Shown here: positions 1 through 64,000 of the stretch, one piece after another | Layout: the number at the start of each line of letters is the position of its first letter | How positions within the stretch are numbered: the first letter of the stretch is position 1 | Source of the DNA: Diplonema japonicum | Lineage: Eukaryota > Protista > Euglenozoa: Diplonemea | Assembly: GCA_964019335.1 (NCBI GenBank) | Contig: OZ025663.1 | Span: 682,001 to 746,000 of the forward strand | Reading direction: 5' to 3' | Length of the DNA: 64,000 nucleotides | The notes under the pieces: generated by a model | Database searches by the model: none | What the model was told of the DNA's origin: nothing | Seen by the model: only the letters and a program-made list of their open reading frames with translations | Position numbers and translations under genes: made by a program

Positions 1-2016
1 CTTTCAATGTGAGGTTCGGGAAAGCGAAGGTGATACGAAGGAGCGACAAGTACGTTTATGTCAACGTGAACGGGAAAAGGGCAGCGGGTGTGGTTCTAAA
101 GCTGGGGCCCAGTGGCGAGGCGTTCTGGGTGACATCAGGGACCCGAGGGGTTCCTGTGGAAGCAAGGTGCTCGCCAATCACTTCGCCTTTACTATCACCA
201 CGTGACGACGTAAGCAATAGTGCTAGCAAAGACGGCGAGTCACCTACGAGCACCGGGGAAGTCCCTACAGGTCCTGTGGAGTCTTTAGACATTGGGATGG
301 GTGTTAGCACTGAGGTTGCCGCTGAGACAGCTGAGAAGAAGAAGAAAAAGAAGAAGCGCCAGGTGGACCCCAACGCAGACCTGACGGAGGACCAGCTCAT
401 GGAGGATGACAGCGACAGCGACGAGATGATGAGCGACGACGAGGCAGACGCCCTCCTCGCAGACCAGTCGCAGATGATGAAACAACTGAATGAACGTCTT
501 AACCACCTTAAAGTTGGAAGTGAAGAGAAATCTGCCTCAGTCGATGTGGATGTAGACCCCGAGACGCAGCTAAGGCTCGCCCGGTCTGCGGAGGGTGACT
601 CTGCGATGGAAGAGAACATGGCGAAGATGCGACAAGAACAAGATCAGCAAACCGAGCCTCCTGTACACCTGGGACTTTGGAAGAGGGTGAAAGACAACGA
701 AACGAATGAATATGTATACTGGAACGTGAGGACCTTCGAGTTCACGAAAGAGGAACCCGACGAGTGGGAGGAAGGGAGTCTGGACGGCGGGCCACACTTG
801 TCCAGCGACGAGGATGAGGAAGGGAACCTCGACGATGACGAAGAGAACATCTGCGTTAAAACCCTGTACCCCACCAAGACGCAGCTGGAAAAGCTAGGCT
901 TGCAAGATGGTGAAAACGAAATCACATTCACCGTGCAGACGACACTGCGAGGGCTCCAGTCCGTGACATGCTATGCTTACCTGTGGGAGTCTAACACGCA
1001 GCTGGTGGTGAGCGACGTGGACGGCACCATCACCAGGTCTGACATATTGGGGCATCTTCTGCCAAAGGTGGGGAAGGACTGGACTCACAAGGGCATCTGT
1101 TCCCTGTACCAGAGGATGGTAGACAATGGGTATGACACGTAGACACAATCCACCAAACAGGTACAAGCTCATTTACTTGTCTTCGAGAAGCATCTCTCAG
1201 ATAAATGGAACAAGAGACTACCTGTTCGGCATTCAGCAAGATGACAAGAGGCTGCCAAGGGCGCCGTTGCTGGTGGCACCGGATCGGATTTTTGCGGCGT
1301 TCACGAGGGAGGTAGTGAAGAGGACGCCGCATGAGTTCAAATGTAGGATGTTGCACACAGTGAAGATGGCGTACCCGAAGGACTGCGAACCGTTTTACGC
1401 AGGGTTCGGGAACAGGGTGAATGATGCGTGGGCGTACTCGTCGGTTGGAATCAGGCCGCACAAGGTCTTCCTCATTGACCCGCAGAGCAATATTCACGTT
1501 TTCGATAACAGAGTGAAGCTAAGGACGTATGGGAGCCTTGACGAGCTGTGTGACAACGCCTTCCCGCCCTTGAAGGAGAAGAAGAAGGTGGTGCCTGCAG
1601 AGTACAACAGTTTCAATTTCTGGTGTCTTAGCCCCTCGCTTGGTGTGGATGAGGATGCAGACCCCAACGATCTCGACATGACCAACACTGGGTTTATTTC
1701 AAGAGACATAGAAAACCCAAGCACTTCTGAGTCACCTGCCCCTGGTGCAAAGCCCCCTGGGCTCGCAGCAGCATGGGGGTCGCCTCCTACTGTGCCTGCT
1801 CTTCCCTCGGATATGCTTGAGAAGGCTCTTACTTCGCCCCCTCGGTCTCCGATTGTAGAGTCAAGCACCCCACCAACTAAGCACGACCCTATTCCTTCCC
1901 CTTCCCCACCCCCTTCCACCAGTTGGGGGCTCTCGTCCATCTTCGGGAGATCAAAGTCCCCTCCTCCTCCTTCTGATGGTGAGACCCAGGAGCAGCAACC
2001 GCAGAAGCCAGAATAG
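1..2016 (+). CDS. LPIN: Lipin/Pah1 phosphatidate phosphatase (5' truncated by window edge), 1 intron (1130-1160)
   Basis: N-LIP tail FNVRFGK...VNG...LKLGPSGEAF and HAD motif SDVDGTITRSD. Removing the 31-nt GTATG..ACAG intron gives DNGYKLIYLSSR and joins the LNS2 part (FK..L, FYAGFGNR..D..AY). Confidence 0.93.
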
Positions 2017-2713
2017 AAAAAAAAAGGAAGGGGTGCTTAACATAAGGAATGGGGCAGGGGTCAGTTTCTATTTTTTTTTTATGGGTCCTCAAATGGGACT
2101 TGCCTTCAAACATCGCCTTTTTTTTTTTTTGTTTTATTTTTTTTGAAGTGTTGTGTGTGTGTCAGGTGTTTTTTTTTTTTTGTCCTTCTTCTCTCTTCCT
2201 GTCCGTTTTGTCTGTTGCGACAGTGATACATTGAATGTCCTAGAAGAAGCAGAAATAAGGTGGAGAGGAGAAGAATGAGAAAGAAAGGGTATTGCAAGTA
2301 GGATAAAGTATGGGGGAAAGGGAAAGAGAAAAAAGGTGAACATGAATAAACTAAAAGAACAGAGGGAGAAAAGAAAATAGAAGACTGGAGAAGCCAAGGA
2401 AGGTAAGTTGGAAGAGAGATCCTAAGGTCTGTCCTTCTTCTCCCCTTTACTTTTTTTTCTTTTTTTACCCCCCTTTTTTGCCCCCCCAGAGCTTCTTTCC
2501 GTTTCTATTGAGTGCCGCGTGTCGTTTGATGTACTCCCAGAAATCCCCTTCCACTGCGCTTTCCTTTATTTTCCTTTTTTTTTTTTATTGTCAGAGAGAG
2601 AAGCTGGCCGCTTTTTCTATTTATCGTTTCTTTTTTTCGGTTTTTTTTTTTTTTCCCGGTTTTCTTTTCCCCGTCTTAATTATATACTCCCCCTGCGTTT
2701 CAGGTGCCGCAAC

Positions 2714-3178
2714 ATGACAGACCCATTGAGAAAGTGGATGCGAGACAAAATGAAAGGAAGAGCAGACATCAAGGAAGGGAGTTTTCTGACGTTAAGGCTG
2801 GGGGGTGAGGAACGGCCGGAGTACTTGAAATACAGCGCGCTAGAAAGATGGGAAAGCCTAAGAAGGCTGGTAGTGATGGGGAGGGGGAGGCACAAGCAGA
2901 TCAGGGGGAAGAAGCTTATACCTATTTTAGCACGTACGCCCCTCCTTCCGTTGTGGGGGATGTCGAAGGCGTCTGCCCCCACACGAAGGGCGAGCAATTC
3001 TCCTGTTCCCGACACACCTTTCTACAGTGGCACCTCCCCTCCGCAGTACATACCTTTCGAGATGCAGCAGGCAGGCGACGAGTCCATTGCCGTCCACAAT
3101 GTGATGCAATATCAAAGAGCGCTGGAGTGTTACAATCTGCGAATGATCGATGAAGAAGAAGGTTTTACAGCCTTTTAG
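2714..3178 (+). CDS. Small hypothetical protein (start may instead be ATG 2960)
   Basis: Open frame between pyrimidine tracts, with AG acceptors before ATG 2714 and 2960. No recognisable domain, and I found no in-phase splice joining it to the next gene. Confidence 0.4.
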   Translation: MTDPLRKWMRDKMKGRADIKEGSFLTLRLGGEERPEYLKYSALERWESLRRLVVMGRGRHKQIRGKKLIPILARTPLLPLWGMSKASAPTRRASNSPVPDTPFYSGTSPPQYIPFEMQQAGDESIAVHNVMQYQRALECYNLRMIDEEEGFTAF

Positions 3179-3264
3179 GTTTTTATGTCTTTTTAGAGCT
3201 TTTTTTTTTCTTTTAAGTTTTTCTTCCCCACGTTAGCCCACGGCACTGCAGGGTCAACAGCAAG

Positions 3265-4678
3265 ATGCCCGTAAATTACGACAGCGCAGCGTACCCAGAG
3301 TTCCAGCACACACCAGGTGAATACCGGTCAACGACAGCAGCAAGAAGCCTTGCTGACGGATATGTGCCGGCATACGCGGGGCGACCCACCAATCCGCCTT
3401 CCCCCACCAGAGTGTCTACTTACCCAAGACCTGACCCCAACGCAGGGCATACAATGTCCCCTAAGGTATGCACCATGTGTTGTGTTCATCACATGACAGG
3501 TCAACCCATCGCCTGCACGGTCGCAGCGTACATACGACCCCAACGCGTCTGCTATTTCTGGCTCAGTACCCGCAGCATACGAAAGGCAACAAATAGAAAG
3601 CAGGGCGCAGCTTGAGAGGGCAGCGATCGAGAGCAGGCAGCTCGACAACCTCAGGTCCGCGTACCCCAACTACACAGGCACTGCGGTCGCCGTAGTGGAG
3701 AAAGAGCGGAACCCGTCGCTTGAAAAAGAGAGAGGCCGTGAGACAAGGGACTACAAGGCCGCGGTCACTGTCAGCCCGTACCGCAGGAGATCTCCGCAGA
3801 AGGCGAGCAGATCGATATCACCTCCCAAGGAACGTGTGGAGGGGATCCCTGCACCCGTAAGGGCGTATGATGAGGCGAAGCATATCATGCCAGAGCCTAA
3901 GGCAGAGCTTGCGCTGGACTTGACAGCGTGGAGGATGCGGCTGAACCAGGTAGGAAGAGAGGAACTGAAGCAGTTGATCACAAGCCATTATGATAGGAAC
4001 TTCTCGGGGAGCATAGATTTCTGTGATTTTTTGGCGCTGTGGTTTAGCCAGCAAATGTTTCAGATCAGGAGGAGCAACACGGTAGCAGGGGAGAACGGGA
4101 AGGAGTCGGAGCCTTTTGAGGTACAGGCCAAGCACATCTACAGGATCAGGGAGATCTTCAATGAGTACGAAGAGTCGTATCTGAGCGGGGTAAGGTACGG
4201 GCTGGTGTCTGCGATGGTAAAGGATCTTATGTATGACGGGGACCACGAGGTGCAGCACTACTACGGGCTGAGCACGGACGACATGGTATCCTTGGTGGAG
4301 GAGTTAGCCATGCATAGGCAAATCAGATCCCAGCAAAAGGAGCCTCGGTACGATTTTGCGTACGTCCTGCAGCTCCTCTTCAAGTACATCACCGACAATG
4401 AGGAGATAGCCCTTTACTACGACGAGGGATGCAAGGTGTTCCAGACACTTCGCACGAAGGAGTACGGCGAGCAGCCCATCTACCAGAACTCCACCATCTC
4501 CACGAAGCTCCTCATTAAAGTCCTTACTGCCCACAACAACAAACGTTCTTCCGCATCTGAGCTGTATGGTTTTTTTTTTTTTTTTTTTGTCTTACATATT
4601 CCTTACAGAAGTGTCGACCCCCGCACCGCCCTCGACGACCGTGGTTATGAAGAGTCTCTCATCCTCCCTACGAACTGA
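3265..4678 (+). CDS. Hypothetical protein with EF-hand-like motif, introns 3466-3499 and 4564-4608
   Basis: Splicing joins ORFs 3265 and 3695 in frame. DRNFSGSIDFCDF resembles an EF-hand loop. Confidence 0.7.
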
Positions 4679-5035
4679 GTTGCTTTTTCTGACAGTCTGT
4701 CGGATTACATTTATGGGGCACACTCTTTTTTGTGTTGGTATCCCCTTTTTGGCGACAACAGCCATGTAGATAGATTTTGTTTTAGATTTTGACAAAAGTT
4801 TTTTAGATGGTTTATATATATTTTTTTCTTTAACACTCGGTTTTCTTATCTTTGTCACCCCCTTCCCCTTATTTTTTTTTTTTCTTTCTTTTCTTTCGAT
4901 TATAAAACTTGTTGTTGGTCTTTTCACCCTCTTCCCTTCCCTTTCACCCCTTGTCAAATTAATGTCCGTCTTATTAAGTTTTTTTTTTAATGTGAGCAAC
5001 CGTGTGACAGTCAGAAATTGATAGAGGAAACGTAA

Positions 5036-5869
5036 ATGGTCAAGCAGCACAAGCTGCCTCATGTGCCTACTGTGAGGAAGCCTGCTCCGAAGAAGAGCAA
5101 GGATCAAGCATCAGGTCCTTATGTGGTGCCAGTGGTGATCCCGGAACCGGAGATGGGCGGCTTTGAGAGGGAAGTACAGTGTGGGATCTGCAAGGAGAGA
5201 CTTAAAGGAGCAGAAGTGGGACCGTTGGCAGAAGTGATGCTGGACTGCAAGACGTGTGGGTGTTTTTTGTGTGCCATATGTGCACAGCACCCGCCACATA
5301 AACGGCATCACAATGCTACAGAAGTGATGAACTGTGTCACATGTGGAGTGCCACATCCTCCTTGCGAATCGTGTTGTGAAGCCCTGTGGTGCATGTCGTG
5401 TGGCACCCAAAGCCATCAAGGCATGTGTGCAGCACGCATGTCCTCGTGCAAGCAATGCGGCTCTTTTTCCGATCACAATACTGTCGGCTGCACACTGAAC
5501 GTGCTCAGGCCCCCTATCACAAGCTCTGTTCCCGCCGTCTTGACGAGCACAACCATTTCCCCTTCCGACGACTTCTTCCTTACCTTCCTCCAGACTGGGA
5601 AAGCACAACCACCACCAAAAAAGCCCAAGCCCCCCAAAACCTCTGTCCCCCTCGACCTCGCACTCCTCAACATCAAATGCGGCGAATGTGGCGAAAGTGG
5701 CCACCTGATCTGCAAGAAAAAAGGAGCAGACAAAGCACCTTGGGAACGAGGCAAAAAAGAGCTTTGCATCCAATGCTTCGGGACAAACCACACATCCCTG
5801 TGCGAGTGTCCTTCGAACGGCAATCCCCGCTCCAGGTACACCGTACCCCTGAGTGCCCCCCTAGTGTAA
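5036..5869 (+). CDS. Cys/His-rich zinc-finger protein (B-box-like plus several CCHC zinc knuckles; possibly Air1/2/ZCCHC7-like)
   Basis: CGIC...CKTC..FLCAIC...H, CMSCGTQSH, CKQCGSFSDH, CGECGESGHLIC, CIQCFGTNH. Confidence 0.65.
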   Translation: MVKQHKLPHVPTVRKPAPKKSKDQASGPYVVPVVIPEPEMGGFEREVQCGICKERLKGAEVGPLAEVMLDCKTCGCFLCAICAQHPPHKRHHNATEVMNCVTCGVPHPPCESCCEALWCMSCGTQSHQGMCAARMSSCKQCGSFSDHNTVGCTLNVLRPPITSSVPAVLTSTTISPSDDFFLTFLQTGKAQPPPKKPKPPKTSVPLDLALLNIKCGECGESGHLICKKKGADKAPWERGKKELCIQCFGTNHTSLCECPSNGNPRSRYTVPLSAPLV

Positions 5870-5959
5870 AGTTCCTAAGTGTATTACTACGCTTTTCGTT
5901 TCTTCCATTTCAAAAACCATCTTGATGATTTCGAGTTGCTCAAAGGAGGTATTGGCAAT

Positions 5960-6637
5960 ATGAAGGACTGGGAAGTGCAAGCGGCGTTGCAAGAGCTGGA
6001 GGGGTTTAAAAAACCCAAAATTGAGTTGGAGCAGTATGCAACACCTGCTGAGTTGGCGGGGCACTTTGTGTGCAGTGCAGAGAGGACGTACCATGACTTG
6101 GAAGGGAAGTCTGTGCTGGACTTGGGGTGCGGAGCGGGGATGTTGAGCATAGGGGCGGCGCTGATGGGGGCTGACAGTGTAGTAGGGGCTGATATCGACT
6201 GGGATGCACTTGAGACGGCAAAGGAGAATGTACAAGAAATGGAGTTGGAGGATGTTGTTGATTTCGTGCGTCTAAATGTAGTCGACAGGGACAGGCGGCA
6301 CGGCGAGACTGACTCCATGGTCCTCCCTTCCTTCCGTTGCAAGTTCGACACCGTCATCCTCAACCCTCCTTTTGGTGCCAACAAAGACCGCCAACAAAAG
6401 GGGATTGATCTCATGTTCCTTCACACCGCCCTCGCAATGTGCGCTCCTGGAGGCGCAGTCTACTCTCTTCACAAATCCTCCACTCGGGAGCACATCCAGG
6501 GTGTTGTCGAAAGGTGGGGCGCCAAAGCCGAGCCCCTCGGGGAATACACCTGGAACCTTGCAAAGACATACAAACATCAGAAGAAACAAAACAAAGACAT
6601 TAGCGTCGACATGTGGAGGATCACACCCAGGAAGTGA
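5960..6637 (+). CDS. METTL5: 18S rRNA m6A methyltransferase METTL5
   Basis: F..PKIELEQY.TP N-terminal motif, LDLGCGAG SAM motif, NPPFG catalytic motif, VYSLHKSSTR. Confidence 0.93.
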   Translation: MKDWEVQAALQELEGFKKPKIELEQYATPAELAGHFVCSAERTYHDLEGKSVLDLGCGAGMLSIGAALMGADSVVGADIDWDALETAKENVQEMELEDVVDFVRLNVVDRDRRHGETDSMVLPSFRCKFDTVILNPPFGANKDRQQKGIDLMFLHTALAMCAPGGAVYSLHKSSTREHIQGVVERWGAKAEPLGEYTWNLAKTYKHQKKQNKDISVDMWRITPRK

Positions 6638-6714
6638 GATGGGGGAAGATCAAAAATTTGGTTTATTTCGTTTATGTTGCATGCAATCCTAAGTTTTTTC
6701 TACAGGAATACACG

Positions 6715-7935
6715 ATGGGCGAGGAGGAGGAGCAGGGGTTGGGGGTAGTGTTCGCCGTGGCAGATGACGAAGGGAGTTGCAAGCCATTTGCAGGTTTAGC
6801 GCTGTTGAGCCAAGTGTGCGTTGAGGAGCAGATACCCGGAACGCACCTAATCAGCCATGCAAACACTATCCCTGCGTGTAAGCGGGTAGGGCTGAGAAAG
6901 CCTATTAACGAAGAGCGGGAAAATATCACTCTCCTCGAAAGTCCAGCGGACGAGTCATGCCGATCAGCATACCAGTACTACTGCACGCAGTACCACAGCA
7001 AGCCCAACAGCGTTCTCAGCAAGGCGCTCCCTACTGCACCGGGTGATTTTTCCCTCAAGGAACTCGACTGTGGCGGCAACTTCATTGGTGATAAGGGCTT
7101 GCTCCCCTTACTTGAGGTGATACGCCTGTGCACATCATGCTCTCGTTTGCTCCTTCCCGACAATGGCATCAAAAATTCTGGCACGGAATGCATTGTGCAC
7201 ATGGCCCTCGAGCACCCAAGTTTGCGAGAGTTGGACTTGAGCTTTAATCGTATTACGTTAGGTGCCGGAAAGGTGTGTCCACCTTGTTCATTAACTTAAT
7301 TTTCTTTGGGCCAATGTTTGCGACCTCCCAGTGGTGCTTCCTGGTAATTGTGGTTTGGGGGAGACACAAGCGAAAGGGAAACTCTCGTTCTTAAACCGTG
7401 CACGTGAAACTTGGACAGGTGGATTCCCTCTTTTCTTGAACGTCATTTGTGTTGTAGGTTTCCTCGGCCCACTCTCCCAAACAGAAGGCCAAGTCTTCTG
7501 TTGCTTGTCTTAACCGAAACAACACGATTCTTTCACCAGCTCTTAGTTTTTTGACGCCAAATCTTTCATGAGCGTAAATGGTCTAGTGGTAGAATGGCTC
7601 CCTGCCACGGAGTCGGCCCGGGTTCGATTCCCGGTTTACGCATTTTTTATGTTGCGAGAATTTTCATCCAGTTGTCTGCTTTTCTCTTGTTGAATTTGTG
7701 TTGTCCTGTAGTGTCGACTTTTAACCGAGGTTATCAATCTGCACGGCTAGTTTTCTCTTCTCTTTTCCACTAACCCTCAGATCTTGCAAGAGCTGGTAAC
7801 GAAAAATAAAGCGATTTGTAAATTAGATGTCACGGGGACACGCATTGATTCGCAGCTTCAGGTATTTTTTCTGTCTTCCACAATACATGACAGGAGAGAA
7901 TTTTGCAAAAAGCCCGAAAGAACGGGGAGATGTAG
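6715..7935 (+). CDS. RNI-like leucine-rich repeat protein, introns 7273-7780 (hosts tRNA) and 7862-7893
   Basis: LDCGGNFIGDKGLLPL and LDLSFNRIT repeats. The spliced frame continues AGK|ILQELVTKNKAICKLDVTGTRIDSQLQ|ERILQKARKNGEM*. CTAAC branch-like site at 7770-7774. Confidence 0.8.
7572..7642 (+). tRNA. tRNA-Gly (anticodon GCC)
   Basis: Acceptor stem GCGTAAA/TTTACGC plus discriminator A, D-arm TGGTCTAGTGGTAGAA, anticodon arm GCTCC-CTGCCAC-GGAGT, T-arm CCGGG-TTCGATT-CCCGG. Confidence 0.96.
7643..7648 (+). terminator. Pol III oligo(T) terminator of tRNA-Gly
   Basis: T6 run immediately after the discriminator base. Confidence 0.75.
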
Positions 7936-8175
7936 TCCGAAAGAGAGCCGACACTATGATACGTGGTTTCGTGTTCATCTGCATATTTGTAATATCACAT
8001 AGGCTCAATATTTCGCTTAGCCCGGAATGTGGCCTGCTTGCAACAGGCGCAACCGGAGAACAGTGAGGAATGAAAAGAAAAACGAAGAAGAAAACACAAT
8101 GTGAATACATAAAAGAACCTACCATATTTTTTAGTAGCCTCTTCTCCATTATTTTGCAGGACTTGTTTTTCAGCA

Positions 8176-9698
8176 ATGGCATTAGCGGAAGCGCTGTTAC
8201 AGAGACCCATGTGGGTTCCTGACTCGGATACAAAGGCATGCATGGGTTGCAAGAAAAGTTTTGGTGCGACAGTGAGGAAGCACCATTGTAGAGTGTGCGG
8301 ACATGTATTTTGCAAAAGGTGTTGCAGCACGAAGCTGCACATCCCTTCTATGGGATACTCAACTCCTCAGAAGGTGTGTTCTGGGTGCAGGGGTGGTGCT
8401 CCTGGTGTGATAGGTGAAAAGGTGCAGGTTCTTTGTGACTGCACGAAAGTGAAGTTTTTCTGTAACGAAGCCCCTAATCTTCCCCCATGGGACCCTCGTA
8501 AGGCGAGCCTCTGCGGTTGCATTGGTGTTGTTGAAGCTCAAGACCCTCGTGATGGGTCAGCCAAAGTCGTTTTCCCCAACGGCCCCTTCTCTTGGTACCC
8601 TCCTAAATGCCTTGAACTCGCACCTGTTAACACCCGCACCCCTAAGCCAACTGACGTGGTGACACGTGTCGTTATCATATGTGATGAGAAGCCACAACTA
8701 GAAGGTGCCTACGCCCGTATTCCTGATAAGTACCGCGGTGTGTCCGTATGGGTTATGTCGCAATACAGGGTGTACTCCAACTCGAACGGCCATTGGGTGG
8801 TCACAAACTCCGAGGACGGGATGAAAAGGGAGACAGGCTCTCTCAGGAGTGTGAAGCCCCATGAAGGGAAGCTGCACCCGTATGCTATGGAGCAGTGGGA
8901 GACCTACAAAAATGGACACTGGGTACCGATCCCATCTTTCAAAGTGTCAAAGGTATGTTGATCTTGTGTGCCTGCATTCACTTTTTCAGGCTGTTGTTCC
9001 TGCAGGATCCGCGCCTTGTATTAACACCACCATCGTGCAGACAGGGGCCGGAACCTGTAACCCCCCTGCAACACATGATCTGTCTGAGCCCCAGCGAAGT
9101 GTTGACCATGTATGACTCATTTCAGTTTAAATTTAGTTTTAAAGCAGGAGGTACCCCCGATTGCTGGTACGCCGCCGCCAAGGTCTCCCCGAGTTGTGTC
9201 GCCGAAGGTGTTGTCGGGAGAGTTACCTGGGCTGGAGGCAGCTCTGGAGCAGCAAACTGCGCTTGAGGAAGTATGTTAATCAACAATCTTCATTTCCTGC
9301 TGTAGGCAAGAGCTATGCGTGAGGAGATGGAGAAGAAAGAGGATGAGGCCGATGCCTTGGAAGAGCGGCAGGAGCTGGAGAACCATGGCACGACAACAAC
9401 ACCGAAGAAGGAGAACTGCACTCTTGAAGAGGACCTCACTAAAGGGCTGTCTGACGACGTTGATGAACCGCTCATGCAGAACGGCAGCTCGGAGGTAGAG
9501 GTTCAAGAAGCCAGAGAGGTTCAAGAAATTCAAGAAATCAGAGAGGTTCAAGAGGTGCAGGAAGTACAAGAGGTTCAGGAAGTACAGGAGGTTCAGGAAG
9601 TACAAGAGGTTCAGGAAGTACAAGAGGTTCAAGAAGTTCAGGAGGTCCAGGCACCCAAGTTGCAGACGATTTTAGGCGACATCGAGATTGCTGATTGA
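8176..9698 (+). CDS. FYVE zinc-finger protein with acidic EVQ-repeat tail, introns 8953-8989, 9110-9147, 9271-9305
   Basis: FYVE signature WVPD...C..C...RKHHCRVCG..FC..C...VC..C. Three GTATG-AG introns join ORFs 8176, 8861 and 9315 in frame. Confidence 0.85.
9498..9650 (+). repeat. Coding 9-bp tandem repeat (GARGTNCAR, Glu-Val-Gln)
   Basis: About 17 imperfect copies encoding (EVQ)n. Confidence 0.9.
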
Positions 9699-10705
9699 AA
9701 GAAGAAAGCAGAAAAAGAGGGAGCAGACACATATTTTCAAGAAACGTGACAGAGAATTAAATGAAAAAGAGGGGGGGGGGGGGAAAAGCATGTATTTAAT
9801 TATCTATTGCCCCCCCCCCTCCACCCTTGCCTTTAGCTTCAACGTTATCCTTGCTTGTTGTGTTTGAGTCAAGCCTGGTGTTTTTTCCTCCCCCCTTTTT
9901 TATTCCCCGTTTGGTATCTGTTCAGGTTCCGGTCTCGGGTGCTTTTTTTGGTGCAGAAGCTGGCACTGTTTATTGCCCGTATAAAACCAGCTTATCGAAA
10001 GCACGCCGTGGAACAAAGCCCAGCTGCATGTAGCATGATTTTGTCTGGCCTTTCTTTTTGTAGGTGCGGTCTGGTCTTGGAGCCGCTTTTGTGGGTGGTG
10101 ATTTTGGGTCTTTTTTTTGTTTTAGCGGGTTGTTGCTTACACTCCCCACTTCTTAGTGATTGTTTTTTGTTTTTACCCCCCCCCTTTCGCACGTTCCATC
10201 ATTATGTCCCCTTGTTCCCCCCTTTCCCCTATTTCTTTGTGGGCTGTCGGTGCTGTTAGTTAGGGTTCTTTGGCCTGCTCACAACAGAGTGCCCTACGTC
10301 CGAGTTTTTAAGGGGCCGTCTGGTGAGAGAATATAAGATTTTTTTCTGGCTCTTTAGTCTATCTTGCTGTGTACGAACACCAGTACATGCCATACACGCA
10401 CTGTCAGGCTTTATGAATCCACTGTTGCTTGCTTCTTTAGATCCTTTGAGGAGTCTTTTTTCTTCTTTTTCTTTATGCCTTCTCCTCGCTCTTAACCAGT
10501 AGAGTGTATAAAGGGGCAAAACCTTTTATTATTATTTCAGCATTTCTTTTTTTTTTGGTTTAGCTTTTTCTTTTCTTCTTTTTCTCGCTGCCCCCTCCAC
10601 CCCGCTCCTACCTATTATTCTTTTTCTTGTTTTAACTGTTTCCTTCCCCTCCCCCTTTTTTTTCTCTTCGTGTTACCCATGTCTTGTCCTTTACTGCCAA
10701 TCAGG

Positions 10706-12444
10706 ATGTCCAATCGTGACTCGGGTGAAGAAGATGATTTCTCGTTACAGCGAGCGCCCAAGCACAGGAAGGAACAATGGCAAGAACTGAGGAATAAAAA
10801 AGGAAGAAGTATGAAAGTAAACAGATTTGTCTTCACGCACACACAGAACGGGAGAAGTCACGCAGCTTAAACCAAGCAACCATGCTTGCGATATTTTTAG
10901 TTGCTTTGCTGGTGGGGTGGGTGTTTTACCACTTCGGGCTCCGGTATGGGACGGTAGAGGTCGTGCTGAACCATGATACGGTGGCTATCTCTGATGGCTT
11001 CGACACCCCGCAAGCGCAGCTTATCAAGGATTTAACACAAAAGGTGAGAACGTTGGAAAATGAGATTTCTGACAAAGAAGTATGTCATAAAATGCCAAAG
11101 CACTCTTTTATTAGCGGCACTCCGTGGACCCCCATATCAACACTGGCGTATTGCAGGCTGCTTTCAATGGTGATAAGCCCAGCCCACATCCCCCACCGCC
11201 CATCCGTGCTAGCGACCTGCCATCTGAGAAGTTGACTTACTCCCTTGAGAACATCAAAAGCCGCACGAAGAACAACACGATCATTTTATCCTTTTGTTCG
11301 ATCAAGTACATAGAGCCCATGGTGAACTGGGTGGGTCTTCTCACAAAGCACGACATTACCAACTACGGTATTGTGTGTCTGGACGAGGAGCTGCGCAGGT
11401 ATGCCTTTCTGCACCCTCACACGCGCTCTCAGTTGGCTGCACCAGCGTGGGAGCGAATGCAACTTCATCCTTACCGGTTGGAAACACGGTGTGTGGGACC
11501 CCGAAGAGTTAAACACTGAATGCTTGAACGGTGGCGTGGCGCCCCTGTTGGCCGGCCCCATGGCGCTAGCCAAATGCAAACAGTCGTGCGAGTACGACAT
11601 CGAGTGCAGGGCTATCAGCTACTATGGAAATGGTACATGTTCCAAATGCACGGTATGTAACACGTCAGCAGGGTAAACATAAACACAGGCGGGCTACACT
11701 ACAAGCAAGGTAATCGGAAGGGTTGAGGTCCACGTTAAGCGAACCACAACCACACTTTGGTATGCAGATCCGCATTGTGCATTGCTTTCGCAGGTACGCA
11801 AGATGGAAGCTCCTTGTGCGTCTCATCAATGCAGGAGTGCATGTGATGCTTGCGGACCTAGATGCTATCTTCTTGAGGAACCCCATTCCCTTCTTGAACA
11901 GCATGCCACCTGCGGATCTCATAGCGCAGAGAGGGTCGTTTCCAGGATGGTTGAGTGAGAAGTGGGGTGCTGCGTTGTGCATGGGGTTCGTGTTCTGGAG
12001 GTCGACAGAGGACACAAAGCGGTTCACGTTGCACATGCATAAGGTGATCAGCAAGACGGGAGACGACCAGATCGGTGTCAATGTGGCGCTGGACAATTTA
12101 GGGGTGCTGTGGGATGAGACGAGGGTCTCCTATGCAGACTCGACGACGGTGAGCATGGGGTCTACACCGCAAGGGCTGCGAGTGGCTCTGCTGCCGCACA
12201 CAGGTTTCCCACGACGGTGCGATGAGATACCTATTGACGCGTTTAAGAGCAACGTGTTCGTCGCGCATTGCTACGAATCAAAGAAGTCCGGTGAGGCAAA
12301 GAAAGCAAAGGCCAAAGACTACGGGCTTTGGGTGATTAAGGTATCCCTTTTAGAATGAAAATAAGAATATACTGACAGGACGATTGGCAGAGCATTCTGT
12401 ACAAAACATCGTTTGAAGCTTACATCCGCTCCATCACGATCTAG
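10706..12444 (+). CDS. Type II membrane nucleotide-diphospho-sugar transferase (GT77-like), 6 introns (10809-10846, 11080-11114, 11399-11432, 11653-11688, 11760-11793, 12340-12378)
   Basis: Single TM (MLAIFLVALLVGWVFY), coiled stem, NW..L, ADLDAIFLRNP (DxD), C.GF, DDQ. The exons join in frame to TAG at 12442-12444. Confidence 0.8.
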
Positions 12445-12517
12445 TGTGTGTCCCTGTCTTACACTGAGTCTTTGTTTGAGTTGCATGCCATGCTACCATC
12501 ACCACAGGACAGGCAAC

Positions 12518-15500
12518 ATGGCGGAGAGCCCCAGTAATACTATGCTGGAGGTCTTCAGTCTAATTGACGCGGATGGCAGCGGCACCATCACATTACTAGA
12601 AGCGTTGGCTTTTAACAAGTGTTTTCCCGATAGGAACAGGTTGTCCGAGGATAAACTGCGAGGTTTTTTTGATGACTACAAGAAGAAGAATGGCCAGGGT
12701 GCTATCGACAAAGATGGCTTCTTGCAGCTGGTGGAGATGATGCAGCGCGACTCACACCTGCACGCTGTGAAGATGAAGGAGATTTTCACCGACTACTGTT
12801 ACAAGCAGTTGTTCAATCTGGCAGACTTCGAGCACAACGGCACCATCACACCCGAGAGGATGGCTGATCTTGTTGATTCTCTGCACACAGAGCTCAGCCT
12901 GCCACGAAGAGAAGTCAATATTGGCAAGGTTCCTCTTACTGAAGACCAGTTTGTGCGGCACCTTTCCTCTGTCACTCACGGATTTCCTGTGTCGAGAGTG
13001 CTGTATGCATTCTCAGCGGGGCATAAAGGGCTGAAGCATCCAACCACTGCGTTTCGAGAGTTCTTCGAGTCAGGTGGAAACAAGCAGATCAGGTCCATAT
13101 CACGCCCCCCGGTGCGGGTCATCAGCGATAGGACTACCGTGACGCAGCCGTCGATTGCGCGGTGCAAGTCCAGCATCATGGCGGAGGTGTTCAGCTTAAT
13201 CGACGCAGATGGAAGTGGAGGCATTGCTATCTTGGAGGCACTGGCTTTTAACAAGTGCTTCCCAGAGGAGTGCAGAATCCCTGAGGGCACGCTGCGTGGG
13301 TTCTTCAAGGACTGTGATGCAGACAACAGCGGCAGCATCGACAGGGATGAGTTCCTGACCATGGTCCAGAAGATGCAGCACTACTCAGGTCTTCATCCGA
13401 CTCAGATGAAATTGACCTTTACAAACTACTGCTACAAGCAGCTCTTCAGGTTGGTGGACGAGGACGGTGGCGACACGATCTCACCGGACGAAGCAAGCAA
13501 GCTAGTCGACTCGTTGCGGTCGGAACTGAAGCTCCCCATTACCAGCAACGATCTGCTGAAGGTGCGCAAGGAGCTTGACATCAAGGATTCGTTGACGGAG
13601 GACCAATTCGCAAAGTTCCTCTCCGCTATCGTGAAGGACATACCAGTGTCACGGGTCCTTCACGCTTTTTCCTCAGCTCAGAAAGGCTCTCAGCAGCGTG
13701 CGAATGCAGCTTTTCAAGAGTTTTTCAAAACAGGTGGCCGTGCAAACTTCACACGCAAAGCTAAGCCCGCACCTATTCCGACATCGCCTGAGAAACCGAT
13801 ACTTAAGCCTCGTAGCCGTGCGTCCACTCAATTCAGGCTCATGGGTAACGAGCCTCAGAAGGAGTCGCCAGTTAAGCCCGGCCTTTCTCCTCTCGCCATT
13901 TCTCTTGATATTCCCTTGCCTTCACCTTCAGTGACCCCAGCACCTCCTCCTATGGCTACAAAGCCACCCACACCTTCCGTGCCTCTACCTGCCCCTCCCG
14001 TACAAAAGATACCAGCGCCTTCACCAGCAGCGCCACAGCCTGTCGCGGTGACAACACCAGCTGTGTTACCTCAACCCAGGGTGACGCAAGGGCTCCCAGC
14101 ACCTCATCTACCTGTGTCACAGTCTGCATCCGCTCCTGTGTCAGCACCTCGGGCGTTTGTTCCGGTCCCAGGGGCTCCAACATCTGGCCCATTGGTTCCC
14201 ACAACTTCAGCTGCCGTAGCACCCATTTCTTCAGAAATGCAAACCCCACCTAGCAGACCTGAGGTTGTTAAAGCACCACAAGTTGCTTCGCCACCGAAGA
14301 GCTTCGCATTGGTATGCCATGTTTAACTATCAGGTTTATAACTTCTACCACAGTCATCTGAAGAGCAGGACTTCCTGAGCATGCTGTCTCCTGCTGCAGG
14401 GAATGACGACGAGATAGACGATTTGTTCGGGAAGAAAGTTCTTACCCCCCGCAGCAGCATATCCCCTGGTGGCACAAAGGACATGCTGTGTGTCACACCG
14501 ATGAAGACGAAGCACACCCCCGGGGCGGTCACGCCTTCAACAAAATCATTCTCACCGCCTTCGCCTTACAACGAGTCCCCCGTCCCAGAGATGGTGGTAT
14601 GTCTTTCCGTAGTGTACTATTTAATTACAGTCCGCTGTGGTGCATGTGGTTCCTATGCCCAAGCTGAGAAGCAGCAGTGCTGTAGAGCGGGCATCAGCAT
14701 GGTTGAGGCAAGAGATGGAAAAATACGGCGAGGTCAAGGGCGTCATGGTTTCCCTTGTTGATGGCTTTGGAAGGGTTGTCTTAGGGAGCGCACGGCAAGC
14801 TTGCAGCGTGGTGACCGACAGCCAAGAGAAGAAGATTAAGTCGTACACCGGAAATAACTACCTCAAGGTTCGCATGCTGTCAGAGGTAGGCACTGCTGCA
14901 GAAGGAGCATTCGAAGAGACAGATGAGGTGTGCACACCTCCTGAGGTCAAGCTCAACCCTGTGATGGTGTCGCCCTTTTCCTCTAAGAGGCCTTCGGAGG
15001 GCATGAGGGAACCACTCGACATCTTGGCGCTGCCTACAACGGTTACTTTGAGAAGAGAGCGCGAGATGCAGGAGCTCGTTCACAACACACCCCAGAAGTC
15101 AAGTAAGATAGATGCATTGTCTTGCAGTAGCATAAGGAGAGAGAAAGCTGTGCGGTTCGAAGTCGAGCCCAGCATGGTTGAGGACCGTGGCATGGGTACG
15201 GGTATTAGGATGCTGTCGTGTCTGAAGCCTGTGGCAGTAGGGATCGACATGCTTGTGATGGCGTTAGACGGTGTGCCAAGGTCAACAAGGTCGGGTGGTA
15301 CTGCTTACGACCCGTCATATGTGCTGCCCCCTTGGTTCGAAGGGGGGAGGGACAGCATGCCGCCCCTGCCCCCAGGTGAGAGCCATGTCCCGCAGACCCT
15401 CCACACACCAACAAAGGTCGATGGGTCGCCTAGACTAGTACGCCGCCAGCCATCAGAGGAACTTATCTTGTCGCCTATGTCTCCAAAGGATTTGACTGAA

Positions 15501-16757
15501 GACACAGAGTTAGCGGTATCTGAGACGCAATCGAAGCCACCGTCTGAGCCAAGACCCGAGCCCTCAGCGGAGGGAGATCTTCCAGAAGAAGAGTACGTTT
15601 TGAAAACCGAAGAGCAAGAAGAGACCGAAACCCAAGCAGAAACACCTGTACTTGAGAGCGATCAGCCTGTTCCTGAAACCCCAAGTAAAGCGATTCCGAA
15701 GCCAGCATCAAGTGTCAGTGAAGCACTGAAAGCACTCTCCGCGAAGAGGCAAGAAGAAAAGCAGAACGTCCGCAAGAAGTTTGAGTTAGCAACAAGTAGT
15801 AACATCTTCGGCAGTATAGGTCCGAGTCTCTCCAGTAGCGAGTCGACACCTGCGGTACCTATCAAGGCGAAGCAGAGGAGGAGGCGCGCTATCTCTAAAG
15901 ATGTTAATGTAAGCAAGTTTGCAAGCGTGACACATCACAAGCCCGATAGCACTATGAAGCCCCCGACACTGCAGAGCCTGAAGGCGGCAACCATGAGAGC
16001 CTGCAGCGTAAATGTCAATGTGGCACACAAGCTGCCACCTGCTATCATAGGCCCTGTTCTGGCTCCAGTGTCAGCGATACTCAAAGAGCCTTGCCTCTCT
16101 GCATTGACAAACAGCAGGTATATGGATAAGGTATCCCCGCGCAGGCTCACTGCTTCACCACCAAAGGTTGCGCAGGAGATACGACATCCGCTACAAGAGC
16201 AGGCAGTGGTGAATGGGCAGACAGTTATAGAACGGCCTGAACAGCGAGAGGCTACTGAGAACATGGGAGACTCAGCTGAATGGGCGGCGACGGGAGTAGG
16301 TAGGTCAGCAAGTCACGAACAGGATTTTCCTATTACGCATGTAGGGCTCGATGGCGGATACGCCTTCACGTCTATCCCACACGACAATAAAACGGTGGAC
16401 TGGGATAGGGTGGCGCAGCTAGAGGCAGAGATCGACATTCAGAGCAGAAAACTCCATGAGCTAGCAGAGATACCTGACATCAGCAATGCTTCTTATGAGC
16501 AGGCGGCAGCTACATTGGAGCAGCAGAGCAAAGATGACCTCGAGAGGATGACTGACATCGTGCTTCAGAACCGCCACCGCGAAGTTACTAGAATGCAGGA
16601 GAACGATGTACTAGAGGAGGAGCTCTTTAGGATGAGAATGCGAAGGCAGAAGGAGGTCGACTTGTTTGCAGGGATCGCAGAGGCGAGGAGGCGGGTGACA
16701 CGAGACCAGAGCACTGCTGACTATGTCACGTCGCTGACTGGCATGTGTACCGAATAG
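12518..16757 (+). CDS. Large EF-hand protein (duplicated multi-EF-hand module, Pro-rich linker, long disordered/coiled C-terminus), introns 14312-14353 and 14597-14630
   Basis: EF loops DADGSGTI, DADGSGGI, DADNSGSIDRDEF, DEDGGDTI. ORFs 12413, 14381 and 14637 join in frame after splicing. Confidence 0.8.
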
Positions 16758-16840
16758 ACAATAACTTAGAGCCATGTTAGATCATGAGTTAGATTTCTTT
16801 TCTTGTTTCGCTTGTAGCACAAAACAGGGGTGGGTACAAA

Positions 16841-19722
16841 ATGGCGATGACGTCCAGGATAACCGAGAAGTTTACAAAGGAGATTCAGAAGAGAACAAGG
16901 AAGAGTGATGCGAAATACTTCACCTCGAAGAGGGGAGAGACCAGCGAGTTGAGGGACGACCTGAACAGCTCTGACAAAGACAGGCAGAAGGATGCAGTGA
17001 AAAAGATCATTGCAAACATGACCCTCGGCAGGGATGTCAGTTTCCTGTTCACAGACGTTGTTAAGCTGTCTCGCACCCCGAACATGGAGATCAAGAAGCT
17101 CGTGTACTTATACATCATGGCCAACGCGAAGTTGAACCCTGACGAAGCGATTCTGGCAGTAAACACTTTCGTTCTCGACTGCCAACATGACAACCCTACC
17201 GTGCGAGCGCTCGCCATCCGCACAATGCTGTGTGTGAGGGTAGAGAACATGACCGACCACTGTTGCCCTCCTCTGCGGACTACCTTGAACGACCAAAGTG
17301 ACTATGTCAGGAAGACGGCGGCATTGGGTGTCCTGAAGCTGTACCACACATCCCCTAAGCTCTGCGAGGAACAAGGCTTCTTCAACGACCTGCAGTCCCT
17401 TATAACCGACAGCATCCCGCTCGTTGTTGCGAACTCCGTTCTTGCGATTGGCGAGATCATGGACAACAGCAGCTTCTCCTTCCCTATCACGGGCGGCCTT
17501 GTCACGAAGCTCTTGAATGCCTTGTCGTCCTGCACCGACTGGGGCCAGGTCTACCTCCTCGACTTCATCGCACGCTACAAGGCAAAAGCCACTGAAGCGG
17601 AGTCCATCGTCGAGCGCACCATCCCTAGGTTGCAGCATGGCAACTACGCAGTCGTCCTTGCCGCTATTCGTTGCATCATACATAACCTAGAAGTGCTCAC
17701 AGAAGATCAGCGCCGCCCGTATTACTCTAAATTCACACCACCACTGGTGACTCTGATGTCGAGCCCTCCTGAAGTGCAGTACATCGCTCTGCGAAACATC
17801 CAAATCATCCTGCAGAAGTACCCGAACCTGTTCAGCTTAAAGGACGTGAGAGTGTTCTTCTGCAAGTACACCGACCCCATCTACGTCAAGCTCGAGAAGC
17901 TGAAGGTCCTGTTGAGGTTGTTTACGGACAAGAGCTCCGAGTCCATATTGAAGGAGTTTTGGGAGTACTGCCAGGAAGCTGACCCAGTTTTCGTGGCAAA
18001 AAGTGTAGAGGCGCTAGGGTCGTGTGCCGTGAGGCTTGAGAGGGTGGCACCAAGGGTTATCGATATTTTGAAAAAGCTTGCTGCCAATCCTGGAAGGCAG
18101 TTGATGCAGCCCGTGTTGTCGGCCATGAAGGACGTTCTTAGAAAGGTATGCAAAGACATGTAGCCATGCACGCCGCTCAGTACCCGCAACTGTACAACGA
18201 CATCCTGCCGCAGCTCTTTGAGCAGATCGACATCGAAATGCTCGAAGAAGAAGGCGCAAAGATATCCTTCATTTGGGCTTTAGGTGAATTCGGAGGGCAG
18301 CTGGAGGAGACGAAGGAGAGGCTGGAGTTCTTCACTGAGACTTTCAGGGAGCAGCCTGCCAACGTTCAGGTATACAGTTCTATCATTGCCACCGCACACA
18401 GCTCGCTGTTCTGACTGCCACTGTGAAGTTCTTCCTTCGCGCCAGTACAGAGAATGAAGGCCTGCTTAACGTATGCTGCTGAAAGGTGACACCATTCTAC
18501 AGGACGTGTTAGAAAAGGCGACAACCGAGGACAACCCCGACCTCAGGGACAGGGCATACATGTACTGGAGGATGCTCAGCAATGACTCACATGCCGCTAA
18601 GATGAGCGACTTCGTAATCGGGATGAAGCCGCCTATCAAGATTGACCGTGAGGACGACATTGACCCCAGCAGGCTCAGAGAGCTGCTGAATAGCCTCGAC
18701 AGCATTGCCTCTGTGTTCCACAAGCCGCCTTCCAGCTTCGTTCAGAAATACGGGTGGAACCCTACTGCTGTGGAGGACGACGAAGACGAGGACTCGATAG
18801 AAGATGAGAGCCCGACAAGTACCACACCCACAACTACCGCTGCCCAGCCTCTCCCAGTGGATGTGGCTGAGCAAGAACCAGAACCCGAAGCTGAGCCGGC
18901 GGCACGTCAGAACGATCTTGACTTCCTGTTCGGCGACAGCACGCCTGCAGCTACGACAAGCGCAGCACCTCCGCAGTCCTCGGGAGCTATGCTTGATGAC
19001 ATCTTCGGCGGCCCAACGACTACACCCACGCCTGCTCCCCGTGCGTGGCCCGTGCTCCTCGACCCCTCGGCCACAGGCGGGCTGTCTTTAAAGGGCGGCT
19101 TCGAGATCATCGCAGGGAAGATGAGGCTGCAGCTGGTATTCGGCAACACTTCTAGCGCCCCGTTGCACAGCTTCGCCATCCAGTTCAACACCAACATCCT
19201 TGGTGTGAAGAACGATACGCCTCTGGAGCTAGCTGCAGTGAACCCTGGGCAGGAGGTGTGTGCAAGTGTGCCCGTGTCGTTTGTGCAAGCACACGTGAAC
19301 GCTTCAAACTTCCCTACCATGATAGCTATGAGGAACAACATGAACGTGCCGTACTACTTGAAGTGCGAGCCGTGCCTGAAGGACTGCATGATGCCTCCTG
19401 CGGCGATGGCGAAGGATGCCTTCATGCAGCAGTGGAAGAGCACAATGCAACCTGTGGTGCACACGTTCAGCGGAGGGGCAAATGCAGCACAAGTGCTGAG
19501 CTCCAATGGGTTTGCCCTTGTTGGGAGCTACCAGCAGCAGAGCTTCTACTCGGGTAAGGTGGTTACTGGAGACACAATCCTTCTTGAGGTCACTGCCGGA
19601 CCGCAGCTCACGATTGCTGCAAAGGCGGAAAACATGTATGCTATTCTACCCTACTCATCACACTACACAGGGCGTACTGTGGGCCATGGCTGCAGCACCA
19701 GCTGGGCACCGTTCTGAACTGA
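16841..19722 (+). CDS. AP1B1: AP-1/AP-2 complex beta subunit (beta-adaptin), introns 18146-18180, 18370-18401, 18471-18502, 19636-19670
   Basis: DAVKKIIANMTLGRDVS.LF, EIKKLVYLY, NPTVRALAIRTM, DPIYVKLEKL, DNPDLRDRAYMYWRML, clathrin-box-like LDFLFGD/LDDIFG, appendage FAIQFNTN. Confidence 0.93.
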
Positions 19723-20337
19723 GAGCGTGGGATACAATAACATACAAAAAAGAAAAAAAGGAAAGTAAATAAAACAAAGTGTTTCTTCTTATGGTTTCGC
19801 CCCCCCTTTTTCCCCTTCTGTTCCTTGTGCCAATTGTAAGGGGATGCACGGCTGCGTTCTCTCACTAACCTTTTTTTTCTTTCCGTTATCTTTTCTTTTT
19901 CCTTTTCCAAAACGGCTTCTGCACGCTTTTTTTGAACTGTTACCTCTACGAATGCCCCCCCTCGGGGCCTCCTTATTCTCACAGCAAGACGGTCGACTAC
20001 CTCCACTCCACTAGCGTGTCCATGGAATGTAATAGAGCAGTCGTGTTTGATGGCGGCGAATCCCAATTAGTATTTCAAGTATCTCCTCCTTGTGCCTACG
20101 AAGTAGATGGGTGTGCCTCCATGTTCTTCTTCTTTTTTTCTTTTTTTTTTTCCCTGTTGCAATTTTAAATTATTATTTGGGAGTGTTTATTCCCCCGTAC
20201 CCGTACCCCGTTTCTTTTTTGTGCTTTTCTCTTCCTAACTTAAGATACCCCCCCCCCCCCATTTCTTTTTCTTATTGCTATTTTGTGTTTTCACCCTTCG
20301 TGTTCCATGGCACTTGCTAATGATACACAGAATGTAA

Positions 20338-20811
20338 ATGTTAGATGGAGAGTTCACGGAGAGAGAAGAGAAACTGAAGGAGAGGTTTTTGGAATTGGAA
20401 TATTTGGCGAAGGAGCAGGAGGATGCCTGGCAGTGGGTGAACGCGATTGACGAGGAAAGTGACACGGAAAAGCAGAATAGGAGGGAGAGGGAGATGGAGA
20501 ACAGAAGGAAAGGAGAGGAAAGGGTTGCGGAGAGAGAGGCCATACTTGAGATCTATGCACGGGCGAGCAAGAGGGTCTTCAGGCGGCTGAAGAACTTCCC
20601 AGAACCAGTACCCGGCTGCCATACTACCGAGACGGAAGAAGACGACGAGGACCCTCGGTACTATCAGCAGCACGAGGAGGACACAGAGGAAGTTTCCTCC
20701 CCACCGCTCCGCCCTGGCCGCCGTGGCACTCTCTCTTTCCCAAGCCGGTTCCGTCAAGCTTACCACACTGATACCATCCCCCACTCCCCCCACCCTCCAA
20801 CTCCCTTATAG
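20338..20811 (+). CDS. Hypothetical charged coiled-coil protein
   Basis: 157-aa Glu/Arg-rich ORF between pyrimidine-rich spacers, with coding-like purine bias. Confidence 0.55.
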   Translation: MLDGEFTEREEKLKERFLELEYLAKEQEDAWQWVNAIDEESDTEKQNRREREMENRRKGEERVAEREAILEIYARASKRVFRRLKNFPEPVPGCHTTETEEDDEDPRYYQQHEEDTEEVSSPPLRPGRRGTLSFPSRFRQAYHTDTIPHSPHPPTPL

Positions 20812-21002
20812 CCTGTCACATAGCTGTATCATTACAACTCCCTGGTGAACAACTGGTTTTATTGTCTTCATACCCCCCCCCATTTTTTTGTCCCATCTGT
20901 TGCTTATTCCCCTTATGTGTTTTTTAGTATTTGTGGTGTTTTTGGACATTATTATTTAACGTGCTCGCAGGCATCTAAAAGAAGAAAGAAAGGAAGTATT
21001 AA

Positions 21003-22903
21003 ATGGAACTCAAGATAGCGGAGTACAAAGCTGAAGGAAAGAAGTGCCTTGGTATCAACGACCCGCTGCGTGCGGCGGAGTGGTATGGGAAGGCTATCGA
21101 TCTGAAGGGCGATGATCATATTCTATTTGGGAACAGGGCGGAATGCTATCTGAGGCTGAGGAAGTGGGAGAAAGCACTGGAAGACAGTTTAAAGTCGATT
21201 GAACTAGAGAGCGAATGGGTGAAGGGGCCGTTCAGAGCGGGGCAGGCGCTGGCAGGGTTGGGCAGACACAAGGAAGCCTACGGCATGTTCATCAAGTGTA
21301 TGTGCAACAAGAAGGTGGACGTCAGCTCCGTTACGGACAAGTTGCAAGTCGTGGAGAAGGCTTGGAAGGTGGCGGAGACTGCGCTTCCCGTTCTTGGGAG
21401 GTCGCTCACCTCAAGCGATGGCTTTCTGCCCGGCGATGACGTCCTTTCTGAGCACCCTCTGATTAGCTGGTCCAATGACACCACGACCTACGACCCCAAG
21501 CTCCTCTCACTGTGCTCCGAACATGGTGTGTCCCCTGCAGCAGGCGCCATCGGTGTCCTCAGTGTGGCGTCCACCTTCACTGAGTACCAAGCTGCCTTCG
21601 TTGAAAACCTCTGCTCACCTGAGATCGACTTCACCTGCCCACTCACCATCTCCTGGATCAACCTTGCCTCGCACATCGCTGGGTCCCTCCCTTCCCTCTA
21701 CTCAGAGGACGCATACAGAACAGCCAAGCTCCTCCTCAGTGTCAAGTGCAACGCCCACCATTGCGTCCTGAAGGACGGTACCAAGGAGCGAGGAGGTATT
21801 TTCAGGCTTGCTTCCAAGCTTGCTCACTCGTGTTCTCCCAACCTTATTTACCAGTACAAGGACGACAAGGTGCGGTTCACCTCTTGCAGGCTGGTGACCA
21901 GTGGTGCGGTGCTTTCGTTCAGCTACAGGGGTGAGCTTGACTTTCTTGTGAAGTCGGCCAAGGAGAGGCAGTCCGAACTGCACGATGCTTTCTTGTTCTG
22001 GTGCGGCTGTGAGAGGTGCCAAGAGGCGGACCTCACCAGGGGCATGAGGTGCACGTCGTGCAAGGGGACAAGGTTCTGGGAAGGCGGGTACTCCGTGCCC
22101 ACGGCAGACGCCCCTAAGGGTGACAACTGGGTGTGTGACACGTGCGAGTCGCGGTGCTGTGACGAAGAGATGCCCCTGAAGGACGAGAAGGAGCTCGCGG
22201 ACTTACTGGAGTCTCTTGACACGGCACCGAAGGCGAACAAATACACGTCGCTGAAGAACGCTGTCCTTAAAGCAGAGCAGGTGCTGGGGACACGCCACTG
22301 GATCTATGGGTTGCTGTGCAAGAGGCTGACCCAGTACTTCAGGTCCATGCTGCAGGTGCATGAGGACAGCATTGCGACAGCGCAGCTTGCCGTGGCTTTC
22401 GGGTCACACTACCTACAGTTCCTGAGCAAGACAAGGGTCTACTTCCATGCGCCTTTGGTATGTTGTTGACGTCCCCTAACTTTGACAGGTCGCGTGCCAC
22501 TTCTGCGCCACCCTGGCATCCAGTCTCACGGCCGACAAGCTGAGCTCTGCCCCAGTGTACCAATCAGACAAGATTGTGACCTTCGAGGAGGTATGCACAG
22601 GGCGCACTCATCCCAACGACACCACAGGCGCGAAAGGATTTGCTGAAGTACAGTACGCCTTTGATGAAGGCTGTCTACGGTCAAGAGGATTCTGTTACCC
22701 AGAAGGTATCAAAGATTTTTCCTTTGTGTTTTTTTCACATTTCAAAACAGACGCTTGCAGTTTGGGAGTCCAGCATGGGAGCGGTCCCCGCAGCACCCCG
22801 GCACCCCCGTGACCCAGAGGGCCTCCTCCCCAGCCCCCCAGCGATCATAGGCCTCTTCGCGCAATGGGAGGCCGAGGTGGTGAAGCTTGCTTCGGGCAAC
22901 TAG
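21003..22903 (+). CDS. TPR + SET-domain (SMYD-like) lysine methyltransferase, introns 22458-22488, 22591-22627, 22706-22750
   Basis: N-terminal TPRs (LFGNRAECYLRL, WVKGPFRAGQAL), SET motif ASKLAHSCSPN, post-SET FWCGCERC. Confidence 0.82.
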
Positions 22904-23254
22904 GACCTTGCCGAGAGCTTTTGTAAAGGCTTTGGAAGGCTTTGGAGTAGATTTTCGAACGGGTTTGATCCCATTTCCACCCCCCCCCCCTTTTTTTAGT
23001 TTCACTCCTCAACTTCTCTCAGCTTAAGGAACGTAACTCTTGTTTTCTTCCCTTTTCCCCTGGCCTTTTCTTCTTTTTTGTGTGTCTTTTCGCCCTGTTC
23101 TTGTGCGTTCGTTAGACATTACGACTTGTTAGATTTAAAACTATTACCCCCCCACCACCACCAGTCCTATTATTTGGTTTTACTTTTCCTTTTTCCTCAA
23201 GCGAGGGAGAGGAAGAAAAAAAAAAAGGAGAAGAAAAAAAAGAAAGAAAATAAA

Positions 23255-24373
23255 ATGTCGAGCGAGGAGAAGGAGGTCCAGAGCCCTGCCGTCTTCATGA
23301 TGGCGGTGGCGCAGTTTTGTTTTTCGTCGGTGGGGATGATGGTGGGGAATAAGATGGCGATGGACTACCTTCGGGATACTGAGACGGGGCACGCCGTACC
23401 ATCCACACTGGTGGTGGTGCAGGTGTTGGGAACACTGGCGCTGCTTGCCTATTTCAGGCAGCACATCGACAAGGACAAGCTCAACCTGGAGTCTGCTAAG
23501 TCGTGGATCCCTATCTTTACGCTTTTCGCGGGCATGATTTACACGTCTGCAAAGACCTTTCAATACGTGCATGTGTCCTTTGTTATCATTGTCAGGAACG
23601 TTGGTGCAATTGTCACCACATGTATGCAATTCAAAAAAGAGAAAAAAAAGAGAGGGAAAAAAAAAAAAGAAAAAAAAAAAAAAACAGTCGTGGAGTACTT
23701 TGTCCGTAACACAACTGTCAATGCGCAGATTCTGATTGCGGAGATCGTCATTGGTACGAAGAGAAAAAAGAAAAAAAAAAGAAAAAAGAAAATACACTAC
23801 ACCACAGTATTCGGTACTGTTCTATACAGCCAAGAGGGGTCGCGGTACTTCAAGGACTTCTGGTCGGGCATCACGTGGTGCATGATGAACGTGGTGTGCC
23901 AGACGTTCTACGGTGTCACACTGAAGTGGAAGATGGACAACGACAGGAGCATTAAGGAAATGTCGAAGTATGGTAACGGGGGGAGAAGATGAAAAAGAGA
24001 AAACAAATATCAGATACACAATGTCGCTTTTCAACAACCTCCTTTGTCTCCCGTACCTGGTGGTAGTGGCCGGTGTGTCTGGCGAGCCGTGGTACTACAG
24101 TGAGATACTGCCGACGGTGCCTATGGCAGGGTGGTTTGTTATTCTGGTGACATGCATCATTGGCTTCATGATAAGCACGTCGGGGTTCGGGCTGCAGAAG
24201 CTTGTCTCTGCAACGACGTTCTTGGTGATCAACAATATGACGAAGATTCTGAACATTATTCTGGGCATTGTCTTTTTGAACGATAATCTCCCTGGTGCAA
24301 TTAGTGTGTTGGGGTGCTTCATCAGCTTGGCAGGTGGCTTCTGGTATTCGTACCAGACAATGCAGGTAGTGAA

Positions 24374-24423
<50 letters not shown>

Positions 24424-24548
24424 CAACCCAGCTCAATGAGCAGCGCCGTCTTGAACGCCTTGAAGCTGAGAAGTGCTCTGCTGCCGATATTGAAAGTAAC
24501 CACAGAAGCACATCGCCTTCCAAGCTTCTGGAGAGAAGGCCGGGGTGA
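23255..24548 (+). CDS. Nucleotide-sugar transporter (GDP-mannose transporter/LPG2/GONST-like), 4 A-rich introns (23622-23687, 23754-23807, 23968-24013, 24366-24431)
   Basis: S.GMMVGNK, multiple TM helices, SLFNNLL, SATTFLVINNMTK. The poly-Lys stretches in the ORF track vanish on splicing. Confidence 0.85.
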
Positions 24549-24661
24549 TGAAATAACTGTTTTGAAAAACAGTTTCTTGTTCCCCCCCCCCCCCCTAAAG
24601 ATTTCTTTTTTAAAACCTTCTCGTTCCCCTTTCTTCCCCGCCTTCAGTGTGTTTAAGGTGT

Positions 24662-24694
<33 letters not shown>

Positions 24695-25650
24695 CCATTC
24701 TTTCGAGATCGCCACTGTAGGGGAATTTTTTTTTTTTGACCTCTCCTTTTCCCAAAAGAAATTCTTTTTTCTCTGTTACATAATAGAAGAAAAAAAAAAA
24801 AAAAAAAGAAGAAGAAAGAAAAAAGAAAATGAAAAGAACAAAAGAAGAAAACTTTAAAAAAAAGGGTTTGTTGCTGGGGTTTGGATGCGTCTTTTTTTTT
24901 GTTTCCCAGTAAAGATAAAAAGGCCTAATTTATTTCCCCCCCCCCCCCCCCCTCCCACTCGTGATATTTTTTTTAATTTGAACTATTTACCCCTAGAGGC
25001 TCTAGATGCAAACAAAGGCGAAGAGGGAAGAAGAAGAAGGGAAAGCACTTATTAAAGCTGTGGTACAGTCCTCTTTTTCTTTCTTACTTCGTAGATGCTG
25101 TAAAACGAAAGGTTTTCGTGCAGAGGCACAACCAAGGGAAGAAGCTCCATGTTACCTAGTTCGGCTGCAAACTTCTTATCCCAGTTTACTTTGTTTACTC
25201 CCCCCCTCCTCTTTTTCTCTTGTTCCCGTTCCTTCTCCATTAAGAAAAAGAGGACGAAAAAAAAAGAAAATCTCAGAAATGAATGAACTTTTTTTTCCCC
25301 CGCCGCACCTCATATCTCGATAACGTGTTCACAGTTAAGCCTTCTCAAGAAAAAATATTTTCTTTACAAGTGACGGCAAACTCCGGGCTCAAGGAGCCAT
25401 TGTTTTCAGCTATAGCATGTTTTGTACTTAACACAGGTGCTACTTACCACTTATGAGATATGAGGGCAGGTTTTTTTTTTTGTTTAGCCTTTAGTAAAGA
25501 AAGAAGCTTTGTCAAGAACGCTACCCCCCCCCCCCCCCCCCTTCATCCTTTAACAGTTATTTTTTAAACCATTCCTCCCTTTATTTGGCCATCAAATTAC
25601 GGTCTTTAATCCTCCCCCTCTGTTGCCTCTCTTGTAACTCTTGCAGGTGT

Positions 25651-27345
25651 ATGTCGAAGCATGCTGTGCTCAGGGCTTCGGTGTCGGCTGTAGCACGACA
25701 TGCACGCGGTGAGGTGTCACGGAGCACGGCCCGGGAGGTGCTTGACAAAGCGTGGCAGAGGGAGCTCGAGGACTGCATCCGAGTGAGGGGCTTCGAAGCT
25801 AAGGAGGTCAGCACGTGTCTTGAGAGCATGAACAAGCTCCGTCTGAGTACAGAGGGCCATGAGGCCACTGACCAGCTCCTCCAGCACGCTGACTACCTTT
25901 CCCACATCTTGGACGACAAGCAGCTGCTTACTGCACTGGAAGCGAAGACCCGGTCTGCCACGCACCCCCGCCTCCTCTCCGCTGCGCCCCGTCTTCTCAA
26001 GACTAGCAGCCCTGCTACCTCCCTCTGTGCCATGACGCACCTCAGCCGTATTTCTGTTGCCATCGACCCCAGCTTCACTACCTCCCTGTGGCACTCTTTC
26101 AGTGCCGGCACCACTCCTGACCCCCAGCAGGTCTTGCACTTCTTGCAACTTGAATCCCTTCCTCATGACATCCACACCACCCTTGACAAGTGGTCCTCCG
26201 ACCAAAGATACCGCCAGTACATAGGCATCCCTGACAGCGAGCTCGTGGCGGTCCTTCGCCATGCTGAAAGTCGTTTCCGAAGTTCTGTCCTGAAAGCATG
26301 TGAGGCCCGTGCGCCCAACATGGAGCCTTGTGCTCTCTTCCAACTAGTAGGTGTTTTGGGCAGAGACACGTGTGGCCTCGCACGGGACATCCTCACTGGG
26401 ATTGAAGCACAGGTCACAAGATCACTCCGCCACGCAGCAGAGAACGACCTTGCGGCTGTGCTGCACACGTACTCCGCTCACCGCTTGAATAAAGGCACGC
26501 TGCTTAGGTGGTGCACACGACGTGTCTTCAGCCTGCTTAAGAACAGAGAGGGGGTGGTAGACCCTGTGCACCTGGCGTCTTTCATGATGTCTTTTCGCAG
26601 ATTCTCCGTGGATCACAAGACCAATCCAAACCTCAGTTCGCTCTTGCTTCGGAAGTCTTGTCTGGTTCTTGAAGAGCGGTCAACACCCGTGAGCGCTAAG
26701 GCACGCCTTCTTGTTGAGAGCGTCACCCACCATGGTGGGGTGGCGATGCTGGACTGCTTCTCCACCGATGACATGCGGAGGATGACGCTCGATGACAAGG
26801 CACGTGTGTTGAGTGCCTTTGCACGCCATCATAGAAGGGACAGAAAGGTGTTTGAATTGGTGAGACAACACCTAGGAAAAAGTCTCAAGGAGGGCAAGGT
26901 CCCTTTGGATGTTTCAGTACGTGTTGCCTGTGAGCTGCGTGTTTTGGGCTTTTCTTATTCTGCTTTGAGCAGTTCCCTCGCGTGGTCTGTGACCACCAAC
27001 ACGGACGCCTTCACGCCCGTGCTGACACTGCGCACACTTAAGCTGTATCTGCGCGACGGGGATAAGCAGGGACACCTTATATCGGCTCTTATTTCACATG
27101 CTTTAGCTACAAAGCATAGGTTTACAACGCTTCAAGGTTGCTCACTTGTTTCGGCCCTCTCTTCGTCCGGCACAAAATATACAGCTGTCGTGCGGTCACT
27201 TGCAACGCACATCTGCAGCTCACCCCTCACAGGGGTCCCCATTCAGACTGTCAAGGAACTGGAGGCCAACGTCGCTCGTGCAGGTGCTGCCGACACCTTT
27301 ATCACGTCCTTCCTAGATCACACTATGCAAATGGCGCAGTCATGA
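25651..27345 (+). CDS. Helical-repeat protein, probably mitochondrial (OPR/HPR/RAP-associated-like)
   Basis: Arg/Ala/Ser-rich N-terminus and degenerate ~38-aa helical repeats (DLAAVLHTYS, HLASFMMSF, ARVLSAFAR). Confidence 0.5.
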   Translation: MSKHAVLRASVSAVARHARGEVSRSTAREVLDKAWQRELEDCIRVRGFEAKEVSTCLESMNKLRLSTEGHEATDQLLQHADYLSHILDDKQLLTALEAKTRSATHPRLLSAAPRLLKTSSPATSLCAMTHLSRISVAIDPSFTTSLWHSFSAGTTPDPQQVLHFLQLESLPHDIHTTLDKWSSDQRYRQYIGIPDSELVAVLRHAESRFRSSVLKACEARAPNMEPCALFQLVGVLGRDTCGLARDILTGIEAQVTRSLRHAAENDLAAVLHTYSAHRLNKGTLLRWCTRRVFSLLKNREGVVDPVHLASFMMSFRRFSVDHKTNPNLSSLLLRKSCLVLEERSTPVSAKARLLVESVTHHGGVAMLDCFSTDDMRRMTLDDKARVLSAFARHHRRDRKVFELVRQHLGKSLKEGKVPLDVSVRVACELRVLGFSYSALSSSLAWSVTTNTDAFTPVLTLRTLKLYLRDGDKQGHLISALISHALATKHRFTTLQGCSLVSALSSSGTKYTAVVRSLATHICSSPLTGVPIQTVKELEANVARAGAADTFITSFLDHTMQMAQS

Positions 27346-27445
27346 GTAATGAGCAGACTATAAGGTCAGTCAGTGCCTCGGCTATACGATACTTAGACTT
27401 CATACAGTGTTTTTCGTCTTGCGCTACATTCCTTTACACAGCACT

Positions 27446-27961
27446 ATGTCATTGACACGATCCGTACAGACCATCCTGCGGCATGAGGGGAAGGTTTTGC
27501 TGGGGAGGTGGAAGACAGGTGACTTCGCAGGGCGGTACACGGCTCCTATTAAGATGGATGTCGACCGCACCGCCGGTGTGGGCGAGATGGAAATGATAGC
27601 GAAGCAGACGGTGAAGGATCTGACAGGCGTGAACACTGACAATGTCGAGAGGAGGTGCGTGATGTCGTTCGCTGAGGTGCACCCGTACAGCCTTTCAGTG
27701 GAACACGTCTTCATGGGCACACTGGAAGGGTCTCCTGATGTGAAAGAATGCGACCTCTATGCCCCAGAGTGGTTCAGTATCCCTGACATCCCCTTTGCGA
27801 GCATGCCTGAGGACGACATCATCTGGTACCACCAGTTCCTCAGCGACAGGCTCTTCCATGGGCAGTTTGTATTTGACGGAACAACCATGCAGAGCTGCAA
27901 GACGTGGAAGGTGGACAAGCTTGTGCACCCTTCCCTCGATCAAACCATCCCTTTTATGTAG
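27446..27961 (+). CDS. MTH1/NUDT1-like Nudix protein with degenerate Nudix box
   Basis: KVLLG.WK.G..AGRY, F.E, HVF and PEWF...DIPFASMPEDDIIWY match the MTH1 layout, but REUxEE is absent. Confidence 0.7.
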   Translation: MSLTRSVQTILRHEGKVLLGRWKTGDFAGRYTAPIKMDVDRTAGVGEMEMIAKQTVKDLTGVNTDNVERRCVMSFAEVHPYSLSVEHVFMGTLEGSPDVKECDLYAPEWFSIPDIPFASMPEDDIIWYHQFLSDRLFHGQFVFDGTTMQSCKTWKVDKLVHPSLDQTIPFM

Positions 27962-28028
27962 AACATTTTAAGCTTTAAACTTTTTTTTCCAGTCTGAAGC
28001 AAAGCATCCCGCTCATACAGGGGCAGGG

Positions 28029-30653
28029 ATGTTCGCCTCACCTAAAAATGTGTCCCCTAAGACAAACACGCCCCCTCCACAGGCCCTGCGGACACTTTCG
28101 CGAGCCGAAGATAAAAGTGAGGTACGTTATGCACTTCTGAGCAGGCAGCTGCAAGAGGTTAGCAATGAGAAGGCGTCAAGCAGCAGTGCAGGAAAGAAGG
28201 CTTTGACACTGCTAGAAGAGTTGGTGTGCATGGAGAAGTACGCTACTCCAGAGCTGACTAGCGTCTTGGAGTCTCTCATGAAGTTCGAGAAGGTGGCGAT
28301 GCACGAGCTGCTGTGTGTGGTCATGTGGCGTGCTGTGACACAAGGTGTCATTGACCCCCGCAGGTTTGATGCTCTGGCAAAATCATCATGCGCCTTAGTC
28401 GACTCAGATGCGCCTGAGGTGCGACGGACCGGATTCACCGCCATACTGATGCTGAACTTGCTTCAGCAGAAGCATGTGAATTTGGCTCTCAAGATGCCTG
28501 AGAGCCACATTAAGAACATCATTACAACCCTGAAGAAGGCGCTAGAGTTTAAAGTTAGCGAAAAGAGAGGATTTGCGAGCAAGTCGTCGTGGCATGAGGG
28601 GAAGAAGATCCGACTCCAGGCCCACCTGTCGGCTCTAGGAGTGTTCAACAAGATGTTCACAACACATGTGTTCCCGATCCTCAGTACGGGGCAGGTGTCC
28701 TCTGTTTCGAAGGTGTCACAGATGCTGATCGAAACTGCGATAGAATACAGCTATAAGACCAAGGATGTACCAATTGTTCGAGAGTGTCTGAATTGCCTGT
28801 GTCAGATGGCCGAGGTGCTTCCGGAGTCTGTGCAGGGTGTGGTGGAGTACCTCCCGTACGACATGAAGCAGGTGACCTGCCAGGGGCCAGTGAAAAAAGA
28901 AAAAAAAGGTAAAGAGAAACCCCTGCTGCCGTGTTGGGACGCCATCACCGTGTCGTCAGTTGCAAAGCTCTGTCTGGCTGTGCTGTCAAAGCAGGCTCGT
29001 GACATCGCCATTAAGTCCCCTTTCATGCTTTGCTTGTACCAGCTCTTCCATTACCCCAAGCCACTGGTGTTCACAGACGTCATCCTTGGCATCGTAAAGC
29101 GGAGCGGCATGTTCTACATCCTTATGCAGCCCGACCAAGTGTACGGCTCGAAGGAGCTGCTCTTTGATTACACGCTGAATAGAATGCAAAACATGATCAC
29201 AGCTAATGATCAGATTCAGCACAGCGTTGGGCTTAAGCTCATTACTGCTGTTTGTGAACAGTTCCTTGTGCAACTGTACACGCGTCAGGCTGAGCTGGGC
29301 GACAGGATCGATACCTTGAGCGGTCTTAGCACCTCTGTGAGCACGTCCATGGAGAGGTTTTCGTTTGACCCTCATGTCTCCTTCCTCAGCTTAAAAGCAC
29401 AAATATGGCTTACCGCCGTAGCCATGCAGCAGGCTGGAGGCGACAGTGTCGGGAAGCCTGTCAAAGTGAGGAAGCTTCTCCATGACCTGATCCTCACCAT
29501 GAACGGGTCGCCATTGAACGCTGACCACACGTCAGACCTGCTTAAGTATGCCACATGCCCCCACGACACTCAACAGGTCCCTTGTGAGGGCAATGAAGCT
29601 ACTCTTGCACCCAGAGCGCTCTCTTCTCATCCCTGCATTCACTGGTTTCGTTCAGTACTTAACCCAGCGGTGCATACATAAGGTCAGCATCCACGGCTTT
29701 TACAGCATCCTCCAAGAGTTCCTGATGAATGTTGATGTCACGCAGCCAAAAAGCACTACTCCTGTGCAAGCGCCCCTGGACGTAGATTCCGTGCCCTACC
29801 AGAGGAGCAACGGTGGGTCGGAGACGCTCAGGTTGGTTCTCGACATTCTGGACGGCGTGATGGGTCAGGATGTCGTTGCTGCTGGGGAGGTATGTTTGTC
29901 GCTGTTGTCTATGTTTTCACAGCTGGCGACGCTCTGCACAGAGGGAGTTGACAGACATGCGAAATACAGCAGGCTTGTGATCGAGGTAGCACGGTTCACA
30001 GGAGACTATGGGAACGTGCTGGTCAATGGGAGCGACAAGGGCGACTGCTACAGCAGAATGTTGTTGCTTTTGACGAGGTTGGAGGCACTGTTGTACATTC
30101 AACCGCACCACATTGTATGGGAAGCTGGATTAGCCGTTTTGAAGATAGCTTCACGGTCTCTCCCCTGCATCAGAGTCAGGGCTTACGGGATACTGACATC
30201 AGCGGTGCGACTCAGGAAAGAGCTCTCGACACTGTTGGCCCCCTTGATCGACATCATAGACCAGCTGATGGGGCTCATTGAGGTACTGAACCATGCGCAA
30301 CAACCCGACTGCATGCCAGGTATGCGTGCACCACTCAACATAGCCACCCAGACGACGCCAACGAGAGGGCACTGGCGTTCTACCGCCAGCACGAAGCGCT
30401 CAAAGGTAATCTCGCCGTTTACGTGAGATTTTCAGAGCTCAAACGATTCAAGCTACTGGGTCCCAGTACCGAGGTATGGTGAGAAAACGTGGAGTAAACC
30501 CATCGCAGAAGGTTTTGTCGACCGCTTTCGAGTGCCAGAAGCAGAGACTGGAAACACAGACACTACCACGGGACCCGTACATTACATCTTATTTCAAGAA
30601 TGGCCATACACTGCATCAGTCAACACAGGCACCAGAAAATAAGAAAATGGTAA
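28029..30653 (+). CDS. Alpha-solenoid adaptin-like protein, possibly TSET subunit TSAUCER/TASH3; introns 29546-29576, 29890-29922, 30320-30351, 30474-30508, possibly 30577-30628; 3' end uncertain
   Basis: HEAT/ARM-like helices. C-terminal AVLKIASRSLPCIRVRAYGIL...PLIDIIDQL...FYRQHEAL...LLGPST resembles, from memory, the conserved TASH3 trunk end. Confidence 0.55.
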
Positions 30654-30997
30654 AGTTTGTCAACTCTGGCGTGGCTTCATACGCTGGAATAGCTGCCTTG
30701 ATGTACTTCTTGCACAAGGCTGCTTATAAGACCTCTGAGGTGCCCGAGTTCCTCGGGTGGGTCAAGACATCGGCAAAGGCATACCCCTCGCTGTGGCCAA
30801 GGGTGTTCTGGGGCATTATCGTAGCGCACTTCCTTGAGGCCTTCTATGTAGCAGCTGAGGCGAAGAAGGCTGGCACAGCCACTAACGGTATGCACCCACC
30901 ACTCGGTCATCACCATTCAGACTTGCTTAAATGGGCCCTGCAGACGCTCATCGTCGGCTACCCCTCCACCTCCCTCTTCCGCAAGTTTATCCTGTAG
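30647..30997 (+). CDS. TMEM254 (DUF4499)-like small membrane protein, intron 30888-30920
   Basis: Three hydrophobic segments with AHFLEAFY and W.LQTL.VGYPS motifs. Confidence 0.7.
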   Translation: MVKFVNSGVASYAGIAALMYFLHKAAYKTSEVPEFLGWVKTSAKAYPSLWPRVFWGIIVAHFLEAFYVAAEAKKAGTATNGMHPPLGHHHSDLLKWALQTLIVGYPSTSLFRKFIL

Positions 30998-31214
30998 ACC
31001 AGAGGATAGACCAGATCCTTTTTTTGTACCTTTTGTTTAGCGCCCTTCCCTGCCTCGGTCTGAACAACAACGTTTTTGTTCCTGCGGTGTATTATTCACA
31101 AGTGCGACGGATGACCCTTCCAGCCGCCTTTGTTGATGACAGTGGACATATTGAGTGTAGCGCTCATGCTTTTTCTTTATTGTAGCATTTGCAGGTTTCA
31201 GTGAACATCGTAAA

Positions 31215-32746
<1,532 letters not shown>

Positions 32747-33263
32747 GACCTCTAAACCGACCATCTCGACTTATTATTCTCATTTTCTTTTTATAGTGTT
32801 TTCTCTTTTTTTTTTTTTTTTTATAGTTTCATAAGTTAAATGGTAATTGAAAGAAAAGAATGAAAAGAAAGAAGGGGGAGGCGGAGAGGGTTCCCTCGGA
32901 AGAGGCGTTTCGCGATTTGTGCTTCACACCTGACTCTCTCTCCCTCAGCCGTCTTCTCTTAAGAAGGCGTTGTTGAGACGACCCCCTCTTTTTTTTCTAA
33001 AAGAAAAAAGCCCCCCTCCTAGTATGGAAGGGGACAAGACTTGGATTAATAAGATTTTGCTTTCTCCCTTTAAAAAAAAAAGAAATAATAACATCAGAAT
33101 GACCCAGTTAAAAAAAAAAAAGACATCCCCCTCTTCACATTTGCACCTCTCCCCCTAACAGTACCTATATTCTCTCTTAATCTTTAAAAAAAAAAGGAAA
33201 TCTTTTTTTTTTCCCCCACGTTCGGTAAAGCACACTATTGTGTCCATTCAGGTGTTTAAAAGC

Positions 33264-33800
33264 ATGAACATATGGAGGCAAGGCGTAGGGCGTCGGTTTT
33301 ATAATATCATACACAAGCACGAGGGTGTGCAGCAGGTAAAGCCTGTGAGGATCAACTTAACGGTGGTCAACAGGGATGACGTGGAGAAGGTGGTGGTATC
33401 CGCCGCAGTGCAAGACAAGATCAGAGAGTTGGAACAGATAAGAAGCGATAAGAAGAAGATAGAAGCAGAAAAGGCACAGTGGCACGGCACCTGGGCCATA
33501 TCCATGCTCTTCGTGATGACCATCTGGTGGTGGCAAATCGTGGCCCTGAAGGGCGTAGTGGGCAACATTGATACAGCCTTAAGCGACTGCTGCAAGCAGA
33601 TCAACGACACCGAAACCGTCATCAGAAAAGCAAAGCGTGTTTGGCTCGATAAGCTTGCCCCTATCAACGAGACCTTACGTGACCTCGAACGGGACAGGGC
33701 TATGCGTGCTCGTAAGCTTGACCAGCTCACAGAAACCCTGCGGAACTCCCTCGTGGCTGTAGGCGAGTGGTCATGGAAGGAGAACAAGAAGATGCAATAA
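33264..33800 (+). CDS. Hypothetical single-pass membrane coiled-coil protein (possible mitochondrial presequence)
   Basis: MNIWRQGVGRRFY N-terminus and one TM (WAISMLFVMTIWWWQIV) flanked by coiled coils. Confidence 0.6.
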   Translation: MNIWRQGVGRRFYNIIHKHEGVQQVKPVRINLTVVNRDDVEKVVVSAAVQDKIRELEQIRSDKKKIEAEKAQWHGTWAISMLFVMTIWWWQIVALKGVVGNIDTALSDCCKQINDTETVIRKAKRVWLDKLAPINETLRDLERDRAMRARKLDQLTETLRNSLVAVGEWSWKENKKMQ

Positions 33801-34670
33801 TTTTTTTTTCTTTCTTTTCTTTTTGACATACTAGCCTTCCCTACCCCCCCTTTTTTTTCTGCAAAATGAAAAAGAAAGAAAGCTCTCATGTACGGCAAAA
33901 AAGGCTGTATCCCCCTGTAAGTTGGGGGGACACATTTTGGGTAAAAACAAAGAGAAAAAAAAGGGGGGGAAAAAGAAAAAGAAAGAAAGAAACGCAGCAC
34001 ACACATACATTTTTTTTTCCCCTTGGGGTTCTGCACCTTTGACGGGAATGAAACTCAACGAAAAGAAAACGGTGGGGCCATTGAGGCCACAGCACCGCAC
34101 TGACAGCCCAAGAAAGGGTGTCCTCAGGGTGCGCTTGCCCTTAAACATCGCCTCTTTTTATTTATTTGTCTCGGTTTTCTATTTTGTTTTGTTTTTTGAG
34201 GTTTTTTTAAACCCTTTTGAACACGGGCAACCATACTTACGTACCAGACGAGGCACAGCCAGCAGGAAGGTCCGTGATAGTGTTGAGCAGACATTCGCTG
34301 GGTTGGGAAACTACAAGATTATGCCTTGGTCGATAACAAGCAACGGTCACCGGGTCACTGGTCACTGGGTTTGTTGAATAGGCGTGTTCTGAAATAATCT
34401 TTTTGAAAAGAAGAAAGAAAAGAGAGAAAGAAAATAGAAACATAAAAGATAAGTTTTCGTTTCACTCATGTACAGCTTACACGTGCTGCTGCGGTAGCAG
34501 TGTGAGCCAGACCTCTCTATTGTAAAAAACGAGTTCGCCTTGTTCACTTTCCTCTGCGAGACATATCTGCAGCGGGAGGGGTGTGCCAACCCCCTCTGCG
34601 GATTCTCTCTCTCCCCCCACCCCCTTCCTTTAAACATGAAAAATCCTTTTTTCCTCCATTGAAAATGAAT

Positions 34671-34752
34671 AGGGGCTTGAGTGCGATGACCAATGTTCAT
34701 TCCATAACCTGAGGGGTGTTCAGCTATACAGACGCGCTCTGATTGGCTCCCT
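34671..34752 (+). ncRNA. Candidate box C/D snoRNA
   Basis: C-like GCGATGA 34683-34689, D' CTGA 34709-34712, D CTGA 34739-34742, imperfect terminal stem AGGGGC/GCTCCCT. Confidence 0.45.
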
Positions 34753-35157
34753 TGGTCGGTCCCCATTATTTCTTTTTTGAAAGACTGAGACACGGGATGC
34801 ACCGGTCACTGTCTCAAAGGATAAGCATCTTAAGGCCATGATGCCTTTTGTGTCCCTTCCCTTCAAACGACCCTTCGCACGTGGCCTTTGCTAGCTATTT
34901 GTATTGTATGGATCTCTGCTGTTTCCCTAGCAGCCGCCCCTTGTAACACCACCGCTCGCCCTGCTGGGCACTCACCACCATGGTATGCGCAGCATCCAAC
35001 AATGCCGCTTCTCGGCAGCTATACGGTCCATCCCACCCCGTGAAGCATCATCCCTCTCTCCCTCCATCAAAAGGTTCTGGTCCGTATTTTTTATTTCTTT
35101 CTTTTTTTATTCCTTCTTCTCTTAGCTTTACCCTCACGCCAGGTACACGACGTGCAC

Positions 35158-38100
35158 ATGGTAGGCACCTTAAGGGACCGCTCTCCGATTAGGAACAGGA
35201 GGCTCAGCCTCGGTGGCGTGGCGGGTCCTGCAAGACCAGCCTCAGTGACGACCCCGCGTGTGCAGACACAAACTAGAGCATATGTATCGCCTCCTAGAAT
35301 GTCACCACCGAGCCCACTGCTTGCAAGAGGAGACTTTGAGACTCCTGTCTCCGTGGGTACCCCTCTTCTGCGTGGCCTCCCTAATAGAGGGCAGGTCACA
35401 GTCGATGCCTCTGCCCTTCGTGCCCTAGAGGATAACTTGGTCCCCGTCGTGGACGCCCTAGCTGCCGCTGAAGCAGAGAACCAGCGTCTTGAGTCAGCAC
35501 TGCAAGATACAGCACGCGAGAATAGCCGAGTCAAGAGGACAGCAGACCTTGCCACTGCCGCAGAGCGAGCGGAGCGCACGCATGTTGCCACCATGCACGC
35601 CACGGAGGTGGCGGATCTGAGACGAGGCTTAGATGAAGCTGACCTGGTGATACGGAAGCTGCAGAACGATCACGAAGACCCCGCCGTCATCAACAGGCTG
35701 AAGATGCGAGTTGCAGAGTACGAAGCCGAAAACACCGCTCTGAAGGCACAGCTGGACGCGCACAAGGTGCAGCTGCAAGAGCTGTCCTTGGAGAACACAA
35801 CTCTAGCTGACACTATCTCACAGCTGCGCTTGGACGCAGAACGAGCGCGAGCTGAGACAGAAGAGATGGCCGCACGAAACAACACTTTGCGTGATTCGCT
35901 TGCGCTGACAGTTGCCGAGCTCAACGCGCAAATGCAGCAGTCTGCAGACGGGAATGCTCTGATGGGGATGAAGATTCAAGGGTTGGAGTTTGAGCTACAT
36001 GACAGAAGCAAAGGTGGCGACGACGTGAAAAGGCTGAAAGAACTCCTCGAGGAGTCCCAGCAGCACCTGCAGCAGTACGACACCATCAACAAGAACCTCT
36101 CGTCCAACGCAGTAAGGTTGATTTCACAGAGGTCCAAACAGACACACGAGATGTACTCGAAGGCGAGAACCGAAACGATGAGGCAGGCTTGGTGGAAGAT
36201 GATTTACTTCTGGATCCTGACGCAGGGGAAGAAGTACAGGGACGCACAGTACGCGCTGCAGCAGGAGCTGATAAGGCACAGCGAAGAGACCGCAGAAGAG
36301 CTCAGCAGGATGCAGACCAATTGCATGGAAGAAATCATCAAGCTGCGTGATGACTCGGCCGAACAGATGGCACAGGTACTGGAAACTGCACGAAGGGAGA
36401 AGGAGATCTTCGCAAAAGACAAGATGTTCATTTTCGAGGACCTAGAGGCTGAGAGGCAGCGCAGGCTCGACTGTGAAGCAGCGAACAGCGAGTTGAAGCA
36501 GGAGCTGCAAAAAGCTGAATTTGCTAGGTCCAAGTTACAGAAAGACATGAACAATATGCAAAGAATGCTGGAGGCCGACACCGGGGAGCTGCGGGACGAG
36601 TTCCTCAACGGGTACCAAAGGCTCTCGGACGATCTGGTCATGATGTGGAAGAAGCTCAGAGAGGACCTCAACGGGCAGCTGCGTCGCGTGTGGGAGGAAG
36701 ACAGAGTCTCAAAGAGGGACCAGGAGAAGCAGCAAGAGAACAAGGGGCTGGTTGATAGCTTGCAGAAGAAGCTGCTCGAGACAGAGTTAGAGCTCGAGAA
36801 ATGGAAGGATAAGGCCACAGATGTATGTTATACCTTTACCAACACCCGACACAGGGCATTGAGAAGCTGTCGTATGAGATGGATCGTGCCAACAAGAAGT
36901 TGATCGAGGAGAATGCTGCTGCTCTGAAGAAGCTGAACCGCGAACTCTCAGACGAGGTATGATTCTTATAGACTCCAAATGGCACCAGACCGCGCGTGGT
37001 AGCAGCAAAGAATGGCGAGTGCAGGAACTAGAAGGAAGGATAGATGACCTTAAAGATGAACTGAAGCGTATGGCCGCTAAGATGAAGGAAGAAGAAGAGG
37101 CCAATGATGAGGTATGCACCACACTTTGTGTCTGTAAGCAAACCTAGTTCAAACGAGCCTTGGCAGCAGAGCAAGCGGCAAGGAACAAACTGCAGCATGC
37201 AGTCGACAAGCACAGCAAGTCTGAAGAAGAATACGAGCGCAAGATGGAGGAGATGGAGCAAGCTCACAAGGAGGACATCGATGCCTTGCAGAAGAAGATC
37301 AGTGACTTGAAGAAAGGCCAGTCGAATATGCAGCATGTGAACAAGGAGCTCGAGAACACTTTGGACGACCTGGACAAGGCGCAGCAGGAAGGTAGTGAGC
37401 TCCGTAACCTAATTTCTTCTCTGCGTGATCAATTGGGCGGCAAGGAGGGCAAAATGCAGGATCTGCTGGATATGATAGACCAGGAGAAAGCTGCCACGAA
37501 AAAGGTGGAGAAAGACCTGAAGGACTCCCAAAAAGCAAAAACCAACTTGGAGTACGAGATCGAAACACTGAAGAAAGAGCTGCAGGATGAAGAGTCCAGG
37601 AACAATGATTTCATGAAACAGCTTAAAGACGCACAGCAGCAGAACAGAAAGCTAAAGGGTGAACACCAAGAAGCGCTGCACGACTTGGAAGCAGAACTAG
37701 ATGAGGCCAGGGAACACATAAATGACGCCTCAAAGCTGAAGCAGGAACTGCAGACGCTGAGGGGGAAGATGGCAGACCTCTTAGATGACAACAGGCGGCT
37801 AAGCCAGGATAAGGAGGATCTGGAAGATAAGAACAGAAAGTTATCCTTCGAGATGGACCTTGAGAAGCAGCGCAACGCAGCCTCGAAGCGCTACTTGGAG
37901 AACGAGGTGGACGACCTGCGCCGTAGATTGGACGAAGCAGAGGAAGAGGCACAGGCACAGGCTGCGAAGTTTAAGGCACTGAAAAAGGAGAAGCAGCAGG
38001 AGATATCGGACCTCCAAGAGAAGATCTCCAGACTGGAAGAAGAAGCAAACCAGGCGACAAGCAACTTGAGCAGAGCTAACGATGCACTTACGAAGGACAA

Positions 38101-41100
38101 GGAAAAGCTGATGAAAGAGAAGCTTAAGGCGGAACAGGAAATCCTCGCTCTGAAGGAGCAGTGCGACGATGATGCTAAACTTCGCGACCAGCTGAACAGA
38201 CTGAAGCAGGAATTCGACAAGGAGCGTCAGTTCACCAAGAAGCTTCAGAAGGAGGCCGAAGACCACGACGCAGTGGTCAACAAGATGCGTAGGATACAAG
38301 ACCAGCTGAAGAAGGACTTGGGTGCTGCGCTGGCTTCCAAGGATGAGGTATGTCGCACAGCACCTAAGCATTGCCGGTAGGATCTGCGTGCAACGAAAGA
38401 TGATCTTGATAAGAAGTGCCAGGAGCTGCAAGAGACGGAGTTCGAAAGGGTATGCACGACCACTTGGCTCATGTTCATTACAGGCACGAGCCAGAGCTGA
38501 CGAAGAGGCAATGAAAAGGAGATACGAAGAAGAACGATCAAGGGCAGAAAGCGAAAGGGACAGAGCCGACCAGGAATACGACAGTGCGGAGGCCTTGAAG
38601 AACAGGTTGTCGACTATGGATGCAAACCTCTCAGCGCTCTCGGGAGACAATGCGAGAATGAAGCAAAAGCTCCAGGACGAGGCAAGGGCTGCTGAGGATG
38701 CAAACGCGGAGAGTGAAAACCAGCTTGCGAAGCTGCGGGCTGAGATGACACATGCAAAGAACGCACACAAAAACGCACTGGCCGCTGAGCAGGACCTGCA
38801 CAGGTCGTTAATGGACGAGCAGCAGCAGAGCAAAGATCTGGCCGACAAGATTGAGAAGCTCGAGAGGAGATTGCAAGACAGCCAGAGGTTTGCGGAAGAG
38901 AGCCGGGCCCTCGCAGAACAAAGGGACGAACTCTTGCGCAGACTGCAGAGGGAAGCTGACAAGGTCAACGATCTCGAAAGGGAGATTGATGCGTTGCGTC
39001 GCGACAGTAAGAACTTAAAGGATGCCCACGAGAAGGTAGCTACACTAGAAGCCCAGGTCGATGAACACCGTGCCCAGCAAGAGCAACTACGCCGTGAGGC
39101 CGAAAAGGTGGAGGGGCTGCAGAAGCAGATGAATCACCTGAAGCTTAAGGCGCAGCAGGAGATCGACGAGAGGATGGCTGACGCTGCTAAACAGATGGCT
39201 GATCTTCGCCAGCAGAAGGACGAGCTGGCTGGTGACAAGAGACGACTGTCCGATGATCTGAGGAATGCAAGGGCAAACCAAGACGACGCGGAAAGCATGA
39301 TCAAGGACCTTGAGCGAGAGCTTGCACGACTGCAGGATGATCTGAGGGAGCGTGACAGCAAGCTCCGCAGTGAAAGGCAAGCTTTGAAAAACGCGAACGA
39401 AGAAGTGGAAGACCTGAAGGATGAACGCGATGTCCTGACGCGAGAGCAGGACAAGCTGCGAGCAGAAATATCTAGCAACAAGGACGAGAGAGACCGCATG
39501 AAAGAGCGCCAAGAGTCCATGGCTGAGACTATAAGGTCGCTGGAGGACCAGTTGTCTGATCTCAGGAAACAGCTGGCAAAGATGAAGCAAGAGAATGAGG
39601 ACCTCAAGGGCGACGTTGACAGGGGACTGAATAACCAGCTGAAGGCACTCCGCAATGAATGCGACGAAGCGAACAGTGAAATCGAACGCTTGAAGGCCAA
39701 GATCAAGGACTTGAAGAAGAAGCAGCAGGACAGGGACATGCTTTCCGACGCGAACCAGACTTTGGAGAGCAATTTGAAGAAAGCCAAAGATGCCAATGAA
39801 GACTTGCAAGATACTATCGACAGGATGCACAGGGAGTTCAAGGAGAAGGCAGGCGATCAGGCGGCAAGGCTAGCGGATGAGCTGGACGAGATAGCCCGTG
39901 AAAGAAATGACCTCAAGCACCAGCTGGCGATGGAGCAGGAAAGGACTGAAGACTTGCAGAAGAAGCTAGCTAAGCTCGAGAAGAAGCTCGCAGACCACCG
40001 CAACATTGATGATAAGTACCAAGAGTTGGAAGGGAAGTACAACAAGCTGGGCGACAAGTTCAAGGAACTGGAGGCAGCACACGAACAGCTTGGTGCAAAG
40101 CACAAGCAGCTAGAGGCTGACTACGCGGATCTCATGGCAGAGCGTGACTCCTTGCTGAAGGGACAACAGGACTTAGAACGAAAGCTCAGAAACGCGGAAG
40201 AAGAAAGAGATGATGCCAAGCGAGCAGCAGGGAGGCTGAAGCAGGTCCTGGATGACATGGAGGGGAAGCTTGGTGACGAGGAAGATGAAAAAGGCAGAGC
40301 AGAGAAAATGGGCAAAAGGTTGAGGCAGCAGCTCGAGGAAGCACAGAAAGAAGCTGAGGAACTCCGCCAGAAACTTAGAAAGGAAGAGGAGGATAGAGAA
40401 GATGCCCAAAGGGAGAAGGAAGAAATTCAGAGGAACGCAAAGAAGCTCAAAGCAGAGCTGGAGGAGATGTACGGCGAGTTCGGAGACGAGAAGGGCAAGG
40501 TTGAGAAGATGAATAAGAAGCTGAGACAGCAGCTCGAAGAAGCTGAACTAGCAGCTGCCGAGCTCCGACAAAAGCTCAAGAGTGAAGAAGAGGAGAGGGA
40601 AGAGGCTCAAAGAATTGCGAAGAAGCTGAAGCAGGAGCTCGACACCATGCAAGGGGAGTTGGGTGACGAGAAGGGCAAGGTAGAGAAGTCAGCAAAGAAG
40701 TTGAAGGAAGAGCTCGACGAGCTGCAGGAGAAGTTTGACCAAGAAGAAGGCGAGAAGGATAAGTGGCAGAAGTCAGCAAAAGACCTGAAAGCAGAGCTTG
40801 ACGATGCACAAGAGGCAGCGGACAAGTTGCAGCAAAAGCTTAAGGAAGAGGAAGATGAAAAAGAAGAAGCTCGCCAGGTCTCCAAGAAGCTGAAACAGAA
40901 GCTTGACAGTCTTGAAGGGAAGCTGGATGACGAGGAGGACGAGAAAGGCAAGGTGGCTAAGTCGGCAAAGAAGCTCAGGGAGGAGCTCGAGGACCTGCTC
41001 GAGAAGCTCCAAAACGAGAAGGATGAACGAGAGAAGTGGCAGCGGTCCGCAAAGGAGCTTGAAGATAGATTGGAGTCCGCAAACAAGTCGGCAGATGGGC

Positions 41101-42377
41101 AGCTTGCAGCAAAGACAGAGGCGCAGAATGAGCTTGACAGCATGCAGAAAAAGCTGAAGGACAACCTCGAAAAGCAAAAGGAACAAGAAGAGCTGGCGGC
41201 CGAACAGGCTCGTGCAAAGAAGTCCTTGGAAGACGATTTGGAGCAGAAGACCCTTTTGGTGGAGCAGGGAAATGCCCTGAGGGCAGATCTGGCGGGGCAC
41301 CTCACGAAGGCCAACGAGACTGCCAAGAAGGCGCGAAAGGAAGCTGCAGAGTACAAAGAAAGGCTGGGGCAGAGCACCGACAAGAGTCAGAGAAACCTGG
41401 AGGATGCTGAACAAAAGATCAGGGAACAGGAGAGGAAGATCGGCTCGCTGAAGGATAAGATTGACTCGCTGAAGAGGAAGAACGAGGATCTCAAGGCGAG
41501 GCTGGCACAGCAAGAGGCAGAGTTGCGGGATTGCAACAGGTGCCGTGAGAAGCTGGCAGCAAGGGAAAGAGAGCTGGCTGAGAAGAACAAAGAGCTGGCG
41601 GAGCTGCGGGCCTTGCAGAGAAAGCTTGACGAGATGGTCGGGAACGAAGCAGACTACAAACAAAAGCTCGACGATATGCGAGGGGGCCTCGAGAGATGCA
41701 AGCAAGAGAACGCTAGGCTGGTGGCGATAGAGGAGAAGTCGAAGGATCGTGAGGTGAAGCTGAAGGAGTACGAAGAGCAGTACGACACCTTCCAGTTCGT
41801 GGTGCAGTCAAGGTCGCAGCTCATCAAGCAGATCTACGATATCTACATGGCAGCGAAGCAGGTACAGAAGTGCCACAGAAACAAAGAGAAGCTAGGAGAG
41901 AGCATCGAGACTACCGTGAAGATGGGCAAGTCGCTGATCTGCGACTTCTTCACGCACCCCGAGAAGATGCACTTAGGGCTGTCACCGTCACACTTCCCTC
42001 CCACAGTCGCAGCGCTGGGGAACACGGATGTGCACGCTAGTATTCTTGGTGAAGGGGTATGTCAAAGGTGCTTTAATCACAACCACACAGCATATCCAAT
42101 CGGTCAGAGAAGGCGCCGACGTCTCAGCCTTCGAGAATGCGGTCCCTGATGATGGGGAAGAGGGCAGGCCTGTGGTATGACATGATCACCTGTGTTTACA
42201 ATCTTCAGCAATCCGTGGCAGTACGAAAAGCTGTCAACAAGTTCCGGACCTCCGCCTCTGCATCCACTCCGAAGAAGAAGGACTATCCTGCGACCACTAC
42301 AGTATCGGTGTGTTTCCTTTTATTTGTTTTAAGACCCGGACCGAATTACTCATCCACAGGTCACGAGGCCTAAGTAG
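35158..42377 (+). CDS. Giant (>2000 aa) coiled-coil cytoskeletal protein, about 8 short introns
   Basis: ORFs 35152, 37160 and 38322 join through GTATG-AG introns and show a continuous heptad pattern. C-terminal non-coiled motif IYDIY...FFTHPEKMHLGLSPSHF. Ends TAG at 42375-42377. Confidence 0.8.
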
Positions 42378-43421
42378 GAAAACAGGAAAGAAAAAGAAAA
42401 AAGACAAAGGAAAGAAGAGAAATCAAGCAGCAGTTTTTTTTTTATAAGCTAACTATTTCTTTTTTTTTTTATATGTTCTTTTTGATACAGATGGGGGGGG
42501 TTTTTTTTTAAAGTTGGTTTTCTCCTTCTTCCTTGCTTGTTGTAGACGAAGTCCGCCGCTCCTTTTTTTTTGTTCGAAACCAGAGCGCAACGTTGATTTT
42601 TTTGTCTAGCTGCCCGAGAAAAGATAAAAAAGGAATACTTAGTGGATAAGAGATACAATTAGTGCCCTCCCCTCACCCTCCATTCCCTTTCCCTTCCCCA
42701 CACTTGTTTTAGAATGTTGTTCATTAACCCCCTTCCCCACCCCTTTTTTTTCTGGTAAAAAGAAAAGTGAGTAGGTGTTCCCTCACCTCCCCCCTTCCCC
42801 CAAGAATCTTCGTGTTGCCAACAAAAGAAATAATCTAGATTTAATATCACGTATCTTCCTTCTTTTTTTCATTGCTCCTCTTTTTTTTTTCTCCTTACGT
42901 ATATTACCCCTTTAAGATTTTTTTTAGACCCCCGACTCCCCTTTCCCCCCGTTATAAAAGGCTGATTGTAAAAAAAGAAACAAGAATGAAAAATAGCCTT
43001 ACAGCAATATTTCTTTATTTAATCCTTTTTGGTTTTCTTCCCTTCTCCTTTCTCTCTCTCACATGCCTGTTTGCCGTTTACACCTATACCTCGGTGGTGC
43101 GGGGGGAGGTGTTTACTTGACGCACAGAGCTTTCTTCTTTTTTTTTTAATTTAGACATTGAAACACTACGTTGAAAGCTCTTTGTAATCTCCCTGTGCTC
43201 CGTTCCGAGAGGCACAGTAAGCAGGGGACCGAGGCCATTCCCACCGAAGGAAACAAGCATTGTAATTCGAAAAAGACCTACCCACCCCCTCCTCCCACTT
43301 TTTTTTTTTCAAGGAGAAAAAAAAGATTGTCTCTCATTTTATTCATACTTAAGCCCTTCGCCATCACAACTTCACACAGATGGTGTTGCTGTCGTAGGCT
43401 TCATTATACAGGGTAGCTACC

Positions 43422-44756
43422 ATGAGGCTAGACCAAGCTGGAAGAAGGTCCAGGCTTGGCACTCTGAAAGGTCAAGGTGCTGGGAACGACGCGCTTCACA
43501 AAAGATGGGGGCGGGGCTGCGAGAAACTGTGCAAGCTTTGGGACTGGTTCGGCACCTCAGAGTCGGCGCGTGCGGCCTTCGCAGCCGCGAAAATGACAAG
43601 ATTTAATATAGAGAATCTTGTTGCCATAGAAGGGGAGGTGCTAGACCTTCAAACAGTGGAGGACTACACTAAAGGTTTGGAGGTGAAAATTGAGATACGT
43701 GAGAAGCTTCTTTGCAAGCTGCATGATCTTTGCGGCAGAACTAATAAGTCAGACGTGGACTCCACTTTCATAAGGAACGAACTGAGGCTCATTATAGGAC
43801 TCTTACGTGTCAAGACAATCGAGCTATACGAGGTGCTGACGCAGATCATGCACTGCCACACGACGACCACCATTCTTGTCCCCTCTCTCAACATCGTTAA
43901 TGATGTTCACGCAATAGTCACGAACACACCTTTAGAGCGCCTCGTGGGTTTCAACACTTTCCGAAACCCCATGCTGCACCCCTCGTGCCCGCCCTGCATC
44001 TGCGCAGAGCCCCTTACTCACGTTGAAGAAAGCCGTGTTTCACGTGTCTTGCTCTCGCTTGGGAAGGCCACTCCTCATGGCGCGGACTGGATCCACCCCT
44101 CTGTATTCACAATGTTGAGTGCCGCCCTCATCATTGTCGTGGATGTTGCGATGAAGGAATTCCTTAAATCTCGTCTCGACACCTATAAAAGCACGGTCGT
44201 GAGCCACGTAGACAGAGAGGCAAGATCATCCCTCGGCAGCTTGGGAGGTAACAGCCCTTTAGGGCTGTCCCTGCATAGCCCCACCGGATTCAAGCAGCAG
44301 CTGCCGCCTTTGATGCACAAATATGACCGTCGACCACAGACCACTGAATCACCTCTCATAAAGGCAATCACTACAAAGTCCCTTGCAAAAAGGGCGAAGA
44401 GCGCAATGCAGGGGGGCTCACCCAGCATTACACCTATCATGTTGCCTCCTGCGGCCTCGACCTCGACTGCATTCCAACCACGCAAGGAAAGCGGCATAAT
44501 AAAACAGCTCCTTGCACAATCAAGTGGTCCGGTCAGTACCGTGATGGCAAATGACACGACTGTCACGATGCAGACATTCTCAAACAACCCAAACACCGGC
44601 GCCCTCGTGTTGTGCATGTCCGACTGCAGAGCTAGGCGTGCCCTTACGGACGTCTTGGCAACTGCACCAGCCCCACTTGCTGTACTCTATTCTGTTCTCA
44701 CTTCAACACACCCCAATAGTAGTGTTACAAAGGTACTGCAAGTCTTAGCAGTTTAG
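43422..44756 (+). CDS. Hypothetical protein
   Basis: 444-aa + strand ORF with AG just upstream of the ATG. No domain recognised. Confidence 0.65.
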   Translation: MRLDQAGRRSRLGTLKGQGAGNDALHKRWGRGCEKLCKLWDWFGTSESARAAFAAAKMTRFNIENLVAIEGEVLDLQTVEDYTKGLEVKIEIREKLLCKLHDLCGRTNKSDVDSTFIRNELRLIIGLLRVKTIELYEVLTQIMHCHTTTTILVPSLNIVNDVHAIVTNTPLERLVGFNTFRNPMLHPSCPPCICAEPLTHVEESRVSRVLLSLGKATPHGADWIHPSVFTMLSAALIIVVDVAMKEFLKSRLDTYKSTVVSHVDREARSSLGSLGGNSPLGLSLHSPTGFKQQLPPLMHKYDRRPQTTESPLIKAITTKSLAKRAKSAMQGGSPSITPIMLPPAASTSTAFQPRKESGIIKQLLAQSSGPVSTVMANDTTVTMQTFSNNPNTGALVLCMSDCRARRALTDVLATAPAPLAVLYSVLTSTHPNSSVTKVLQVLAV

Positions 44757-44818
44757 CCATAGCTCGTAGTATTTTTTGGTTGCAACCCGTCATCTACCAC
44801 AGTTACACATTGTTGCAC

Positions 44819-46278
44819 ATGGGGTGCTGTGAAAGTAATGCGGCCGCGCCTTCGTCAGCCGAGAGGCCGGTTCCTGCTACAAAGCGTGCTGTAAAAGCTG
44901 AACAAGCAAGACCTGATCCGAAGGATTACGGTGAGTGGCCCTGGAGCAGGCCGAGTCCCGATGAGAGAAAAACATTTAAAAAGCAGACTGTTGACTTCTA
45001 TTACTCGAAAGAGTACCTGCAGTCATTCAAGATCCTAAACGCTGTCGAGGCCAAGGCATACGAGGCGTACCTGAACGACGACCTGGAGCAGGCACGCAGC
45101 ATCCTCGACAACAGGGGCGTGTTGTCGACTCCTGTGGTGTCGCCTTTGCAGGCCGAGTCGCCAGACGATAGTTTCTTGGACGAACAGGTGGAGAGGGTCA
45201 GGGGTGGCTCTGTGTCTGCAGTACCTGACGGCGCAGGTACGTCACGCCAAGGCCACGGTTTGGTGAGCGGACCGACATCACCGAGGACACCTAGGTATGC
45301 ATGCAGAACACCCCGTATTCCCACAGGACTGAATCCACCATCATGGCAGCTATCCGAAGGTGCCCGTTGTTCACTCACTTGAGTTCGAACTTTAAAGAGC
45401 ATGAAGTTGTGGCACAGGTATGAATGGCAGCACAAGGTACCGCGCACAGAACATGGTGAGGAAGGAATTCCCGTCTGGACACAGCGTCTATACAACAGGT
45501 GAGTACCCTTCCGATGATTTACGCTGCTGGTACGTCGTGATCCAGGGCAAGGGACTCATCAGACGCAGAAAGGTATGCACAAGAGTAAGCTCATGCCTGC
45601 AGGTGAAGGAGCTGCGGATGCCCGGCGATTTCTTCGGTGAGATGCTTGTGACCAACGCCACGTGCAAGAGTAACATCGATGTGAGGGCCTCAGACCAGCC
45701 GTTGGTGACCTACTCCTTGGATCATCACACATTCAGCAAGGTGCTGTCGAGCATTGCTCATCAGAGGAGAGAGAAATACAAGGAGGAGTTGAGGAAGGTA
45801 ACTGTGGGGAACAGAAAGCCTTTTGGAGAGCTGACCGAAGGTGGCTTGGCTCAGCTTGCAGACTGCCTCACAGAACGATCGTACAGGCCAGGAGACAGCA
45901 TAATAAAGGTATCTGAGGGGACATAAGAAGGAAGAACCAACACAGTACGGCGAGCCAGGGCGCTTTGCACATATTATCATGAAGGGCAGAGTTTCGGTGA
46001 TTGGGAGGAAGAATGGCTCGCCATTTAAGGTTTGCGAGTTTGCGGAAGGTGAAGACCCGATCGGCTTCTTGGAGTTCTTCAGCTCTGAAGAAGAGCTAAC
46101 CATCGCAGATGTAGTTGCCTCGCCCGAGAGCAGCAGTAACGTGGTAACGGCGTGCATCAACAAGGAACACTTCGAGAAGTGCATTGGAAGCGTGAAGGAG
46201 TTGTTCAAGGACGCTGCAGATACTGATCAGGTATACGGCTATTATAGGGACGTAAAGCAGGGTTCTATTCCTGCTTAG
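44819..46278 (+). CDS. PKA regulatory-subunit-like protein with two divergent CNB domains and N-terminal MGCC acylation motif, 4 introns (45295-45326, 45418-45449, 45573-45602, 45909-45945)
   Basis: Inhibitor-like RGGSVSA, CNB-A WYVVIQGK...GDFFGE, QLADCL....Y.PGD.IIKYGE.G...HII..G.V, CNB-B GFLEF....TIADVVA...HFEKCIG...YGYY. Confidence 0.8.
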
Positions 46279-46472
46279 CTTACAGACTGCAAAGTCTTCC
46301 ACTCCTGTTTCCGTTCACCAGACGCATCACTTTAACAAGTGGGGCACCGGCTAATAACACACTGTACATGACGAACTATACACCGATTATATTTTCGAAG
46401 CTATTTTTGTTGCTTGGTACCTAATCAGATTTAGTATTCAGGGAACAACAAAAAGAAAGAAAAGAAACAACC

Positions 46473-49190
46473 ATGATCCCTGTTTTTCAGCTATCAGGCC
46501 CCCCTGGTGTCGGGAAGAGCTCCGTGGGACGGTGCCTGGCAGAGGCTGGAGGCGTGTTCTTTAGTGGAGGTGATGTGATTAGAAGCAAGTTTGCTACTGG
46601 CGAGAGGCCTGTTTTTGAGATGATGAACGATGTGATGAAAGCACTGAAGGAGAAGCTCGGCAGTTGGAAGAGAAGCGGTAAGTCTTTCCTCGTACTGGAT
46701 ACCCGTTCCCCTAACCCTCTCGGGAAGTACTACGAAGACTCTCTTCTGGCGAAGTTTGGTTTTGAGAACCGTGTTGTGATTGAGTTGGAAGCAGCGCACG
46801 CTGTGCTGCTGGAGCGCATGCGTGGTAGAGGGAGAGAAAAAGACGAAGATAAGGTGCTTAAAAGGCTTGAGGAATATGATGCGCCTTTCGTGAAGCAGGG
46901 CAGAGCGGAGTTCCAGAACATGCACCCGAGCAATGTCGTGTGCATCAATGCCGAAGGCACGTTGGCTGATGTTGTCCAGGCTTGCCGCGAGATTGTAAAT
47001 AATTACGTACAACACCCACCATACAAGCTGGTGCACACATCTATGCACACCGTGTGCTCATTTGTCGATGACTTCGAGGAGTACCATGCGGTGCTCTCCC
47101 AGCTGCATCGTGCGTTTGGGATCAGCAGCGCTACGCAAGTGGGTGGCTACCTGCTCAACGACAACGGGCACCTCTCAAACCCCACTGCGCGCCGTGGCGA
47201 GCCCCTCATGCCTACAGATGACACCTACACGGTGTCAAAGAAGCTTGACGGCACGCGATACCTGATGGTCCTGCACAATAGGGTTTTCTACTTGGTGCCA
47301 ACGCATACCAACGGGTGCTACAAGCTTAATGTCGACAAGAGGTTCGAATACAACAACAGCCCCCCTCGTAGCACTCTCGTATGCGACTGTGAGCTTGTGC
47401 TCCACAGAGATAGCACGTGGGTGCTGTACGTATTGGATATCATGGCAGACATGGCACCTCCTAAGAAGCGACTTATCGGGAGGAGCGATGGAATGCCCTT
47501 GCTGGAGAGAATGAAACATGCTGGAAAGTATTTTCCTCTTGAAGGAAGTGTGAAGGCCACGCCCTACTCGGCGGACGTGGTTTGCAAGAACTACTACCCC
47601 CTCAAGAAGGTGGTTGCACTACTGACGGACTTCCACAAGCAGTCTGACTTGTATCCCACCGATGGCTTGATCCTGACTCCCAAGCGGCATTACATCACGA
47701 GGACCGACGGGGGTCTTATCAAGTGGAAGCCAAAGCAACATCTCACCGTCGACCTGCTCTTGCGCAGGGAGGGAAGTGAGGCCAGGCTTTTTTCTCTGAC
47801 AAGCAACCCCTTTGGCTATAAGCACTTTGGTGACATATACTTGAGTACAGCGGAGTTGGAAGAGTACAATGGCCGGATTCTGGAATGCTGCAAGAAGGGT
47901 GCAGACTGGACGGTGGTGCGCGTCAGGCATGATAAGATGTACCCTAACTCCGATGAGATTGCGCAAAAGTTAGTCAGCCCCGAGTACGACATACCAGCGA
48001 GCCTGCTAGTGCAACTCCTCCCCGAGATACTGGACAAAACAGGTTCGCCAATGGAGTTGACTGGACCGTGTATCGAAGGTGTTGTGTGCAGCATGTGCAA
48101 GTCAGATATTGAAAAGGGAACATACATTCTGACATCGGAGTCAGCGAACATGTGTAGAGTGTGCGTAGAATCATCCTGCCAAGAACGTATCTTCAAAGGT
48201 GAGGAAGCACACGCCGACCCTCTTGCAGAAGGGCGGGGACAGTACAAGAAGAACTGTGAAAAGGAAAGTGATCGCACTACCTCGCAAGATGCATTCAGAG
48301 CGTTCAACAACTGGATAAAGCTTGTCCTCATCATGCTGTGCAAGGGCCGAGGACACGCTGTGCTGGATCTAGGCTGCGGGAAGGGTGGCGATCTGTGCAA
48401 GTATCAATACGAAGGGCACCCTTCAGTGCTCGTGTGCATTGACAGATGTGAGGAGAGCATACGTGCAGCAGTGCAAAGGTACATAACTCTGCGGTTGCCC
48501 ATTCGCACACAGCTGTGTGTATCGTCTATTACGAGCAAAAGCCTTTTGGAGAACATCGACAAGTGCAAGTTGTACACAAGAGGCATTGTTTTCGACATGG
48601 TGAGTTGTCAGTTCGCTTTGCACTACGCATGGGGTTCAGACAATGCAGCAGAGACACTCATCCGTAACGCAAGCGGCAAGCTAGCTACTGACGGAATGTT
48701 CATATGCACTACAGTTGATTTTGATGCAGTGAAGGCTGGTCTGCAGGCACACCGCGGTACCGCTGCCACTCTGCATTTTGGAAAAGGGGTACTAAATGTG
48801 TGTAAGGAGGTCGTCGACAGAGTCCTCAGTGGTGACGAGGGCACCGGTTTGGAATACACGTTCACGTTGCCCGGGTTCGTCGATGGCTATGAGTACCTTG
48901 TGTCCCCGTCTTCCTTGGTCGGCACGTGTAAGTCACATGGTTTAGAGCTCGTTCCTGAGTACTCTCTGAACTTCATGGACTTCAGAGATATGATAATGAG
49001 TAAGCACAGCCACATCGGAGAGGAGGCACGCACAAAGCAGCGCGTCTCCTTCACTGCCGCAGAGGACAAGCAGCACTTCGAGCTGTCATCGCTGTACAAG
49101 GTGTACGTGTTTAAGAACACCTGTGAGCGCGCCTCGGACTGGGAGCCACCCGAGGCTTACCACGACCTGCGTGATGTTATGCGTCAGTAG
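46473..49190 (+). CDS. Adenylate-kinase-like P-loop + mRNA guanylyltransferase + cap guanine-N7 methyltransferase fusion
   Basis: GPPGVGKS and SGGDVIR; GTase motifs KLDG, DCE, TDGLILTP, IKWKP, RVRHDK.YPN; MTase FNNWIK, VLDLGCGKGGDL, SCQFALHY, EYLV. Confidence 0.88.
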   Translation: MIPVFQLSGPPGVGKSSVGRCLAEAGGVFFSGGDVIRSKFATGERPVFEMMNDVMKALKEKLGSWKRSGKSFLVLDTRSPNPLGKYYEDSLLAKFGFENRVVIELEAAHAVLLERMRGRGREKDEDKVLKRLEEYDAPFVKQGRAEFQNMHPSNVVCINAEGTLADVVQACREIVNNYVQHPPYKLVHTSMHTVCSFVDDFEEYHAVLSQLHRAFGISSATQVGGYLLNDNGHLSNPTARRGEPLMPTDDTYTVSKKLDGTRYLMVLHNRVFYLVPTHTNGCYKLNVDKRFEYNNSPPRSTLVCDCELVLHRDSTWVLYVLDIMADMAPPKKRLIGRSDGMPLLERMKHAGKYFPLEGSVKATPYSADVVCKNYYPLKKVVALLTDFHKQSDLYPTDGLILTPKRHYITRTDGGLIKWKPKQHLTVDLLLRREGSEARLFSLTSNPFGYKHFGDIYLSTAELEEYNGRILECCKKGADWTVVRVRHDKMYPNSDEIAQKLVSPEYDIPASLLVQLLPEILDKTGSPMELTGPCIEGVVCSMCKSDIEKGTYILTSESANMCRVCVESSCQERIFKGEEAHADPLAEGRGQYKKNCEKESDRTTSQDAFRAFNNWIKLVLIMLCKGRGHAVLDLGCGKGGDLCKYQYEGHPSVLVCIDRCEESIRAAVQRYITLRLPIRTQLCVSSITSKSLLENIDKCKLYTRGIVFDMVSCQFALHYAWGSDNAAETLIRNASGKLATDGMFICTTVDFDAVKAGLQAHRGTAATLHFGKGVLNVCKEVVDRVLSGDEGTGLEYTFTLPGFVDGYEYLVSPSSLVGTCKSHGLELVPEYSLNFMDFRDMIMSKHSHIGEEARTKQRVSFTAAEDKQHFELSSLYKVYVFKNTCERASDWEPPEAYHDLRDVMRQ

Positions 49191-49448
49191 TTGCAACGCA
49201 ACGTTTCTATTTAAAGGTTTTTTAATCCTACGTTCCAGTAGCGTTTTCGGAACATACTCTAACTCTCAGTTGTGTTTAATTGCTTCGGTGGCTCTCCTAT
49301 TTCAACTTAATCTTCTTTACCTCTCTTTTACTTACTACGGCCCCCACAAGAAACTTGGGAAGCTTCGGGACACAAGGGTCACTGTGTCGCAACTTGTTTC
49401 ATGAAGTATATTGTCACGTTAACTTGTCATCCAGGTGTTAATAAAAGA

Positions 49449-51323
49449 ATGTACAGTAGAACAGCAGTCCTGACGAGTATTGTTTTCACAATAACAGGAA
49501 CCTTGTGTTTATTGCTGGTGATAAATGCAGTTGGGGTGTTTCAAAAGGGTTCCAAGTCTAGATCAGTGGAGTGCAGCTACGATGGTTGCACTGCTTGTGC
49601 GTCTTCTAGGCGCAGCGCACGCCGCAGGGCAATAAGGGGAAGGGAGAGGAGGAGTGTGTGTGTTCCGACTGATTTGTATTTGGTGCATGACAGCAGCAGC
49701 TGGTCTGTATGGAGAGCCTCCAAAGTACTGCACTTGTCTGCTCTCGCCGGTCAGGGCGCTTTCCTTTACCTGACAATTTCTACACGCGGAAGCCCTCCTC
49801 CAATAGCTTTTAAGACTGGTGCTCTTGTTTGTTTTGCTTCCTTGTTGGCATTCGTGTTGCAGATTGGTGTCTACCTTACCACAATGGAGCACGTTGGCTA
49901 CATAATGGCACCTAGATTTGTTAGCATCTTGTACAGTGTGTCCCTTTTGCATGTTCTGTACCTCGTGGGGTGTGGTGTGTTTACATTGTGGGAGCCCTTC
50001 GCCAAGCTGTACGATGGGCATCGATACAGAAAGCACAACGTTGCCCCTTCTGCCACGTCGTGTCTTGGTGCTTGGGTTCTATTAGCGGGAGTAGGCGTGT
50101 TCGTTTTGATGCTGATGCCTGTACATGAGCCACAGGATGACACAAGCATCGGGGACCTGCTGAGGTCAAGCAGGCATCTTGATCATATCGTCGTGACATG
50201 CATCGAGGGACCCGTGGCAACCAAGACATTGCGGGTCGCTGTGCTGCTGAAACATTTCGGTGATGCTGCTGCAGCAGCAGGTTTTCTTGCGGGAAGCAAG
50301 TGCACACCTGTCTCTGAACTGCAGAGAATCATCCAGAAGTTGACGCTTACCACAGCTCCGTCGGGGGGTGAGCTAGAGAGTCTTACCCGACAGTACCCAC
50401 TTGAGCTTTACCCTGACTCCCTGGAGATGCATATTATGTATAGCAGGCACCTTCTTAGTGAAGGACGGATCGAAGAGTCAAAAGCACTCCTGAGCATGAA
50501 GGGCAACAGGGAGCATCCTGGTGTCGTGTACACCTTAGCTCTTGCGTCTTTGCACAGCAACATTGAGAATAGTGAGACAGAAGCCGAGAGTCTGAGAGAG
50601 TATTCTGACTGGTGTATGCCGATGATTGTGTTTAGCAAGCTTTTGATTGGCACCGGAAGGTCTTATGGTGTGTGGTCTAGCAGAGAGGTTCTGAGGCAGA
50701 GCTGTCGTAGGTACTGCAGCCTTGATGCTGGCAGGGAATGCCGAGCACTGAGCGAGATGGATGTCACCATTGACTATGCGGCCATACAGTTGGGATACGA
50801 GCCTGCTTTTAAGGAAAGAAACAACATTACTTTTTGCCATGCAGTCCTTCATGCTCCCCTCTTCGTCGTAGAATCTGTGCCACTGCCTGCAGTGTGTGAG
50901 GGGGCGTCCCAAAGGCTGCCTTATGAAGAGATACGAGCCTGGGCTGCGGTGTGCAACACAAGTTCTTTGACCACATTGTGCTCGGAGCACATCAGATCAG
51001 AAGCCACAACTCCACAGGTTATACCACGCAGCTTGCCCACCTTCAGGGAGTACTGCGCCGCTATGGTATGTTACACATCTTGTTCATTCGCACAGCTCTT
51101 GTCCTGTGATGAAGCTCTGCTTGCACTACCCCTTCTTGAACAAGCACTTGGCATGAATCCTCGCAAGACGGGCCTTCTGATAGCTGCAGGGAAGGCAAAT
51201 TTAATGCTTCGCAGGACTGGGATCTCAGATCTGTGGTACAGCCAGGTAGCACTGCAGATTCGAGAAGGCCCCACGGCCCTGAAGACCAAAGTCAGGTCAC
51301 TGCTACCCTACAAAGCAAGGTAA
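49449..51323 (+). CDS. Multi-pass membrane protein with C-terminal TPR-like helices (probable in-frame intron 51066-51095)
   Basis: About 5 hydrophobic segments followed by TPR-like ALPLLEQALGMNP...AGKA. Confidence 0.6.
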   Translation: MYSRTAVLTSIVFTITGTLCLLLVINAVGVFQKGSKSRSVECSYDGCTACASSRRSARRRAIRGRERRSVCVPTDLYLVHDSSSWSVWRASKVLHLSALAGQGAFLYLTISTRGSPPPIAFKTGALVCFASLLAFVLQIGVYLTTMEHVGYIMAPRFVSILYSVSLLHVLYLVGCGVFTLWEPFAKLYDGHRYRKHNVAPSATSCLGAWVLLAGVGVFVLMLMPVHEPQDDTSIGDLLRSSRHLDHIVVTCIEGPVATKTLRVAVLLKHFGDAAAAAGFLAGSKCTPVSELQRIIQKLTLTTAPSGGELESLTRQYPLELYPDSLEMHIMYSRHLLSEGRIEESKALLSMKGNREHPGVVYTLALASLHSNIENSETEAESLREYSDWCMPMIVFSKLLIGTGRSYGVWSSREVLRQSCRRYCSLDAGRECRALSEMDVTIDYAAIQLGYEPAFKERNNITFCHAVLHAPLFVVESVPLPAVCEGASQRLPYEEIRAWAAVCNTSSLTTLCSEHIRSEATTPQVIPRSLPTFREYCAAMVCYTSCSFAQLLSCDEALLALPLLEQALGMNPRKTGLLIAAGKANLMLRRTGISDLWYSQVALQIREGPTALKTKVRSLLPYKAR

Positions 51324-51430
51324 CACTACAGTCTATCCCTATTTATGTAGGGTGCCAGTATTCACTTTTCTTCGAAATTCCTATCCAGTGTTTTGCATTC
51401 CCCACAACACCCACAACTATCACAGGTGAG

Positions 51431-53086
51431 ATGAGACTTCAAAAGAGAGCAGTCTCACAGGCGGTGCGGAGGAAGGAGGGCGTGCAAGAGTTTTATTACC
51501 CGAAAGAATGGTTTGCTCAGAAGGAGAGCACTCAGATGACGATGTACCGGGGAACGGAAGAGTGGAAGGAGAAGGCACAACAGCCGTTGGGGAGCGAGCT
51601 GAGCATGGATGAAAGACGGAATATGTTTTGGCGGATGGAAAAGGCAATGACCGATGTTGAGGAGTATAAGAAAGGTGTTGGGATGTTTTTTCTACCATTC
51701 CTGGACTGGAGCATCAAGGATGGGTGTAAGCCTTTCTTGTCACCCGCACACGCGCACAAGCTGTACTCAAACATTCACCAAAGGCATGTTGACGAGCTTG
51801 TGAGGTTCACAGCAGGATCCCCCGAGGAAGCAGCACCCCTCGATGCGCTCATCAGCACCACCTCGTTCGACGCCACTCAGGCATCGATCCACTTCCATGC
51901 GTGCATGCATTGGAATATGCTGTTCTTTTGGAAGTCTATTGTGCCCTTCGGGTCTGTCGACGTCCCCGTTCGCACCAGACAGGCTATCTGGAAGTACTTC
52001 AACGACGATGGCCTCAAGCAGCTTGAGAAAGAGTTTATCTCCGCAGGCATGGACATGGTGGGCAACGGCTTCGTCTGGCTGGTCTGGAACCCCGCGCTGC
52101 AGGTGCTCCAGGTCCGGACCACAGAAAGACACCAATGCCCAAAGGTCTTAGACCTGTACCCATTGCTCTGCTGCAATGTTTGGGACAATGCCATCACGCC
52201 AGGTTATGAGCTCAATAAGCTGGAATACTTGCGTCGATTCTGGTTGTGCGTTGACTGGACATGGGTGGATAAGTGCTATGGGTGGCTTTCTACCGAAATA
52301 CAAGTCTGTTAAATTAGAAAACAAAATGTAAAACCAAAATAGGAACTCTCGATCGATGTGCTCGGACAGAGCTCGCCAAAGGAAGTGCACCTGTTCCCAG
52401 TCATGCCTAGCTTCAGGGATGAGAGGTTCATGAAGAACTACGCAAGAGGTTCAAGGGAGGAGCCTTTAGATGGAGTATGCTTGAGCTTCAATAGAAAATG
52501 TATTGCCACAGGTGACTAACGAATGGTCCAACTGGAAGAAGCAAAGAAGTCTTGAGGATCCTGTGGTGTACGGGCCTGGCATGCGGATGGCCAACGAGCA
52601 GGACCAGGAGACTGAGTTTTTGTGGAAAGCTTCGCAGAACTACCATATTCTTTCTGTGCACGCTGGTTTCACAAGCCCGTACCCTTTCCACTACCCCACG
52701 TGGGACCAGACTTCGAGGTGGCTTGGACAGATGGGCGCAAAGGTATTCCGAGTTAAATATGTGCTTAATTAACTTAATGACAGGCCGAGCTCAGAAGGTC
52801 AGCTGTTCACCCACCCAATTCAGGCATTATGTGGCCCGAGGAGCCTGGGACAAATTTGCTCTCTGTTGATGTATGAAACTATACACCCACCCACACCGCA
52901 CAGCCGGAAGAAGACGACGAAATCGAAGAGTTTGGAGAGGACAGCCCTATGCCTTGGAAGGAGATGCGAGAAAAGTGGTTCCATTCCAATACTCATGAAA
53001 AGGAATTTGATTTCTGGAAGAAGCGAAAGAACCGTGACTGGGACAAGCAGGGCCTGTACTATGGTAGTGTGATGAAGTCCGGTTAG
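51431..53086 (+). CDS. Fe/Mn-SOD-fold protein lacking metal ligands, probably mitoribosomal mS42/mS43-like, 4 introns (first 52304-52342)
   Basis: SOD core (HWNMLFFW, GNGFVWLV, PLLCCNVWDNA, YLRRFWLCVDW) with WNH changed to WNM and DVWEH to NVWDN. The spliced C-terminal extension ends TAG at 53084-53086. Confidence 0.75.
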
Positions 53087-53161
53087 ACATCAGAAGTGTA
53101 GTGTTAACTTTGCGGATGTAGCTATTTTTTGAGTAGGTTTACACAAGCAAGCCACACAGAG

Positions 53162-56026
53162 ATGAGGGAGGGAAAGGTGCTATATGATTTCGAAGCAAAG
53201 GAAGGAGGACAGCTTTCTGTGGCGGCAGAGGACCTGGTGAAAGTATTAAAGCCTGATGGGCAATGGACATTTGTTAAACGGTACAGTGATGAGCTGGAGG
53301 GGTGGATACCTAGTAGTTACCTGAAGATACTTGTAAGTTCGCAACCTCCCCCCCCTCCCCCACCACCCTCGCAGAGATTTGTGAAGGGGCCTTCTCGCCA
53401 TCCACAGCCACGCTTTAGTGGGCCGAATGAAGATGCTATTGCACAGCAGACGAGCCCAATTAAGATGAGCATGCCGAAGCCGGAATCAGTCCAAATTACG
53501 AAAGAAGTGGAAGATATATGGAATGCGACACTTCTTGAGGCACAGTATCAAGTGGCAGCTGAAGGATTTATCGAGCTTCTCCATGAGAGAAGGTATGGAT
53601 ACGCTCACTGTTCTATTCCCACAGCTTATTAGACTACAAGAAGGCCCAACACACACCTGTTGTCCAGAACGATCGTCGGTATCAACGGTTGAGTGAGTTG
53701 TCAAAGAAGGCAGGGCAGGACCTCGTCCAGAAGTCATACGAACAGTTCCGTGCGGAACGGGGTTATCAGTTATCTGATGATTATGTTATTAGTGATAGTT
53801 GCCAACGTCAAGTCTCTTAGGTGGATATGCCGATTTTGCTCCAACGACCGGACAGTGCCAAGAGACGTGCAGCTGAGTGTAGAAAAGGACTGAAAGAGTC
53901 GTTACAAGAACTTCGTGCGGAGCTTGGGGCGCTTGAAAAGCAATCTATCGTTGCACAGCAGAGAGTATCTTCAGCTACCGCCACAAGAGAGCGCGATGTC
54001 CTTCTCAGTGCCAGACCGAGCACGGCCTCTGCACCATCGGCATCGGGCTGGGTGACACCCTCCAATGTGAGTAAGAGAAACAGTCTTCCGAAGCTCAAGG
54101 AAGGTGACACCTCACCGTCTCCATCCCCAGCACCGTCACCCATGAGCGAACGGCAAGAAACACCAGACTCTCCTCAGAAGCCCCCTTTGCCGATTGAGAA
54201 GCCTGACTCCGACTTCGAGACGAATGCCATTTTGCACACGCAGATCAGCGAGCCTCTTAATACTTGCTTCGACAATGTCAAGCAGCTCTTGCGTCAGGTT
54301 GCCGACCTCGAAACTGGCGTTCGGGTGGAGTTCAGCAATTGTTCTATAGCACTTCCCACGTTTCGTAAGGAATTCGAGTGGCTTCTTCCAACCACAAGCT
54401 TCAGCACCCCTAAGCTCGTGAGGGAAGCCGAACTGTGCCTCACAAGGGAGATGGTTTGGGACCTGCAGAGCTGCATCCCAGAAGCGCTAATGACGGAGAC
54501 GATATGTGCCTCAATGTGTAAGAACATCCAATCGGTCAGCACAAGCCAAGGGAAGGGGGAACTGAGAAGGAACAGGTTGATACATGCTCTAAGCTCTTTT
54601 AAGGAAATGATGCACACCATCGACCTGAACGGTCACAGAAGGCACTCGAGGGGTAAGGTCACTGGCAAGGTGTTAAGCCCTCCTGAGTTAGATGTGCTTC
54701 TCTTGGAGCTCAACGACTTGCTCTCTGCGAACCCCTTGACAGCAATGAGATCTGATCTCAATAGAAGTAACATAAAGGTGAAGGCAGGTAATTCTGCAGC
54801 AGCTAAGTTAGATCGAAAGAAAACGAGGCATTTTGAGAGAGGCGAAATGAGCAAAGGAGAGACGTGCATTGTGGATCTGGTGTCGGCTCTTGAGGGCGTA
54901 GTAGAAGTGCTCTTGCACAGGATAGAAGATGTCATCAAGCTGGCACACACCGAGTTATCCTTGTTCGGGCCTTCGCTGGACGAATGGAACGAGAAGGCTC
55001 AAAGTCACGTGAAGCGCTACCTGACCTACCACATCGAGGTCATTGAGAGGTGCTCTCGTGACTGCTCGAAGTTGAAAAAGTTCATCAAATCACAAGAAGA
55101 AAAGAAGAGCGAGGTTGAAACGAAGCTAGACAAGGAACTAGCTGGCATTGCAGTGGAATTAACGAACAACAATACAGAAATCGATGATACTATGGCAATG
55201 CTACAGTCGCAGGCCGATAAGCTTTGCGACCTTGTATTAGCACGCAAGGATCTCTGTGCACAATTCACCGACCGCACAGAGAGCACGAAGCAGCAGGTTG
55301 CTTACTTAAGTAAAACTCTGCAGACTGCTAAGAAGCACATGACTGTATGTGTAGCGGCTTACTTTTACTTTCTATTTCAGGCGCTCCAAGACGTGAAGAG
55401 CCACAGCATTGTGTGTGCCAAGTTAGGAGAGACGGCCATGACAACTATGCAGAAGGGGTATGTTCTTGTATATTATTAGCGCATCTCCAAGATACGAAAT
55501 CGGAGTGGCAGGTTACCGCCACTTCTTGAGTGTGTCAGATGCTGCTGAGAAAGAAGACAGGCAGATGGTGGCAAAGGCTGCTGGGATGCAAGCGTCTAAT
55601 CTTGGAGAGCTGTTGAGCAGAAAAGAGAACCACATCCAGGAGATAACAACAGAGGTGTGGCAGAAGGTAAGCACTATTCTTTTCTAGATTGAGCGACTCA
55701 ATTTTACAACGCTAGCATCATCATCGACATTGTCGCAAGGGGAGAATACTGAACTGCGCATGGTATGCCCTGCACGCACGCACCTCACACAGCGCTCGCT
55801 CGACAACGAACGTAAGGACTTGCAGGAGGAATGTCTGATATACATGAGCAAGGCAGCAGCCTTGCAAAGCAAATCAGATCAGAGTGATGTTGTTTTGAAA
55901 GAGAAGTTCAGCTGCCATGTAAGCCCTTGGGAGGCATTCTCGAAGAAGCGGTTTGAGATGCAGCAGGAACTAATCAACGTGCAAAAGAGTCACCTATCGA
56001 AGGTTGAGTTCTTGTCACAGGCCTGA
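53162..56026 (+). CDS. SH3 domain + long coiled-coil protein (paraflagellar-rod PFR5/6-like architecture), about 6 introns
   Basis: SH3 VLYDFEA....QLSV...W.....GWIPSSYL, poly-Pro and an extended helical C-terminus. Exons join in frame. Confidence 0.65.
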
Positions 56027-56119
56027 GGCATTTACATGCTGGCGCCACACGGAAGCCCACAATTTCTTTTTTCTCTCGTTGATATACTACAGTACACTTG
56101 CAACACAACACAGGTGCCA

Positions 56120-58309
56120 ATGTCCCGCGAGGAGAAAGACAGGAGGCGGCGTGGGAATGATGACCGTAGGCATCACGATGATAGAGGCTTTAACCGATAC
56201 AGGGGCAGACACAGAGATGGTGATCGAGAATTGGAACGGGAAAAAGAAAGAGAAAAGGAAAAGGAAAGGGACACCGAACGGGATCGGGAAGACCGCGATA
56301 GGAGGCGAAGGAGAAGACGCAGCCACAGCAACTCAGAAGAGAGAAAACGGGGGGATAGAAAGCAGTTCGATAAGCCTAGTTCGGTACTGAATGATGACAA
56401 GAAGGGGGGCTTCAAGCCTGCTCCATGGATGAGCTCGTCGGGGCCGCGTCCAGGTGAGAACGTAGAGGCAGCACCGATCAACGAACAAGTTCGTCCTGAG
56501 ATTTTATTATGCAAAATGAAATGGGACGACCCGGTGGCAATGGACAAGCGTGTGGGCGGTCTTGTGCCGCTTACTACAGATAGGTCGCTCAATCAGAGAT
56601 TCGCAGAGAGGCACGAAGAAGTGAAAGAAGAAGCCTCAGTGAAGCAGCAGCTAACACATCTCTCGCAACTCCAGCAGCTGGGAGTGCCTGTGGGCCTCCT
56701 CTTCCCAACTCTTCCCTCGCTGTGTCAAGAGCATAGTGTCACTCTCAATGAGTACATTGAAGAAGAAGAAGACAACTACACACCACCCGAGAAAGAAGGG
56801 GGCAACAAGGGTGGCAAGGGCCGCCGCAGCAAGGAGGACAGGGAACTTGAGGCTAAGCTCGAAAACCACTGGCCAGAGCTTCCAACGTGGATGTGGAATA
56901 AGCAATGCTCACAGACATACGTTGGGAACCAACCCTGCCAGGTGCTTCTCCTCTCCTTTGTGCCGGCAGACCAAAACATTGATGAAAGTCTACGGGCACA
57001 TTTCTGCAAATACGGAACAGTTGAACAGGTATGCCTATGGCGTAACGTCGGCCATCACGACAACAGGTCATTTCACGCGTCAACTACCGTGAAGCCCCGC
57101 GATTCGTGAAGAACGGTCTCGCACTTATCGAAATGGGTTCCGTCACTCACGCCATCTCTGTATGCCCATTTGTGTGCACATAGCTATAACCACAGGCCTA
57201 CTCTAGCCCTGACCCTGTTTGCGGAAACAGATTTATTAAGATCTTTTACGCGCCGGATGATGTAAGAAAGAAGGTGGAGAAGATACGGATAGACAAGATG
57301 ATGCAGGTATACCTCACAACCACTATGACACTTTCGTAGGACCGAAGGGAGCGACAAGAACGGATGAAAGAGCGAGAGGTCAAGGTGCAAGAGGCACAGC
57401 AGCGATTGGTCGCTGCGAAAAAGAAGGTATGATCCTATGCTGAGGTGACTCGTACAGATGACGCAACTGGAGGAGCAAAACAAGCAGCTGCGTGGGAGGA
57501 TGGAAAGTGTCGAGGGAGATGAGAGAAAAATGGTATGAAGAAGTCAGTACTTGTGGAGCACCACTGCAGATCGAGCACGGACTGAAGGAGGTGGCTGCAG
57601 CGCTGAAAGGAGCAATGGGGGAGGTACTAGAGGCCATGGAGATGGTGAAGTCGCTGTCTGATGCTGAAAAGGCAAAGCCTGCATGGCAGCAGAGGTGGCA
57701 GCCAAACCACCTGTCGAACTTCTCTATCGATACGAGGACATGGTATGCCTGTTGCCATTTTGTAACCTCCTTTGCAGTGTGTTCAGGCTGCCTAACTTGC
57801 CAGCGATGTGGTTGAAATCTCCGGCAAAGTTGCGTCGCGCGATGGAGAGGTATGGGGAAGTGCTGGGGTGCAGCATTGGCGGAACACAAGGTATGCAAAC
57901 CAATACGGCCTTTTACCTTACCACCAGGGTATGTGAGATTCAAGAGGCGGTACGAAGCAGAGCGGGCTGTAAGGGCGCTAGAAGAATCGAAACACAAGCC
58001 TGTGTGGCTTGAGAAAGAGACATGGGAAGAGGAGTGGCCACAGGTATCTATCTATCTTGTCATTCATCCATTCCAAAAGGACAACGAGATCGTAGAAGAG
58101 GACGAGCCCGTTAAGCCTGAAGTAGTCCCTGTGGTGGCATCTATCAACCCTGACGACGACGAAGCGCTAGTCGAAGCAGAGCTCGGGTATGCTGTTTGTG
58201 GTGGTCCTATCAACACAGACTGCGCAACGAGGAAATGATCCCAATCGCCAAAGGTGACGAAGAAGGGGGGGAAGTGGTCGATGAAACAAGTGCAACAATG
58301 CAGGAGTGA
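56120..58309 (+). CDS. RBM26/RBM27-like RNA-binding protein (RD/RE-rich, two RRMs, coiled coil), about 9 introns
   Basis: RRM1 LRAHFCKYGTV...AYSSPDPVCGNRFIKIFY and RRM2 IDTR...RYGEV...VRFKRRYEAERAV after splicing. Confidence 0.7.
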
Positions 58310-58840
58310 AGTGTACTCATTGTGGGGAACGAGGTCAGAGGTGGTTTATTTCATATTTGTCATTTTTTTTTTGAATCGTTTCCCATGTAAGACAGAATCT
58401 ATTATTAGCCGTCGTTGTCGTTTTTTTTTTAAAAAGAACACGGACTTAGCAATACCCACACCTTCCCCGAGCTCGCACGAGAAGAGAGCTAGAAAGCCCA
58501 GCCGGTCTTTTAACTTTCATAATTTGGTTAAGTCCCCTCCCTCCCTTCCCCTGAGTCAAGAACAACGCAGCTTCAACCATGGTTTTAATTAAAAGGAAGA
58601 TAATTGTAGTTTACTAGCAAAAGCAAAATACAAGAAAAAGGTGAACAAAGTGCGACTGTTTTTTTGTTTCCCTTTGTCATACATGTCTAGAGATAGTGGT
58701 TAAGCCATCTAGGGGAAGCAGGAGAAGTACAGGTGGGTATTTTCCTGGGGGCTTTGACCCGGGTTTTTTTCATGTATGATTTTATATTTTTTTTCACAAT
58801 GCAAACTTCGTGATTTTCTTGTAAAGATGTTGAGCGAAAG

Positions 58841-60475
58841 ATGAATGGCAGAGAATGGTTTACAAGTTGGGTATTGTTGCTCCTGCTACTCCCTGTGTGT
58901 ACGGGGGATTTTCTTGGTTCGCTGGGCACGCGCAATGCTGATGGCGTGATAGGACTCGCAGTGAAGAAAGCCGCGTTGTATGCAACAAAGGAGGGAGGTA
59001 GCTTCAGCGTGTTCAGCATGACGAATAAGAACCGGTTGATAAAGGTAGCGTCCGAGCCCCCCGAGCCAGGGGTGCGGAAAGCCCTCCCGCTCCTCATTGA
59101 CAAGGGGTTTGGCTACATTGCAGACAGAAAAGAGCTCCTGTTGTATGATCTGACGGACCCTCGCGACTCTATCCTGATCGGCAGGATGCCATTGGAAGCC
59201 CCACCAACTACAGTGACAGTACACAGGTTCCTCATCTTTATATTCTGCGGCAGCAATGTAACCGTTGCTAATGTCGCGAATCCCGAGGCCCCTCAGCACC
59301 TGTACACAGCCACCCTCCAGGACAGTGTCCTGCACTCCCACGCTGCCGACGGAAACATCTATGCCACTACTTCAAACAGCAAGTTACTTGTTTTCAGTGC
59401 CACTTCTTGGAAGGACCTCCCCCTGCTGTCAACGCATACCCTCAAAGATACGGCGTCCTCCATCAAAGGTGACCAAGGCGTCTTCTTCGTCGCCGTGCAG
59501 AGTGAAGTGATTGTGTTTAGCGCCGTGAGCATGTCGCAGCTGAGCCGGGCAGACGCTACCGACACGGTGGTCGATATGTACATCTGCCTCCCGCACGTTT
59601 ACCTAGCCACTAGCAGGGGCTTAGGTGTTATTGACGCCAGCAATCCGAAAGAGATCACATTCATTGCCTCGGTGGACACCCCTTCTGCTGTGTCTGTTGT
59701 AGTTCATAACAGCATAGCCTATGTGGCTGATGGATCAACTATTTACATTTTCGATGTCTTCCAACGTACGGCGGTGCCCACGCCTGCCCCCACTCCTCTT
59801 CCCACCCCTGTCCCTACACTTTTACCCACTCCAATCCCAACACCACTTCCCACCCCTGTACCTACCCCTGTACCCACTCCTCTTCCAACAATGAAGGAGC
59901 AAGTAATTTGCGGGCTGCAAGCAGATTCACATGTGGACTTCAAGATTACGGCGATGGCCCCTGAGACAGCGGGGTGGCTGTATTTAAGTGAATCGAAGTA
60001 CATCAACGTCCCCACATGGCTCCAGGGTAGCGAGGCGTACTTTCCGACGAAGCTCATTGTGGCAGGGACTCGACTCTCCTTGTCCTGCTGTGAAGAGACG
60101 TGCGTTGCGAGTGTCGTGCTCGAGTCGGGTACGTGTGCTGGGTCGGGCGGAGGGCTTAGTCCCGCCCTTGTGGGCTGGAACAGAATTCCCTGTGGACCGC
60201 AAATACAGGTCAACATCTATGGCAGAGCATACGACACTGTGGTGTATACAAGAACACTCAGACAGGGCGGAACCACACATCTTGCTTTGACAGATGATGC
60301 TCAGTTCGTGAGTTTCAGCATGATGGATGGCGCGTTGTGCAGTGGCCTGGATGAGTTAGCTTGTGCAGGTGTGGCTGCTTGCGCATGGAAGGATTTGGCC
60401 TGCACCTTGCAGGAGGCGTCGTGCCAATCACACACGTCTCGTCTTGAGGAGCGGTGCGCATCAACCGAGGTTTAG
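58841..60475 (+). CDS. Secreted LVIVD-repeat beta-propeller protein with (PT)n linker and Cys-rich C-terminal domain
   Basis: Signal peptide, repeats GYIAD...[22 protein letters not shown]...[10 protein letters not shown], and a PTP repeat. Confidence 0.75.
59776..59890 (+). repeat. Coding 12-bp tandem repeat (Pro-Thr-Pro-X linker)
   Basis: About 9 copies of PTP[AVLI]. Confidence 0.85.
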
Positions 60476-60534
60476 ATTACTAACTATGACATTGAAACTT
60501 CTCTTATTCATTTTTTAAACCAACCACAGGAGCA

Positions 60535-62205
60535 ATGTTGCAATATGTCTTTGGCATCTTGGCTCTAGTAGTATGCTGTAGCTGCTCGTATCTGGACCCC
60601 ATCAACAGTGTTCCTTATCAAGGCATCGTGCATGTGAAAGAGGCGAAGGGTGTCATGTTCATCTGTAGAAAGTCTAGTATTGCAATGCTTGGGTTAGGGA
60701 ACTTGAGGATGCCAGTGCCTGTAATAGTAGGCGCTCTTGATGCAGAGGAGTGCTCTATGCTAGCAGCTAGCAAGGACTATTTGTATGTCGCCGACAAGAG
60801 CGAGATGACAGTCTATGACACTCTCAACATAAACGAGCCCCTGAAGGTTGGTGGTATGCCTATCAAGAAAGGTACTGTGGACCGCGTACTCATTTCGGGT
60901 ACCTTTGCCTACATATTCACGTCTGCTGGTAAGGAGCATGCGGTTGTTGTCGCGAATATCGCTAACCCCGAAGACCCTGTCAAGGTAGGTTCCTTCCCGC
61001 TCAAGGGCAAGATCATAAATGCCTGCACTGACGGCCGCACTGTGTTCGCCGTCTCTGATACGAGCTTCATCATCGCGCTCGATGCCACGAAAGCTTACGA
61101 CTTCGTCATCAGGTCTATCGTTCCCCTACCTGCAGTGCCCACCTGCATCACGATCTTCAGAGAATTTATTTATGTGGGCATCGGCAGCGAGATCAGGTTC
61201 TACAACGTCGATAACGTAAAGCAGTTGGAAGAGGCTGCGAAGATTGACGTGGGCTCGCCTGTTTCCGACTTGGTGTTTACAAGGGGGAATGTGTATGCTG
61301 CGACGGCAGCGGGACTGACCGTGATCGACGTGAAGGACCCCCGCCGTCCATACGAATCGGGTTTCAGGCACATCGCATCACCTGCGAAGAGCATTGAAGT
61401 GTTTGTTGACGTGGCGTACATCGTCACGAAAGACGAGAAGCTTGTGATGATCGATGTGATACCGCCCCTCGATATCCCCACCCCTGTGCCAACGGAGGTC
61501 AAGTTCAAGCTGCGCTATAATAAAGATGATCCAGCAGAGCGTGCCAAGGCGACTGTTATAGATACGTTCCCTAAGATTGACCTTGACGCTGTGGAGATTG
61601 ACGAGAAGATTCAGGCTTGGCGTGACATTGAGGAGAGTATGTTCATGGATATCCCCGAGTGGCTGGTAGGCGGGACTGCCTACGTGACCACGCAGGTCAT
61701 CAGGCAGGGGTTGCACATACGCTTCTCGTGTGCTGACGAGGTTTGCAATGCCTTCGTTTTCCTGGAGCACTGCCTTCCGTGCTCCACAGCAAGCAACGGG
61801 GGGCTGCCTAGCATTTTAATTACTGACGGGTGGGTGCCCTCTTCTTGCGGGCCGAGGTTTAGATTGGCACCAAAAAGAGCACCGCACTCGACCGTGATTT
61901 TTAGAAAACAATTCAAGAAGGGTCAGATTAGTGTTCTCCCCCCCCTTACAAAGGATGCAAGGTTTGCGTCATTTGCCATTAAGGTAGGGAGGAGGATCTG
62001 CAACGAGATTTCTGAGAAGGAGCAGTGCACGTCGAAGTACCTGCTTTGTGACTGGGACGAAGCGGCTGGTGGGTGTGTCCCGAAGATTAAACGATGCCCG
62101 CGAAGGAACACAGTCCCTCAACTCTTCCTTCAGACAGAAGCATTGAACTGCACAAAGTGTGCTGAGATGGAGCTGAGTGTTGAAGCATTGAGGGATGTAA
62201 TTTAA
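60535..62205 (+). CDS. Secreted LVIVD-repeat protein, paralogue of 58841-60475
   Basis: Signal peptide, YLYVAD, ANIANPEDP, VYAA...GLTVIDVKDP, and a shared C-domain P.WL.G..AY...CxxxxC...GGL...GW...CGP. Confidence 0.75.
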   Translation: MLQYVFGILALVVCCSCSYLDPINSVPYQGIVHVKEAKGVMFICRKSSIAMLGLGNLRMPVPVIVGALDAEECSMLAASKDYLYVADKSEMTVYDTLNINEPLKVGGMPIKKGTVDRVLISGTFAYIFTSAGKEHAVVVANIANPEDPVKVGSFPLKGKIINACTDGRTVFAVSDTSFIIALDATKAYDFVIRSIVPLPAVPTCITIFREFIYVGIGSEIRFYNVDNVKQLEEAAKIDVGSPVSDLVFTRGNVYAATAAGLTVIDVKDPRRPYESGFRHIASPAKSIEVFVDVAYIVTKDEKLVMIDVIPPLDIPTPVPTEVKFKLRYNKDDPAERAKATVIDTFPKIDLDAVEIDEKIQAWRDIEESMFMDIPEWLVGGTAYVTTQVIRQGLHIRFSCADEVCNAFVFLEHCLPCSTASNGGLPSILITDGWVPSSCGPRFRLAPKRAPHSTVIFRKQFKKGQISVLPPLTKDARFASFAIKVGRRICNEISEKEQCTSKYLLCDWDEAAGGCVPKIKRCPRRNTVPQLFLQTEALNCTKCAEMELSVEALRDVI

Positions 62206-62376
62206 GATCTGTAGTTCCTCTTAATTTTGTCCTGGAAGAAAAGTGTCCCGGAAAAGAAATGTCCGGAAGAACTGTGTACCCTTTTTCTCGGGATGCCATT
62301 AAGATATTTACAGTACTTGCATTCTTTTTATTTTCATGCGTTTCATCTCATCACATGCAGCTTTACCACCAAAGAA

Positions 62377-63291
62377 ATGTTGAAGTATTTGCTCGCAGGC
62401 ATCCAATGGATGATGAAGAAGATCCTGAAGATTCCCGTTTTGGGTTACTACTTCGATCTAATCTTCTTAGCGTGCAACTCCATTCTGCCAACAGGTGCCG
62501 GAGTGTTTGTTGCAAAAGGTATTGAGAAGTGTAACAGGCCGAAGAAGATGCTCATCCTGTATGAGTTCGAGGCTTGTCCATTCTGTAGGAAGGTGAGAGA
62601 GACCCTGACAGCGCTGGACTTGGACGTGCTTGTGTACCCTTGTCCTAGGGAGACACTGGCTAGCTACGGGTACGTGAAGGACTCGAGGTACAGGACCGAG
62701 GTGCTGAAGTTGGGAGGGAAGGCGCAGTTCCCTCTGCTCATTGACGAGAACGAGATGGTGGACGGCAAGCCCATGCAGATGTATGACTCAGGGAAGATCG
62801 TGGAGTACCTGTGGGAGAAGTACGGCAATGAAGCTACGAAGCCCCTCAGCTACCGGATGGGAAGCAACTCAAAGCTGGGTTTCATTATAACATTGGTGTT
62901 GGTTGTATACAGGGCGCTCCCCGAGCACGGGATGCTGAGGATGCCTTCCAAGATGCCGGAGAAGCCCCTTGAGCTGTATTCCTTCGAGTCCTCGCCTTTT
63001 GCCAAGAAGGTCCGTGAGGTCCTGTGCTGTTTGGAACTCCCGCACGTCGTGCGCCACATCGGAAAGGGTTCTAGCAAGAGAGAAGCGTTCAAGGAGCAGT
63101 ACGGGAAGTACATCAGCAGCACGCGTAACTCAGTGGGCATGATCATTGTCCCCATGCTGGTTGACCCCAACACTGGCGTCACGATGATTGAGTCAGAGGA
63201 CATCAAGCAGTACCTTTTGAAAACGTATAAAGCAGGTGAGTGTGCTTCCTCATCAATCCTCGAGTACACACAAAAAGGGAAGTCTGACTAG
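62377..63291 (+). CDS. Tandem GST-N/glutaredoxin-like protein (GST2N type)
   Basis: LYEFEACPFCRKVRE, GGKAQFPLLID, LYSFESSPFAKKVRE.L..LELP, VPMLVDPNTG...ES.DI..YL. Confidence 0.85.
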   Translation: MLKYLLAGIQWMMKKILKIPVLGYYFDLIFLACNSILPTGAGVFVAKGIEKCNRPKKMLILYEFEACPFCRKVRETLTALDLDVLVYPCPRETLASYGYVKDSRYRTEVLKLGGKAQFPLLIDENEMVDGKPMQMYDSGKIVEYLWEKYGNEATKPLSYRMGSNSKLGFIITLVLVVYRALPEHGMLRMPSKMPEKPLELYSFESSPFAKKVREVLCCLELPHVVRHIGKGSSKREAFKEQYGKYISSTRNSVGMIIVPMLVDPNTGVTMIESEDIKQYLLKTYKAGECASSSILEYTQKGKSD

Positions 63292-63682
63292 ACCCGATCT
63301 TGAAGCGTTACTGGACACCGGAGCCCTCCATCCTCTGGACAGTGGGAAGGGCATCGAAGTCTCCAGTTGTCTGCTTCGTTTTTTTTTGCATGTATTGTTT
63401 ATCTCGCATCGTGTTGATTGTCGCAAAAGCGTGTGAAAACAAAATTGCCTCGTAATTATTTTTTTGTGGACTCGTCACTCTCTGCGAGTCGCGACATTTT
63501 CCCCCTGTTGAGTTAATTTATTTTGAAGAAACAAGAGAGCAGGAGGGCACAATCTCTTAGCTCATCATTTTTGTTTACCGATGCACACAAACAGACCTTG
63601 TGTGCAGTTTCTTTTTTAACCCTTTCAAGACGCTTTTTTGTTATCCCGAATTTATTACATTAATTCCATCACAGGCCAGTAA

Positions 63683-64000
63683 ATGTCTTCACTCAGCAGG
63701 ACAGGTGCGTTGTTTGTGTTATGCACGCAGGTGGCACTAACTTCGTGTGCGTACCTGGACTTGGCAGGGGAGGTGCCATTCCCGAAGGCAAGGGAGTTGA
63801 GGATTGCCGAGCGAAGGTCAGAATTCATGCTGTCATGTGGGAATGAGCTGATGCTGCTGGAAATGGGGGACCTCAGGCGGCCTAAACCTGAAGTAGTAAA
63901 AAGGGTAGCGTACAGTGCAACAGCCTTTCGGAATATTGTGGTAAACGAAGACGAGGTTGTCGTGTCAAACGAGCAGACAGTGCTGCTGATGCGTGCAGAG
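63683..64000 (+). CDS. Third LVIVD-family paralogue (3' truncated; absent from ORF track)
   Basis: MSSLSRTGALFVLCTQVALTSCAYLDLAGEVPF...LEMGDLRRPKPEVV aligns with SCSYLDPINSVPY...LGLGNLRMPVPVIV of the 60535 protein. The frame is open to the window end. Confidence 0.65.
   Translation, partial: MSSLSRTGALFVLCTQVALTSCAYLDLAGEVPFPKARELRIAERRSEFMLSCGNELMLLEMGDLRRPKPEVVKRVAYSATAFRNIVVNEDEVVVSNEQTVLLMRAE

Follow-up and report, generated by a model that had tools for sequence, protein, structure and literature searches.

A candidate kinase, guanylyltransferase and cap N7-methyltransferase encoded by a single gene of Diplonema japonicum

Can one protein chain carry out all steps leading from 5′-monophosphate RNA (pRNA) to capped m7GpppRNA, and would such a chain serve the repair of caps or cap synthesis in general? 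This question is raised by an open reading frame (ORF) in the window analyzed here, a stretch of 64,000 nucleotides from the genome of the marine diplonemid protist Diplonema japonicum. Cytoplasmic recapping is debated in animals, in which the molecule responsible for the 5′-monophosphate RNA kinase activity is not known to have been identified. In trypanosomes, recapping is attributed to a pair of distinct proteins, Ce1 and Cmt1 (PMC11417388). An earlier note, made from the sequence of the window, had proposed a self-sufficient recapping enzyme of three domains and knew of no described version. This agrees with a literature search, which found no description of a kinase, guanylyltransferase (GTase) and methyltransferase (MTase) enzyme nor of a combination of ordinary capping with recapping.

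The locus and its support in the DNA

The ORF is located at positions 46473..49190 on the forward strand (stop codon included) and encodes a complete protein of 905 amino acids, in which a kinase-like domain, a GTase, an OB fold, a linker with a putative zinc ribbon and a cap N7-MTase were delimited using the ORF list, Pfam and an alignment with two homologs, P0002 and P0003. It starts with ATG and is uninterrupted, with zero stop codons or frame changes over 2.7 kb, and upstream of the ATG the open frame extends for 16 codons only. A pyrimidine-rich tract followed by AG dinucleotides at 46427-46428 and 46440-46441 (46400..46441, forward strand) lies 30-45 nt before the ATG and may act as a spliced-leader acceptor, judging from its sequence. 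The kinetoplastid spliced-leader pattern was absent in the search performed, and the leader has the form known from diplonemids.

DNA contigs from two independent studies span positions 46200-49400 without interruption and show 0 differences; one of these contigs may be the assembly's own source. As they are identical over the gene, the domain junctions are no artefact of the present assembly, a concern that had been raised in the earlier note. The GC content of the gene equals that of its surroundings, and the gene belongs to an array of host genes that are unrelated to one another and share a strand, and is single-copy in the 62.5-Mb genome. A viral origin or insertion was rejected based on the GC content, the array of host genes and the N-terminal module, which is of the Ce1 type and not a TTM. 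As far as can be judged from the DNA, this is a real, single-exon, single-copy diplonemid gene for a predicted three-module capping enzyme.

The predicted modules of the chain

The N-terminal module is an adenylate-kinase-fold P-loop domain comprising amino acids 1-182 (46473..47018, forward strand, as for all features below), which was recognized by AAA_18, ADK and AAA_33 matches, an AlphaFold2 model, Foldseek and phmmer. AAA_18 matched amino acids 7-127 with 31.4 bits (cut-off 29.4), whereas ADK (PF00406) reached 20.2 bits at amino acids 7-136 and stayed under its cut-off of 26.8, so that the domain is described as adenylate-kinase-like and was not filed as an adenylate kinase. A motif search identified the P-loop GPPGVGKS at amino acids 9-16 (46497..46520). 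It is conserved in all three proteins with a kinase-like, GTase and MTase (K-G-M) architecture that were aligned, i.e., the query, P0002 and P0003. The short LID segment LLERMRGRGREKDED (amino acids 112-126; 46806..46850) aligns with LLERLKGRGRADDTDD of the Mycobacterium tuberculosis adenylate kinase, where LLERMRGRGR pairs with LLERLKGRGR and, elsewhere in the alignment, GGDVIR with GELFRR. The domain alone matches this enzyme with an E-value of 8e-6 (PDB sequence search; phmmer alignment). The AlphaFold2 model of amino acids 1-210 has a pLDDT of 81, with low values at amino acids 186-194, and its strands and helices alternate as in NMP kinases; in a Foldseek comparison, it comes closest to adenylate and UMP/CMP kinases (2cdn, TM 0.65/0.73). 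The adenylate-kinase fold proposed before is thereby supported, and the features of NMP kinases, namely a P-loop GxxGxGK[ST], NMP-site arginines, an arginine-rich LID and the fold itself, are all present. Invariant in the three K-G-M proteins are G9, P11, G12, G14, K15, R37, D76, R78, R115, R119, R121, and D126.

The kinase-like domain is connected to the GTase by a linker at amino acids 183-249 (47019..47219), which is partly conserved with Ce1-like proteins; the BLASTP alignments with two of these, P0133 and L002, are continuous through this region. The nucleotidyltransferase domain of the GTase with motifs I-V spans amino acids 250-419 (47220..47729). It was identified by mRNA_cap_enzyme (PF01331; 42.2 bits, cut-off 29.6) and by alignment with the human and mouse capping GTases, which it matches with about 3e-11 in a PDB sequence search. 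Motif I, KLDG, is encoded at 47241..47252, exactly where it had been noted before, and forms part of KLDGTR (amino acids 257-262), which aligns with KADGTR of human Mce1, K257 being the predicted GMP acceptor. The further motifs follow collinearly with DCEL at 305, LDIM (motif IIIa), DGLIL at 397, KWKP at 417 and RHDK at 485, where motif III reads DCEL rather than DGEL due to an exchange of glycine for cysteine. The OB-fold domain with motif VI, RHDK, extends over amino acids 420-505 (47730..47987). Within it, mRNA_cap_C (PF03919) matched amino acids 449-500 with 30.6 bits (cut-off 26.5), and ILECCKKGADWTVVRVRHDKMYPN aligns with a 24-residue segment of the human capping enzyme. The full set of capping-GTase motifs, KxDG(x)R, III, IIIa, IV, V and the OB motif VI RxDK, is therefore intact, and K257, D259, G260, T261, R262, E307, D397, G398, K417, K419, R485, D487, and K488 are invariant in the three K-G-M proteins.

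Between GTase and MTase, a regular expression identified CxxC-x18-CxxC, a putative zinc ribbon (CSMC at 539, CRVC at 561; amino acids 539-564; 48087..48164). According to the alignment it is an insertion that is missing from P0002 and P0003. A PAM2-like motif was not found in the 905-residue protein by regular expression.

The C-terminal module is a cap guanine-N7 MTase domain of the RNMT/Abd1 type at amino acids 598-881 (48264..49115), which matched mRNA_G-N7_MeTrfase (PF03291) with 141.9 bits (cut-off 26.6) as well as human RNMT (2e-24) and Ecm1 (1e-16) in a PDB sequence search. It contains the SAM-binding motif VLDLGCGKGGD at amino acids 630-640 (48360..48392), found by motif search, and the cap-binding QFxxHY-type motif as QFALHY at amino acid 713. 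Residues D632, G634, G636, G638, G639, D640, D657, Q713, H717, and Y718 are invariant in the three proteins. Pfam, motifs and PDB matches thus agree on the arrangement of kinase, GTase/OB fold, CxxC linker and MTase that had been read from the sequence. A full-length AlphaFold2 model from the three-sequence alignment was poor (pLDDT 52) and was left out of the evidence.

Relatives and further capping genes

The K-G-M architecture is not unique to D. japonicum. P0002, from an ENA assembly, and P0003, one Trinity transcript of the diplonemid Namystynia karyoxenos that spans all three domains, are full-length, collinear and 31-33% identical, and both keep all three predicted active sites. A metagenome scan yielded 80 loci, each matching the MTase domain or the GTase tail only, and no further K-G-M protein. 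Protein searches with the whole protein, the three-sequence profile and region 1-520, limited to 8000 candidates, returned only the query or viral-type proteins composed of TTM, GTase and MTase and are uninformative as a negative result.

The kinase and GTase module, from residue 3 to about 436, is collinear with the euglenozoan Ce1-like protein P0133 (BLASTP, E-value 7e-28) and with L002, a euglenozoan kinase-GTase (K-G) protein (2e-16). With respect to these proteins, the kinase is fused directly upstream of the GTase and the module is homologous throughout, an arrangement of the TbCe1 type. Furthermore, a feature search assigned a Euglenozoa 'RNA guanylyltransferase' cluster (PF01331 and AAA_17) at 0.96. 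In the GTase tree, the kinase-bearing GTases cluster together (support 90/94), and the Cgm1-like proteins P0070 and P0127 fall outside this group. In the MTase tree, built quickly and weakly supported along its backbone, the MTase of the query is likewise placed apart from this pair. P0070 is a GTase-MTase without a kinase from the transcriptome of Diplonema ambulator. The Cgm1-like proteins of D. ambulator and Entosiphon have KWKQP/KWKWP as motif V, a large GTase insert and no P-loop. Given its kinase domain and its position in both trees, and with the TbCgm1 motifs as published (PMC3278928), the query is not of the Cgm1 type.

The remaining capping genes were surveyed by six-frame profile searches of the 62.5-Mb genome, the first pass of which admits few candidates. 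No second cap N7-MTase was found in this genome, as PF03291 exceeds its cut-off at this gene only; of two weak matches elsewhere, one belongs to a generic methyltransferase and the other to a tRNA U5 methyltransferase. Likewise, PF01331 and PF03919 exceed their cut-offs only here, and a second GTase with complete motifs was not detected in the 62.5 Mb. The sole paralogue, which is kinase-like and GTase-like, no longer has the lysine of the P-loop or the aspartate of motif IV; it carries PAM2-like motifs, which were found by regular expression in the K-G paralogues. A third PF01331 match (C38) was rejected as a capping enzyme, since its motifs (KYDGER), as read from the sequence, resemble those of an ATP-dependent DNA ligase. 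A Cet1-type triphosphatase is encoded separately (83 bits). When the genome was searched with P0070 and P0127, the match was confined to the MTase domain of the present gene. In view of the kinase-less P0070 in D. ambulator, the absence of a Cgm1-like gene is unexpected and could be a gap, and the assembly could be missing a gene.

Proposed role and comparison with known capping systems

Since the genome yielded neither a further N7-MTase nor a further GTase with complete motifs, we lean towards the three-module enzyme being the general cap-0 synthase of the cell, with recapping as an added capacity. In such a mechanism, the GTase would form a K257-GMP adduct and pass the GMP to 5′-diphosphate RNA (ppRNA), and the MTase would methylate N7 using SAM. 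The ppRNA would be supplied in one of two ways, by the separate Cet1-type triphosphatase, which would use the pppRNA of the spliced leader and further primary transcripts, or by the chain's own kinase module, which would phosphorylate 5′-monophosphate RNA with ATP. The three-module architecture, the intact motifs and the collinearity with Ce1-like proteins indicate that the chain could plausibly take pRNA to m7GpppRNA, and to this extent the idea of self-sufficient recapping holds. A dedication to recapping is not obvious, as this is the only N7-MTase and complete GTase detected in the genome, which together with the separate Cet1-type triphosphatase makes a part in primary capping probable too. 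The architecture, the intact motifs, their conservation and the genomic uniqueness are shown by this analysis; all three activities, RNA as the substrate of the kinase and the location of the protein in the cell are inferred.

A stronger version can be entertained tentatively. The diplonemid would have no Cgm1-type nuclear enzyme at all, and one K-G-M chain would perform primary capping after Cet1 as well as autonomous capping of 5′-monophosphate RNA. It would be a 'Rosetta-stone' fusion of the trypanosome pair Ce1 and Cmt1, equivalent in a cell to the viral triphosphatase, GTase and MTase enzymes but with a kinase in place of the triphosphatase. If it is truly the sole capping enzyme, cap synthesis and repair would need no split into nuclear and cytoplasmic paralogues, unlike in trypanosomes. 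A conserved chain joining a Ce1-type kinase-GTase to an N7-MTase also provides independent evolutionary evidence for three activities acting on one substrate, and it offers a compact enzyme for biochemistry, structural work and one-pot capping of monophosphate RNA.

Less probable is a dedicated cytoplasmic cap-repair enzyme, either a counterpart of G1-IP or a fusion of Ce1 and Cmt1, with primary capping of the spliced leader (SL) performed by another enzyme. The Ce1-type kinase-GTase module, the placement of the MTase apart from the Cgm1-like pair (in the quick tree with its weak backbone) and the Cgm1-like P0070 in another diplonemid are consistent with this, as is the proposal of TbCe1 and TbCmt1 as a joint cytoplasmic recapping pair (PMC11417388). 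A specialized role would also fit the domain order, which is that described for the cytoplasmic, stress-granule protein TbG1-IP (PMC4105752, PMC6075789). Against it, the zinc-ribbon insert is absent from both other K-G-M proteins. Moreover, the genome lacks a detectable second N7-MTase or intact GTase that could take over primary capping, and the query is without the PAM2-like motif that K-G paralogues have and that is reported for trypanosome G1-IP, G5-IP, and CE1 (PMC11754739).

It is rather improbable that the protein is a Cgm1-like GTase-MTase whose adenylate-kinase-like domain works as a nucleotide kinase or ATPase, or has a regulatory or structural role, and is not an RNA kinase. As this domain closely matches true adenylate kinases, an NMP or another small molecule may be its substrate: the best sequence and structure matches, including the LID motif, are genuine adenylate and UMP/CMP kinases, and the generic AAA_18 alone passes its cut-off. 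In addition, diplonemid K-G paralogues tolerate the loss of the P-loop lysine, which shows that the domain can persist without catalysis. However, the P-loop, the equivalents of R37, D76, and R78 and the LID arginines are invariant in all three of the K-G-M proteins, which share about 32% identity, and the domain, linker and GTase are homologous to the Ce1-type module, for whose T. brucei representative pRNA kinase activity has been proven. Finally, a three-domain artefact, whether by mis-assembly or because neighboring genes are truly separate or spliced apart, is hardly credible given the spanning contigs of two studies, the two distant collinear relatives, one of them a transcript, and the unbroken reading frame.

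Among the known systems, TbCe1 (T. brucei, cytoplasmic, 586 amino acids) resembles the query in its P-loop N-domain of about 200-250 amino acids directly before the GTase, and the two domains turn pRNA via ppRNA into GpppRNA (PMC11417388, PMC3278928). TbCe1 differs in being without a methyltransferase, which the query carries in its chain, and is proposed to cooperate with the separate TbCmt1 (PMC11417388); trypanosome CE1 is reported with a PAM2 motif (PMC11754739).

TbCgm1, which caps SL RNA in the nucleus, has a GTase (1-567) and an N7-MTase (717-1050) in one chain like the query, and is described without a kinase domain (PMC3278928). Based on its genomic uniqueness, the query probably shares the housekeeping job of TbCgm1, acting after Cet1.

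The closest described layout, compared by description only, is that of TbG1-IP (Tb927.11.6720), which had been left out of the earlier note's list of trypanosome enzymes, as had G5-IP. It comprises a GTase (409-701), two zinc fingers (711-780) and an m7G MTase (774-1039) in the same order as in the query, whose CxxC-x18-CxxC occupies the position of the two zinc fingers, and it is cytoplasmic as part of an EIF4E5-EIF4G1 complex (PMC4105752). The protein is 1057 amino acids long according to PMC6075789, which also places it in stress granules. In contrast to the query, no kinase or NTPase is reported in its 408-residue N-terminal part, and a PAM2 motif is (PMC11754739). This raises the question of whether a kinase-like domain is hidden in the unannotated N-terminal 400 residues of trypanosomatid G1-IP.

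The viral trifunctional enzymes of vaccinia (D1), mimivirus and faustovirus likewise combine an N-module preparing the 5′ end, a GTase and an MTase in one chain, and make cap-0 starting from an uncapped 5′ end. Several of the hits obtained here (P0007, P0008, P0091, P0108, P0161-P0163) have this layout. Their N-module is a TTM triphosphatase (ExExR/K strand) acting on pppRNA, whereas that of the query is a kinase of the adenylate-kinase fold, which would use pRNA.

Reading frame and domains of the K-G-M gene

The K-G-M gene, which combines a kinase-like domain, a capping guanylyltransferase (GTase) and a cap guanine-N7 methyltransferase (MTase) in one chain, is located at 46473-49190 on the forward strand and comprises an uninterrupted ORF of 905 aa. 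Only 16 codons of the frame are open 5′ of the ATG, and the protein starts with the first strand and the P-loop of the kinase fold, with nothing ahead of them. Pfam matches were AAA_18 (aa 7-127, 31.4 bits) and ADK (aa 7-136, 20.2 bits, under its curated cut-off), followed by mRNA_cap_enzyme (aa 250-419, 42.2 bits), mRNA_cap_C (aa 449-500, 30.6 bits) and mRNA_G-N7_MeTrfase (aa 598-881, 141.9 bits). Among solved structures, the sequence matched human RNMT (2e-24), Ecm1 (1e-16), the human and mouse capping GTases (~3e-11) and M. tuberculosis adenylate kinase. Modelled with AlphaFold2 (pLDDT 81), residues 1-210 most resembled adenylate and UMP/CMP kinases (2cdn, TM 0.65/0.73), and the LID segment LLERMRGRGREKDED of the kinase domain was aligned with LLERLKGRGRADDTDD of the mycobacterial adenylate kinase. 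The GTase motif KLDG lies at aa 257-260 (nt 47241-47252), two CxxC pairs are located at aa 539 and aa 561, and the sole basic cluster of the protein is KKR at aa 331. The ORF listing, Pfam and the structure matches bear out the single three-part ORF described in the earlier note, whose motif coordinates, including those of KLDG, agree with the motif positions.

The flanking genes are unrelated to the K-G-M gene and are encoded on the same strand, and the GC content around it is uniform. The gene upstream (44780-46280, +) is apparently split across three frames, with ORFs at 44780-45382 and 45420-45926, the latter with a weak cyclic-nucleotide-binding domain, and an open stretch to ~46278; short introns or frameshifts may account for this. 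Further upstream lies a 6-kb region (36000-42200, +) whose strands differ very strongly in composition (GC skew 0.19-0.29, AT skew 0.38-0.47). Its 1275-aa ORF gave a weak match of the coiled-coil (intermediate-filament-like) kind, and the region appears to be repetitive coding sequence rich in purines.

Capping toolkit of the genome and predicted role

The whole assembly (62.5 Mb, 132 contigs) was searched with six-frame profiles. The K-G-M gene alone was above the cut-off for the cap N7-MTase (PF03291) as well as for the GTase (PF01331 and PF03919). Of the two weak PF03291 matches, one is a generic protein of the Methyltransf_12 family and the other a tRNA U5 methyltransferase. The only PF02940 gene found encodes a Cet1-type triphosphate tunnel (TTM) RNA triphosphatase on contig 1 (195226-195813, -; locus L011:1321-2250, -; 310-aa open frame, 82-83 bits), the presumed partner of the K-G-M enzyme in primary capping. 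The 3′ half of the spliced leader is present in >200 copies, with the full form ACCAACGATTCTAAAGCTACAGTTTCTGTACTTTATTG, which we take to be of the diplonemid type, and the kinetoplastid form was absent from the assembly.

As their motifs are complete, the GTase and MTase modules would almost certainly make m7GpppN from 5′-diphosphate RNA (ppRNA). Provided that no gene has escaped the assembly or the searches, the K-G-M protein would be the organism's sole cap-0 synthase, a claim that rests on assembly completeness and search sensitivity. Being unique in the genome, its GTase and MTase would have to act, after the Cet1-like triphosphatase, on every transcript that receives a cap, the spliced-leader RNA included. 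Based on the homology to the Ce1-type module and the conserved catalytic residues, we infer that the kinase module phosphorylates 5′-monophosphate RNA (pRNA), so that one chain could, unaided, cap RNAs that have been decapped or processed. It is somewhat probable that the protein acts as a general cap-0 synthase that also caps pRNA via its kinase module.

A role devoted to cytoplasmic recapping, or similar to that of G1-IP, would fit the order of GTase, zinc finger and MTase shared with the cytoplasmic TbG1-IP, but is unlikely, as it is opposed by the uniqueness of both modules in the genome. Of the self-sufficient recapping proposed earlier, the three modules with intact motifs are retained, but not a restriction to recapping. 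That the kinase-like domain has a non-RNA role is quite improbable.

Conservation of the fusion

The stretch 46200-49400 was covered in single ~40 kb Logan contigs from two studies with 0 differences, one of them possibly the assembly's own source, and is present in five runs, each time as long genomic-type contigs; no run among the five is registered as RNA. In the larger runs X4 and X5, contigs break at 46474-46534 and 48303-48332, with low-depth variants and a one-letter difference, and the end of one contig at 48332 is a loose A-rich tail. The pattern points to variation between alleles or strains, without structural difference.

Two relatives were recovered when 1.8 billion representatives were searched exhaustively with phmmer, P0002 (889 aa, 33% identity, from a 998-kb contig of an ENA assembly) and P0003 (1252 aa), which is a Trinity transcript from Namystynia karyoxenos, a diplonemid. 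The two proteins show the same order of kinase-like domain, GTase, OB fold and MTase and are collinear with the K-G-M protein over the full length. Identity across the three-protein alignment is only 31-33%, yet all catalytic positions are invariant in the kinase module (G9/P11/G12/G14/K15, R37, D76, LID R115/R119/R121), the GTase (K257/D259/G260/R262, E307, D397/G398, K417/K419, R485/D487/K488) and the MTase (D632/G634/G636/D640, D657, Q713/H717/Y718), which we take as a sign of purifying selection at each of the three active sites. That the ORF is an artefact, as the earlier note had considered for the domain junctions, is contradicted by the difference-free contigs and independently by both relatives, and is highly improbable. 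Residues 1-313 of P0003 form an extension rich in RGG and W-G/G-W repeats (e.g., RWPAGGGG, RHWPSGGGG), resembling RNA-binding or Argonaute-hook-like low-complexity regions, which the protein in the window does not have.

Relationship to known capping enzymes

Kinase, linker and GTase of the K-G-M protein are collinear with proteins consisting of kinase-like domain and GTase (K-G), namely P0133 of Namystynia (E 7e-28) and the only K-G paralogue in the genome, L002 (E 2e-16). The nearest ESM Atlas feature cluster is a Euglenozoa 'RNA guanylyltransferase' family (PF01331 and AAA_17, 0.96). In the tree of GTase domains, the proteins that bear a kinase form one group (90/94), apart from a Cgm1-like pair and from triphosphatase-GTase-MTase proteins. 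In a quickly built MTase tree whose backbone is weak, the K-G-M protein and P0002 form a pair (SH-aLRT 97) close to Namystynia and separate from the Cgm1-like pair (SH-aLRT 96), and the top MTase matches are stand-alone cellular enzymes, e.g., of Willaertia and Ciona. Together, the domain trees and these matches suggest that the fusion arose independently of that in Cgm1; it may have come about when a free-standing cap methyltransferase was added to a Ce1-type module.

The paralogue L002 (contig 4, 402652-403974, -; locus L002:1108-3027, -) is a 639-aa ORF in which the P-loop (GAPGSGVV) has lost its lysine, GTase motif I reads KTDGSR and the motif IV aspartate is lost. Past a poly-A run its frame turns to nonsense (KKKKKK... 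FFFFFFF), either by a frameshift or by an assembly error in the homopolymer. In its counterpart P0133 the P-loop is kept, but the lysines of motif V and the one of motif VI have been lost. Both carry N-terminal PAM2-like motifs (LNPNALAFAP and MNPEATPWLP in L002), which were found in none of the three K-G-M proteins. Since PAM2 motifs are reported for trypanosome CE1, G5-IP and G1-IP (PMC11754739), L002 resembles a relative of the CE1/G5-IP type that is linked to PABP and probably not catalytic.

TbCe1 (586 aa) consists of a 250-aa P-loop N-domain and a GTase and turns pRNA first into ppRNA and then into GpppRNA (PMC11417388; PMC3278928), and was proposed to work alongside the cytoplasmic TbCmt1 (PMC11417388). 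TbCgm1 (1050 aa; GTase 1-567, MTase 717-1050) (PMC3278928) acts in the nucleus and caps the spliced-leader RNA after TbCet1 (PMC11417388; PMC3278928). The layout and motifs of P0070 (Diplonema ambulator) and P0127 (Entosiphon), GTase-MTase proteins of ~1005 aa without a kinase, resemble published TbCgm1. Searched against the assembly, they matched only the MTase domain of the K-G-M gene and revealed no orthologue. Either the gene has truly been lost or replaced, or it falls in a gap of the assembly, or the genome is less close to D. ambulator than assumed.

The earlier note had named TbCe1 and TbCgm1 and left out TbG1-IP as well as TbG5-IP, an NTPase-GTase, and a 142-kDa NTPase/GTase/zinc-finger protein (PMC4105752, PMC5750579). 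TbG1-IP (Tb927.11.6720, 117.5 kDa, 1057 aa) comprises a GTase (409-701), two zinc fingers (711-780) and an m7G MTase (774-1039) (PMC4105752, PMC6075789). It is a cytoplasmic protein that moves to stress granules and, as part of the EIF4E5 complex, binds EIF4G1 (PMC4105752, PMC5750579, PMC6075789, PMC4652759). Its published domain order matches that of the K-G-M protein, and no kinase or NTPase domain is reported for its first 408 residues, whereas the K-G-M protein has a kinase-like domain.

Full-text literature searches gave no publication about the capping enzymes of diplonemids and, in line with the earlier note, none on a kinase-GTase-MTase enzyme; the 'trifunctional' capping enzymes described there are viral only. 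As far as these searches reached, the architecture is undescribed, and it is conserved in at least three lineages, in a family for which sampling is shallow and databases possibly omit close relatives of this genome. P0007, P0008, P0091, P0108 and P0161-P0163, long matches in which the ExExR/K strand of a TTM triphosphatase comes first, are giant-virus-type triphosphatase-GTase-MTase enzymes, and the Atlas whole-protein matches are likewise nucleocytoviral. These enzymes share the logic of the K-G-M protein, but start with a triphosphatase instead of a kinase. The parts and chemistry of the K-G-M protein are already known, and its architecture is an addition to the euglenozoan capping-enzyme repertoire.
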